NCBI GenBank assembly: GCA_002633005.1
Contig: NMRA01000379.1
Span: 248,001-312,000, forward strand
Reading direction: 5' to 3'
Source of the DNA: Phoronis australis
Taxonomy: Eukaryota; Animalia; Phoronida
DNA length: 64,000 nt
Under the pieces are notes generated by a model, which worked only from the letters and a program-made list of their open reading frames with translations, did not search any database and was not told the DNA's origin. The translations under genes were made by a program, and so were the position numbers. Below, one piece after another: positions 1 through 64,000 of the stretch (the stretch's first letter is position 1; each line of letters opens with the position of its first letter).

Positions 1-189
1 GTTTGGAAGTTTGCCAAATTTGGTCAATTTTTATGGTCCTTCATAAGCTTATGAAGTAGTAGTGAATAATGCACTCTTGTGGACTTTTTTTACTTATTAG
101 ACATGCTGGTTCTAATTGAACCAGGTTTGCTTCAATTTACAATTTACATTATCACCATTAATTTCAGTTGGATGTTATTTCCTTTCTAG

Positions 190-2289
190 TTAAGCATTCT
201 TTCGTGCACCGTGATTGGCTCGTATGGGTTTGCCATTGCCATAAACTCCTACATTCATGGTAGCCTTTCCTACATCATTGTTAACTCTGTGAAAAGAGCC
301 GTCAATGAGGATTTCAACCGTTCAATTATGGTGGCGCCGTTCCAATTATCAGGTTGGTGATGACATTGTATGGAAATGTGTGTATGTTGATGTTTGATAT
401 TCGCTTCCTCTTGCTGCTCAAATGAGATAACTAGAAATTAGCTGATGAGGAACTCAATATTCATCTGGTGTGGCAAGTGAAGCAAGGGACCCGTACCATT
501 CTGAAGAGAGGAATGATTTCGGCATGATATTTCTTAAACATCAGACACTTCATTTTGTATCAACTGATTCTGAAAACAGACTTAACAATTTATAAAACCA
601 TTAAATATGGGCATCGATGCAACATTTTCATGCACCCTCGTAGTCTGTAACATTGACGTGAACGGACGTTTGTCCTTGATCACAGTCCTTGAATTTGAGA
701 CGGTCAGAATCCTATTTCAAAATTTGGTTTGTGCTCCGACCTTGAGCAAAATAATTAGTTTTTATGGCCCATGTATAAGTATATGGATGCATAATACGGT
801 GCTTTCCCTGCATTTTGAAAGGAGCGTGGTGTTGAATGGCGAAAACGGGATGCATAGCTGGATGCCACACACGAGTATGGGAAGTAGGATCCCCCTATTG
901 CCTGGATTTCAAAAGGAGCATGGTGATGAATGGTCGCAGTGGCGACGCATTCGAGCATGGGAGGTGACATCCTCTATTGGGGGTTTGATAGGAGGCCTTC
1001 CGCAGGCAAAATTTGAAAAACTAGTTGTGCATTTTTTTGCATTCTACAAGTTTAGTCATCATAGAGGAGGCCTTAATCCAAGCATCATCCTCGACGTGAC
1101 GCCCATAGAACTTAGGTTTAATAAACTAATTTGTATAATAAAACTTGGCCGTTTTAGTTATGATGATGATTTATTGTATTCAAATTCAAGTCTTTTATTA
1201 AGCATGATGGTCTGTCCATCTTGTTGAAAAGAATGCAGTGCTGCTGTTGCCACATTTCAACACTCTGTGTTGCTCTTGTTATTGTTTTTGAGTTTGTTTT
1301 TTGGCATCGCCCCTCTATCAACCAAACCATTCTAAGGATGGTTATGAAAATTGGCACGCATGTTCCTACTATGAAGAAGACGAGTGACGATTTAGGGACA
1401 ACTCTGAGTACTGTGGCGTCTTCTAGGCAAATAGGTTTCTGTTTAAATAAGCGGTGACGATTTGACATAATGCACGCCGCTTAGTTGCCATTTTTATTAC
1501 ATTCGAATCTCTTGTGACATCTATCTCTTTATTGGCCAAACCACTTACGAATCGTTACGAAAATTGGTATACATGTTCTTACTGGAAAGAGCATCACTGA
1601 CAGGGATTTTTAGACAATTTTGACGAATGTGGTGCTTCCTAATGGCAGTTCTGCTTTTGTCGCACCTACAGCTGTTAACTCCTAAACCCCTGCAGAATAT
1701 TAGTGAAATTTGACATTATTATGCATTTCTATGTCAATGCAAGACAACTTTTGGACTTATCTGACTATACCGCTATTCCACCTTAAAGCCAATTTTGTAT
1801 TTTACGATCTTAGCAGGTCTGTTCCTATTGAGGAGAGTGTTGCTGACTTGCTAGTATGTACCCCCTAACGGCTATTTTAAGTTTACTAGCAGTGTTTCAT
1901 TTAGTGGGAATGCTCGATATAGTAATCAACCCTTGTATCTGTTCTGTATGCGATGTTTGGGTCATATCAAAGCTCTGCATTGCTCGTGTTCACTGTCACT
2001 GTCCTATACTTATCTACAGATTAATGAGCAGGTTACACCTTATATTGCAGAAATCCTCCTGTGTGCTGTATGGGGAGCTCTTGCCATCGCTGGTACATCT
2101 TTCCAGTTGTACCGTGAACGCAATAATGCGGACTTCCCTGATTGTCCATACAGGGTCCATCAAATCAATAGGCAACGTCACGTGTCTGCCATCAAGAGGA
2201 ATGAGAGAGCGCCACTGTTGGTGAGTGCTGATCAAGCCGTAGGACGACGAAGCCATTACGGCACAGACACCCAGCCAGAAGTCATGTGA
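190..2289 (+). CDS. TM7SF3: Transmembrane 7 superfamily member 3, last two coding exons (190-352 and 2051-2289); 5' part lies left of the window
   Basis: Exon 190-352 (ttctAG / GTtggt, 163 nt) reads LSILSCTVIGSYGFAIAINSYIHGSLSYIIVNSVKRAVNEDFNRSIMVAPFQLS. It joins in phase to 2051-2289 (ttgcAG), EILLCAVWGALAIAGTSFQLYRERNNADFPDCPY...ERAPLL...*. Both match the recalled TM7SF3 C-terminus (LNILTCGVIGSY..SLSYI..KRA...VPFQ; AVWGMLAVSG..LQIRRERG..FPPHPY; ERTPLL). Confidence 0.85.
1235..1800 (-). mobile_element. Fragments of Helentron-associated non-autonomous element (HINE/pearl-like)
   Basis: The reverse complement of the family 5' end (aacaagagcaacacagagtgttgaaatgtg) lies at ~1250-1280, followed by core-repeat sequence shared with the copies at 11.5, 34.5, 41 and 51 kb. 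Confidence 0.6.
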
Positions 2290-2331
2290 GCGGCCATCGC
2301 CAGTGGTAGTTGAGTTTCATGGAAAGTGTTG

Positions 2332-2492
2332 CATCTACTGACCACAAAGAGTTTGTCTCATCGGATGTGACTTTAGGCTTAAGTTAGACATCTACTGATT
2401 GTGAGCATTTGTCTCACCAGATGTGACTTTAGGCTAAAGTTAGACATCTACTGATTGTGAGCGTTTGTCTCATCAGATGTGACAAAGTTAGA
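2332..2492. repeat. Tandem repeat, 56-57 bp x ~3, just downstream of the TM7SF3 stop
   Basis: catctactga...tttgtctca...gatgtgactttaggc..aagttaga starts at 2332, 2389 and 2445. Confidence 0.85.
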
Positions 2493-3573
2493 TATTTCAT
2501 CTTGTTCTCCCTACAGCCATTTAATCTCATTTCGATGCAGTATAAATAGCCTGAGAATATCCTAATAATTGGTACCTAAACTGATCATTTGTTTTGCTTA
2601 AATCTGATGTGCTCTCACTTATCAAGCTGAAATTGTATTATAGTTATAAGTCTGCGTTCCAACAAAGAAGCAAACATTTGATTTAAAAACTTTCCACTTA
2701 AAAATTTGTGTCGACTTGTTCCTTACTAAGATGAGAAATGATTTGTGGGTTTGTTAAGAACCAGCAGTTTAATTGACCAATCTGGGCACATCAAGTGACT
2801 AGACACTACTCATATCCTACTTATGCAGCCTAGTCTTAGTAATAATGAATTGTAGCATGATAACTATGTCTAATTTGACTAAGGAACAAAGGAAAATTGG
2901 AGGCCAAATTCATTAATGTAAGTGGTTTAAATCAAATGTTGGTGCTTGTTTGGGAAAGAGGGTTGACGTCATGTAATGGCTAGGCTAGTTTGAGGCACTA
3001 CAATGTCATCTAGTCACAAGTTAAATTCACATACTCTCACAGTTGTAAACAGCCAACACTGCAACATGGCAGCAGCGAATGTTGTCAAGCTATTCTGATA
3101 ATGGCGGGAATATAAGACAAAATTTCTGCTGTAAGTCAATTTCCATTGGCATGGGCTTCAGGTTTTTTGGTAAAGGAGACCCTGTTGAAGCATGCCTTCT
3201 GATTAAGTAATGTCTACATTCTCGTCTTTTATATTACAGGGACACATTCCTATTATTGTATCGTATACTTCTTTACTGGAAAAGCTATGCGGGAACACAT
3301 GTCCACAAACTCTGTATGCAACAGTTGATTAAATACTTTTAAGCCATGTATGAAAAGTAAGAGCTGTGTTTGATTGAGGCATTCCCATGATAGCTGGGTG
3401 CAGTCAGCCATGAATAGACACCTAATAAAGCCATGACAATCTATAGGCACTTTAAAATCAGTGCATATGGAAATAATGACATGTTGATCCACAATAGTCC
3501 AATCAGGTGACAAAGGTGGAGAACAGACTGTACAGGTAAAGGTCAAAGTGCATTGCAGGGAAGAGACAAGAAA

Positions 3574-3825
3574 TCAAAACAGTTGGAGCTCAAATGAACC
3601 AATGTTTCTATTCAGATAGCACTCAGCATGATTCAACCTTATGTGCATAGCCTCCTTTATGAGGCGTCTGAGGGTGGCATTATTCTTGCCCAAGATCTGA
3701 ACACCAGAGTAATCTGTAGTGTGACCAGTGCTAAATGAATGGTTAAGAACAGCACTGTGTGTGTCTTTACAGTGTTCTTTGACTGTGATGCTGAGAATCC
3801 TGTTGGTCATTCCAATTCTTCATAT
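3574..3825 (-). mobile_element. Penelope-like retroelement relic, C-terminal part of the GIY-YIG endonuclease
   Basis: (RIG)MTNRILSITVKEH..SAVLNH...GH..DYSGVQILG.....RRLIKEAMHI....LNRNIG matches the Penelope GIY-YIG pattern YIGxTxRxLxxRxKEH...SAxxxH...R.IKEAxHI...LNRxxG. Confidence 0.8.
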
Positions 3826-5378
3826 TATGTGCCACCTGATTAGAATATTGTGAACTTTTGTCTTTACAATGGTTTAGAGACAATGAACCAAAAGGTACTC
3901 CAATATTTACGTATGCGCTGATTTTAAAGTTTGCACTCATATTTTGGCCAAAACCAAATGTGACAATCTATTCACAGCTGGTCTTTTGTTGGAGGTGGTA
4001 GTGTCAACCTTACCACTGTGTTGTGGTTATTACACTGTAGTATCGTATGGAGTCTGGTTTGGGGGTAAGCCTGCTAATGCTAATAAATTGGATTAGGCCA
4101 AAAAGCATTGTTGATTTTCGTATTTTTTTTGGAAAATTGAGTTTGTGGTGCAACATTTTTTTAAATGCTCATTTTTTCAAAACAGAAACTCCGTGATGTG
4201 GGATTTTTTTGCACATAGCTTGACAAATCATGGCATTTCAAACCTTGCTTACCGTAACTTTTCAGAAAAAAAGGGAGAGGTTGGTTGAACTGGATAGGGG
4301 TTGCCCTTTTTTTAGTCTTTGTTTTTGCAGGTCTGAAAATGACCTGAATGACTCACTGCCCTGGTGGTACCTAAGTCAGGGAAAGAACTGGTTGATGTGC
4401 ATTGCAAAAGAAACTGAGATCAAGTAAGAACTAGAATATACTGATAGTTCTCCAAGTGGTTGTTGTTATGGTAACCACGGGCAGTATGCATCTTCTGCTC
4501 ATTTTGTTGTCTCAGTGACATGTCAGTTTGGGGAGAGTTGATTTGGTTGTACTTTGTTTCAATATAAACAGCTTTCTATAATTTGACTTGGTTCACGACA
4601 AACACTTTTACAGCCATAGGTCTTCCTCTGTTCCATGTTATGACTAGTGTTTATGATAATTCTGTATGGAGACAGCTTTGAAGTGTTTTTCTTGTAGTTA
4701 ACAAGGAATGGTGGCATGTGAAACACTTGTTGAATGTTTTCTAAAAAGAAGCCACTGGAAAATGTCTTATGATTTAACTTAAAATTTTGCTACTATAAAC
4801 TATTTATATTTTGTTAAGCTTTAAAACTTTATTCTGAAATTTTGTATTGAAGAATGTATGGCAGTGATGCTTTGTTGAATTTGTTTAATAATAGTTGTTC
4901 AAAATTCAGGTTTCTTCTTTATCATTGTGCAACATCTCTTATAGACTGGCAGCCCAGAGCAGTTAGCATAGATGAACAGGTACCAACATCTGAGCATAGG
5001 AGCACTTAATAATTCACCTCAGTATAGGTATACAGAAATGGATATCTGCTGTTGTCTGCTCTCTGGGTGTGAGCCCTGGGTACCTTACAAGGGGGCCAAA
5101 AATGAGCTAGATTAGATATTTGAGGTATGGGCCAAAATTACTGCATTGAACACTGAAGGACCCATGACGGACAAATTGCACTCTGGAATGAGTCTGGCAG
5201 AAACCAAAAAGGAATTTCAAAAAAATGAGCTAGCTCGTGCATTCGAGGTTCCACAAATATCAACAATCTGTCCCAACATAGACTAATATCTATGGTCCCA
5301 ATGAACTTCGGATTACCCATGATTGACAAATTGTCCTCTGGGAAGGGTTCACCGGAAACTCAAAAACGACACCCAAAA

Positions 5379-5909
5379 NNNNNNNNNNNNNNNNNNNNNN
5401 NNNNNNNNNNNNNNNNNNNNNNNNNNNNNNNNNNNNNNNNNNNNNNNNNNNNNNNNNNNNNNNNNNNNNNNNNNNNNNNNNNNNNNNNNNNNNNNNNNNN
5501 NNNNNNNNNNNNNNNNNNNNNNNNNNNNNNNNNNNNNNNNNNNNNNNNNNNNNNNNNNNNNNNNNNNNNNNNNNNNNNNNNNNNNNNNNNNNNNNNNNNN
5601 NNNNNNNNNNNNNNNNNNNNNNNNNNNNNNNNNNNNNNNNNNNNNNNNNNNNNNNNNNNNNNNNNNNNNNNNNNNNNNNNNNNNNNNNNNNNNNNNNNNN
5701 NNNNNNNNNNNNNNNNNNNNNNNNNNNNNNNNNNNNNNNNNNNNNNNNNNNNNNNNNNNNNNNNNNNNNNNNNNNNNNNNNNNNNNNNNNNNNNNNNNNN
5801 NNNNNNNNNNNNNNNNNNNNNNNNNNNNNNNNNNNNNNNNNNNNNNNNNNNNNNNNNNNNNNNNNNNNNNNNNNNNNNNNNNNNNNNNNNNNNNNNNNNN
5901 NNNNNNNNN
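5379..5909. other. Assembly gap (531 N)
   Basis: Run of N followed by a poly-G edge. All ORFs crossing it are artefacts. Confidence 0.99.
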
Positions 5910-6499
5910 GGGGGGGGGGGGGGAAAGGGGGCCCGGCCTCCCCCTTGGCTGCTGCAAAAAATATAAAACAGCATGAGCGTAGGGAAATGTTGAGTTTATT
6001 AATTAACCCCGGATGAAACAAGATTTAAATTTGTGCAGTTTTAGTGTTTGAGGGGGGGGGGTTGGGCTCAGATCCAATTTCAAGTGTCGAATTCGGAACA
6101 CGGCGCAATCTTAACGGAACTATGGCCAAGTATAGGCTCTCCCGCGATATTCCAGGCGACTGGCAGTCGCGCTGCGCACTACGACTCCGTTTCTGTCGTC
6201 TGCTCCACTGTGCAATGAAGTTACTACATTTTTTAAAGAAAATGGAACCTGAGTGACGATGAAAAAACAGAAGCTGCTGGTAAGATGTGAACTTTAATTG
6301 AAGCCTTGGTGAATCACTCAGAAACTCATAATTCTCTTTTTGTCAAGTTTAAGTAGTGAGTTAAGGTGAACTCAGTGATTTATTGTTGGTTCAGAGAGAG
6401 AATGCACAACGATTGACGAGTGTAGTGTTATTGGCTGGAATCAAGGAATGTGCCGTCTGTCAAAAACGGGGCAGGTTTTGAGGAAATTAGTTTATTTTA

Positions 6500-7130
6500 T
6501 AGTTCGTGGGGACATTGGGGGTAAATGTGATACACGTTGATTACTGGTGCCAGGCCATACACCCAACCACGACTCTTCTAGGCACCTTTCATAAGGAATC
6601 TAGATGCGAGCATCCTGATAGTTTCGATCAAGTTTTGAGTCAGAATTCGGAAGGAGTCCTTCACGTTATGGTCTCCCTATGTAACAAATTTTCCTGAAAA
6701 CGTGAAGGTGAAAATGCCCTCACGCCTCGCTCACTTCCCTGAAATTCCCGTGGACGGGTTAGTTACTGATTTGCATGAAATGGAAATTCCAAAACCTTGG
6801 ACCCTCGATAACGAATTTTGATTATGTCGCTGTGGGAATAGCAGCATCGCTTTTGATTTTGGGAATAGTCGTTTTCATACTACGTAGACAAATTGCACGT
6901 GCCAAACTTAATCAGTATCAGCCTGTGTTAACCAGTGATAGACGCCCAGTTGCCAGTGCACTCATGAGTGCACCTAACGACGCCCGATAGACATCACTGG
7001 CTGGGGAGAAACCCAGCGCTGACAATCACCTCGCCAAACTGGCTCAGCTGAATGAAACAACTCATCCAACATAAGTATCCTGACTTGGATCTGGCAACTG
7101 AAGACGGTCAGGAGGAAACCTCCGCGTGAC
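6500..7130 (+). pseudogene. Degraded C-terminus of an envelope/fusion-like (baculovirus F-like) protein from an env-bearing LTR retroelement
   Basis: Joining frames across two frameshifts gives WCQAIHPTTTLLGTFHKESRCEHPDSFDQVL.../LWSPYVTNFPENVKVKMPSRLAHFPEIPVDGLVTDLHEMEIPKPW.../FDYVAVGIAASLLILGIVVFILRRQ (a TM helix with basic stop-transfer) and a broken tail ending KYPDLDLATEDGQEETSA*. No introns are needed. It resembles the membrane-proximal region of invertebrate LTR-element env proteins (from memory). Confidence 0.5.
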
Positions 7131-7843
7131 TCTGGACAATCAGTAACACCATAGTAGCAGCACTACCGACCCTCACACTAGAGACTCTACAGTACACTAG
7201 AGACTCTACAGTACACTAGATAGTCGACAAGGAAGGTGGTGGTTATTGACACTTGACTCTTGCATTTGATACCTAATAATATGAAACAATTACAAGGATG
7301 ATAACCAGACAGTTAACAAAGAAGCTAGATGTTATCACACGCTCACCGCCCTCTACGTCTGGTAAAATCACTGAACGCATGACAGCGTTTTCCTGTTCAG
7401 TGACTTTACCAGTGGTGGCAGATTGTCAAATACCATCAAAGTAATCTGGTACAATAGCTTTAGTTTTAAAGTAGTTCCCTGCCTGGAGCAAAGGTCATCA
7501 TTTGCTATGCATAGTAGGCCTCACTAGCAGACCTACCATGGAGTTTCAATTAGATTGGTCGAGTAGACAAGGCTTTAATCAGCCCCTGAAATAATTCTCA
7601 GGCCAAGCCCAGAATGGTATTCCTGGATGACTCATAGTAAAACATAGCAGATCATGCAGGATTAATAGGGCACTTAAAACCTGATTTCTACACATTACCA
7701 GAATATTACCCAACATTAATTTTTTTTCGAAAATCGCTATATCCTCCACAAAAACAACCATCAAAATCCACAGCAATATCATGAATATCAACAAAACAAA
7801 ATCAATAGATTATTAAACAACGGGATTTCAAGGTTAGGTCATT

Positions 7844-10800
7844 TTAGATTGCTGCAGTCTTATCCACAGTTTCGTAAACATCTGATCTCTTTTGAACAGA
7901 GACAGGTATCTGTTGACGGACTTCATTCACATAGTTGACATCTGCAAAGAGAAATATATTAACTGTTAAAATAACATTACAGGACAAAAATAGTAGCTGA
8001 AATTTCCATATTTCTATTTTTCAGAGGCCTTAACACATTGTACCAAATACTCAAAGTTTTACCAAATGTCTAGTAATAGCTATGCCATACAAACCACATT
8101 ACAAGCAAATTAATGTTTCCTGAAAAGTTATTTTTTGTTGAGAAATTCAACAAAATAAAAATTTCACATGTCTGCCGTATTGTGTCCCAAACTGAAAAAA
8201 TTACCAAAATTTAAACCTTCTAAACTTATCACTAAGCATAGCAGAACAACTTCTAGACTAGTTCAAGTGAGGTCACCTATCAAGAACATGCATAAATAGT
8301 CATTTGTAATGCACACAGGGATGAGGGAGTATGGTGTGTGAACTCAACCCAGAATATAGTCAAGACCTAGGACACCTTTCATGAAACTTTTTTGGTCTTA
8401 AATTAGGTCAAAATCAGGCGAACTTAAAAAAAATTGTCACGGCTCTATTTCTTCATACTTGGAAAGAACAAAATAAAAACCATAACTTGTTCTTTCCACA
8501 TTATCGCTAATTTGATCAACCAGCCTACTCAATCAGTGATAATAGCCTGTCAGCTTATTGTCCCAAAGGTCCCATTTTGCATTATGGAATTTTGGATTAC
8601 TAAACGTGACTAAACCAAGTACAGTCCACGACAAGTATCTAAGAAATAACTTGCCATATTAAACAAGCCACAGTTCAAACCACATTGTATTCCAAAAGTA
8701 CCTGGAAAAATGACAACTAGATAGATGATTTCATCTTCAAAGTTTCTCCGTATTAAGATTTCGCCTCCATGGCCAGCCATTTTTACCATCATGACGAGAA
8801 ATGTTCACTTTATGTGTGAACTGTACTTACCTACATCACCATACACAATCTCCTCTGAACTGCCTGCCTTGGCAACAACCTCACCCCTAGAAATGAGAAA
8901 CATCATCAAAATATACTCAAGATTTTCTGCAGGCATCAGAATCATGGCCCGTATTGTGGTCGTGTACACTTTGTCAATAGAAACAATGACTTCTAGGCAA
9001 TAAAATGCTGGATGAAATAAATTAAACTAGTGTGGACTAAAAATTGGTAATCGTTAGATCTGTTTGACTTCTAAAATTGAACTCCCTGTGAAAACTAGTA
9101 GCGTTGTTCTTCTTTACCAAAGAAATACTATAAATATTAGCCATCATTTTTGATTTTTTAACCAAGGCGGGATACGTAATTGTGGTGCATGACTTGTGAG
9201 CTCAAACAAAAGATCGTGAGAAAGTTCCGCAATAAACTAGGTTGTTATCTCATATTGGAAACCACTTTTGTTAGGAGTTGAAACTAAATGGGGGTTATTT
9301 ATAATGCCCAAAAACCTTCCAAAATCCACTCAAGTATCCACTTCCAATTGAACCTGTGTATCGTATGTGGAGATCTATGAACTAACGATGTGAAAATGTA
9401 ATCAGCAGTCAGCAAGTGGAAATCTTTCATTTTAAGTTATCGTGATTTCAATCAATAGTTATCACCCCCTAAACAATTTACAAAAAACTGAAGAGCCAAC
9501 TGTATTCTCATTCGAGGTGATTAGATAAGAATTGAGTAGAGTCCGAGTCAAGTCAGCATTCGAGGGTTAGACGCAATCAATTGTGTTGACAGTGTATAGT
9601 ATTGTATGACTAGTAATGTGCATGTTAAATTACGCTCGTCTGTAATTTAGTTGTACCCCCAATTAATACGTTGCTCATGTGACATTGGCTTTTAAGTGCG
9701 TTTTTCCGCTTTAGTATTTGCATTTGCCATCCATGATCTGCATACAGGGCACGTGTGTTGTCCGTTGGCTGATTTTGCATAAGTAACAGGTTTTCCTAAT
9801 GTGAGTGAACGTTCTCAACTATTTTTGGTACTTAGTATGTGCACTGCATTTTTTCATCTTCTATTTTTTGTTCTTTGCGCCCTAAGTTTATTTGACGCAT
9901 TTTCTCTCTTTGGTTTGAGCATTTCGCGCGAGAGGTTGCACTTCACATATCTTTTAGTTATCTCTTGTGCCTGAATTCACTTCTATTTTGACCAGTGTAA
10001 CAGTTACTTTTTTATTATGCTCTTTCTGTTGCATTATATTTATATGTAAGCTTCCCCAGTATTCTTGTTTGTGTCGAAAGGTCAAAGATCATATGGCATA
10101 TTCATGTACATTTTAGACATATTAGACTGTTCTTGTAATTACTTACATATTTTGTTTATGCATGGTCGGTAAATGGGATTCTATTACTTCATTTCGTGTA
10201 CATTTCTTGGTTACTTATGAGGTATCTTTTGTCTCTTTTCAGCTTAGTATGCTGATGTTTTTGCGAGAAAGCAATTAAAGCTGAACTCTTTGTAAAGTGA
10301 CTTGCATCACTCGCTATCATTCAGGCGTCTACATTGTGCCACAACATGACCTACAACCAACATATTGCTTCTAATCCAACTAAGCAACACTGAGAGTGCT
10401 TTTATACTAGGAAGTGGTCTAGATGAAAAGTCGGGTCAGAAGGTGTGTTCACACAGTGCAATCCAAAAGTATTCAAATGACTTGGAATTCATCATCAGAG
10501 TTGTCTCCCCTGATGACTGAGAATGAAGGGGAATTAACAGGACAGGTAGAAATGATAGAAATGGTATATCCTTTCATTATTTTGGTCTCTACTGAAGCAG
10601 ATTTAACGAATTGTTATTGTAGCTCGGTCTGTCCCTCTTACCATGGATTGGCCAGAGTGGTACCTCCCCATACAACATAGGATGCAGTTTCATCTCGTGC
10701 TGGTGACACAGCAGCAACATAGCACTGATTGTCCAGAGCACGCGATCTTATCAGCAGCTCCCAGTGGGCAGGGCCAGTTGTCATGTTAAAGGCTCCAGGG

Positions 10801-13800
10801 AATACCAGGAATTGGCAACCTATAGTGATTACAGTAATTTTTTTGCTTATTTCGCACACAATATGGCCAACAAGTGAACTTCATTTTGTTAAACTTCTCT
10901 AGAAAAATAAAGATTAAAAATTTTTAGTCTAGTATTAGCATGGCTTGTGCTGAGTAAATGTCATCAAATAACTTTGGTAAATTTTCAATTATTTGGAAAA
11001 ATGACAATTTTGGCAATTATTTTCATGTCAAATAAGCAGAGAAGTTAACTTCAACTTTCATAGCATTGCTCAAACATACTTCAGGAACAATTAACAGACA
11101 TTATCTTACATAGGTGATGATATGGCCATGAAATTATTAATTATCACTGTGAAATACGTCAGAATTACTTTTCCATATTTTCTCTAGAGAAGATAACCAT
11201 TATCATCTCTAGAGAAAAAACCCTGTCAAAGCCATAAGGATTATCATGGTATTTGGTGGGATAAATCCATAAGAGTTACTGTAGTTCTTTTAACTCATCT
11301 CTGCATGGCATCACTCACAATTTTGTACTAGTGTTAGTGTCACCAATAATTGAAAAACACCTAACAAATGACAACTGAACTACATATATAACACAAATCA
11401 TAAACATATCCCGTCAAATACCATCTAAAGTTTTTACTCAATAAACTTGATAATTTAAGTGCACAAATACACGCATCCTAAACGATACAGCAACCCAATA
11501 TAATAACCCACAGTTATCATCATGTATTTTGTATAGCACATATGAATTTTCAACAACAGCAATGCAGAGTGTTGAAATGTGCCCACAAATTCACTGCAAA
11601 CGGTGTGCTTCCAAGGTGTATATTTTTATTTTAAAAATGGCCACTGGATGGTGCAAAATACTTTGAATCCATCAAAAAATGGGTAAATATCACTGTTTTT
11701 AACAGAAAGCTATTTACTAAATTTTATGAAAATCCGTCAAGGAACTTGAGAGAAACAGCAAAACCGAAAAAAATGAAGTTGCCACTAAGAAGCAAAGCAT
11801 TCACCGGATCTGTCTCAAAGTTATCGTCTTCTATTGTTAACTTCATATGGATACACTTGCTATTTAATAAAGATCCTGCAGAGTGGTTTGATTGACGGAG
11901 GGACGTACGCCAAAAAACAGACTCAAAAATAACAAAAATGGCCGCTAAGTGGCACAAAAAATAGAATCCATCCAAGAACAGGAAGATAGTGTCACCTCAT
12001 GAATAGATGCCTATGTGCCAAATTTTACGGAAATCTGTTGAGGACCTTTGAAGATACAGAGCTAAATATAAAAAAATAAAATTGCCACTAAGGGGCACAC
12101 CGGTAGTCCCATCTGTCTGAAGGTCGTTGTCATCCGTTGTCAACTTCATATAAATACATTCGCTACATTTAATAAAGATCCCATATAACATTAAGGAGAT
12201 AACCTATGGGCGCAAAAACAAACAAAACTGCCACTAGGACGCATCACAGTAATTGAAGTCATCGGAAAATCGTCGTCAACCGTCCTCTTCACAGCAAGAA
12301 CATACATGCCAATTTTCAGTCATCCTTAAAGTGGTTTGATTGATAAATGGGTGGCTGCCAAAAATTGGACTCGAAAAAATAAAAATGACCACTAGATGGC
12401 GCAGACTACATCCGAAAACAGGATGATAGTGTCATCTCATTGATAGATGCCTATGTGCCAAATTTCATGAAAATTGGTTGAGGACCTTTGAAGATACAGA
12501 GGCGAACGTAAAAAATTAAAATTGCCACTAGGGGGCGCAGCAGTATTCGGGTCAGTCCCAAACTTGTCGCCCTCTATCGTCAACCCCATAGGAACACACC
12601 TGCAAAATTTCAATGACAGCCTGCAAGGGTTTAGGAGATACAGCCACGGACGCCTGGACGCTCAAACAGAGATGACGGCGGCAACATACACCCACATATA
12701 AATATGTGGGCGCATAAAATCACAGAAAGCATTTTGGCATTAGATTACAACCTTCAAACAAAGCAACTATAAAGTCGCTTTTCACCATTATGAAATTGGT
12801 CTCGGTCAAAATACGTGGAAACAGTTGACAGTTCATAATTATTTGAGATCAGACTCTACAAGACTTAGTTGACTTGTCATGGTGTGTCATTTTATTCGTT
12901 GAGCATGACCTCAAAAGTAACATATTTTCAGTATTTTACACGACCAAAATCACTTGTTATCAGCATAAGGAGCAATGTAAGAACAATTTTAGAGCGATTA
13001 GAGGTGTGAATCAAAATTATTTTCTTTGACTGACACAATGCATTATTTCATGCCACAAATTACATATAGGTAAATAAAACAACAATAATAGGTCAATTGA
13101 AATTTTCGGATATAATAACATCCTTTGTCAACAGAGACAGAAATAAAGTAAAACTTTTCATTTCTGTCTCTGTTGACAAAGGAAGTTATTATTGTTTTAT
13201 AATAATATCTGAATTCTACATTTTGTCGAACAATAGTATCATTGAGAGGATCTGGATCACCTTATTTAGTTTCAGATTTATTTTCTACATCACAAATTCC
13301 ACCAATGTTCCAAAAATACAGTGAAGATGACACCTTCCACAATCATACAAAAACAGAATGTAACCAACCATACCTCTTTGTCTCATTACTCTTGAAAGCT
13401 CAGAGAACCTCATGTCATAGCAAACACCAATTCCTACTTTGCAATAAGCTGAAATAAGATTTAGTAAAATATTCAGTAGGCGACAAGGATTTTTTTTAAT
13501 TTTTGAGGTTTCCATACAGTTAGAATAAATGTTTGATATCTTTTGAACTTAATCGACAGTCAGGTCACTTTGGCTATGATTCGGTTGAACATTTCTTAAT
13601 TAAAAAACAAAACATTTGAAATGTAAATATAGCAAAGCTGCTCTCAATCAATACAAATAGCTGACTGAGTCATTAAATAAGATTTCATAACATAAAAAGT
13701 GAACTCTAAAGAAGTGACGCGCAGAATATCTTACGTGTGTCAAAGGTGATTACTTCATTGCCAGGACTGAGAGTATCTGATTCTTTAAAGACCATCCGTC

Positions 13801-16800
13801 CGGGAACGTTAATGTCAAACATGTGCATCTAAATGAACAAGACCAGTTCTTATCAAGTCAAGTTTTATAATTCATTTTAGTCGAATTTCAGTAATGATGA
13901 CCAAATTCACTACCCTTCAAATATAAAGACAAATTGTATACACCCAGCTTCAATTCACAAGACATTCTCAATTTATCACAAAAACAATTTATTAAACAAT
14001 TTAGACAAAAGATGAATTCTTGTTACAACAATTATTAAACAATTTAGACTAAAGATGAATTCTTGTTACAACAATTATTAAACAATTTAGACTAAAGATG
14101 AATTCTTGTTATAACAATGCCATATAAACCTTTCTGAACTTTGTAATTAATTCTCCCTGGTCATTAAACACGGCACATGTATTGTATAGCTTTCCATCTT
14201 CTTCCTCAGGAAATGTACCTGCAATTTCCAATAAGCAAATCAATTCAAGTGGCATTACTATGTAACTACTATAAAATATCTATTGTGGTAAAGTTTCTTC
14301 CAATAATAACACTATATGGCAGAACATCTGGTAAAAAATCTTATCAAAATTTTCAACAAATATAAACAAGAAAACAATTTCATTTCATTATTTGAAAACT
14401 TAACCTAGTGCAGTAGTCATCAACAAATACAAAATTTTGAAAACTTTTAGGAATACAATGAGTGCTGGAAAAATGAAAAATGACATTTTCAGACATTACT
14501 TTTGTTTGAATTTCAGGAAACTTTACTGTACTCCTTTCAACACATATTACATGTCATATGCTAAATATTTTTGATTTTGTTGAAAAAAGAATAATTATGT
14601 TCAGGATTCAAATCAAAAATGCTCCCAGCAAAAGTACGCCAAAATGTTACCAGTTTGGGACATAACAATGCGTACAAGTAAAATGCATTGTGTATAAAAG
14701 ACAAGAAACACCAAATAATTGCTTTTATCATTTTAAACTACAATACCATAGCTACCATATGATGTTTTAAAAAACTGTGGGCATTCTCAACATTAGAAGC
14801 TAAATGAAAGGTTAATTTTGGCAGCAATTAGATGTCTACATGCCAAATTTTATGAAAATTTGTTGAGTACCTTTGAAGACACAGAGGTAATGTAAAAAAA
14901 TAAAATTGCTACCAGGGGGCACACCGGTAGTCAGATCTGTCTGAACGTCATCGTTGCTCATTGCTCATTGTCAACATCATACATTGTCAAATACACTTTT
15001 TAAATTTAGTAAAGATCCTGCAAATGGTTTAGGAGATAGAGCCATGGGCGGAAAAAAAACTGCCACTAGGAGACACCACAGTGGTCGAAGTCATCCGAAA
15101 ATCATTGTTAGCCATCCTCGTGATAGCAAGAACATACATGCCAATTTTCACAATCATCCTTAGAGCGGTTTGGTTGATAGAGGGGTGGACGCCAAAAAAA
15201 CAAAAAAGTAAAAATGGCCACTAAGTGGCGCAAACTACTCCAAATCCACCCAAAAAGGGGAGGATAGCGTCATCTAACAAATACATGCCTATATGTCAAT
15301 TTTTATGAAAACACGTTAAGAACTTTTGAAGATAAAGCGGTAAACGTAAAAAAATAAAATTGCCACTAGGGGGCACACTGGTAGTCGGATCCATCAGAAA
15401 TTTTGCTCATGGCGTCCTATTCACGAAAGGAACATATACGCAAAATTTCATGACAATATGTCAAAGGGTTTTGGATATAGAGCAATGGATGCCGGACAGA
15501 CGCTGGACGGACTGACAGACTGGACGACGGCATAATAACCACATATAAACATGTGGGCGCATAAAAAGAGCAAGATACGTCTATTGCCACAAGTCGTGGG
15601 TAGAGAGGGTTGTGGGTCATGGAGGTTGTGGGTCGAGAGGGTTGTAGGTCAAGGGGGTTGTGGGGTTTGTGGGTCGTAGGGTTTTAGAACAACCCAATGC
15701 CATGCAAAACCTAGTTCCTCACAAGTTTCATAGAGTGGTAAAAGGAAAAAATTCACCGTCTTAACGCACGACCAAAAACCAGTAAGACAAGTATTGTAAT
15801 TCACTTATTTAGCACACAGTTTGGCCGACAAGAGAAATTCTGTTTTGTTAAATTTCTCCATAAAAGTAGATTAAGAAAATTTTAGTTTATTACTGACATG
15901 GTTTGCATGATGTAGATGTCATGAAACAACATTTCTTAAGGTTGTCTTTGTTCCCAGAAAGGTTATCAGCCTTTAAAAAAGTAGAAAATGATAATTTCAG
16001 CAATTATTAAATTTGTACAAAATAAGTGGGGAATTTCCGTAACAAAGCATGCCGATGAAGAACAAAAGGATCACCTACCACCAATAATGAAAACTTTATT
16101 TTCTTTGGCTGCAGAAGACAAAGCCTCAAAAGATGGGCCATGAAATGTTTCGGCATAATTCACAAAATGCTCAGGCCCGAAGGGACACATGAACCATTCC
16201 TACAAAAATTGGTCCAGAAAAATTAACGCCATGATTGTGTGAACAAGCAGACTACTTTTACAAAGCACAAAGTTGTTATTTTGATGCCACGGAATATTCC
16301 AACCAAACTTGGACGGAGATGTTTCACGCAAGATTTGAAAAACTTAAATATGACCAAATCGTCATAGTTTTCTTTTTGAGTACAGAGTTTATTTTCCCCA
16401 GGCTGCCAACAAAATGTTACTGCAAATTGAGTAATTTTAACATACAATGAATAATTCCTCGTCTATTCAGCACAAGATATGGTAGATGAATGAAATTTCA
16501 TTTTGTTCATTTCCAAACCTACAATCAATTCAGCATGGTTTATATGTCTGCATAATTGACAAAAATGTTTGAACATGTGGAGCAAGGTGGCCAGGGTTTG
16601 AAAATAAGGACACATGGCAATCTTGGTGATTATATTTGTGCAAAATAGCTGAAGAACTATCATACAGTAGTTTACTGACCCCAACAAGCAACAAGTAGAT
16701 TTGTTATCAATCGACACCATTTTGTTGGTTCCTTTCCCGTGACATCAAACAAAACTAATGGAAACCTACCACCAATCACAAAAACTTTATTGTCCTTGGC

Positions 16801-19800
16801 AGCCGACGACAAGGCATCAAACGACTGCCCATTAAATTTCTCTGCATACTTTGGGAAATACGAGTTACCATAGGGGCTGTTGAAACATTCCTGGAAATAG
16901 ATTATTTGTTAGCAAAACGTTGCTTGATTTGATTGCAATAAAAACAACAAATACAGACAAGAGTCAATTAACAAAGCAAAGCATTGCTCTGACTATAACA
17001 AAGCAAAGCAAAGCATTGCTGTGACTATTACAAAGCAAAGCATTGCTCAGACTATAACAATGCAAAGCATTGCTCTGACTATAACAAAGCAAGTGATTGC
17101 TCTGACTATGACAAAGCAAAGCATTGCTCAGACTGTAACAAAGCAAAGCATTGATCTGACTATAACAAACCAAAGCATTGCTCTGACTGTAACAAAGCAA
17201 GTGGTTGGTCTATAACATACATGAATGATTTCAATGTACACGTAAACATTACGTAACTGAACATTTCAAGCAAACACTACTCAGTAGATACTTGATAAAA
17301 ACTCACAAAAATCAGAATAAAGCTGTACATCAAATATAAGTGTAGAAAGACAAGAAGCATTGCAGGTGTAGCCACCAATTGTCAAGAACATTTAAATATT
17401 TTGATATATTTTACTAATTCCAGTGTCAATCGTCCTAAACTACTAGGGCCTCACAGAACAGCAAACTGGGCTTTACTAACTCTTTGGGAATAGTTTTGAT
17501 CATTTCAGTTATAATTGCTTCTACTGATGTCCTACAACTGTTTTTAGTTGCTCTTGATTAGGTGTGGCCCTTTTGTGCAGGATTTCTGTTTCTTTGATAC
17601 TAAGTTACCATGGAAACTTTGGACACTGCACATACTGTATACTGTATACACATAAATACAATATGACATCAGCAATCCTACTCAGTTTTCTTATACAATT
17701 GTCTTTTTACACTTCATGGTTAACATCTGTGGTGGCAGCAATATTTGGTTACTGTTGATATTATTATCTACTAATAAGTATTGCAGATGAACATGTACCT
17801 TGAAACTTTCCATAAATTTATGTCCACATCTTACAGTGGATATAAACACAAACAATGGACAGAGACAAAACACAATATTTCACCAATTTCTGACAAACGT
17901 TGTTACCATAATTGCCCTTTTTCGTTTTTCAAGGGCTCCTAACATTGCTGTAAATGCCAACAATTTATCAAAATGATGTCTAATGTTAGCTGTTGTATAG
18001 GAAAAGCATTAAGTTGTTCTAGACACTTAACTTTGTATGAAAAAATAAAAAAATTTAATTTCCACCACACTGTATACTAATTGGTTAGATTTAGCTGTAG
18101 TTATCCAGTAAGTCCATTTCTAAAGTCCAGCTATAATTCTTTATACTTCGGTCCCAGACTGGCAAACACCGAACAAAATCTGACAATTCCCAGACATACA
18201 CTCTTAATCTTCACAAAAGCACCCAGAACATTCCATGCCCAGCGGTCAGAACATTCCACACCCAGTGACCAAATTCACGCACCCACAGCATTCCATACCC
18301 AGTGACCAAACTCCAGTCTCAGCTAAAAATTCTTTAGTTTGGGACACAATAAAGCAGACAGGTGAAATTCATTTATAAAATTTCTCAACAAAAATAACTT
18401 TTAAGAAATTTTACTTTGGTTTTAGCATGGTTTGGATCGTGCAGCTAGTACCAAAACAACATTAGGTAAAATTTTGAACATTTGAAAAATATGGCGAGCT
18501 TCCGAAAAATAGAAATATGGCAATCATAGCAATTGTTTTTTCCAAACTGAAGAATTTTTACCGAAATCTGGTCTCCGGAATTGAAATTTGGTCCTCCGGT
18601 ATGGATTTAGGTAACCAGGTATAGTTAGGGAAAAGTGTATGGGATTTGTACTGAGGTCACAAGCTTGATGTTCGTTGGAACAGAATAGGGGATTAGATTT
18701 ATGCCTTGGAATTTAAAGGTGTGACCATGGAATTGTCTCCCCTTCTGGGCATCTATCTACAAGAATACACACTATTAACAAAAGTGGATAAGGAAATCAA
18801 TACGGTACCGGCAATGTGATGATTTTTGCCCCTTGGTTGGCAGCCTCTTTGATTTTTCTTGCAGCTCGTGCTAAGTTCTCCGGCTTGCTGGCACCCACAG
18901 CTAGCTGAATAAGTGCAACTTTGGCCCCTTCAGAAAAAACACATGGACACATTTTGGTAAAGTATGATATAACATGCCCGCATTTAAACAACCAGTTTTC
19001 TCCACAAAATAATGGGCATCAAACTGGTTCTCAAATTGTAAGCATATATTCTCAGACTGTTGCCCACATTTTCAACAGATGATACCACATATTTACAACT
19101 CCTTTTGTCAAAAACTAAAATGTCCCACAGGGGGTGCTACAGCAGCTAAACCAGTCCAAAAATCGACTGGTACCAGCGCATACCAGCCACCTACCTCTAT
19201 ACCAAATGTCATCAAGGTCTGTCAAGCGGTTTCAAAGTAACTGGTTGTGCTGGTGCATCCACGCCGATTACCTCTACACCAAATTTGATCATGATCTTCC
19301 AAGCGGACAAAAAATGAAATGATGGACCCATAATTTTTAATTAGGTTGAAATATAAAACACAATTTTTGAGATAATCAACCTGTCTTGTCAAAAACTAAA
19401 ATGGCCAACAGGGGGTGCTATGGTAGCCAAATCTGTCTGAAAATCGATTGGTGCTGGTGCATGCTAGCCGTCTATCTCTATGCCAAATGTCATCATGAGC
19501 CGTTTATAATAAGTGGTTTCAAGATAATTGACGGACAAGCAAGGATTCGAGCAGTCAAAAATCTAACGGGGTGCCACAGTAGTTCAATACAGCATAAAAA
19601 ATTGACTGGTGCCAGCACAATCTTGCGATATACTTCTCTTTCGAATTTCATCGTGATCAGTGAAGCAGTTTTTGAGATAATCAACATACAAGGAATGGCT
19701 AGTCGAAAACTAAAGCGCCCAACATGGGGTTCCAAGGTTGCCAAATCCACTCCAAAATTGACTGGTGCAGACGCATCCTTGCCAAGTACCTCTATACGAA

Positions 19801-21826
19801 ATTTCATCACGATCGGCCAAGCAGTTCTTGAGATAATTGATAGACAAGAAATGATAATGACAGACAGATTGACCACAAAGTTTTTGTTGGGTGCGGAAAA
19901 ATTCCATGTGAGATCACAACTCTTATCAGTTACCAGAAACTTGCTTTTCAAATACACCTGTGAGCAATACTTTTGGCAGCCATCAGGTGTCTCTGTTCAC
20001 CACGAGTCTCTTGTAATTTCAATAAGATTTTTTCAATTTCATGGATCTATGAATTTCAAACGAACGCTTTTAAACTGCTATGTCAAGTGAATATTGGAAC
20101 TTTTCTATCTGACTCCTCATACTTTTTATTTAGAAATCATCAATTTTCTTATACGAGTTAACACCAGTTTAGTGTCGCAGAAATTTTATTCTAATATGAC
20201 TGCAGTACAACATGTGCTTGTAATCAAGTTGCCTATGACTTGATTAATGGCATAGTGTACATATTGCACTCTGTACACTAGCAACATGGACTTGTTTTTT
20301 GTTTTGGGATATATTTGGGTATTTGCCAAGTGAATTTCTGGTGAGTTTTGATTTCTTTTGTGTTTGGCGGAAAATACCAACCTGTCAGCATTTACAGGTC
20401 AAAAAATACCACCTGGTTTTAATGCTTTACTTCTTACTACCTACAATTTGATTTTTTTCTAAAGACCACCACCGTGACCCATGAATTTATATTTCAACTG
20501 CCGTTACCCCCTCCCATAGTTTACAAAAACAGCCCTCTGTTGTGGGCTTTTTTACTCAAACAAAAAAAAACGGTTGGACCAAGACTTTTACATCAAAATT
20601 TACGAAAACAGCTAAGTAGATTACCAAACAAATATTAGAGATATTAGTTGAATGCTGAGTGCACTATGTGTTTGGTAATCTCGAGTCAAATTGATGTTTT
20701 AAAGTTTATCACATGATCTTAACTAGCTTTAATATTCTGTAGAATGAGTCATCAGAGCAGCAGTTACAAACAAGAAATATGGTGTGTGGTTTATATTTTG
20801 GCAACAGGGGTCACTGCTGTTCCATTTTAAAATGCACATTGAAAAGAATGAAACGGGAGCAAATCATGAAATTACAGGTCTGAAACACCAGTTTGGAGTT
20901 ACACCCAGCTATGACTTCTATACAATGTAATGAATTACAACTGGAGGTAATATCATTGGTGGTATAGCCAGCAGTGGATGAAAATGTGGATGATTTGCTA
21001 ATGCTTGCACACTGCATAAAGGCCTGTTAGGCGCCAATGTTGAAAAATCTGATGACGCTAAGACATGTGGGGTTGCCAACAGGACAGCCGAGCGTCCAAA
21101 TGGATCAGCCAAGTGGCAAGGGACTTTGATCGGTTTATATGGCTGTAGAGTAGGTCACGGCTGGAAGTCACATGTCTCAACATAAGATGGTGAAGGAGAA
21201 ATGACAACCAGCCATTTTTAACACTGCGACAGTCTGCGTTATGATATCATATTTCCTGGATGCCAGTTATTGATTTTGGGAACTGAACTAAAGACTGTTT
21301 GAAAAAAAAATTTATAACAGGAGTGTTTGTTGTTAGAAGGAATAAATACATCAACGTTCTCCTAAGGCTAAGGCTTTGCCTTTTTAAGCCAGGCTAATGT
21401 GTCGCTCTAGTCTATGCACAAAAGGTACCTATTTAACCTATGCTATACCAACGGGACTTTGATGTTTCAATTACTGTGCTCGGCGTAATTCATCGAAAAA
21501 CTGATGGCGTAACAAGTGCCTTTAAAAACTTAATTGTCTAGAAGAGTGGTCGTGGCGGTGGTCACACTCTTATCTCTACTAAGCTATGTTAGTATTAAGT
21601 AAATAGTAAAGATGATTATGTGATAGCCGGGCACAGTCAACACTTCATTGCAAGTCAAACGACCGCCGTTCTCTAGCTGGCCCCAGTCGACAAGGTACCC
21701 AAACTACACGGTTAACGGACCGCTAAACACGGCTGATTCACGGCAGTTGGTTTTCAAACTCGGCATACTACGACATGAACGCTGACTATGAGTTATGGCT
21801 GCGTAACGATAATCACCTGAATACAT
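7844..21826 (-). CDS. NIT2: Omega-amidase NIT2 (nitrilase family), complete, 279 aa. Exons: 21817-21826, 18809-18927, [16770-16890 or 16079-16199], 14130-14218, 13735-13828, 13374-13448, 10642-10819, 8831-8886, 7844-7941
   Basis: All introns are GT-AG and in phase; 840 nt in total. [15 protein letters not shown]...ITLP|ECFNSPYG...|[18 protein letters not shown]...KFRK|[14 protein letters not shown]|[15 protein letters not shown]|[32 protein letters not shown]...NPW|[13 protein letters not shown]|[23 protein letters not shown]. The Glu44-Lys113-Cys154 triad is present. The 10-nt first exon is the least certain part. Confidence 0.95.
11552..12719 (+). mobile_element. HINE/pearl-like Helentron-associated element with internal ~145-bp tandem core repeats
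   Basis: 5' end aacaacagcaatgcagagtgttgaaatgtgcccac; about 7 core monomers; GGAC-type microsatellite remnant; 3' palindrome cccacatataaatatgtggg followed by cgcataaaa; subterminal inverted repeat atgtgcccaca / tgtgggcgcat. Confidence 0.75.
13112..13192. repeat. Inverted repeat / hairpin (24-bp perfect arms, extendable to ~33 bp)
   Basis: 13121-13144 tcctttgtcaacagagacagaaat is the exact reverse complement of 13160-13183. The flanks ataataac / gttattat extend the stem. Confidence 0.9.
13989..14117. repeat. Tandem repeat 43 bp x3 in a NIT2 intron
   Basis: ttattaaacaatttagac(a/t)aaagatgaattcttgttacaacaa repeated three times. Confidence 0.9.
14826..15567 (+). mobile_element. HINE/pearl-like element, 5'-truncated copy
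   Basis: Same core monomers, then ggacagacgctggacggactgacagac, then ccacatataaacatgtgggcgcataaaaa at the 3' end. Confidence 0.75.
16079..16199 (-). CDS. NIT2: NIT2 alternative exon 3A (divergent homologous copy), 121 nt
   Basis: Acceptor ttttgtAG, donor GTAGGT, open frame [40 protein letters not shown](G). Same length and phases (0/1) as exon 3B. Confidence 0.85.
16770..16890 (-). CDS. NIT2: NIT2 exon 3B (canonical copy), 121 nt
   Basis: Acceptor tttccAG, donor [46 protein letters not shown](G), with the canonical NIT2 PECFNSPY motif. Confidence 0.92.
16970..17205. repeat. Minisatellite ~27 bp x ~8-9
   Basis: acaaagcaaagcattgctctgactata units. These explain the spurious repetitive ORFs 16964-17200 and 17021-17215. 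Confidence 0.9.
18970..19902 (+). mobile_element. Second HINE-like family with internal tandem repeats
   Basis: Repeated units (aaaactaaaatggcc..cagggggtgcta...actggtgc...aaatttcatc..gatc...ttttgagataat), a gacagacaga microsatellite near the 3' end, and a terminal gggtgcggaaaaa. Confidence 0.55.
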
Positions 21827-22400
21827 GTCGTCCTTGCCCATCACACGCTAACAGGAAGTGTGACCCATTTATAGAAATAGGTCAAGATACGAATCAAACA
21901 TTTAAAAAATCTAACTTTTTATCTAAAACTAGCGGAAAGATCTGGAGCATAGTGAAAATTTCTTTTATATTCTTAAAATAATTTCATGCAAGTAAAATCT
22001 TGGGTATTTCATCTGTGTATTTTTATCGGATGTAATATCCTCGTGCCGGTTGGCGCCTTTTTAAAAACCAGCATGGATCATCAAAACATCGTTGATGTTA
22101 GAAGTTGTTAACGTCGTGTTGTCTGAGGATCTGGTTTGGAAATGCACACCATCAAGTGACTTGAAACTGAAGATCTTGGAATTTGAATGATTTTACCAAG
22201 TCAAAAAGTTTGATATTCGAACTGCAGTTTGCTGTTTGGTTAGTTAGATTTTGACTCGATTTCAATCCATTTAAAAGTAGTTTGACGTGCGAAAGTGAAA
22301 CCCCTTACTACATACAACTGGCTTTATAAACTCGGCAAGTACTGTCCCGTCCAGTGGGGGCTTAGACATTATTTTCCAACGTTTTTGTCCAGGTGCAATC
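21827..22400. promoter_or_regulatory. Putative NIT2 promoter, possibly bidirectional with CHEK1
   Basis: Immediately upstream of the NIT2 ATG, with relatively more CpG around 21.6-22.1 kb. ETS-like ACAGGAAGTG at ~21851 and E2F-like TTGGCGCC at ~22049. The CHEK1 ATG exon has a splice acceptor, so its TSS must lie further upstream. Confidence 0.35.
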
Positions 22401-22733
22401 TGGTAACAATCGGATGAGACAATAAACTGTTTTTCAAAGTGTTGAAAAATGTCTACCGACACAGTAGACAGTGCACCACCGCCTCTAATAGGCCTACGTC
22501 TTTAGACAATGAGCACCGTCTCCAGCTGGCTCAGTATTGGCAGTAGAGGCGATGAAGCTCTTGTAGGAGCTTCTTACACCACAAGGTTTTTGGCGAACTA
22601 TGCCTGATTGAAAAGTCATGTTGTCATAAGTACCTTTTGTCCAGGACACCTTAGAAGGCTGTTGATGTCTTTAATTCTTTCCAACTTGAACAAAATATTT
22701 CTTTTATCAAACGTTTTCTTCCAGGAGTTTGGT

Positions 22734-24745
22734 TTTGGTCCTGGGAGGGGGGGAGGCAAAGAGGACCCAAAATCCATTTAATTAAACTTTCAAGTGCAAC
22801 ATCCGTTTCAAGTTTATTTCATTCACCACTCGTATTAAAATGATGAAACTTAAGGCGGGAAAATGCCTGCTGTTATTGATTAAGACACCTTCTAACTAAT
22901 GGCCCATTAACGATTTATTTAAACGTTTAATGCAACAAAAATTCTTTTTCCAAAAGATATTGTAGTAACTCTGGGTACCATGTCTATTAAAACCCATTTT
23001 TTCATGGGTTTTGCAGATAAGATAGGGTGTTTGGACCCTAAGGGATAATAAAACTCCTAAAAATGAACTTGTACAAAAGGAATTATAACTATTTTATGGG
23101 TTTATGGATAAGACCCCGTGTGACAAATAACCCTGTTATAGGAGGGGAACTTCTTATAGAAGGATCTGAACAGAAAAGAGGCTCAGGCTTCAAGAAACAA
23201 CTTGAGAGGGAGTCAATCAAATGAGAGCTACCTGTCTTCTACTGTCCACTTCTAGATGGAAGGGGAGTGTATTTCAGGGTGATGGGAGAGTGCACTTGGT
23301 ACGTTGTTAAAGTTGGAGAAATATGCACAGAATCAGTTCCATCTAATTGTAATCACTCAGAAGCCAATACCAAAATTATCCTTCATATGATTGATGCACA
23401 CAAGTCCACACCTGGCGACATGGTTATAAGACCTTCTGACACAGACATTCCAGTTCTGCTCCTACACCAATCCATGTCCATTGAATTACATCCATGGTGT
23501 GGATGGAAGTTGGAACTAGAGGACAAGATGATCTGCGTTACTTGAATGTCACTAAGATTGCTACTTGGATAGGCCAAAGTATGTTGTGCTACACTCCTCT
23601 ACACACTTTGACTGGATGTGACTATACTTGTGCATTTGTAAGTGAAGGAAAGAACAGACCACATCCAATTGTGGCAAAACGTGATATGTTTCAGAGATTT
23701 TTGCTTCAGTGAGACTATGTCCCAACAGAAGAAGTCATCAAAATTTTGCAGGATTTTGATAGTATGCTCTACAGAGCGCTTAAACTTGTCCCACTCAACG
23801 AGCACCGGTTAACATGATTGACAAAACCTACAAATGAAAGTCGACGCTATGCACCCATTCGAGAAGCTCAAAAGCATCAAGGGCAGCAATATTTCACCGT
23901 TTGAAGCTGAACTAGCACTTCACGTAGATAAAAGTGCATTTTTGCTAGACTATGGGGTAGTGCTCTTTTCCAAATCTTGGACAAAACACCCGCCAATGGA
24001 CGAGAAAATGTTGGCAGTGAATTTTGCATGATTTGATTCAGTAGATAACTGATGTCCCCTGCGGTCATTCCAAAGGTTAAAGTCAAAACAGAGCCACATG
24101 ACAATGGTGGCTGTGGTGAGAGAGATGAGATGATATGGACAATGATGTAGATGAAAACTGATCTTTCAAGAATAATGGAGCCGCGAAGAGAGTGATGACG
24201 ATCACGACTTTGATGTTTGCAATTAAATTACACCACAGTTAATAATTGTTATTGCCTTTTGAATTAAGGTTTTATCGTATGAAACAATAGATTGTGTCAT
24301 GCATCACAATGCCATGTACTTTCATTTCTTGCCCCTAGATATGCTTCAAGCAGCTTAGCTTTAATTTGAAGTTACCCCAGATGTATCTTAACTTATGTTT
24401 TTGTTTCATTTTTGTTGTATTTGAGAGTAAATTCAATTTGGTCATATGTTCAGATGTATTTGAAATTAATATGTTTTATCCATAGTAGTAATCAAAGTTG
24501 TCATATTTCCTCTTTTATACAAGTTCATTTTTGGGGGTCTTCTTATCCCTTTGGGTCAAAACACCCCCGTCTTAACCACAAACCCCTGGAAAAATCCAGG
24601 TGTGGATATGGTGTCCAGAGTTACTAAAGTATCTTTTGGATAAAGATTTTTTTTTGCAATTAAAAGCTTAGAACAAATTCTTAATTGGCCGTTAATTAAC
24701 AATTGTCCTAATCAATTTCATGAGAATCTTTCATGTCGTAAGTTA
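22734..24745 (+). repeat. Copy 1 of a ~2-kb near-identical direct duplication (copy 2 at 25264-27234)
   Basis: Colinear throughout, with scattered substitutions and small indels. Copy 2 starts right after the single N at 25263. Confidence 0.95.
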
Positions 24746-25262
24746 CCGTAATCGTTCGGGTTAACGCCCATGCTCAGTTAACCGCCCACCCCTACTTTAG
24801 GTGGATTTTCGATTTAACCGCCCACTGCTCGGTTAACCGCCCCCCTGCTATTTTTGAATATTTCCAATTAAGCGCCCACCTCTCGGTTAAGCGCCCATCC
24901 CCTACTTTTGACGATTGGTGATTACTGCCCTGTGCTAATAGGAAACGCGAATCCCCGATCTTTTAGATCGATGATAACATTGAGTGCAACGACGGCCTCA
25001 GAGACCGCGGTTTAGCAATGTGAATTATGATACCAGTAACAAATTATTGTAACGGGTCATCGATTAACTTCAAAATGTAATACTTGAACACTTTGTCACT
25101 TTCTTTTCTTCTCATGTTCGCAAACTTTAGGAACCGCGCTGGCGTCTACACCTCCACTTTCAGCCACAATCTCTGCCGCACTGAGTTATCGACTACAGTG
25201 CACTATATAAAAGATGCATTCGAAATAACCAGGTCAGAGAAATGTGACATTGGTTTTGCCAA
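24746..25262 (+). mobile_element. Left end of a TA-inserted CCGTA-terminus DNA transposon (Tc1/mariner/pogo-like), truncated at an N join
   Basis: TA|CCGTAATCG followed by multiple subterminal ttaaccgccc / ttaagcgccc repeats. It is absent from the homologous site in copy 2 (27231-27236). Confidence 0.75.
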
Positions 25263-27270
25263 NTTTGGTCCTGGGAGGGGGGGAGGCAAAGTGGACCCAA
25301 AATCCATTTAATTAAACTTTCAAGTGCAACATCCGTTTCAAGTTTATTTCATTCACCACTCGTATTAAAATGATGAAACTTAAGACGGGAAAATGCCTGC
25401 TGTTATTGATTAAGACACCTGCTAACTAATGGCCCATTAACGATTTATTTAAACGTTTAATGCAACAAAAATTCTTTTTCCAAAAGATATTGTAGTAACT
25501 CTGGGTACCATGTCTATTAAAACCCAATTTTTCATGGGTTTTGCAGATAAGATAGGGTGTTTGGACCCTAAGGGATAATAAAACCCCTAAAAATGAACTT
25601 GTACAAAAGGAAATATAACTATTTTATGGGTTTACGGATAAGACCCCGTGTGACAAATAACCCTAGTGTAGGAGGGGAACTTTTTATAGAAGAATCTGAA
25701 CAGAAAAGAGGCTCAGGCTTCAAGAAACAACTTGAGAGGGAGTCAATCAAATGAGAGCTACCTGTCTATCTCACCAAGGATTGGTTGAGCAACTTCTACT
25801 GTCCACTTCTAGATGGAAGGGGAGTGTATTTCAGGGTGATGGGAGAGTGCACTTGGTACGTCGTTAAAGTTGGAGAAATATGCACAGAATCAGTTCCATC
25901 TAATTGTAATCACTCAGAAGCCGATACCAAAACTATCCTTCATATGATTGATGCACACAAGTCCTCACCTGGCAACATGGTTATAAGACCTTCTGGCACA
26001 GACATTCCAGTTCTGCTCCTACACCATGTCTATTGAATTACATCCATGGTGTGGATGGAAGTTGGAACTAGAGGACAAGATGATCTGCGTTATTTGAATG
26101 TCACTAAGATTGCTACTTGGATAGGCCAAAGTATGTTGTGCTGCACTCCTCTACACACTTTGACTGGATGTGACTATACTTGTGCATTTGTAAGTGAAGG
26201 AAAGAACAGACTAATGCAATTGTGGCAAAACGTGATATGTTTCAGAGATTTTTGCTTCAGTGAGACTCGATGTCCCAACAGGAGAAGTCATCAAAATTTT
26301 TCAGGATTTTGATAGTATGTTCTACAGAGCACTTAAACTTGTCCCACTCAACGAGCACCGGTTAACATGATTGACAAAACCTACAAATGAAAGTCAACGC
26401 TATGCACCCATTTGAGAAGCTTAAAAGCATCAAGGGCAGCAATATTTCACCGTTTGAAGCTGAACTAGCACTTCACGTAGATAAAAGTGCATTTTTTGCT
26501 AGACTATGGGGTAGTGCTCTTTTCCAAATCTTGGACAAAACACCCGCCAATGGACGAGAAAATGTTGGCAGCGAATTTTGCATGATTTGATTCAGTAGAG
26601 AACTGATGTCCCCTGCGGTCATTCCAAAGGTTCAAGTCAAAACAGAGCCAGATGACAATGGTGGCTGTGGTGAGAGAGATGATGATATAGACAACGATGT
26701 AGATGAAGATAGTGATCTTCCAAGAATAATGGAGCCGCGAAGAGAGTGATGACAATCACGACTTTAATGTTTGCATTTAAATTACACCACGGTTAATAAT
26801 TGTTATTGCCTTTTGAATTTAGGTTTTATCGTATGAAACAATAGACTGTGTCATGCATCACAATCCCATGTACTTTCATTTCTTGCCCCTAGATATGCTT
26901 CAAGCAGCTTAGCTTTAATTTGAAGTTACCCCAGATGTATCTTAACTTATGTTTTTGTTTCATTTTTGTTGTATTTGAGAGTAAATTCAATTTGGTCATA
27001 TCTTCAGATGTATTTGAAATTAATATGTTTTATCCATAGTAGTAATAAAAGTTGTCATATTTCCTCTTTTATACAAGTTCATTTTTGGGGGTCAAAACAC
27101 CCCCATCTTGTCCACAAACCCTGGAAAAATCCAGATTTTTTTTTGCAATTAAAAGCTTAGAACAAATTCTTAATTGGCCGTTAATTAACAATTGTCCTAA
27201 TCAATTACATGAGAATCTTTCATGTCGTAAGTTATATTTATGTTCATTTGAAAAGTTTTATCCACAGTAG

Positions 27271-27971
27271 TGTCAGAGTGGACTGACACTGTTCTTAGTT
27301 TAATTATTTTGTTCTCTTGTACTGTGTGTGTTCAAGCAGATAGTTTTTGATTGGCATGACCCCTGAGGTCAGGACGGCGATGATGTAATTTGCTTACCAA
27401 AGAATAGTGCAAAACATTGTTGAAGATTCTAGCATGTAAGTGATTAATGTAATCTGGAACATTTTAAAGCCTAGTATATGTCTATAGAATGATTGTGTAG
27501 ATTCCGAAAAGTTCTAGAATGTGCTTGAATTGGTGGAAAGTTCTAGAGACCATAAGTACCTAGGTACGGGTTTGTGACAGTTAGTTAAAAGTTTAAACCA
27601 GTGGAAAGTGAGTTGAAGATCAGTTAAGGTAAGTTAAAGTTAGTTACAAGAGAGTTGCAGTTGACTTAAACTGAAGCGAATCAGCTGTTACAGCGATAGT
27701 CAATAGAGATCCAGCTACAAAGACAGCAGGTTATTGAATCAGTGAATGTAAGAGTTACTGAAAGTGTCTCAGAAGTTCATCACAAGTCAAGGCTTCGCAG
27801 CACTGGCTGGAGCATAAAACACACATTACGTCGGACATTATGTTTGAGTAGGCTTGTGAACATACGGTTGAAGTCATTAATTTGAACCAGTCTTCAGTCA
27901 ATCCTCACACTCAAGGCTATTAGCACTTGTCAGTGACGTGTACCCACCCACACACGGGGAAAAAGGTGACA
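27271..27971 (+). mobile_element. Solo LTR (Gypsy-like) nested in the Academ-like element
   Basis: TGTCA...TGACA termini, ~700 bp, repeated GAAnnTTCtaGAA motifs, TATA-like cataagta at ~27551. The flanking 5-mers match only imperfectly (agtag / agttt). Confidence 0.65.
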
Positions 27972-28673
27972 AGTTTTAATAAAAAAATTCCTAGTTCCTC
28001 TTTTATTAGTTCATTTTTGAGGATTTTCTTATCCCTTGGGTCAAAATACCTCGTCTTATCTGCAAACCCCAGGAAAAATGGTGTCTGCAGTTGAGGATGT
28101 GGTGTCCAGGGTTACTAAGCTATCTTTTGGAAAAAGAATTTTTGTTGCACTTTAAAGTTTAAATAAAATGTTAATTGAATGTTAATTAGTAGGCCTCTTA
28201 GTTAATAACTTTAGGCATTTTTGCATCTTAAGTTACATCATTTTAATTTGAGTGAAATAAACTTGAAATTCTAAAAAAGTCCTGCTGGCTCCAACTAATG
28301 GTGAGCGTCATTGTTATGTATTGACAAAAACTGATGAATGCCTGCTCTCGTTTCTACTTTTTCTTAATTTCCACTTTACAAATACTTTTTCCTACTTCTT
28401 TGAAAATGTGACTTACCTTATTCTTACTTTTTGCCTAAAACTGCTTGAAAGCCTTTTTAAATGAAAAGAAAATTTCTGCAGTAGGTCATATTGTGTCCTA
28501 AATTGATATTGTGAGTTGGCAGTTTGGGAATTGGACGTCTAGCTGTTTGCATTGCTAGAGAGTGTGGTGTTCCCGCATGTATTGCTGGAGAGTGGTGTTC
28601 CCTCATAACATTCAGCCATTTACTACTGTGTTTCTTTTGCAGACGCACCAGCAAGTAACAGTGCTGACTGATA

Positions 28674-31600
28674 ATGGTGACCTCTTTTGTTGAAGGATGG
28701 GACTTCGTCCAAACTTTGGGAGAGGGGGCATTTGGGGAGTTAGTATTCCATCTTGGCATTAGCCTAGATTGTGTGATATTCACTTGTTCCTTTCACATCT
28801 GATTAATAGATCTAAGGAATACTGTAATGTTTTGCCGAGTTGCTTTTAATTGCCCTAGACGCATTCACTGTGTTAAGAACTGCAAATGAGCCGTAATGAT
28901 GTTTTAAAGTTTCTGTTTGCTCATTGCATATCCTGGATGTCATGTTTAAATCTGATTTTGTCAAAAATTATGTAGCAGCTTTAAACTTTGCTCCAAGTCG
29001 TGTTGTTTTTTCCTTTTTAAGAATTCCCACCATGCATTTTCATAGTTTTTTAGGTTTCATTTAGCTAATATGAAATGAATAACATAAAATCTGACTAAAT
29101 TTGCATTGTTTATGCCGAATAGCCAGGATGGATTTTTTAATTTTGAATACAAACTATTTATTTCCAAGTTTTCCGCCAAATGATGTAATGGGTGGAAGAC
29201 GTTTCGTCACTTGACAATCAGTTGCAGTGATAGAACGCAGCAGGTCAGAAGACGAGGATGATTTTGAGGTAGAACTGGACAATTATTATGCAGGCAGAGA
29301 AGAGAAAGGATACAGGCATCACTCAAGTACTTGAAGAATCAGACAATGAATTTGATTTCCTACTTAGTGAACTCTCCTCGGTTTTGAGGCCACATAAACT
29401 CGACCCACTTGCATGAGAAATGCTGCTGCCCTAGAATGGAAGCTGTTTGTTAGTTATTTATAAATTTGCAAATACACGTACAAGATGGCAAGTACGTCAA
29501 CATAACGCCGTTTTTTGAGTTTGGTCAAAACACGATTCCTTGAAGTGTGCCGAACAAAGTGTGGCGCCCGACTGAATCACATGTTCCATACTGACATCCC
29601 ACACTCTTAAGCACAAACCGACGCCATTTTTGTACAACTTTCACGCTTTTAGGAAATTTGAGCACAGAGACGTTCTCAATCAACCTCCTGTTACCACAGC
29701 CTCCACAAACGCACATTTTCATGTCTGAAAAAGGCGAATCTCCGCGGACTTTCCTCAACTCCTCCGTAGCGCACTGGTAAAAACAAGGATGGAGACGGGT
29801 CTTCCATCCATTGCAACCTTGATAACAGAAAAATATTTTTGTAAAATTTTTTGGCTGTTTCTTACCAACGGTATGTACTAAAGACTATTAAATCTCTTAA
29901 GATGTAATAATAATATTCTTTTTGAGACACAGGGTCATGGTGGGAACTTTTTAAATACTTAAAGTTTTCCAATTGTAGGGTCAAGTTAGCTGTCAACTCA
30001 ACTACGCAAGAGGCTGTGGCTGTAAAGATCATCAACTGTGAAGAGAAAAAAGTGTCCGAGACTGTTCGAAAGGAGGTGGGCTATCGGGTTACTGGTGGGT
30101 TGTTTGGGGTTACTGGTGGGTTGTTTGGGGTTACTGGTGGGTTGTTTGGGGTTACTGGTGGGTTGTTTGGGGTTACTGGTGGGTTGTTTGCGGATACTGG
30201 TGGGTTGTCACTGATTACTGGTGGGTTGTCAGGGGTTACTGGTGGGTTGTCGGGGGTTACTTATGAGTTGTCAGTGTTATGGTTAGAAGGGGAAACATGA
30301 TCGTCTTAGTGAAGCAGAAAGTCTAATTATAGAATTGATGTGGGAAAGAGAAAAAGTAAGTTGTTTTAGGGTGATGAATTTTGAAAAATATGCTAGAGTT
30401 AAATTATTTTGATGAATTCCTAATGTTAACAAACATAATAAGTCTAACCTGTCATGTTAACAAAATTGGTACAATCCTTATCTCAGCATCCATTCTTGTA
30501 TCCCCTTTCTAAAGCAGCTGTACATTGTAATATTAAATCAATTGCGTGAGCTGTAAAGTTATTCAAGATTGCAACATGGATGCATGAACCTTTATTTACA
30601 AAAAAAAAAAATAAAGTGTATTGGATATCCTTTAATAGAATATATTATAAATTTTCATTTGGATGTTGATGAAACTGTCAGAAGAAAATTTGTAAAAAAT
30701 AGTAATGTAAAATATTCAGAAAATTGTAAAATAGTGTGCCACTGATGTTTTTCATTTTGAATGTTTTCTCTTGACGTTTTAGGTTTGTGTTCATCGAATC
30801 GTTGATCACGAGAATGTCATCAAGTTTTATGGCAAAAGGAGAGAAGGAAATTTTGAATATCTGTTTTTGGAATATGCTAGTGGTGGAGAATTGTTTGACA
30901 GGATAGGTGAGTAGTTGCAGTGTTTGAGGTTCAGGAAGAAAATTTTTAGCACAAACTCAAAACCCTTCTCACCTTCCACGAGACACTACATGCTGTGGAA
31001 CTAAGTTTTATGGACGCCAAAATTACCTTTTCAACGCAAAAATGTTGATAATGAATTGGAATTATTTTACACGTTTCAGTCGTAAGAGTTGAGAGGATCA
31101 CCTTGTCATTTTGTATTGTTATGACAGGAATGACTGAAAGTGGATACTAAAAACTGTTTTGGTAATAGTGCCCGAGTAGTTGAATTTCATGTTCCATGGT
31201 AAGGGTGCGTGTGACCCTTGACCTTGCATGAGCCTTCATTGGCTGTGCCACAGATCAAGTTTAAGCATACGACAATGAGACAATGTTCATACAAAATGTA
31301 TGTCTTTTTGGTGCGCACATTCAACAGTAACTGGTCATACTTTGATGTACACATAATGCATTAGTTTGTTTTTTGCTACATGGTGCTGACTCTCACATTT
31401 CATTTGAAAGACGCAAATATTTTAGTCCTGTTGGGAGATTTGGCAAATCATTTTCTCAGTAAAATTTTAATCTCTCTGTACGGTCAGTTATAGAAAAGGT
31501 GTGCTTTTGTTGGATCAGTTTTTAAAGCACGTGACTTCATCTAACTGTAAAGTGTACGTCATGTGCTTAATGATCTTTGTTACTTTTCTTTTCAGAGCCT

Positions 31601-34600
31601 GATGTTGGAATGCCCCAACAGGAGGCGCAGCGTTACTTCAAGCAGTTGCTCGCTGGTGTGGACTATCTTCATGTTCATGGTATAACACACAGAGATCTGA
31701 AACCCGAGAATCTGTTGCTTGATGATGCAGGTGAATTCTGGGTCTCTTGGCCTTTTTGTGGGCCTCTTGGCCTGTTACTGGGTCTCTTGGCCTGTTACTG
31801 GGTCTCTTGGCCTGTTCACGGGTCTCTTGGCCTGGTTGTCAGCCTCTTCGCCTGTTAATGGGTCTGTGCCTATATACGCCCGTGCGCCTAAAGAGGCCCA
31901 TGTGCCTATATACGCCCGAGGGCCTATATAGGCCCGTGCGCCTATATAGACCCGTCCACCTATATAGGCCCGTCCACCTACATAGGCCCGTGCGCCTATA
32001 CCATTTTTAAAAAATAAACTGGACACACTGTTAAGGTTTGCACAAATCCATGTCCTTATCAACTTTGTTTCACCTGACTAAATCTTGTCAAAGTCTTGTC
32101 ACTCCACAGCATTTGTGCAAAACCATTAAAAATAAACAGTGGATAGACGCAACATAACATTTAACTCAACTAAATTTTGATGAAAATGCAATCTTATTGT
32201 GACCAAAGTACCACATACCGTATTTGCCCTAATAAGTGCCCCAGGTGCTTAGAAAAATTCCATTCGGGGGGGGGGGTGGCACTTATTGTAGCCTAATGAA
32301 ACGGGTAAAATCGGAAGCTAGGATTCATCAAATTTACGCTCTGTGCCATATCTGTAACCTATGACAGACTTTCTTCAAAATTGTGTTGCTTTGCTATCAA
32401 AAATTTGTTGTTAAATTACTATCATTTTTCAACAAACTGTGCTTAAATCCCAGTGCGAAAACTTGCCGACTGATGCATCACTGCCTCGCAGTCATCAATA
32501 GGGCAACTTGAATTCTTGAATAAAAATACAGTTTTGACTCAACAAATTACCTGAAATGTTTAAGTTTTCCAAATAGCATCCCTAAGATTTTTAAGTTCCT
32601 GTGGAGCCAGGATAAACTGCAGATCAAGTCCAAATCTGCACAACATGTACATCACAACGTGTTTTATTTGGCACTTGCTGGTCTCACCTTCTAAAAATGT
32701 TCGAGAATTGTCCTGAGGGACTGGATGCGTGACATTTTAATAGATATTTTCCTGGAGATTCGCAGTGTAAGGGTGTGTAAGTGTTCACTATCAGTGGGTC
32801 ATTTTGACTTTAAAAACACCAATTACGATTAACTAAATAATTGTTCTTAAAGATAACACAAAATTTTTTCACGGTATTGGAAACTTTCGGAAAATAGTGC
32901 CAATATTTATTTCTTGCTGATGCTATGTTACCCGTTTTATGAATGGTTAGTTCCCAACTAATGTCTTTGATAACAGGTGCATGTATGTAGCGCGCGCTTT
33001 CTGGCCACGTGCTTTTAACACTGGTCAAATTTTTTGTTAGTCTTCAATTCGCGTTTTTCACTTGTACAATGAAATTTGGATTCCTGTTGAGAGAGGGAAA
33101 GATACAATACAATCCTGTTGACAAGAATGCTGCGTCTGTTCTGAAAGGCCAGACCATAGTGGGACAGTTTCCTTGCAAGATCAGAAGTTTAAATTGTATT
33201 GTCACTGCTAAGTAGCGACATAGCTGCGAGGCTCGTGGTCTATAAATTCTGCGCACTATGATTTTTTTCAGGACTGTCGAATCTTATTAATAAAATGAAG
33301 ACGTTACTGTAGAATTTTAGTACTGTAAGTAAGGCATTTTTCACATATACACATTCATGGGCTGGGCGCTTACGTTTAGCAAAGTCTGAAAATGCGTGGG
33401 GGGCGCTTATAGGCGCATAAGATCTTATTCGGGCGAATACGGTAACTCAAAAAATATCTGGCAAGAGATTCCTCATAGTTTGAGTGTGACAAAATTATGT
33501 TGAAGTCTGGAATTTATTTCGAAAACTACTATACATGTGAACCAACACACAGCCATGTGTAAAGCACCACTGAAACTGAGGAATAATTTTTTTGAATATT
33601 GTGGAAATGGTACTTGTTTATTGTGTTACAAAATGTTTTAACATTGATGCGAATTTTACGTAAATTTCAATATTTTTGAATATGAAAGGTGCTAAGAATA
33701 AACACAATGTACATGATAACATAGAAGTTATGACGGCTTGCACTTATAAACGAATCATAAGTGCCTATATATGTTAAACACTTGATTAGAAAATTTTCTT
33801 TGAAGTAACACATTATTTCGGATAAAAGCAAATGGACCTAAGTATGCATATACTCGCTACTCCAAAACAGCTGGTTGAAACATGGCAGCAGTAAATGTGT
33901 GTTATCACCTGGATGAAGGTCATCAAACATGCTTCAATCCTAATTTGCTGACAAAAACATTGTGTGGACATTCACATTTCAAGCTCAAAATACATCTCCC
34001 GCCACTAACACAAAATTACATCTGCATCAAAAATCAATTTCACATGAATTTAGACATACATCACTTGAAACTCTCCAATTTCCAGCCAGCGTTCATGATT
34101 TTGTAACTGATTGACTATTTCAGATAATTTGAAAATAAGTGACTTTGGGTTTGCTACATGGTTCCGGTTCAAAGGACGTACACGTCAGATTGACAAGTGT
34201 TGCGGCACTGTACCATATGTTGCTCCAGAGGTCATACAACAGGTCCCCTATGACGCAGAGCCGGCGGATCTTTGGTCTTGTGCAATTATACTCATCACTC
34301 TCCTTGCTGGAGGTAATTTCTGCATGGAATGTTTTGTCTGCTTCATCTCGGTGATGATACCTTTAGGAGTGCATCCAACACTTTGGAATTGCTATAAAAA
34401 GTAATAAAAAATTAATGCAGGCAGCATGGTACCAAACATGCACAAGTTGCTCAGGTGAGACAATTGCACCGATTATCTTTTATGCGCCCACATATTTATA
34501 TGTGGGTTCATATTGTCATCATGTCTGTTTGGGCGTCTGGCATCTGCGGCTGTGTATCCTAAACCCCTTGCAGGATTGTAATGAGATTTAAATTTAAAAG

Positions 34601-37600
34601 ATATGTTTCTATGAAGCTGGCGATAGATGACCACGAGTTTCAGACGGATTGCCTCTAGTGGCAATTTTTAGTTTTTTTACATTTGCATAGAGTTCCTTGA
34701 TGGATTTGCTGAAATGGTTCTCTTTTATAAGAGATGATGCCTTTCTGTTTATGGATGGATTTGACATATCCTCCCCCACCTGGTGGCAATTTAAAAAAAT
34801 AAGAAGGTTTTTGACGTCTGCCTTTCTATCCATCAAATTGCTCAAAGGATAAACGAAAATTGGCAGATGTGTTCCTGATGAGAATGCAGTGGCTGACACT
34901 GATTTTCGGATGGGTTCGAATGCTGCTGTGGTAATTTTTGTTTTTTTTTGGGTCTATGGCTGTATCTCTAATTTTTTGGACGATCTTTGTGAAATTTGAC
35001 GGGTACATTCCTATGGAGGTAACAATGAATGACATGTTTCAGACCAATCTGGCTGCAGGTGTGCCCCCTAGTGGCAGTTTTATTTTTTACGTTTACCTCT
35101 GTATCTTCGAGTTCTTGAATTTTCATGAAATTTAACATATAGGTTTCTATTAAAGGAATAATGATGTCTTTCTGGTTTCAGAGGAATCTGACGTATTCTC
35201 CGCCACCTGGTTTTTGCCTGCATTTTTGACGTCCGCTGTCCTATCTGCCCAAGCATTCAAAGGATAATTATAAAAATTACGAAATGTTTTCCTGATGAGA
35301 AGTTTACAGCTCACACTGGTTTTCGGATAGGTTCGACTATTTTGGCGACCCCTGGTGGCATTTTTTGCAGGATCTTTGAAATGTGGCATATATGTTCCTA
35401 TGGAGATGATAACGGATGATGATGAGTTTCAGACCATTCTGACTGCAGGTGTGCCCCCTAGTGGGAGGTTTAGTTTGTTTACATTTGCCTCTGTTTCTTT
35501 GGAGTTCAGTGATGGATTTTTCTGAAATTTGGCAAATAGGCTTCTATTAAGGCGAAAATTATGCCTTTCCATTTTCAGACAGATTCAATATATTTGTGCT
35601 ACTTAGTGGCTATGTTTTACGATTTTTAGTTCGTTTTTAATGTTTGCCTCTTTATATGCCTAACTGTTCAAAGGGTCATCGTGAATCATAGTTGTGTTCC
35701 TGATTAGAATACCATAGCTGACATTGATTGTTTGGATGAATCTGTTCCTTGTGGTGCCCCCTTGTGGTGCCCCCTTGTGGTGGTTCTGTAGTTTTTGTGA
35801 CCATGGCTGGAGTTCCTGATTCCTTTGCATGATGTTTGTGAACTTGTGCAGGTGTTTTTCTATAGTTGTGATAGCGGCTGCCAGTGACTTTGGGCGGCTC
35901 TGACTACCGCTATGCCCCAGACATAGCAATTTTATTTTTACTTTTGCTTCTACATATCTTCAGTTCCTTGATGTTTTTTCATGAAATTTGGAATCAGGTT
36001 TCTGCTATGAAGATGGCAACATCTTTCCAATTTGCGATTGATTTGACGTATGTTTTGCATCACGTAGTGGCCATGTCAATTATTTTTGAGACTATTTTTC
36101 TGCTGTTTGCTTGTGTATCGGCAAACCAGTCAGATGTGTTCTTACTGAAATTAGCAACGTAACTGTGGTGCTCCCTACTGACATTATTTTCTCATGTGCC
36201 TTTGTATCTACCGAACCCCTTGCAAGATTACAATTTGTCAAGTCTGGTCTTATTATTAACCTGACATCAGATGGACTCATTCTATTACCGGTGTGTGTTC
36301 TAATGGCAATTTGTTTTTTATGTCTGCCTCTGAATATTTGTAGTTCCTTGGTGGATTTTCATGAGATTTGACGAACAGTTTTCTTATAGAGGGATAATTA
36401 CGCTCTTCCTATTTCGTAGGAGTTTGGCATATTCTGCGCCATCTAGTGGCCATTGTTATGATACTTAAAACACCATTAGGAGTACACCATTTGCACTGCA
36501 GTTGTGGACACATTTCAAAGCTCCACGTTGTGCTTGTTATGCTTTATTGATATCTTGTTGAAACCGAGCTGAGTAGATGTGACTCGAGGGTCTAGTACTG
36601 TGGTCCAAATAGACTCAAGTCCACAGTTGTGAGTAAAGGCAGCAGACACTTATCTCAAAAGACCACTCAGCCGCGTTTTGTAATCATTATGACATTGCTA
36701 AGTATGGTAACAAAAGCCAAGATTCAACTTTCTTTAATTTTCATCAGAAATTGTTTGAAATTGATTCTCGTGATTGTAAATTTACATTATAAAATAAATA
36801 AAAGCATTGGATGTCAATCAAATGGACACATCAAGCAAGAATATTAGAATATGTCTGAACAGTCTCACAGTCTTGACTTTCTTATTAAGTACTGTGTTTC
36901 CTGCCTCAATTGATGATGAGCCATTCTCCCGTCTGTCTATCAACACGTCTGTCTAGCAACATGTTTTGTTCTATATATGATTTTCCGTCTTCTTCAATTT
37001 TAGAAATTTCATTGCAGAGTTACCTTGGAATGAGCCAACTTACGCTTGTGAGGAGTATTGCAATTATAGAGATTCCAAGTTGAATCAGTCTCCATGGAGT
37101 AAAATGGACAGTTTGGTTTTAGGTAACTATTGAGTGTTCATGTTCAGGCTGTATTTCAATTGTAAATTTTTGCTCAATTCCCAGCTTGAGGTCCCAACTT
37201 GTAACAGCTAGGTGCTCTATCCAGCTATCAGCACCAGCCTGCTTTTAGTTAGATTACGGTAAACTGTCTTGAATTTTAGACAAAAATAGTTGTCAAAAGT
37301 CATTTTTTCATTTTTCTATGACTTCTAACATTTTTGTGAATGTCTACCATTTTTCAAAAGATTGTCTGATGTTGGCTTTGTTATGAAACTTGAGCATTTG
37401 ATTGGCTGCCACATGCCTTTCATGCAAAAATGATAACAAGAAATTCCATTTGTCGGCCATTGTGTGTCCCACATTGGTGAGATTTTACTGCGCATTCCGC
37501 ACTTTATATGACGAGCCTGTCAGTCCAACTTGTTGAGCCTGCAATCTGTTTCATGAAAATTTCTTGGGTTGCCAATTGGAAATTGAGCTTGTCAAAACAA

Positions 37601-40600
37601 GAGAACCCGGGATATATGAATTGAAGAACTGTGGAACTGAGGGTGCAGTGGCAAGCACTGAAATATTTGAAGTGGTTTCTGTTGTACACAACTTTTACCA
37701 CTATACTGTGACTTGCTCTATCAATTATACATTGTATCTTAAATCTGACCACACATGTTCATGAAACTTCTGAATAATGGTAAATCTAATCACTTTATGC
37801 CACACTATGGTTGGCAAGTAAATTTTATTTTTTATAAAAATATGTTGCATCAAATAAACGCTCATGTTTTAAGTTTTGTACTGTAGCTGTCTTCAGTTTT
37901 GGTCAATTCCTGGGCATTCACGAAACAAATTTTTAGAACTTTCGAAAATTGTAAAAAGATCATTATGCGCCCACATATTTATATATGGACGCATTATTAC
38001 AATTATTTTTCTTGAAAATTGATGGGATTTTACTGTAAGATGGCGGAGTCATGTGATTTCGATCTTGCGTCCAATTTTAAAATTATTTCATACCCACATG
38101 ACATGACATGCAACATTTGACTAAAACTGGCACAAGGAATAGGAATTTAAAGTTGTCTGTTGAAGATAGTTTCTCAAGATAATTGTGTTTTTTATTTTCT
38201 GCAGGATTGCTCCACGGTTTATTGAAAGAAAAGCCAAATGGGAGGTATACAGTAGAGCAAATCAAAAAGAGTAAATGGTATTGCAAAAACTTCTCCAAAA
38301 AAGGTTAGCTATACCATGAGAACTTACACTTGCTGTAAAGTATTTTAAATAATTTGTAGTTAGAATATGATCATGAATACGGTGTTTGCGCATCCTTCGA
38401 ATGGCCATTAAGTGTACCATATGATCATGAATACGGTGTTTGTGTATTCTTCGAATGGCCATTAAACGTACCATTTTGTCTTCCATTAGATCTGGTTGAA
38501 CCGATGTATGAATGAAATGCAGCCATGGTTTTGTGGCTCCTTAAGACTGGAATTATGGTGAATAAAGCACCATCATCTCCTCAAATTCTGGGGTAAACGA
38601 GCCGCAGGTAAACTAATATGCCTCCATTATCTCCTTTTCAGCTACATTGCGCCATCGTTCCAGCAGTCCCTGCCAGTCACCAACCAGCTCAGGTCGATTC
38701 AAGCGGATCTGTTCTCGACGAGAGTTATCGCCAACCAACTATAATAGTGCAAGGTAGATTTACTTGTTTAAGTTTGTTAAGCACACTGACCTGGTCTGTA
38801 GTCCAGTGAACTTTGCTCTAAAGTTGAGCTATCATTGCTTGGCATACAACTGAGGCCCAGAACATTTTGCTAGACTCTTAATTGGTTAAATGCATGGCAA
38901 CGGTGTCTTTACAATGTCAGTAGACATGCTCTCAAACTCCTAGTATATTTGTCTGTCTACCAAAGAGTGTTAATGGAGAAGATCATCAAGGGACACATCA
39001 GTTAAGAGAAAAAATGCTGTGTTTCATTATGTGAATTTGTCCTCCACAACAGAAAATTTGAGAACTGGGGATTTGAATTTTCGAAGTTGTGAACATGTTA
39101 AAAGTCCACGTCCATAGTGAACTAGTGGCAAACATCAGAAATACTGAAGAAATAACTTATCTCATATGAGTTCAAACTCGTATTGTTTTGTAGACTTATT
39201 GTTGGCAAAAATACGAACTAGTTACCAATTAAGGTTGTGAATGTTTAAAGTGGCTGTAAATCTGTTGAAGAAGCAAAGTTTTGACATAGACTACTTACTG
39301 CTGTAAAGTTAGTTTCAAGTTGGTCCTTACTCACATGAGAAGTGATGTATGGGTTTCAAACAGGTGATCAATCATTCTTTGAGACTATGCTCAGTGCATA
39401 AAAAGACCCACTGTGGCAAGCCAACTTCTTGAGACTGGTCTCAAAAACAATAATGAGTTGTCTCTTTTTTCAAAGCCCAAAAACCACATCCAATTTGATT
39501 AAGGGACAATTTGAGATCAATTTCGTACTCAAGTAAATGGTATAAATCAAAGATTGGTTTTGTTGATGGGGATGGTATTATAGCCTCTAACTTGTTGGTC
39601 ATGTGATTGTGGGAAACGGGTTTCCTAGCAACTGCAGTGGTCCTGTTTTTTCCATTCAGTATTAAAGCATAAAAATTGGTAGTAATAATTCACTACATTT
39701 CTGTTTCTACAGGTATCACGACGGAATCTCAGCATCCCAGCCCATGTCCCATCGAACTGAACTGGGACAGAGCGAGAACAGTATTCAAGGCATTGATGAC
39801 CTTATCCATGGTGTCAGCTTCTCCCAACCTGACAGGAAGGCTGACGACCTGCTCGTCTGTAGCCAGCTGGCAACTCAGTGTTCTCAGGTAGGCGAAATTA
39901 AATGCGCAGGTCCTGGGCTCACAACTAAATGTGACTGTTATGTTGTGACACTAATTGTGAGTATTTTTTGTGTTTATTTTGTGTTTGTCAGAAGCAATTT
40001 CTGAAACAAGGCCTGTGCAAACCAAAAAATAATCAGAAAATGACATGGATTTCCAATTGTGATGGATGTGCGCTAGTGGAACTGACCGTCATTACGTCAA
40101 AGGCCAATTATAATTCACCATCAGAGCACCTGCAATGACCCATCATGAGGCGTAACTTTCCACCAGTACTGTATTCCTTGATTGCACTGTGTCTGGTGTG
40201 GAGGTCACAGGATATTTTTGGTAATAATGTTTAATTGACTGTAAAACTTGTTCTAAGTTAGTTTGAAATCATCGATATGCACTTTCGCTTTAATGTACTT
40301 CGTATGCAACCTAGACAGTACGGGCATGTAAATAAATACTCTTATCTTTTTATTTCTTTTGCACTGTTTTTGCCCTGATAGGTCGATGTTTACGTCGGTC
40401 ATACTAAAATGTGTCGTTTTGTAGACGCCTATGCAAAAACTAGTGAGAAGAATGACCAGATTCTTTGTTAAGATGAAAGCTGACAGTACACTCAAACAGC
40501 TGAAAATAACAACTGAGAAACTGGGATATGAGTTCAGGAGTACAGGGGGACAGGTAGGTGGCGCCAGTAGTTCGAAGTAACCCAGGCAATGTGGGAAGTC

Positions 40601-43547
40601 AGAACTAAATTAGTTATCTTGGACGAAAGTGAAGCACTTCAGCTTGCTTTTGATCTGATTTGGGATTGGACAGAAATAGCTCAATGTTTTGATATTTGAA
40701 TAATTTATTGGAGTTATCACAAATACATAATGCACTTCAGTCTGCAAGTTGCCATGAACATTATATACTTGCAAGTTGCCATGAACATTATATACTTGCA
40801 AGTTGCCATGAACATTATATACTTGCAAGTTGCCATGAACATTATATACTTGCTTTAAACTTTTATCATGCATCAATTAATTAGTTATAAAACGGTTACC
40901 AATTGAATAAAAAAGAAAAACTTTACAAGCACTTTTTATGTGACTTACAATTGAGTTTCAATACAAAATAGAACTGAAATACACAGTCAATACAACTAGT
41001 TACAATGCTCTATTTTCATGACAGCCTTTTTGTTGTTACTTGTCACATAGTTGTCTAGAAGTGCCACAGATGAACATAGTTTCATCATTTTTATGCGCCC
41101 ACATATTTGTATGTGGTTGCATATTACCGTCATCTCTGTCCGGGCGTCTATGGTCCAGCATCCGCAGCTGTATCTCCTAAACCTCTCAGGATCTTGAAGA
41201 GATTTAGCTATTTTTACTGACAGTTTTTTGGCATTCACCCCTCTAACAACTAAATCGCTCTAAGGATGATAGTGAAAATTGGCATGTATGTTCTTAACTA
41301 TGAAGAGGACGATTGACGATGATTTTCCGATGACTTTGAGTACTGTGGCACTTCCTAGTGGCAGTTTTGTTTTTTGCACCCATGGCTGTATCTTTTAACA
41401 GTTTGCAGGATCTTTACTAAATTTAGCAAGTGTATTTATATGATTTTGACAACGAATGACAACCTTCGCATGGATCTGACCACCAGGGTCCCCCTTGTGG
41501 CAATTTTTTTATGTTTACCTCTGTATATTCAAAGGTCCTCAACGGAGTTTCATAAAATTTGGAATATAGGCATGTATTGTTGCAGTTATGCTTTCCTCCC
41601 ATTTTCGGATGGATTCGATGTATTTTGCGCCACCTAGTTGCCTGTTTTTTGGCGTCCATCCCTCTATCAACCAAACCATTCTAAGAATGATTTTGAAAAT
41701 TGGCGTGTACTCAGTGTGAAGAAGATGGTTACGCTGACATCTTCGGTTACTGTGGCGGCTCCTAGTGGTAGTTTTGTTTTGCGCCCATAGCTATATCTCC
41801 TAACCCGCTGCAGGATCTTTATTAAATTTGAATATCTTTCTATTAAAGAAGCGATGACATGTTCCGTTTTCAGATGTTGCACCATTTAGTAGCCATTTGT
41901 GTGATAGAAATGAACAACTCTAGAAGCACATCGTTTGGGGTGCATTTTTACGCTGTGCGTTGCTCTTGTTTGATTATTTATTGTCCGAGGAAGGATTTGA
42001 ACCCACGACTTCTGAAACTACAGATATTTTTAGTCCAGCACCTTAACCACTACACGGGCTAATTATTCAACTAGCTGAACAGTGCTTCTACATCTTACCA
42101 TAAATTAATTTTGCAAAAGTAACGGGTTGTAAAGTGGTCAGTCTTTGTGTGTCTTTATAACAGAACTTACATCATTCTGTTGTAGGTTACTGTGGTTACC
42201 AGTGATTGTCGACACAATCCACTGATATTCAAGGCATTCCTTATGGAAATGAACGGTGATATTCTTGTTGACTTTAGGCTCTCCAAGGTACGTATGTGTG
42301 TAGATATTTCATATTGTCAACAATATTTACTTTTTGTTCAAAAGTAGTGCAGTTTTAGAGGGACCATCACGTTGGTATCTAGCTGAACATGGAAGTGTCT
42401 TCACGTCCCAAGTGATCTCTCAAGTATGCCATGTAGACATCGACCTCATTAAAAAAGTCAAAACTGCATTTCACCCTGTTTAACTGGTTTAAAACAAAAA
42501 TTGAATAATGTTTTTGACTCCCACAAAATAATATTCCTTACATTGATAGCATTCTATTTGGGTTGTCAATAAGAATATCCAAACCATCAGCGACTCAACA
42601 AAACACTTCAGAGTTCAGTGAGCTTGGAGAATTCTAAAATTACAAATTCGAAAATGACACATGTATGCAGCATTGCCCTCGACTTGAATTAGTTGCGGAA
42701 ATGGAATCCTGTCCCTGCAAGGAATATTACGAGAAAAGTTTTATTGGAGTAGAAGCCCCGTATTGATTTTCCCTTTTTAACCAGCTAAACAGAGTGAAAT
42801 GGAGCCTTAATACTTATAAGAAGCTGAAAGAAGGTTTAGAATGTATAAAGCTGTTGCAACAACAGGCTTGAAAAAACAGTTGGGACAAAATAGTGTTATT
42901 GCTTGACACCATTTTGTCAAAAGCATTGTTCATTTGCACTTAACCTGTTTGACACAAACTTATCGAGTTTCTACAATTTTGTTACAGCTTATTCACAGGT
43001 GTACTTTTCTCCGACTGATATCTGTTGAATATTTTTTTGTGATTCACAGCTTGTTCATATACCTAATCCTGAAGTAATTGATTTCAAAGCTGATCATACA
43101 ATCTTTTGAAACACCCTGTACTTCAATGTTAGTAATGATCATGTGTGTGATGTAGTTTGGAGCTGACCTGTGTCACTGTGTTCTGTAGATGTAAGAATCT
43201 TGTGGAAATGCAACATGACACAGTCAAGTCTTTGCGATATATCGACATGCATTACTGGGGAAGCACATAAGCACACTATCTTTATTCAGGAGACTTACAG
43301 CCGTGTTTATGACTAACATAGCTGTGATAGTTGTAATTAATGTTTTGTGTTTTTCGAATAACAAAACAGCATTCTGGTTTATTGTACTTTGTGACTTCAA
43401 CAGCTGGGTTTATTTTCTGTTCAGGGAGATGGTCTAGAATTCAAACGGTGCTTTGTGAAAATCAAGAAAGACATGCAGAAGATAATCAAGAAAGTGCCGC
43501 CATTGTGGCCGATGACAGCGACACCTGTTATGGAGAATGCACACTGA
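28674..43547 (+). CDS. CHEK1: Serine/threonine-protein kinase Chk1, complete, 484 aa. Exons: 28674-28738, 29979-30075, 30783-30906, 31596-31730, 34124-34312, 37018-37122, 38205-38303, 38642-38753, 39713-39887, 40425-40553, 42186-42287, 43425-43547
   Basis: All introns are GT-AG and in phase; 1455 nt in total. [77 protein letters not shown] sites (SASQP, SFSQP), and the C-terminal KA1 region [10 protein letters not shown]...[21 protein letters not shown]. Confidence 0.97.
29021..29950 (-). mobile_element. Non-autonomous Kolobok-like DNA transposon with THAP-domain relic, in a CHEK1 intron
   Basis: TTAA at both ends (29017-29020, 29951-29954). TIR gaattcccaccatg / catggtgggaactt plus an internal inverted pair (~29185-29212 vs ~29783-29818). 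The minus strand reads [21 protein letters not shown]...QKWRRFV and, after a frameshift, [12 protein letters not shown] (THAP C2CH signature). Confidence 0.75.
30087..30262. repeat. Minisatellite 21 bp x ~8
   Basis: ggttactggtgggttgtttgg units starting about 11 nt after a CHEK1 exon donor. Confidence 0.92.
31738..32002. repeat. Two adjacent minisatellites (20-bp ctgggtctcttggcctgtta; ~18-bp cctatataggcccgtgcg)
   Basis: Directly visible tandem units starting ~8 nt after the donor of the HRD exon. Confidence 0.9.
32218..33442. mobile_element. Full-length non-autonomous TA-flanked DNA transposon (CCGTA termini) with a HIRAN-like coding relic
   Basis: TA TSD at 32216-17 and 33443-44. TIRs ccgtatttgccctaataag / cttattcgggcgaatacgg (17/19). 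Internal peptide [30 protein letters not shown]. Confidence 0.8.
34478..36538 (-). mobile_element. HINE/pearl-like element, long copy (~13 core monomers)
   Basis: Begins with the reverse-complement 3' hairpin ttttatgcgcccacatatttatatgtggg and ends with the reverse-complement 5' end (cacatttcaaagctccacgttgtgcttgtt). Confidence 0.75.
38365..38475. repeat. Tandem duplication ~54 bp x2
   Basis: atatgatcatgaatacggtgtttg...ttcgaatggccattaa..gtacc occurs twice. Confidence 0.85.
40743..40853. repeat. Minisatellite 27 bp x4
   Basis: tgcaagttgccatgaacattatatact repeated. Confidence 0.92.
41088..41970 (-). mobile_element. HINE/pearl-like element, copy with both ends
   Basis: tttttatgcgcccacatatttgtatgtgg ... 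core monomers ... gcgttgctcttgtt. Confidence 0.75.
41982..42060 (-). mobile_element. Degenerate tRNA-derived sequence (SINE head or tRNA pseudogene)
   Basis: The minus strand reads gtgtagtggttaaggtgctggact...gtcgtgggttcaaatcc, with A-box and B-box-like motifs but no clean cloverleaf. Confidence 0.5.
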
Positions 43548-46500
43548 ATTGTCAAGAATGTTGGCACTTAGTTACCATACTATTGGTGTCAAATTGGTGC
43601 TCTGCTGTAGTTTATATATTGCTTTGAAAGTTAAAATGTAAAAGTTACTGTTTCCTCAAAAGTGAGTTTGATATGTTGAACTTTGTTGAAATTGTAGGGC
43701 TTTAATCTTTGTTTTGGGACTAAAATTGTCAAAATTCAATTTGGTGCTATTACTTTCTTTTTCTAGACGAAATTCCTGTGTTGCCTAGTCTCACATATAG
43801 CATATGGATGTAGACTTCTGTTGGGTGTCGTGAGTGAAACAGTTGACAGTGGTCTGTTCCATGAAAAGTGACTTGCTCTCCTGCTTCACAATTAACAAAT
43901 AAAGCTTTTGCCAGCAGATGGCACTTACGGATATGTTTGCAGAGACCATGTACTATTGCTGAGGTGAGGTAAAATCGTGTAATTGCTTGGCCAAATTAGA
44001 GACACAACATATGGCGTGAAGTTGGTTGTCAAATGTTTTTAAGAACGAGTCCTGTGGCAAAAATGATCAGCCGCAAATCACTGAACGGTGTCCAGTAAGT
44101 ATTGTGACCTGGTGCTGGGGGACTACACTGCATGATGCGGGCAATACAAGTCTGTGAGGTGTGTCATTAGTGCAAATGACAGCTGTTTCCAGAATTTTTT
44201 ATTTTCACATTTACAAGTTGTCAATGAATACAACAGTTACTGAACTTTGTTTAGCGTAGATTATGTTAAAATCGCATTGTCATTTAGTTCCTGCTATACA
44301 TTAGCATAGTTAGGAGCATGCAAATACATCTTTATGATGAAATTTTTGACTTGAGCCAAGCCACTCTGCATGTCATGAACCCCTGTGTTCATCACTGTTG
44401 ACTGTGATTATTGGAACTACTAATAGTAGATTGCAATTATAATACTAATATTACATTTAGTTTAGTTATAGAATGTTCTTCAATCATATCATCGCGTCAC
44501 CTACAAATTTCATGAAGCAAGTTGTCTCAAACCTCAAAATATTGCTAGCAATTCCAGTATTATTTATGTAGATATCATTCTGCTTCTGCAATATTTTGAT
44601 AACATTTGTTCATAAAATGTGCCATATCTAAAGGAGAGAGCCTGCATGTATTGTGTTATTTTTATGAATTGTGGATCCCTGCTTGGTATTCTTGCCCCAA
44701 TTAAGGGTACAAGCATCATTTGTTGACATGCTCTCTTTATTTAAATTTCTTGCGTCTTGAGGTCTATTCCACAGAGCAAAATTCAATTACCGGGGTTTTG
44801 CATCTATTAGATAAGCCCACCCGCTGAAACGAAGTTCGATCAAAAGGAAGACTTAAGTGTATTTTTTGAATTTGTGGGCATTCTCAACAATGTAACAAGC
44901 CCCTGAAAATGGAAAAACACACTATTTTTGGCAATTATTTTTGTCCGGAATTGTGGGATTTTACCATAATGCGTCCAAGTTGGAATATTCCTCAACAGTC
45001 TGGTTCCTTGATATTAGGTTTCCAAGGAAAGTAGTGCAATGACATCCTTCAAAGAGAGGCACATAGTCTTATTCGCTTTCTTGTACTCAACTGTGCAGAA
45101 AATTGCCACCTATTTAGGACTTGGGATATTTCCTAATTTGCTGTTGTAAGTAGCAGCACAGTATTTCTTTACCATTTTGGAGCTCTATACCAGAGCTACC
45201 ATCAGACAATATTTTGACAAATTACAGGCGTGTACAACAATGCTAGAAGCCGTGGAAACCTGAAGTATGATAATTCCTGGAATTATTTTTATCCAGAATT
45301 GTCAAGTTTTACCGTTGTACATTGGAATACGCACATTTAATATCTTGTCATCCTATCAGTAAAAACTGAAACTAACATTGTCCTTCATTAAGGACCAATT
45401 ATATTTGTCTGTTTTTCTCTTCAAATTAGAGAAGATTTGTTGATCTTAGCACACAACCAAGGTGCTGTGTCACTTTTTTGACTTACCATTGTTCCGTGGA
45501 TAATGAATACACATTAAGTGAACAGTAATTAACTTTGTGAATGTCTCATTATGGCATCCATGTCTCTGTGCATGTACTACAGGTTTATCCTTTCAAGACC
45601 AACGCACTGCTTGTGCGGAAGTTTCTGCAGTTGCGTGAAACACTGCTTTTTGAACTGTACTTGGAACATTTGGTAACGGTACTATGTGACTACTTCTCAA
45701 GTCAAAGTTACATTGTTAGTTTTAAGGAATAGCTGTTAGAATTGTTTAGATTATGCGTAGGTACACTGTTGTCAGTGTCGCTTGTTCTACTTGCATGCCT
45801 AGTCACATTCATCCTTGATTTAATATAGATATTTTCTTAGTGGGATGGCTTACCATGCATGTACTTGGACTTTCACTTACTAAGCTGAAGAAAATTTGAG
45901 GTATAAATCTAGTAGAACTTGCAACGAACTTAAACTTAAGTTCGAGACTACAGACAGATTGCATACATTTTATGAACAGGGCGTCCGACTGCTTTATGCA
46001 ACACAAGATGCTTCAAACCATACAAATTTCTTCCAGGCCTGCAATGTCTGCTGTAATTGCAAGTTTTTTAAAATGTACCATGTATTTTCTGCAATGATTA
46101 CGTTTTGCTATTAAGTGAATTTGAAAGTTGGGTATATTTCTATAGTACAAACTTGCTGTGCTGTAAATAGGACTTAGTTTTGTTGCCTGTTTGGTTGTTA
46201 CCTCTAGTAGACATCTTTGTTAAATGTATGTATTGTACTACTGCAGATGGAGGCTATTTTTGAAACATGCAAATTTACTTTTGTAGAAACATGGTCTACA
46301 GAACACATCTCAAGTAGCCAAGATTTCTCTGTAATTATTCTGTTGCAAAGCTAGATTCAAAATGTCAATCATGTTTTGCAGGTCTGTGATTGGTAATAAA
46401 GCCATAGCATATATTTTGTAAATACTATTGTTTTGGAGACTTTTTCCACGCCATCTTTGAAAACCATTATTTGTTTCATGTTTTTGACGAGTAGAATATG

Positions 46501-48047
46501 GCATGTTCCAAGTTTACACATGGCAACACCCTTGACTGTGAAAGGACAATTCAGCACAGCCAATCTTTGGCACAGCTGAGTTGATGTATTCGATTTTGAG
46601 ATTTCACTGCTGTGATGACCGGCTATGACACTGCTGTGTGACTGGCTGTGTGTGACAAGCTAACTTGTGGAGACTGTTTTCAAGATTGATTACATTAAAT
46701 ATGGTATGGTGGTTTACGGTATATCAAAATTTGCTTTTTGTGAAAGAAGGTAGTTTGATAGCATCTTTAATTCCACGCTGTCGTCTGCTCAGGAATCATC
46801 CATATGTTATCCATAATTTCAAAAGCATACATTATATACCTCATCAAGTACTTCCAGCTATGTCAACTTTTCCTTCCGTTCTCACCACTGTTTCAAGATA
46901 TTCTAAAAGTGCATGCCATGCACTGACCACTTACTCAGAGCTATGAAAATATCAATAATTAGGGGCGATCCTTCGGCTAAAAAGCACTCTGTTCAATCAA
47001 ACACGATGCCGCAGAGCTGTGAAAATTAGAATCATATGCAACCATGGACCTAAAATGCAATGCGACACCCTGAAAATGCAACTAGGAACCACTCCCTGTG
47101 TAAGGAGGCAGATAAACTACTTCTCCATTATGAAAACATTTATTTACAATACGCCAAAACAAGGTATTGCAACTCCATAACAGTGTTCAACACTATTTAC
47201 AATATTCCCATCAGCGACACCTATCAACAACATTAAGAATACAACCTACTAATCAAACAAAAGTATTTGACATTTCATTATTTGATAACTCGTCAGTGAA
47301 TATTAAAACACTTAAAATGTCAAGAAATATTGCATTAAACTCCCATACAGAGCCCTTTCGCTGTTTACATCGACCATATTGTATAACCTGCTGTTTTTGT
47401 CTGCAAGCAGTACACTGTCGATGGCGACAGTATTGCCAAAGAAAAGAATTTCAGTACTTTTTCAAAGAGTGGGATCTGAAGTATTATACAAAATTTAGAA
47501 CTTCTCACATTAAACAATGCTGATGTAACTACTTTGATATTTTGGTCACCACTAGCAACTGTGAGAAGTCTTATTGACCCAATAAAAACATGCAGGCTCA
47601 TACCACCTTTCCTGGCTTAATAAGCTTCAGTTTGTTACTGGGTTTAACACATTGTCAAGTTTTACCATAAAGGTAGCATGCAACATTTACTTAGTTGGGA
47701 CCAATGCTTGTATCAGGGACCACATACTCTAACAGTTTCCGTTTGAATTCCAACATGATGCTGACTGTGGCTTTAACAGGACATTTGATTTGTATATGTT
47801 GATCAGACATGGGGTTTAAGAGGATATTTAATTTGTGTGTTTAAGCAAACAGACACAAGACTTTGAGAGAACATTTGATTTGTATACTTTGATCAAACAT
47901 GGGCGTCATTCAATCATCCAGTCATTCCATTTTCAACAACATCCTGAGGGGAACAACTGTTTGTCAACCTAAATATACAAACATTCCAGAGCCACAGGCC
48001 ATGTTAAATCAAAAATTATGTAAACAACAGCCTAGTTACATGAACTA

Positions 48048-51000
48048 TCATGTTTTCCTAGTTTTCAGCTTTCTTTTGGTGGTAATGTCCATGGCTGGCT
48101 GGTCGTCACTATCTCCATTCAGACTAACCTCTGTAGGGGTCCTATTTATGTGTTGTAAAAAGCTCACACTCTGCTGGGCCAATGGAATCACCTGAAATAT
48201 AAATGACGACATTGTTAACTCAAGGGCGAAACATTGTAAAATAACAGTAGATGTGGACAATCAGTAGCTTTGAAAACTACTGAATCTAGGTCACCAACGT
48301 CCAGTTGGAGGACAAGCAAAATTCCATTTGTCACCTATCACAAGGTAAGAAGTCTCACATTGTCATTTTCGTGTTCCGATACCATCATACAATAAGTCAA
48401 AGGCTTATGATCACTCACAGCAATGTTGAAAAAACGAAACCGGTCAATGTAGGAAATTGTTTTTGTGGTAGACTTATGATTCAGCAGATTAGCTCTGCTC
48501 TTGAAAATTGGTTTCAGTGTTCGAGAGTCTAGAGAAATAAATTTCAGCATGCAGCACGCCAATTTCTCCACTTTGAACACAGGCCAATTTAGGAGATGGC
48601 ATGCAGTTTTTAGAGAAACCAAAAATTGTCTGTCCGTTGGACATTGTGGTCAGGGGCCATGCTGATATCCTACTATCACCATTGTACAGTGGTTCAGAAA
48701 GTTGGTGCTTAGTTCAGCAATTTGATTGTTAGCTACACCTGCACTTGACTGTACATTTATAACTTCCTTACCAGCATCCACAGACCAGCAATGTTTGCAT
48801 GACGAGAAGGGATCATACACACACACACACCCANCCCCCACACACACACACAAACACAAATTAAAATTGAATACAATGTTATAAGACATTTTTTATTAGA
48901 TTCAGAGTCTCCACCCACAAGCCCAAACACTGCCTTCAGTCCTTGTTTGTGACCAATTATGGGTCTGAGACCATCACATGTCATTTGACAATAATCACAT
49001 GACAGACTTTGAGCAAACATAAATGCAGTGCGGTTGGTTAACTTAAAGTGTAGTCTTGGGTAAAATTTAAAGCCAGTGGTTACGTCCTGTAAATCAACAA
49101 AGCTAAATCTACACAGAAAATGTTCATCATTGTTAAAACTCAATCAAGAGATTTGTATTAGTAACACGCAGGTCCCCATGGAAAGCGACGAGAACTGATG
49201 GGACTACCCTCATTGTAAATATTACAACAATAAACAAATAAATATATAAATAAATGATGAAGAATGGTACAAAAATTAGTTTGATTTCTTAAGATCACAC
49301 CCTGTGTTTACCTTTTCTCTGTTGTACACGATTACAATCACCAGAAGGGCCAGAGGTAGAGCCAGGAAGGACCCCTGAGTCAGTTCACTATCCATTGTTT
49401 GGGGCTAGACAAAGAAAAATATGTCCTTGAAACTAGTATACAAAGACAGAGTTTGCAATACAAGCATTCCATATTTGTATCGATTAACACCCAGCCTTGC
49501 CTGAATGCCCATTCCTGAATCATATTGGGAATTCCAGTTTTAAGCGACCAAATTTGGTTGCATTTGTTTAATACCCTCTGCTTGATTTTTGTTTTTTCTG
49601 ATGAAAACGCTGCGAGTTTTAACCCAAGCAGATACACTTATAACGATGAACTGGTCTTATGATTGGCTGATGACCAAGCCATGACAATCATGCACTGGCA
49701 GTGAAGACATGTCCAAAATTTCAGTTGAAAATCATTTAAAGCCACATTATTATGTTAATTCTTCTCTAATTTAGCACACAATATGGCCGACAAGTGCATT
49801 TTGATTTATTACAACCAAGAATTGTAATGTCATGAAATAGCATTTGTTAAAATTACCACTTCAAAACCATAATCAGAATCAAAGAAATGACGTTTTGGCA
49901 ATTATTTTTGTGCAAAATCAATGAGGAGAATTACCAAGATTGTAAATTTTGATGATAAATTACAATGTATACTTGCATAAATTCAATAATTTGCATCATG
50001 AATGTCATCAAAAACAGATTAGGAAGCTGAAAACAATGAGTAACTCACTAATAAGGAAACAGAATATCAAGCAAGCTCCTTAACAGGTTTTACTTAGAAA
50101 ACGAAAAAATGCACAGCAGCATAGAACAACGGCACAAGAAACAAACCTTTGGATCGAAGTTAAAAACAAAATGCCTATGAGAAGTGTTGGCTGAAAACGT
50201 GATCTCTTGAGTATCAAAGTCATACTGGAGCTTGGAAAGTGATGCCTCAAGACGGACGAAGTAGTTCTGTTCGTCCATCTGTACGGAAGGCAAGTAGAAG
50301 AAATTGCTCAGCGTGAGTGAGACAGTGTGCATGGGGGAGTCAGGGTCACTCTCTCTGTACAGCTTTACCTGAAATGGTTATTAATACCTATGAACTCTAT
50401 AAAGGTATTAGATTAAATTAAAAATTATAGTTGGGCTATCATATGCACAAAGTCAGCCTATAGTGAAAGCAGAATTCTAGTTGGGCTATTACCGGATATG
50501 CACTAGCAAAGTCGGTCTATTGTGTAAAGCAGAATTCTAGTTGGGCTGTTATAGTAAATAAGTTTGAACGAGAATTTTATGCTAATATGTTTCTCAAAAA
50601 AGTTGATCTGCAGTTGTTATATAATCTTGACTTTGACGAAAATTGCATTTTGAATAAAAATATTACTCGCAATGAAGTAAAGCAGGTAGTGATGAAATCT
50701 AAAATTAATATAATAAAGCAGTAGGGATGTTATAAAGTATGTAACAAGAGCAATGCGGAGCGTGGAAATGCACCCACAAAAGCACTGCAAATGGTGTGCT
50801 TCTAGGGGTGTTTATATGGAACATCAAAATGACCACCAGATGACACAAAATACGTCGAATCCTTCTGAAAAGTGGTATGTGTCATCAAAGCTACTTATCA
50901 AATTTCATAAAAATCCATCCAGGCACTTCTGAGAAACCGAGGAAAATGAAAAAAAAAAGAAATTGCCACTAGGAGGCTATAGGTGCAGAAAAACATGGCT

Positions 51001-54000
51001 GCCACTAAGAGGCACCACAGTACGTGAAGTCATCGGAAAATCATCGTCAGACTTCCGCTTCACATTAGGAACATACATGCCAATTTCCACAACCATCCTT
51101 AGAGTAGTTTGGTTGACAGACGGGCAGACGCCAAATAACAAGACTCAAAAACAGTAAAAATGGCCACTAGGTAGCGCATTATACCAAAATTCAAACTGAA
51201 AACCGGAGGATAGCGTCAGCTCACTAATAGATGCCTATCTGCCAAATTTTATGAAAATCCGTTTACAACCTTGAAGACAGAGGTGAAATTAAAGGAACAA
51301 AATTGCCACTAGGGGGCACACCGGTAGTCCAATCCATCCGAAAGTTGCCATCGTTTGTTGTCAAGTTCACATAAATACACTTGCTCAACTTAGTAAAGAT
51401 CCTGCAGAGGGTTTAGGAGATACAGCCATGGGCGTAAAAAACTGCCACTAGGAGGCGCCACAGTAGTCGAAGTCGGAAAATCATCATCAGCCGCCCCAGG
51501 GCTCGACGCTATTAAAATCGCTAGGTCGCATTTTGCGACCTAGCCAAAATCCCAGGTCGCATTTTCAAAATCCAGCTCGCATTCGTAAATGCCAGGTCGC
51601 AAANATCCCCTCTTCAAAGTAAGAACATATATGCCAATTTTCAAAATCATCCCTAGAGTGGTTTGGTTGATAGAAGGGCGGATGCCAAAAAATAGACTCG
51701 AAAACAGTAAAAACGGCCACTAGTACCTCAAATCTGTCTGAAACAGGAGGATGGCATCATCTCATTAATAGATGCCTAATTGCCAAATTTTATGAAAATC
51801 CGTTGAGGACATCCAAAGATACAGAGGTAAGCGTAAAAAACTAAATTGCCAGTAAGGGCCCCCGGTAATCGGAGGTCCGAAATTTGTCGACATCCGTGGT
51901 CACCTTCATAGGAACAAATCTGCTGCACCTCATCAAGATCCTGTGAGGCGTTTAGGAAATACAGCTGGGGACGCCCGATGCTGGATGCCCACACAGAGAT
52001 GACGGGCGCATAAAAATGATGCCACTATTGACCTTGTGACTTCTTTGTTCTAAAGGGTTTTTCGTTACGGCACGATTCCAAGTTTATGGGCTAACTCCGC
52101 TATTATGGCAATTCCAAAGGGGTCAGAGAAGGACCAGCACGTCCCGCTGACTTATAGAGGTACCAGCTTGTTGTCCAACGTATACAAGTAGTGTAGTATA
52201 GTAGTGTATTGAACAATAGACTGGTTGATTACATTGAGGAAAACGGGCTCCTTGTTGATGAGCAAAATGGCTTCCTTCATGACAGAGCATGTGTTGATCA
52301 CTTCTTTGTTTTGACCTCAGTTATACGTAACCGCTTGAATAACAAACAATCCACATTTGAGACTTATACTGATATGCAAAAAAGTCAAATTTAGGAATTC
52401 CTATTGGTGCTGATATTTCAGCTTTGTTTTATGCGGATGATATAGTGGTACTTGCCGAGAGCGAAGAAAAACGGTAGAGGACCTTTGAAGATACAGAGGC
52501 AAATGTAAAAAACTAAAATTGCCACTAGGGGCACAGCGGTATTCAGGTCCGTTCGAAACTCTTCACCCTCTATTGTCAACCCCATAGGAACACACCTGCC
52601 AAATTTCAATAAGATCCTGCAAGGGGTTTAGGAGATACATCCGCGGACGCCGGACGCCCAGACAGAGATGACGGCAATATGCAACCACATATAAATATGC
52701 GGGCGCATAAAAATTACTTACCGTACTTACTATCGCTTAGTAATACTTACTTATAATGAATAAGCCAAGTCAACCTATTATGTACCAAACCAAAGTCTAG
52801 TTACGTTATTATAATACCCGACGTTCACAAGCCGCCAACTGTCCCACAATTCATTTACAAATGGCAACAACACGGCAGATAAAATCTACCGAACTCCACT
52901 GAGTATTTCAATTGAAGGTAGCAGACACACACAAACCTTGAGGTGAGGTATGAAGTTGTCTTTGGTCACAACGTGTCCACTCAGGTCCATCTGGTTCATG
53001 CGGCGGAAGGCGATCATGTTGACATTGGACAGGTCACTCCTTTCAACCTGATGGCAAATTGTCAACAGACAATAATAAGTATCTTGAATTTGAATAAAAA
53101 GATCGTTGTCATAACTACGATGGTCTTACCTTTGAGTTTTATTGACACATGGTTCACTGAAGAGTTAATTAAAAGTGGTTCATAAACATGATCATTAAGC
53201 TTGAATGTGGACTAGTTACAGTAACTTTAATTATTAGCAATAATAACATAAATTATAATATTACACTCTCAGATCTCAACATAAGAGAGAAAAAGCTAAA
53301 TAATATGAGTGGAAAAAGTAAAATACAAGTTGAAAATTGTGGGGTGAGCGGACGTTTGTGAAAATACGCGTAGTAAATATGGCCTCATTTTTATTTTCAA
53401 GTGGATATTTGCACCTGTGTCGAGAGCCGACCCTTAAAAAGTATGACACTGAGCTTGAATCCAAGTGTCTCTGACTCTAAGCAAGAACTAGGTATAAGGT
53501 CTTTGAACAAGCAGGCTCCACACCTGTTACCACAAATCAAAGTCTGAATTGTGCTTCAATTGAAGCAGTGGCAGATTTAGAAGGGGGCCAAGTGGGCCAT
53601 ACCCTCCCCCCTAAAATTCTCCCAGATTACATCTGGCAGTTTGAGGGTGCAAATGTCTGACGGGCAAAATCATGGCTACTCTGCCCTGGCCCCCCCAACT
53701 CAAAATCCTGGATCTGCCCCTGTGAATCACCACAATTTGCCATATGGTGCACCATATGGTGGCAGTGTGACCTTGTGGTGCAGCTGCAGCTTCTCAATCT
53801 AAGGATCGTGGGTTCCAACTCCACAAGACCACACTGTTGGACCTTTGAGTAAGGTACAGTGCAAGACAAATGTAATCAGACAAATTCCCATTTCCCTGCC
53901 ACGACAGCAAATTCAGTTAACAGCCAAATAGACTGGTAAAATTATCCTGTGTGCAATGCTGTAACTACAGAATGGCATAGCACGCATACTAACTTTCCTG

Positions 54001-57000
54001 TTCATTGGGTATCATGAGAGAACACCACTCTGATGAGTGTGGCGTCTGCCCAGACGTAATGACGGAGAATGCCATGTCATTTTAGTTTAGGTGTGCATCC
54101 TGCTCCATGACACATTTTGCATATATATCATCATAAGAGGAACATGATAATGGTTACAAGTTTGTAAGAAATTGCAAATTGACTTGACAATAATTCATGA
54201 AAGGACTGTGCTCACACCTAGAGGTGCTTAACACTTAAAGGAAAATTCAACTTCACAGATTCACAGTTCATTTGCATACTACGTATTGATTCACTCTAAA
54301 TTTTATGGAAATATATGCATTAATATCACGTGAATGAGGAGAAATATACTGCAGTGCAAAGTACGTGGCTTATGATATTTCCATTTTGTGAACCGTGACA
54401 CACTCTAAGGTAATAAGGTTATGAAACGCCCAGACAGAGATGACGGCAATGTGCACCCTCAAATAAATATTTGGGCGCATAAAAAACAATTGTTTTTTAA
54501 CCTGAGGCGGGATATCCAGTCAATGAACAAGGCCCTTAGAGAGAAAGAGAGAGTGAAAACGTCCGACTCACCAGACTTTTATGCTTTTAGTAAGTGATTT
54601 AGCCATTTAATAAAAATCACATCATAATTTTTTCAAATATTCTCTTAACTAATAAACAAAGAACATAGTCCCAATGAATAACAACAACAACAACAACAAG
54701 ACAACAGAAATGCAGACACACCCACCCACCTGAACATGTCTAGACTCTGGTGCCACTCTCTCAATATGCTTATTGATGGCGTCTCGCTTCAGTCGAACAT
54801 CATAGCTACACTTTGGCCGGAGGCCACGTATCCTGTAGGCGCCATCTTGTTCCGTCTTGCTCTCCTCTTGATACTGTCCACAGTCACCCAGACCAACAGC
54901 TTCCACCAACAAGCCAGGCTCTGGCTCACCATTCAATGAGGTAACATCACCATAGCAACTACACAAGAGTCCAAGACAGTGATAATTAGCTCAAGCTTCA
55001 AATCAAGTTAACTGCAGTGAACATTCCCGCTCCTTCAGTCGATAATGCAATCCTGTCTAACTAGGAATGCTACTTCAATGTCCCAAAGGCATAAAACCAA
55101 GGACTCATCAAAAGATTAATATATGTGCCGTCGCACACTTCAAACTGACATAAATCAAATTAGCGGCAGTGAACTTTCGTCCTGAAACNCATGAATGGAA
55201 CATATGTGCCAAATTTCATGAACGTATGTCGAAGGGTTTTGGAGATAGAGCAGCGGACGCCAGACGCCGGACGGACGGACGGACGGACAGAGATGACGGC
55301 ATAATGCGTCCACATATAAATATGTGGGCGCATAAAAATGAGGGGCTACACGACAAAAGACGAACCAAAACCACGTATTTCAGAAATGGCACCACATGGG
55401 ACTTTAACACATTTTACGTACAATGCCCATAAACTGGCACAACACATGGAATTTATCAGCAGGCTCCCCAGCAGAAGGACTTGAATTACTGATACCTGAA
55501 AGCAACTCGTAGGGCCTTAATGGTCACATCGATGGTGGCACCCTCCTTAACATTGATCATCTGTGAGGCAGGCTCGAAGTTGTACTCTTTCATCATGGGC
55601 CGAAGGAAATATTCCCCTGGAACCTGCGGACCGGCAGTTAACTCACAATAAGTCATGTACATGATTTTACACTAGTGTTGTAAGCTTGTGTACACAGAAG
55701 AAGAATCTTAAATTTTGTCAACACATACTTAAATTGAGGCATATTTCTGCCATTCACAAAACAATAAGACATGTGAAGGACACCAAGTCAGCCACTGTTG
55801 ACAGTGTGTATACATGCAAAGAGGTTCAACTCAAACAGAAATCGCCCAGACGGCTAGAGAACAGCTGACGAATGATCCGCTCTGATGGAGGGCTAGCTAC
55901 TCTATGCCGTCTACCCGATGCCACCTCATTGCCTCCCCCAATAGCAGTGATAAGTTCCTTGACTTGATTTGTGCACAAAAATAACTAACTTTTAGAGACC
56001 AAGGTCCAAAAATCCCAAATTTATGCCAGGTACTGGTGACCACATAGATTTTTCATTTGCCTCATGAATTACTGAAAGCAAAGTGTTCTAATCATAATAT
56101 CCTCCATCCATCCTTCCAACTACACAGCAGACACATGTTTCAAAGAACATCTAGCTAATGCACTTCACCTCAGCACTGTATGGTTTAAAATGACGTTATC
56201 AGCGACAATGTTATGTACAAGAGATGAGCCTCAAGATGGACTGACGCGGAGCTAAAAGTCAATGTGTCAAGTAGCTCAGTATTTTTAGTGTATTTAGCTG
56301 GTAGGGTCACACATGTTGACTTGAATTAATTCCATCATATAGCTGGAAGAATCTGTGATTTTTAATAAATAAAAGTAAAAACAGACTTTGCTGTAATTGT
56401 GATCAAAGCTAATAACTTCAAGATATCTATGCTACCCAACAGTAATTTCAAGAAATGTTTTTTGGCCCTAAAATCGATACCGTCCCTTTGAACACAAGTT
56501 GGTAAAAAATCAAAAGCCAACTTCCAACAAGTACTAACACCAGTTTTCAACATAAACTGTACAACATTGAAGCACAAAACCATAACTTCATGTCCAATTC
56601 CTTTCAACTAGAACACCCAAATTCTCAACTGGTTGGACTCAACACACTTACAATCATTAAAACTTGACATGCAACACCTTTTACTATTCATAACGAATAG
56701 CTTCACATAAAGTTCTGACTAAAATTTGACAAAAATGCCATTTTCTACAGATTTTTTTGGACAAAATCACTCAATAAGTCTGGCGAGAAGATCGTCCAAA
56801 TTTGTCAGTCTGACAGAAGTCTCGTTAATTTTGAAAACCACTTATTACAGTAGCTACAGGGTGGTGCAAAGTGATTGTTTCATATATCTGACACCATTAG
56901 AATAGAACAACATGGCCACTCACCAATCCAACAAATGACATTATGCCATCATCTCCGCTCAGTTTATTACTTCTGTACTGGTTACTTCCTGTCAGTGACA

Positions 57001-60000
57001 ACAAAGCTCCACCTAGCGGTTGATTGGACTCATCTACGACCTAAAGATCCAAACAATATGAGACATTTGTTGCACAACCACTTTCCAAAAGCAATCAGGT
57101 TTATGGTGATGGGTAAACTACAGTACAATCCAAAAGTATTCGGACAAACTGACAAGTAATTCCCTGTCATGTTGGCTGGGTGGAAGTCAAAATTCATCAC
57201 CAGGGAATGAAGGGGTATAATCAGGAAAGCTGATGCTATTCCATACTTTGAATTTTGCCACCCTAATAGTTTCAACCAGTCATTTTTGTTGTTAACAGAA
57301 TTGGTTGTCATGGCGGGAAAAAGTTATTTCGTTTGATTACATAATTTTATGTCTTGTACTGTAGCTGAATAGGGTTATGTGAGAAGAAGATACAAAGGAA
57401 GATAAAGAGCACAGTCTGTTATGGAAAAACATTCGCAAAGGGCTGATGTTTCACAATTGAAACAAGTAAAGGTATTTGCAAGGGATACACAGTCTGATAT
57501 TTTTGTATACATTGTCTTTTCCACTACCGTGCCACATTCCATGAATAAATTTTCATCTACTAGTTCCACGCAGTACGATTAATAAGTGTCTAAACGGAAT
57601 ATTTCATTGTTACTACAGAAATGTTCCAAGGAGTACTTCTGACCATCCAATATCTCCCTCATAAAAACGAAATAAAAGCCACAACCAACTGCTAAGAATA
57701 TCATTAAAACAGTCACAGAGCGCCATCTGTACGTTTGCTTGCAAATCCAAAACTTTCTTCAATGTTACACTAAGAATGATCGAAAAGTACCCCCTACTGG
57801 CACAGCACAATACAAAACTGAAAGATTAATAAAAACACCAAGTTATACAGCAAATCGATAACAAAAGCCACCTAATAACATAACAATAGTACTGTAAAAT
57901 TACACGACATGGCCTTATATTCGAGAAAAACAATATTTTGAAATTCTCCCAAATTCTGAAATACTGTGTTCACCACGCTGTTTGGTGTTACCCTTTCCTC
58001 ACACAGAATGGTTTTACTTTTAGCCTGTCCATATTTTGAAGATTTGAGCAGTAAACACAAGAAATAATTGGCCTTCAATCTGATGAAACAGTATAACCTT
58101 AAATTTGAATATAAAGACTGAACTTACATCTGAAGACATTGCACGACCCTTGTATTTGAATACAGCAACATGTATTCCCAGTAAATGCAATTACTTAGCT
58201 TTGAGAATATGGCCTTATATATGGATTGAACTTAACGTCAATAATGTGGCAGGAATTAACTGAACCAGATAAAGGTAAAAAATAGGGTAACAAGAAAACT
58301 TAAAATAACGTCTTTTCATGCAACTTTTTACAAATTTTCTGAAAATATTTCACAGAATCTTTTTCTGAAAGTGCTGTAACTCGTGAATAAAGCCAATAAT
58401 TCTCATGTGATGAATTTTTCCAAGATTCCAGAAGCAATTCAGCCAAAAATTCTGTGAAAACTAAAAATACATACTGCTCATGCCTGGTGGAATATTTCCG
58501 CAGTACTCAAGTTCATACCACTTACTTTTGCGTCAATGCCTGCCAGCTTGAAGGCATTAAAGCTGCCATACTGGTCTTTGACTGGGGTCAGTTCATAACC
58601 TTCCTTCTCAGCAGTTACGTCATAGTCTGTGTTACCATGGAGAGGACCCACCCTGAAGAATGGGAGAACTCAGGGCATTATGCAATGTATCTAAATCATT
58701 ACCTGGTGAAGAATTGTCTTTCAAAGTATTATGAAATAGGTAATGGAGCTGTGTCTAGTAGTAGCAAATTGGAGCTGTGTCTAATACAAGAGAAGCCATG
58801 GAGAACTTTTAAACGGAATAACAAGAAAATCATAGAATCGATTGTTTTTTTATTGCAAATGTTTAGTCCAAAATTTCCCCAAATTTCAATGAAAAGACTG
58901 AGGTTTTTGTCAACATACTTGAAGACTGTGGCAGAAAATGCTACTATAATCTTAAGTTAAAGTTTCTATTGTAAACTTTAAGGCAAGTGTGTAGCTATTA
59001 ACCTGATTTCTATAGTTTAATGCTATTGACTAAATAACTATACTTTGAAATATTTGTGACAGTTGAGATTGGTTCAGCACAGTAAAGCAGTTAGTCACAT
59101 CAACCACAGCTACACTACATATAGTTTCCATTCCAAACAGCAAAATGTTTGCCAAAATAAGGGTGCTCCATGTATATCATATTGAACAACAGTCAAGGTT
59201 TTCATGGAGCCTTCAAAATCATTAAGCTTCGAAAAATATTAATTATGCAAGACCCTTTGCTTATACTTTGAACATTGATAATTTTAAAAGAAATCTACGA
59301 ATTAGAGATAGCAAAGAGTATTTAGGCAACAGATGATGTGAACAGCTGCTACTAGAGTTCATGGTCAAACCCACTTATATTCGCCTTTGTCATCTGTCTC
59401 TACAGTAACAGGGGACAAAGGGTCATTCTGAGGTGTGATGGTGACCTTGACCCCACTAAGGGCAGGGTTCATCTTTCCTGTGATGAACACTCCTCTGCGA
59501 CCTTCAAATGTAGCCACGACACCAGGACATTGTTCTGCAATAGAAAATGATAAGGTGGGTTACATACTGCTCACAACTTCAAACGCATTAATGTTAAGAC
59601 AACAAATCCAGGGGATATGTCCACTCAATGGCTATACAGTGTTAGTACGGTCTCTTCTCGAGTTAAATACAGTTCAATTTATTCCGGCATTCATTTCTGG
59701 CCAAAATAATTCACAATACTGGATTGCATTCCTTGACAAAATCTTATCTACTTTCAAGAGGAGGCCTGAGGAAGCTATGCTTTACAGGTGTGAAGGGCTA
59801 CTGAATCTTGTAAATATACAAATGGCGGATTATTAAACTATCTACAGCTCAGGGCCCACACATACACACACATACTATAGGGCCACTCCTTGTAAAGGTT
59901 GATACTACATTGAGTGCAGGCAGCTAAACTAACAAGAGCTTCAACACTTCTCATTGCTGAGAGCCCAAGATCCCTTAAATAGACCTTGGCACTACAGGTT

Positions 60001-62658
60001 AGAAGTCACATCTTTAACAAGACAACAAATTTTCTAGTTGAGAATTCTAATTGGCCACACTGTATCTAACAGTTGCTACTGCACTTATTTTATTTTTCAT
60101 TGAATATGCAAACATGTAACATAGAACAAAAAACTAATATGACACGAACAAGCACACAAACTACATAGTACATTACCTATTGTAACGCCAGGGATAACTA
60201 TTAAAAATCTGCCACTCATTTTCCAAATATTTTGCAAACATACACTTAAGCTTTCCAAAGAAGTTAATGCAATTTGAAAAACTGTAATAGATGACAATTG
60301 GTTGTGCATTTTAGCTATAGCAATAAAAATAATAAGTAACTGCACCCAATAAATCCAAATATGACAGTCAAAGTATCCAAACTTTTATTTAGTGTTTACA
60401 AATTTCTCGTCACTTGAGAGAAATTCTGTAATATCAGTGAACACGGAAGCAAATTGTTGGTGAATACTGTTAGTTCAGGGACACCACGCCACCTCTCATC
60501 ACTGAGGTCCAATGAAGTGACTCATACCTCCAGAGATTGTAGCCTGACTGTAACTTGGGTAAAACAGGACAACCTGGGACATCGGAGTGATCTCTAGCTT
60601 TTCTCCACTCCTGATGGAAGGCAACACATTATGAGAAAACATACATGATTTGTGATCCACTCCTGATGGAAGGCAACACATTATGAGAAAACATACACGA
60701 TTTGTGATCAAGTTTGAACATATCTAGCAATTAAATGAAGTTACATGTTATAATTCTCATTTAAGGCCACATTAACACAAAAATAACATACGCTTTAGCG
60801 AACAATGTCCTATTTAAAACACTCCATACTATATACTAGGTCCAGACGTTTCGGTACTTTGTTCGGAAGATTGTCAGAGTGAAACCACATACTTAAAAGG
60901 TGAACAATGCATAACGACCAAACACTAGAATAACAATCACAAAATGAAAGCTGGACAGGAAACTGATAATCGGAGTTGGTCAGAACCAATGTTGTAACTT
61001 GGTGGAAGTACTGCAACTGTTATTGAAAGACAGAAGACTTTAGAATGAGGAACGTTGTGTAGGTTTTCTTGGAGTGTACTGTCGTTACATAATATACTTG
61101 GATTACCAAAATCAATGTGATGATGCATGATAAGTCACCTGTTAGGGAGCTTGGTTTCCTATTGATGATGCACTGAGCAATGAAATAAAACGCCTGGACT
61201 TTACTAAGTGGTGCTTAAGTATGACATCATTCACTAAAGTGCCAGTCATTTGTTTTCTTGTGTTAAATGTTATAATATTAAAAAAAATATTTTTGTGCTG
61301 TCTCTGCATTACGGCATTTCAACAAAATTTGAGGTACACTCAGCAATACAATTTATGCGTTGCTTGCATTAATGAACATTGCACTTGTCACTATTATAAA
61401 TGTCACTGTTATACAAGGTTTATGTTTAGTGAGACCAAGAAGAACATATGAGTGTCAGGCAAGACCTCACTAATCTCACAAGAAACCTTGTGACATTACA
61501 AGCACACACTAGCAAAATGACCGCAAAGAAAGTGATTGAATGTATGCCACAATATTAAGTTATGATGTGTTAACGCAGAAAATATTCAGTAACAATATTA
61601 GGTGTCCTGCAAGTTTGGTGGGACCATGCGAGATCACTCGATTGCAATGAAATATTTTGTTTTATTAGTAAAAAAGTTTTAAAAATGATGAAAATAGAGA
61701 TTATTAACATGTGGTTGTATAAAACCTGGCAGAAAAATGACATAACCTCCTAAATTCCTCAACGGCAACAGCCGTCTGACAGATCTGCAAAGCAAAGGGA
61801 TCATTTCTTACTCAGGAACAAAATGATACCACATCAAAAATAATTTGTTCAATTCAGAAGTCATCCCTTTAAGTTAAAACTTTCAATCGACAAATTCTCA
61901 CTTGGCCCAGTAAGACATCTTGTATGTGAACGGCCCACTAGGTGGAGGTGATGTCGGCTCTCCCTCCTTAGGCACGGGTGCTGGTCCCTTGTCAGACTTG
62001 AGTGGACCAATAATAAGAGGCGAGTTTCCCTCTAAAGACGACCTGACAATACAAGCAAGACAGTCTCATGATACAACCACAAAATCCTGTTCTCTTACCC
62101 ATGCAGCACTGCATACTTTGGTGGCATTGAGATTACAACATATACAACATATATGTTGAGAAATACAACATATGTTATGCGATTTAGTGCACGTATGTTC
62201 AGCAAGTGTCTTCACCAGCAACATCAAAGCAGATACTAAACAAATAGGACCATTCATCTCCATCAGTGTGGAAATAGACAGCAATGTAAGAGGCACTGAT
62301 GTAAGTACTGCAAATGGAAGTCATAAACATACTGCTGCAGTAAAATATCAATTAAATGTGCGCACAGTATAAATTGACATTCAGCAGTACAAAAATGATT
62401 TGAAACAATTGGTTTCCGCTATCCGTGATTCGGGGGTTACGCCTAGTCTAGTGAAACCCAACTGAACCATAATTAATAGAACCCATAAAAGTTGTTTCCT
62501 GAAAGCAACAGAGCAAAAGCCTGGGAAACGTTCTGGAAGGATAACCTAAAGCCCCTCACCTGATCTTTATCATGATGTCGCTGGTCTCTTCCTTTGTTGT
62601 AATAATTCCTTCCATGTTATGTTTGACAGCAGTCAGGGTCAACAGGCTGGGTCGCGAC
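48048..62658 (-). CDS. NOMO1: Nodal modulator (NOMO, BOS complex subunit), 3' eleven exons: 62560-62658, 61902-62042, 60528-60610, 59375-59534, 58526-58652, 56924-57040, 55496-55623, 54730-54958, 52937-53047, 50147-50368, 49312-49404, plus terminal coding exon 48048-48191; 5' exons lie beyond 64000
   Basis: In-phase GT-AG exons: SRPSLLTLTAVKH, GPFTYKMSYWAK|SGEKLEITP..LFYP, CPG..GVFITG, VGPLHGNTDYDVTAEKEGY, QPLGGALLSLTG..YRSN, PGEYFLRPMMKEYNFEPASQMI, SCYGDVTSLNGEPE, TM GSFLALPLALLVIVIVYN and a basic tail KRKLKTRKT*. Confidence 0.95.
50743..52016 (+). mobile_element. HINE/pearl-like element inserted into the LINE relic
   Basis: Start aacaagagcaatgcggagcgtggaaatgcacccac, core monomers, end gggcgcataaaaa. 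Confidence 0.75.
51497..51603 (+). mobile_element. Left end of an hAT-like element nested in the HINE, cut by an N join
   Basis: CAGGGCTCG terminus and repeated aggtcgca subterminal motifs. The HINE monomer resumes after N51604. Confidence 0.55.
52474..52713 (+). mobile_element. HINE 3' fragment (further 3' fragments at ~54425-54486, ~55140-55338 and ~37963-37996)
   Basis: Last monomer, ggacgccggacg and the ccacatataaatatg(c/t)gggcgcataaaa end. Confidence 0.7.
53566..53722. mobile_element. Short MITE
   Basis: TIRs cagtggcagatt / gatctgcccctg, internal G/C tracts, near-duplicated flanks tgaag / tgaat. Confidence 0.6.
53760..53870 (+). mobile_element. tRNA-derived SINE head relic
   Basis: A-box-like tgaccttgtgg, B-box-like gggttccaactcc, followed by a ggacctttgagtaaggtac core-like segment. 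Confidence 0.45.
60604..60709. repeat. 52-bp tandem duplication spanning a NOMO splice acceptor
   Basis: tccactcctgatggaaggcaacacattatgagaaaacataca(t/c)gatttgtga starts at 60604 and 60656, with one mismatch. Confidence 0.92.
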
Positions 62659-64000
62659 CTGTCATAGGTCAACCATAAATTAAAAAGGCAGTCAGGTAGA
62701 CCTTATTTCAAATGGGCTCGGTTTCTATTTTAAAGAACAGGATGAAAGTATCCGAACATTACAATATGACTCAAAGAGATGAAGCACATCTCATTTTGAT
62801 GTGCCATGTTGATGAAATGCATTTAGTTTGCTTTAAAATAAAATTTCTTGTGCAAATCATGTTGAGACATGTAAAAACACTTTAACTGTCTTAGTAAGCC
62901 TGTGTATAAAGGAGATAAAAGAATTACAGCACAAATGACATAGAAAATAAATCTGAAACTAAATAAGGCGATCCAGATCCTCCCAAGGATACTATTGTTT
63001 CATGAAATGAAGAATATAAATCGGTAAATAAAACAAGAATGGATCAACTGAAATTTGAAATTTTCGGATGTAAATGCTTTGTAAAAAGTGCAAGTTAACA
63101 AGTAAAGTTATAAAATTTGGCAACAATACGAATGCTGTGAACAAAGAAAGTAACACGAACGAATTAATCAAACAATCAAAACTGTTCACTCAACAAATAC
63201 CCAAGCTTATGCGTAATATTTCTCAGCCTAAAAGACAAAGTCCAAGGTGTCTAAGCTATAAAAAGATGCCTATGCTATCACGTCATATCCATTGCAAACA
63301 ATCACAAGATAGTCAATCAGTCACATGGTATCGAAATTATCAAAAATTAATAGAAAGCAGCACCCAGTCACTAAAGGCAAAACCAAATGTACTCTCAACA
63401 TTATGTTTGGAAGGATGGAAGGAGACTAATTGTAAAGTAGTGATCTAGTCAGACTATGAAGTAGGATCTGTTCTACCCTGCTAACTGGACTACTCTAGAC
63501 CCAACACCAAGGTCAAACTCTTCTGTGCAGTGGTTAGGTAGCCAGAAAACGAATAAGAGTCTATTACAACAACTGCATTTTGAACGCAAATTTGTGAATG
63601 GAAACTTAGCAGTGAACCTATAAAAAATTACTCCATTGAAGAAATATTAGAACATGAACTATGTGCTCACAACACACTAATTACGAATGTAAACTTGAGC
63701 ACTCCGCTAAATTTCACTTCACTTTAGTCAACAATTGTGAGAGCCAGTCAAAAACTTTGGTTGCCGACAAAATATTTGCTGACCAATTCTCGTTCAATAT
63801 ACATCTGGTTTAGCTTAGTTTCATGACCACACAACCCCATGTGTAATAATACAGTGCCTGTTATCAGAAAGTTCATCATCAGCCAGCACAGCTCTGCAAT
63901 GACATTATGCAAGTGCAGTTTTGTGTAACATCCACTACAGCATTGAACAACATGAACTATCGTGCAGTTTTGTGTAACATCCAGTTCAGCTTTGAACAAC

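Follow-up and report, generated by a model that had tools for sequence, protein, structure and literature searches.

Homologous mutually exclusive exons are an established kind of system, the usual effect of which is to alter protein surfaces near binding sites. The human isoform pairs KHK-A/C and PKM1/2 arose long ago, in chordates or vertebrates, and their tissue control is known. In the human tandem-exon catalogue of PMC8373072 (supplement), where NIT2 has 0 occurrences, each of these metabolic enzymes carries a tandem duplicated exon spliced one-of-two, with lengths of 135 nt (KHK) and 167 nt (PKM) by the table coordinates. PMC7434440 describes a further case, the prenyltransferase gene coq-2, in which two equal-length homologous internal exons (6a and 6e; 134 nt, i.e., not a multiple of three) are found in nematodes, other helminths, annelids, and molluscs. 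There, one exon is of ancestral type and one is derived, both forms are abundant, and exchanging the exons reshapes the path taken by the substrate through the enzyme; knockouts have proven the switch, which is conserved among several phyla.

Mammalian NIT2, or omega-amidase (mouse structure 2W1V), belongs to nitrilase branch 10, has a Glu-Lys-Glu-Cys catalytic set, and acts on alpha-ketoglutaramate and alpha-ketosuccinamate. According to a 2025 paper on human NIT2, Cys44 lines the substrate channel, acts as an H2O2 redox switch, and is needed for activity, the C44S variant showing a pronounced activity loss; the paper leaves a catalytic role of Cys44 open, a substrate-bound structure being lacking. 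In a bacterial nitrilase, the Tyr at Glu+6 forms part of the pocket lining and keeps the intermediate in place (PMC7616060). NIT1 and the yeast Nit2 deaminated-glutathione amidase share the fold and branch of mammalian NIT2, and they, too, deviate from ECFNSPY in the loop that follows the catalytic Glu. No mutually exclusive exons were reported for NIT2 in the literature searched, which included few subscription papers and, of the catalogues of such exons, the human one.

Here we analyzed a NIT2-like amidase gene within a 64,000-nt stretch of Phoronis australis contig NMRA01000379.1 (the window). Like KHK and PKM, it encodes a metabolic enzyme with a tandem duplicated exon spliced one-of-two, but the frame and phase behavior of the exons differs. 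As in coq-2, the two exons are internal, homologous, equal in length, and not a multiple of three (here 121 nt), with one ancestral-type and one derived copy and both forms abundant. Unlike in coq-2, the swapped exon holds a catalytic residue; the switch is known from sequence and RNA, and its effect on the substrate path would be similar. Mammalian NIT2 is the best structural relative of both exons, but the phoronid gene has two versions of the exon, one of which breaks the motif.

Gene organization and family placement

The gene comprises ten exons on the minus strand, both alternative exons (3B and 3A) counted (Table 1). The joint of exon 1 was taken from loose read ends at 18929 that matched 21817..21841 in 3/3 raw-read runs, and the 3′ untranslated region goes on below position 7844. 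Exon 2 ends with the codon for the Pro just before the catalytic Glu. Residues E49, K118, E134, and C159 are present in both isoforms, and each is found in 120/120 NIT2 proteins.

Table 1. Features of the NIT2-like gene (positions in the window)
Feature	Position	Strand	Remarks
Exon 1, coding part	21817..21841	-	ATG at 21841; 5′ UTR runs further up; GT donor adjoins
Exon 2, 119 nt	18809..18927	-	Common upstream exon; RNA joints to both 3A and 3B
Minisatellite, 27-nt unit, 8.4 copies	16969..17200		Ends ∼80 nt before 3B acceptor
Alternative exon 3B, 121 nt	16770..16890	-	ECFNSPYG; catalytic Glu49 and Cys50 (Cys44 equivalent)
Intron between 3B and 3A, 570 nt	16200..16769	-	Retained in part; 3B>3A splicing in some reads
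Alternative exon 3A, 121 nt	16079..16199	-	Derived motif EWFMCPFG; Glu49 kept
Exon 4, 89 nt	14130..14218	-	Common downstream exon; last residue is catalytic Lys118; read joints
Exon 5, 94 nt	13735..13828	-	Second catalytic Glu134; read joints
Exon 6, 75 nt	13374..13448	-	Nucleophile Cys159; read joints
Exon 7, 178 nt	10642..10819	-	Read joints and frame
Exon 8, 56 nt	8831..8886	-	Read joints and frame
Last exon, coding part to TAA stop	7844..7941	-	Joint 7941/8831 in 4/4 runs

The initial annotation had named the gene NIT2. The gene is NIT2-like and retains the catalytic set, but it is too long-branched to be called the NIT2 orthologue. It is 54-63% identical to the 120 NIT2 proteins and nests among them beside amphioxus and hemichordate sequences (FastTree support, 0.93), with a branch of 0.50 versus ≤0.25 for any other tip in a tree of NIT2 matches only, without a Nit1 outgroup. 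Even with 3B, the protein departs at 18/116 conserved columns. It may be a fast-evolving paralogue rather than the NIT2 orthologue. The same 121-nt exon with AG/GT ends was present as a single copy in 8/80 other loci.

Divergence of the two exon copies

The coordinates and translations of the two exons, as well as their AG acceptors, GTAGGT donors, and phases (0/1), were reproduced from the sequence as originally annotated. 3B and 3A are alike at 84/121 nucleotides and identical at 25/40 residues, and their flanking introns have nothing in common beyond the donor hexamer. The original count of 5/14 identical residues in the first segment and 20/26 in the rest was likewise recovered; however, this contrast (Fisher p = 0.017) had been picked after the fact and is weak once window choice is allowed for (p = 0.13 for any 14-codon window), and a clustering of changes within the first 14 codons was dismissed as not significant. 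The many synonymous differences noted earlier amount to 12 codons, 10 of them in codons 15-40. Synonymous divergence was pS = 0.68 versus pN = 0.21 at nonsynonymous sites (Fisher p = 8e-6), and dN/dS was 0.13 overall and 0.08 in codons 15-40.

With 68% of synonymous sites different, the exon duplication is old. An exon-only tree placed 3A and 3B as sister groups (support, 0.87), with a fourfold-longer branch for 3A (0.48 versus 0.12). Simulations in which 3A had been neutral since the duplication reproduced the counts in ≤0.4% of 4,000 runs at any of 8 divergence levels, so that neutral decay of 3A from birth is rejected (p ≤ 0.004). A late loss of constraint fitted the counts in 0.25-38% of simulations, depending on parameters.

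RNA evidence for alternative splicing

RNA data consisted of three raw-read runs (X2, X3, and X4) and the contigs of a second study, the runs being chosen by species label and assessed by mapping; joints with fewer than 3 reads were left out of the listing. All four joints expected from one-of-two splicing were present in 3/3 raw-read runs. Exon 2 was joined to 3A by 19, 6, and 20 reads in X2, X3, and X4 (total, 45) and to 3B by 5, 3, and 19 (total, 27); exon 4 was joined to 3A by 15, 8, and 81 reads (total, 104) and to 3B by 9, 4, and 21 (total, 34). The contigs of the second study contained both upstream joints (e2>3A and e2>3B). The RNA joints confirmed that 3A and 3B are both intact and serve as alternatives between the common exons 2 and 4.

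As previously predicted, either exon alone yields an 855-nt frame of 284 amino acids, and only one-of-two splicing gives a full-length protein. Inclusion of both leads to a stop at the 10th codon read in 3A, i.e., at codon 98 (97 amino acids), and skipping of both to a stop within exon 4 (71 amino acids). A skip-both joint (exon 2 to exon 4) was not listed in the raw-read runs, i.e., it had fewer than 3 reads. A 3B>3A joint was seen in 2/3 runs (4, 0, and 5 reads in X2, X3, and X4; total, 9), accounting for 9/43 joints leaving 3B, although short reads cannot separate nuclear intermediates or targets of nonsense-mediated decay from stable RNA. The proposed mutual exclusivity was supported as alternative use in RNA, but exclusion at the level of splicing is leaky, as the 3B>3A joint exists. 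Depth in the 570-nt intron was 2-3, 0.2-2, and 6-9 (X2, X3, and X4) versus ∼0-1 in the 3A-e4 intron (non-repeat parts).

From pooled joint counts, the share of 3A-only transcripts was 0.62 (95% confidence interval [CI], 0.50-0.74) and that of 3B-only transcripts 0.25 (0.18-0.33), 3A being the commoner form; the remaining transcripts hold both exons and stop at codon 98. The isoform ratio differed between X2 and X4 on the exon-2 side (p = 0.034) and in the opposite direction on the exon-4 side, and a regulated 3A:3B ratio between samples was dropped on account of this inconsistency.

How protein-level exclusivity might be enforced

The intron between 3B and 3A is too long for a steric splice block by the length threshold. 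Examined for a U2/U12 mismatch, all splice sites were GT-AG with identical donors. Intron-intron pairing that could provide docking sites, including the suggestive inverted repeats I11, I16, and I21, was not above shuffled controls (29/100, 47/100, and 3/40), and windowed duplex energies lay within the shuffle range; a docking-site RNA structure was dismissed as unsupported. Double inclusion causes a frameshift and early stop, consistent with nonsense-mediated decay. Exclusivity at the protein level would result from competing splice choices together with decay of the frameshifted double-inclusion RNA.

The active-site loop of 3A

3B retains the invariant motif ECFNSPYG and conforms to the pattern ECFN(S/C)PY after the catalytic Glu, to which 3A does not conform. 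3A carries the changes C50W, N52M, S53C, and Y55F. Three of the altered residues are invariant in 120/120 NIT2 proteins, and the W, M, and F found there in 3A occurred in 0/120 proteins and 0/80 loci; a Cys at Glu+4 is present in 6/120 ordinary NIT2 proteins. In 3A, 4/8 conserved loop positions are changed versus 0/9 in the helix/strand core (p = 0.029, post hoc split). Exon codons 2-8 form a loop in the predicted model of a relative, P0003 (TM score, 0.93 to mouse Nit2), which was used for secondary structure only. Together with the literature, this model upheld the initial view that the residues that vary are located in the loop following the catalytic Glu and line the substrate channel. The best PDB match of 3B was mouse Nit2 43-82 (E = 2e-11), and mouse Nit2 was also the sole PDB match of 3A (E = 1.5e-4). 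A switch of 3A to a Nit1 sequence was rejected, given this sole match, a loop unlike that of Nit1, and a remaining protein that is Nit2-like.

Yeast Nit2 carries an Ala at Glu+1, and the loop following the Glu is not the same in the Nit2 and Nit1 branches, so that a Cys at this position is not a fold-wide requirement. The Trp at the Cys44-equivalent position of 3A may cripple the enzyme.

Search for 3A-like relatives

No 3A-like sequence was found among 120 plus 23 proteins (in sets that cluster isoforms together), 5 HMMER matches, and 80 loci. The 23 additional members of the clusters, among them three more isoforms from Babylonia, were all canonical. A word-indexed search with 3A gave 1 candidate and none at E ≤ 10, which for a 40-residue query is weak evidence. 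The 5 HMMER matches to 3A comprised four with ECFN(S/C)PY and one with EMFNCPY; a two-stretch match, P0125, was an internal repeat of one sequence. A metagenome scan of 53/64 parts, using patterns that allowed the 3A motif, retained 80 of 219 confirmed loci, all 80 of them canonical; second weak matches in 4/80 (E = 0.014-0.027) were not exon copies. The ESM Atlas yielded only generic CN_hydrolase clusters under 0.9 and no 3A relative.

Discussion

We favor, with a probability of roughly 55%, the interpretation that the third exon was duplicated long ago, that either copy is spliced in, and that 3A probably encodes a still-active enzyme with a reshaped channel, devoid of the Cys44-type peroxide switch. 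3B would keep the ancestral omega-amidase loop and its oxidizable Cys, while Trp50, Met52, Cys53, and Phe55 would give 3A a bulkier, more hydrophobic pocket, altering the accepted amide. Only tentatively do we suggest that one splicing choice might toggle redox switch and substrate gate together, 3B being a peroxide-sensitive omega-amidase and 3A an amidase that resists peroxide and acts on a new amide of greater hydrophobicity. Because S53C introduces a Cys three residues after Trp50, redox insensitivity of 3A is not assured.

Since human C44S loses activity, a poorly active 3A is a real, if rather unlikely, rival. The 3A protein would then fold but show little or no catalysis; splicing to 3A would lower amidase activity, possibly by poisoning dimers (mammalian Nit2 is reported as a dimer; PMC9913352), or 3A would be decaying late after loss of its role. 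The three changed invariant residues, the fourfold-longer 3A branch, and the late-decay simulations, which fit under some parameters, agree with this. However, 3A retains Glu49 and each of the 9 conserved core positions, and its changes fall where the exon is most conserved, a pattern that random decay would not favor (p = 0.029); moreover, 3A is the commoner form, and no variant was listed inside it or inside 3B in 4 runs with reads mapped at 98% likeness.

It is less probable still that both isoforms hydrolyze the same omega-amides and that splicing adjusts nothing but redox sensitivity, stability, or rate, 3A being peroxide resistant. The exchanged residue is the reported H2O2 switch, the four catalytic residues and the remaining pocket are common to both isoforms, Cys at Glu+4 also occurs in ordinary NIT2 proteins, and Tyr to Phe is mild; yet the N52M and C50W exchanges at invariant channel positions are drastic, and the new Cys53 of 3A lies close by. 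That the pair is an artefact of assembly or annotation (a mis-join of paralogues in tandem or of haplotypes, or a pseudo-exon that is dead) is very improbable despite an assembly gap at 5379-5909 in the window. Reads link 3A as well as 3B to the common exons 2 and 4, which rules out the mis-join of two tandem NIT2 paralogues considered in the initial annotation; reads also span the 3B>3A joint and the intervening intron, no further copy of any exon lies within the 64 kb, and synonymous divergence is far above allelic.

Should 3A prove dead, the exon pair would be a lineage-specific curiosity. If the tentative interpretation of a joint redox and substrate switch is true, splicing would act on an exon that bears a catalytic residue in an enzyme of the nitrilase fold, and the gene would amount to a natural experiment on the NIT2 channel cysteine. 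The catalytic Glu is the first residue of the swapped exon, and the swap replaces the residue named as the substrate-channel redox switch of human NIT2. As the isoforms differ at only 15/284 residues, they form a ready-made pair to test what determines specificity and sensitivity to peroxide among branch-10 amidases. A preference of 3A for another amide would point to a metabolite or repair reaction that is without assignment in this animal lineage.

RESULTS

The NIT2-like amidase gene carries two homologous versions of its third exon, 3B and 3A, and the coordinates, 121-nt length, splice sites, and translations assigned to them in the initial annotation were confirmed in the sequence. The two exons are spaced by 570 nt and are identical at 84/121 nucleotides and 25/40 residues. 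Exon boundaries were set by read joints, and that of the first exon by loose read ends. With either exon alone, the frame is 855 nt long and encodes 284 residues. If both are included, translation ends after 97 residues, where the tenth codon read in 3A is a stop; if both are omitted, it ends after 71 residues, inside exon 4, which bears out the proposal that only one-of-two inclusion gives full-length protein. Elsewhere in the 64-kb window, none of the gene's exons has a further copy. The minisatellite just upstream of the 3B acceptor could affect recognition of 3B; pairing between it and the following intron did not exceed the chance level. The gene is free of the assembly gap and of single Ns.

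Features of the NIT2-like gene and its surroundings
Feature	Position	Strand	Remarks
Exon 1	21841-21817	-	Matched by loose read ends
Exon 3B, 121 nt	16890-16770	-	AG before, GTAGGT after
Exon 3A, 121 nt	16199-16079	-	AG before, GTAGGT after
Shared exons	7844-21841	-	14 departures from conserved NIT2 columns, outside alternative exon
Minisatellite	16969-17200		27-nt unit, 8.4 copies
Interspersed repeats in introns	11400-13290, 14710-15660, 18976-19450, 19920-20400		Draw many RNA reads from elsewhere in genome
X1 contig	16592-16796		From 3B end into downstream intron; depth 26
Assembly gap	5379-5909		531 N
Single N	25263, 48834, 51604, 55189
Repeat, two related copies	near 23400 and 25950		Distinct from intron repeats of the NIT2-like gene
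Probable CHK1 kinase exon	29980-30081	+	24/24 PDB matches Chk1, weak (E 0.08-0.1)
21-nt tandem repeat	30086-30261		After probable CHK1 exon
NOMO (BOS complex subunit) exon	54727-54960	-	E 6e-21 to NOMO2

Splicing was followed in three runs of raw RNA reads from one study (X2, X3, and X4, chosen by species label; ∼18 to 19% of each examined) and in a contig set of another study (X1, presumably RNA). Reads were placed at 98% likeness; 156/173, 109/129, and 365/397 in the three raw runs were at least 99% alike, and no variants inside 3B or 3A were listed among them. All four joints predicted for one-of-two splicing occurred in each raw run, and the two leaving exon 2 (e2) were also present in the contig set. 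The skip-both joint (e2 to exon 4, e4) was not among the joints listed for X2, X3, and X4. In all joint reads the first mate lay on the plus strand, which fits minus-strand RNA in most stranded libraries. Since 3B and 3A are each spliced to common exons 2 and 4, a mis-join of paralogues is ruled out.

Reads across splice joints
Joint	X2	X3	X4
e2>3A	19	6	20
e2>3B	5	3	19
3A>e4	15	8	81
3B>e4	9	4	21
3B>3A	4	0	5

From joint counts pooled over runs, the 3A-only share was 0.62 (95% CI, 0.50 to 0.74) and the 3B-only share 0.25 (0.18 to 0.33), the remainder (∼0.13) containing both exons. Both exons are thus used, the derived 3A more often. Exclusion is leaky: 9/43 joints leaving 3B lead to 3A. Read depth indicated that the 3B-3A intron is partly retained and that few reads fall in the 3A-e4 intron other than in its repeats; the X1 contig and the raw reads covering the former represent retention or splicing intermediates. 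In X4, 81 reads (45 starts) leave 3A for exon 4 versus 20 + 5 spliced reads entering it. The unspliced upstream intron accounts for part of this imbalance, for which another entry route or 5′-end coverage bias are further candidates.

The 570-nt spacing exceeds the range of steric interference. All splice sites around the pair are ordinary GT-AG sites, and complementarity between introns was not above that of shuffled sequences. With steric block, unusual sites, and intron pairing unsupported, exclusion would remain to be achieved by splice competition and RNA clean-up. Joining of the 3B donor to exon 4 would remove 3A. If the 3A donor were joined first, as read depth over the introns suggests often happens, exon 2 would have to skip 3B; otherwise, the 121-nt shift would introduce a stop ahead of six exon junctions. 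RNA of this kind is typically subject to nonsense-mediated decay and would probably be degraded.

Between 3B and 3A, pS was 0.68, pN 0.21, and dN/dS 0.13 (Fisher P = 8e-6), with dN/dS 0.08 in codons 15 to 40; the flanks share no sequence past the donor hexamer. The two are sisters in a tree built from this exon alone, with 89 distinct segments (support, 0.87; branch lengths, 0.48 for 3A versus 0.12 for 3B), so the duplication is younger than the split from the sampled NIT2 genes. This 121-nt exon, with AG/GT ends, is present in a single version in 8/80 other loci, which identifies the duplicated unit as an ancestral exon. Neutrality of 3A since duplication, with 3B fully constrained, was rejected: at each of 8 divergences, no more than 0.4% of 4,000 runs matched the data. 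Late release of 3A from constraint matched in 0.25 to 38% of runs and may have occurred.

The comparison set was 120 NIT2 proteins, the best 120 of 7,757 matches to P0003, a relative whose AlphaFold model (pLDDT, 88; TM, 0.93 to mouse Nit2) served as stand-in for secondary structure. Within these 120, the Cys, Asn, and Tyr of the motif starting at catalytic Glu49 (ECFNSPYG) are invariant. All are kept by 3B, and 3A (EWFMCPFG) has Trp, Met, and Phe there (0/120) and Cys for Ser (6/120). Conserved positions kept by 3B are altered in 3A at 4/8 sites in the motif versus 0/9 in the exon remainder (P = 0.029, post hoc); the initially proposed 14-codon contrast in divergence faded to P = 0.13 once window choice was allowed for. 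In the model, codons 2 to 8 form a loop, 9 to 15 a short helix, 22 to 34 a long helix, and 37 to 40 a strand. The exon aligns to mouse Nit2 43 to 82, which makes position 50 equivalent to Cys44. In the Nit1 branch the loop after the Glu carries other residues, among them Ala at Glu+1 in yeast Nit2; the loop thus varies with substrate class, and the fold as a whole does not require Cys at +1.

Both isoforms keep Glu49, Lys118, Glu134, and Cys159. In the tree of NIT2 matches the gene falls within the NIT2 proteins, close to those of amphioxus and hemichordates, but its branch (0.50) is double the length of the longest other tip. Identity to the best 120 of 7,757 matches is 54 to 63%. The 3B form departs at 18/116 conserved columns versus no more than 5 in any of the database proteins; as the columns were defined on those proteins, the comparison is biased. 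Shared-exon changes include His227 to Gly and Ser228 to Thr (WGHS read as WGGT), Leu121 to Met, Lys129 to Arg, Ile130 to Met, and Tyr171 to Met. Judged by sequence, the 3B form, too, may differ from an ordinary omega-amidase. The gene is best called NIT2-like and may be a fast-evolving paralogue with specificity already shifted.

DISCUSSION

We favor, with a probability of roughly 0.55, the reading that 3A encodes an active amidase whose channel is remodelled and more hydrophobic and which lacks the Cys44 switch. According to the accessible text of PMC12864753, Cys44 of the human enzyme sits within the substrate tunnel at 11 Å from Cys153, undergoes reversible oxidation by H2O2, and acts as the main redox switch; the Glu+6 Tyr of a bacterial nitrilase lines the pocket and holds the intermediate (PMC7616060, available portion). 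Counting against an active 3A are the loss of most activity in C44S human NIT2 (PMC12864753, same text), the new Cys53, the agreement of late-decay simulations with the data, and the absence of 3A-like sequences from 120 + 23 proteins, 5 HMMER matches, and 80 of 219 metagenome loci. The C44S result and the late-release simulations would suit a weak, dead, or decaying 3A, the main rival reading, which we consider less likely. Less probable still are common substrates for both isoforms, with only redox or stability tuned. That the exon pair is an artefact is scarcely credible given the RNA joints.

The pair resembles coq-2 6a/6e, equal-length alternative exons that remodel a substrate tunnel and switch the substrate (PMC7434440, text available in part), and works like KHK and PKM, both in a human catalogue of such exons (PMC8373072, partial text), whose one supplementary file contains no NIT2 entry. 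The accessible parts of two Nit1/Nit2 papers (PMC9913352 and PMC10452834) mention no NIT2 splice isoform, and no report of such exons in NIT2 was found in a literature search whose coverage extends to a minority of subscription papers. In such exons generally, variable residues lie near ligand or specificity sites, seldom catalytic sites (PMC7954323, accessible text). We conclude that 3B and 3A are genuine mutually exclusive exons, both expressed, with leaky exclusion. The type of phenomenon is already known; what is unusual is that the catalytic-Glu loop is swapped together with a reported redox cysteine.
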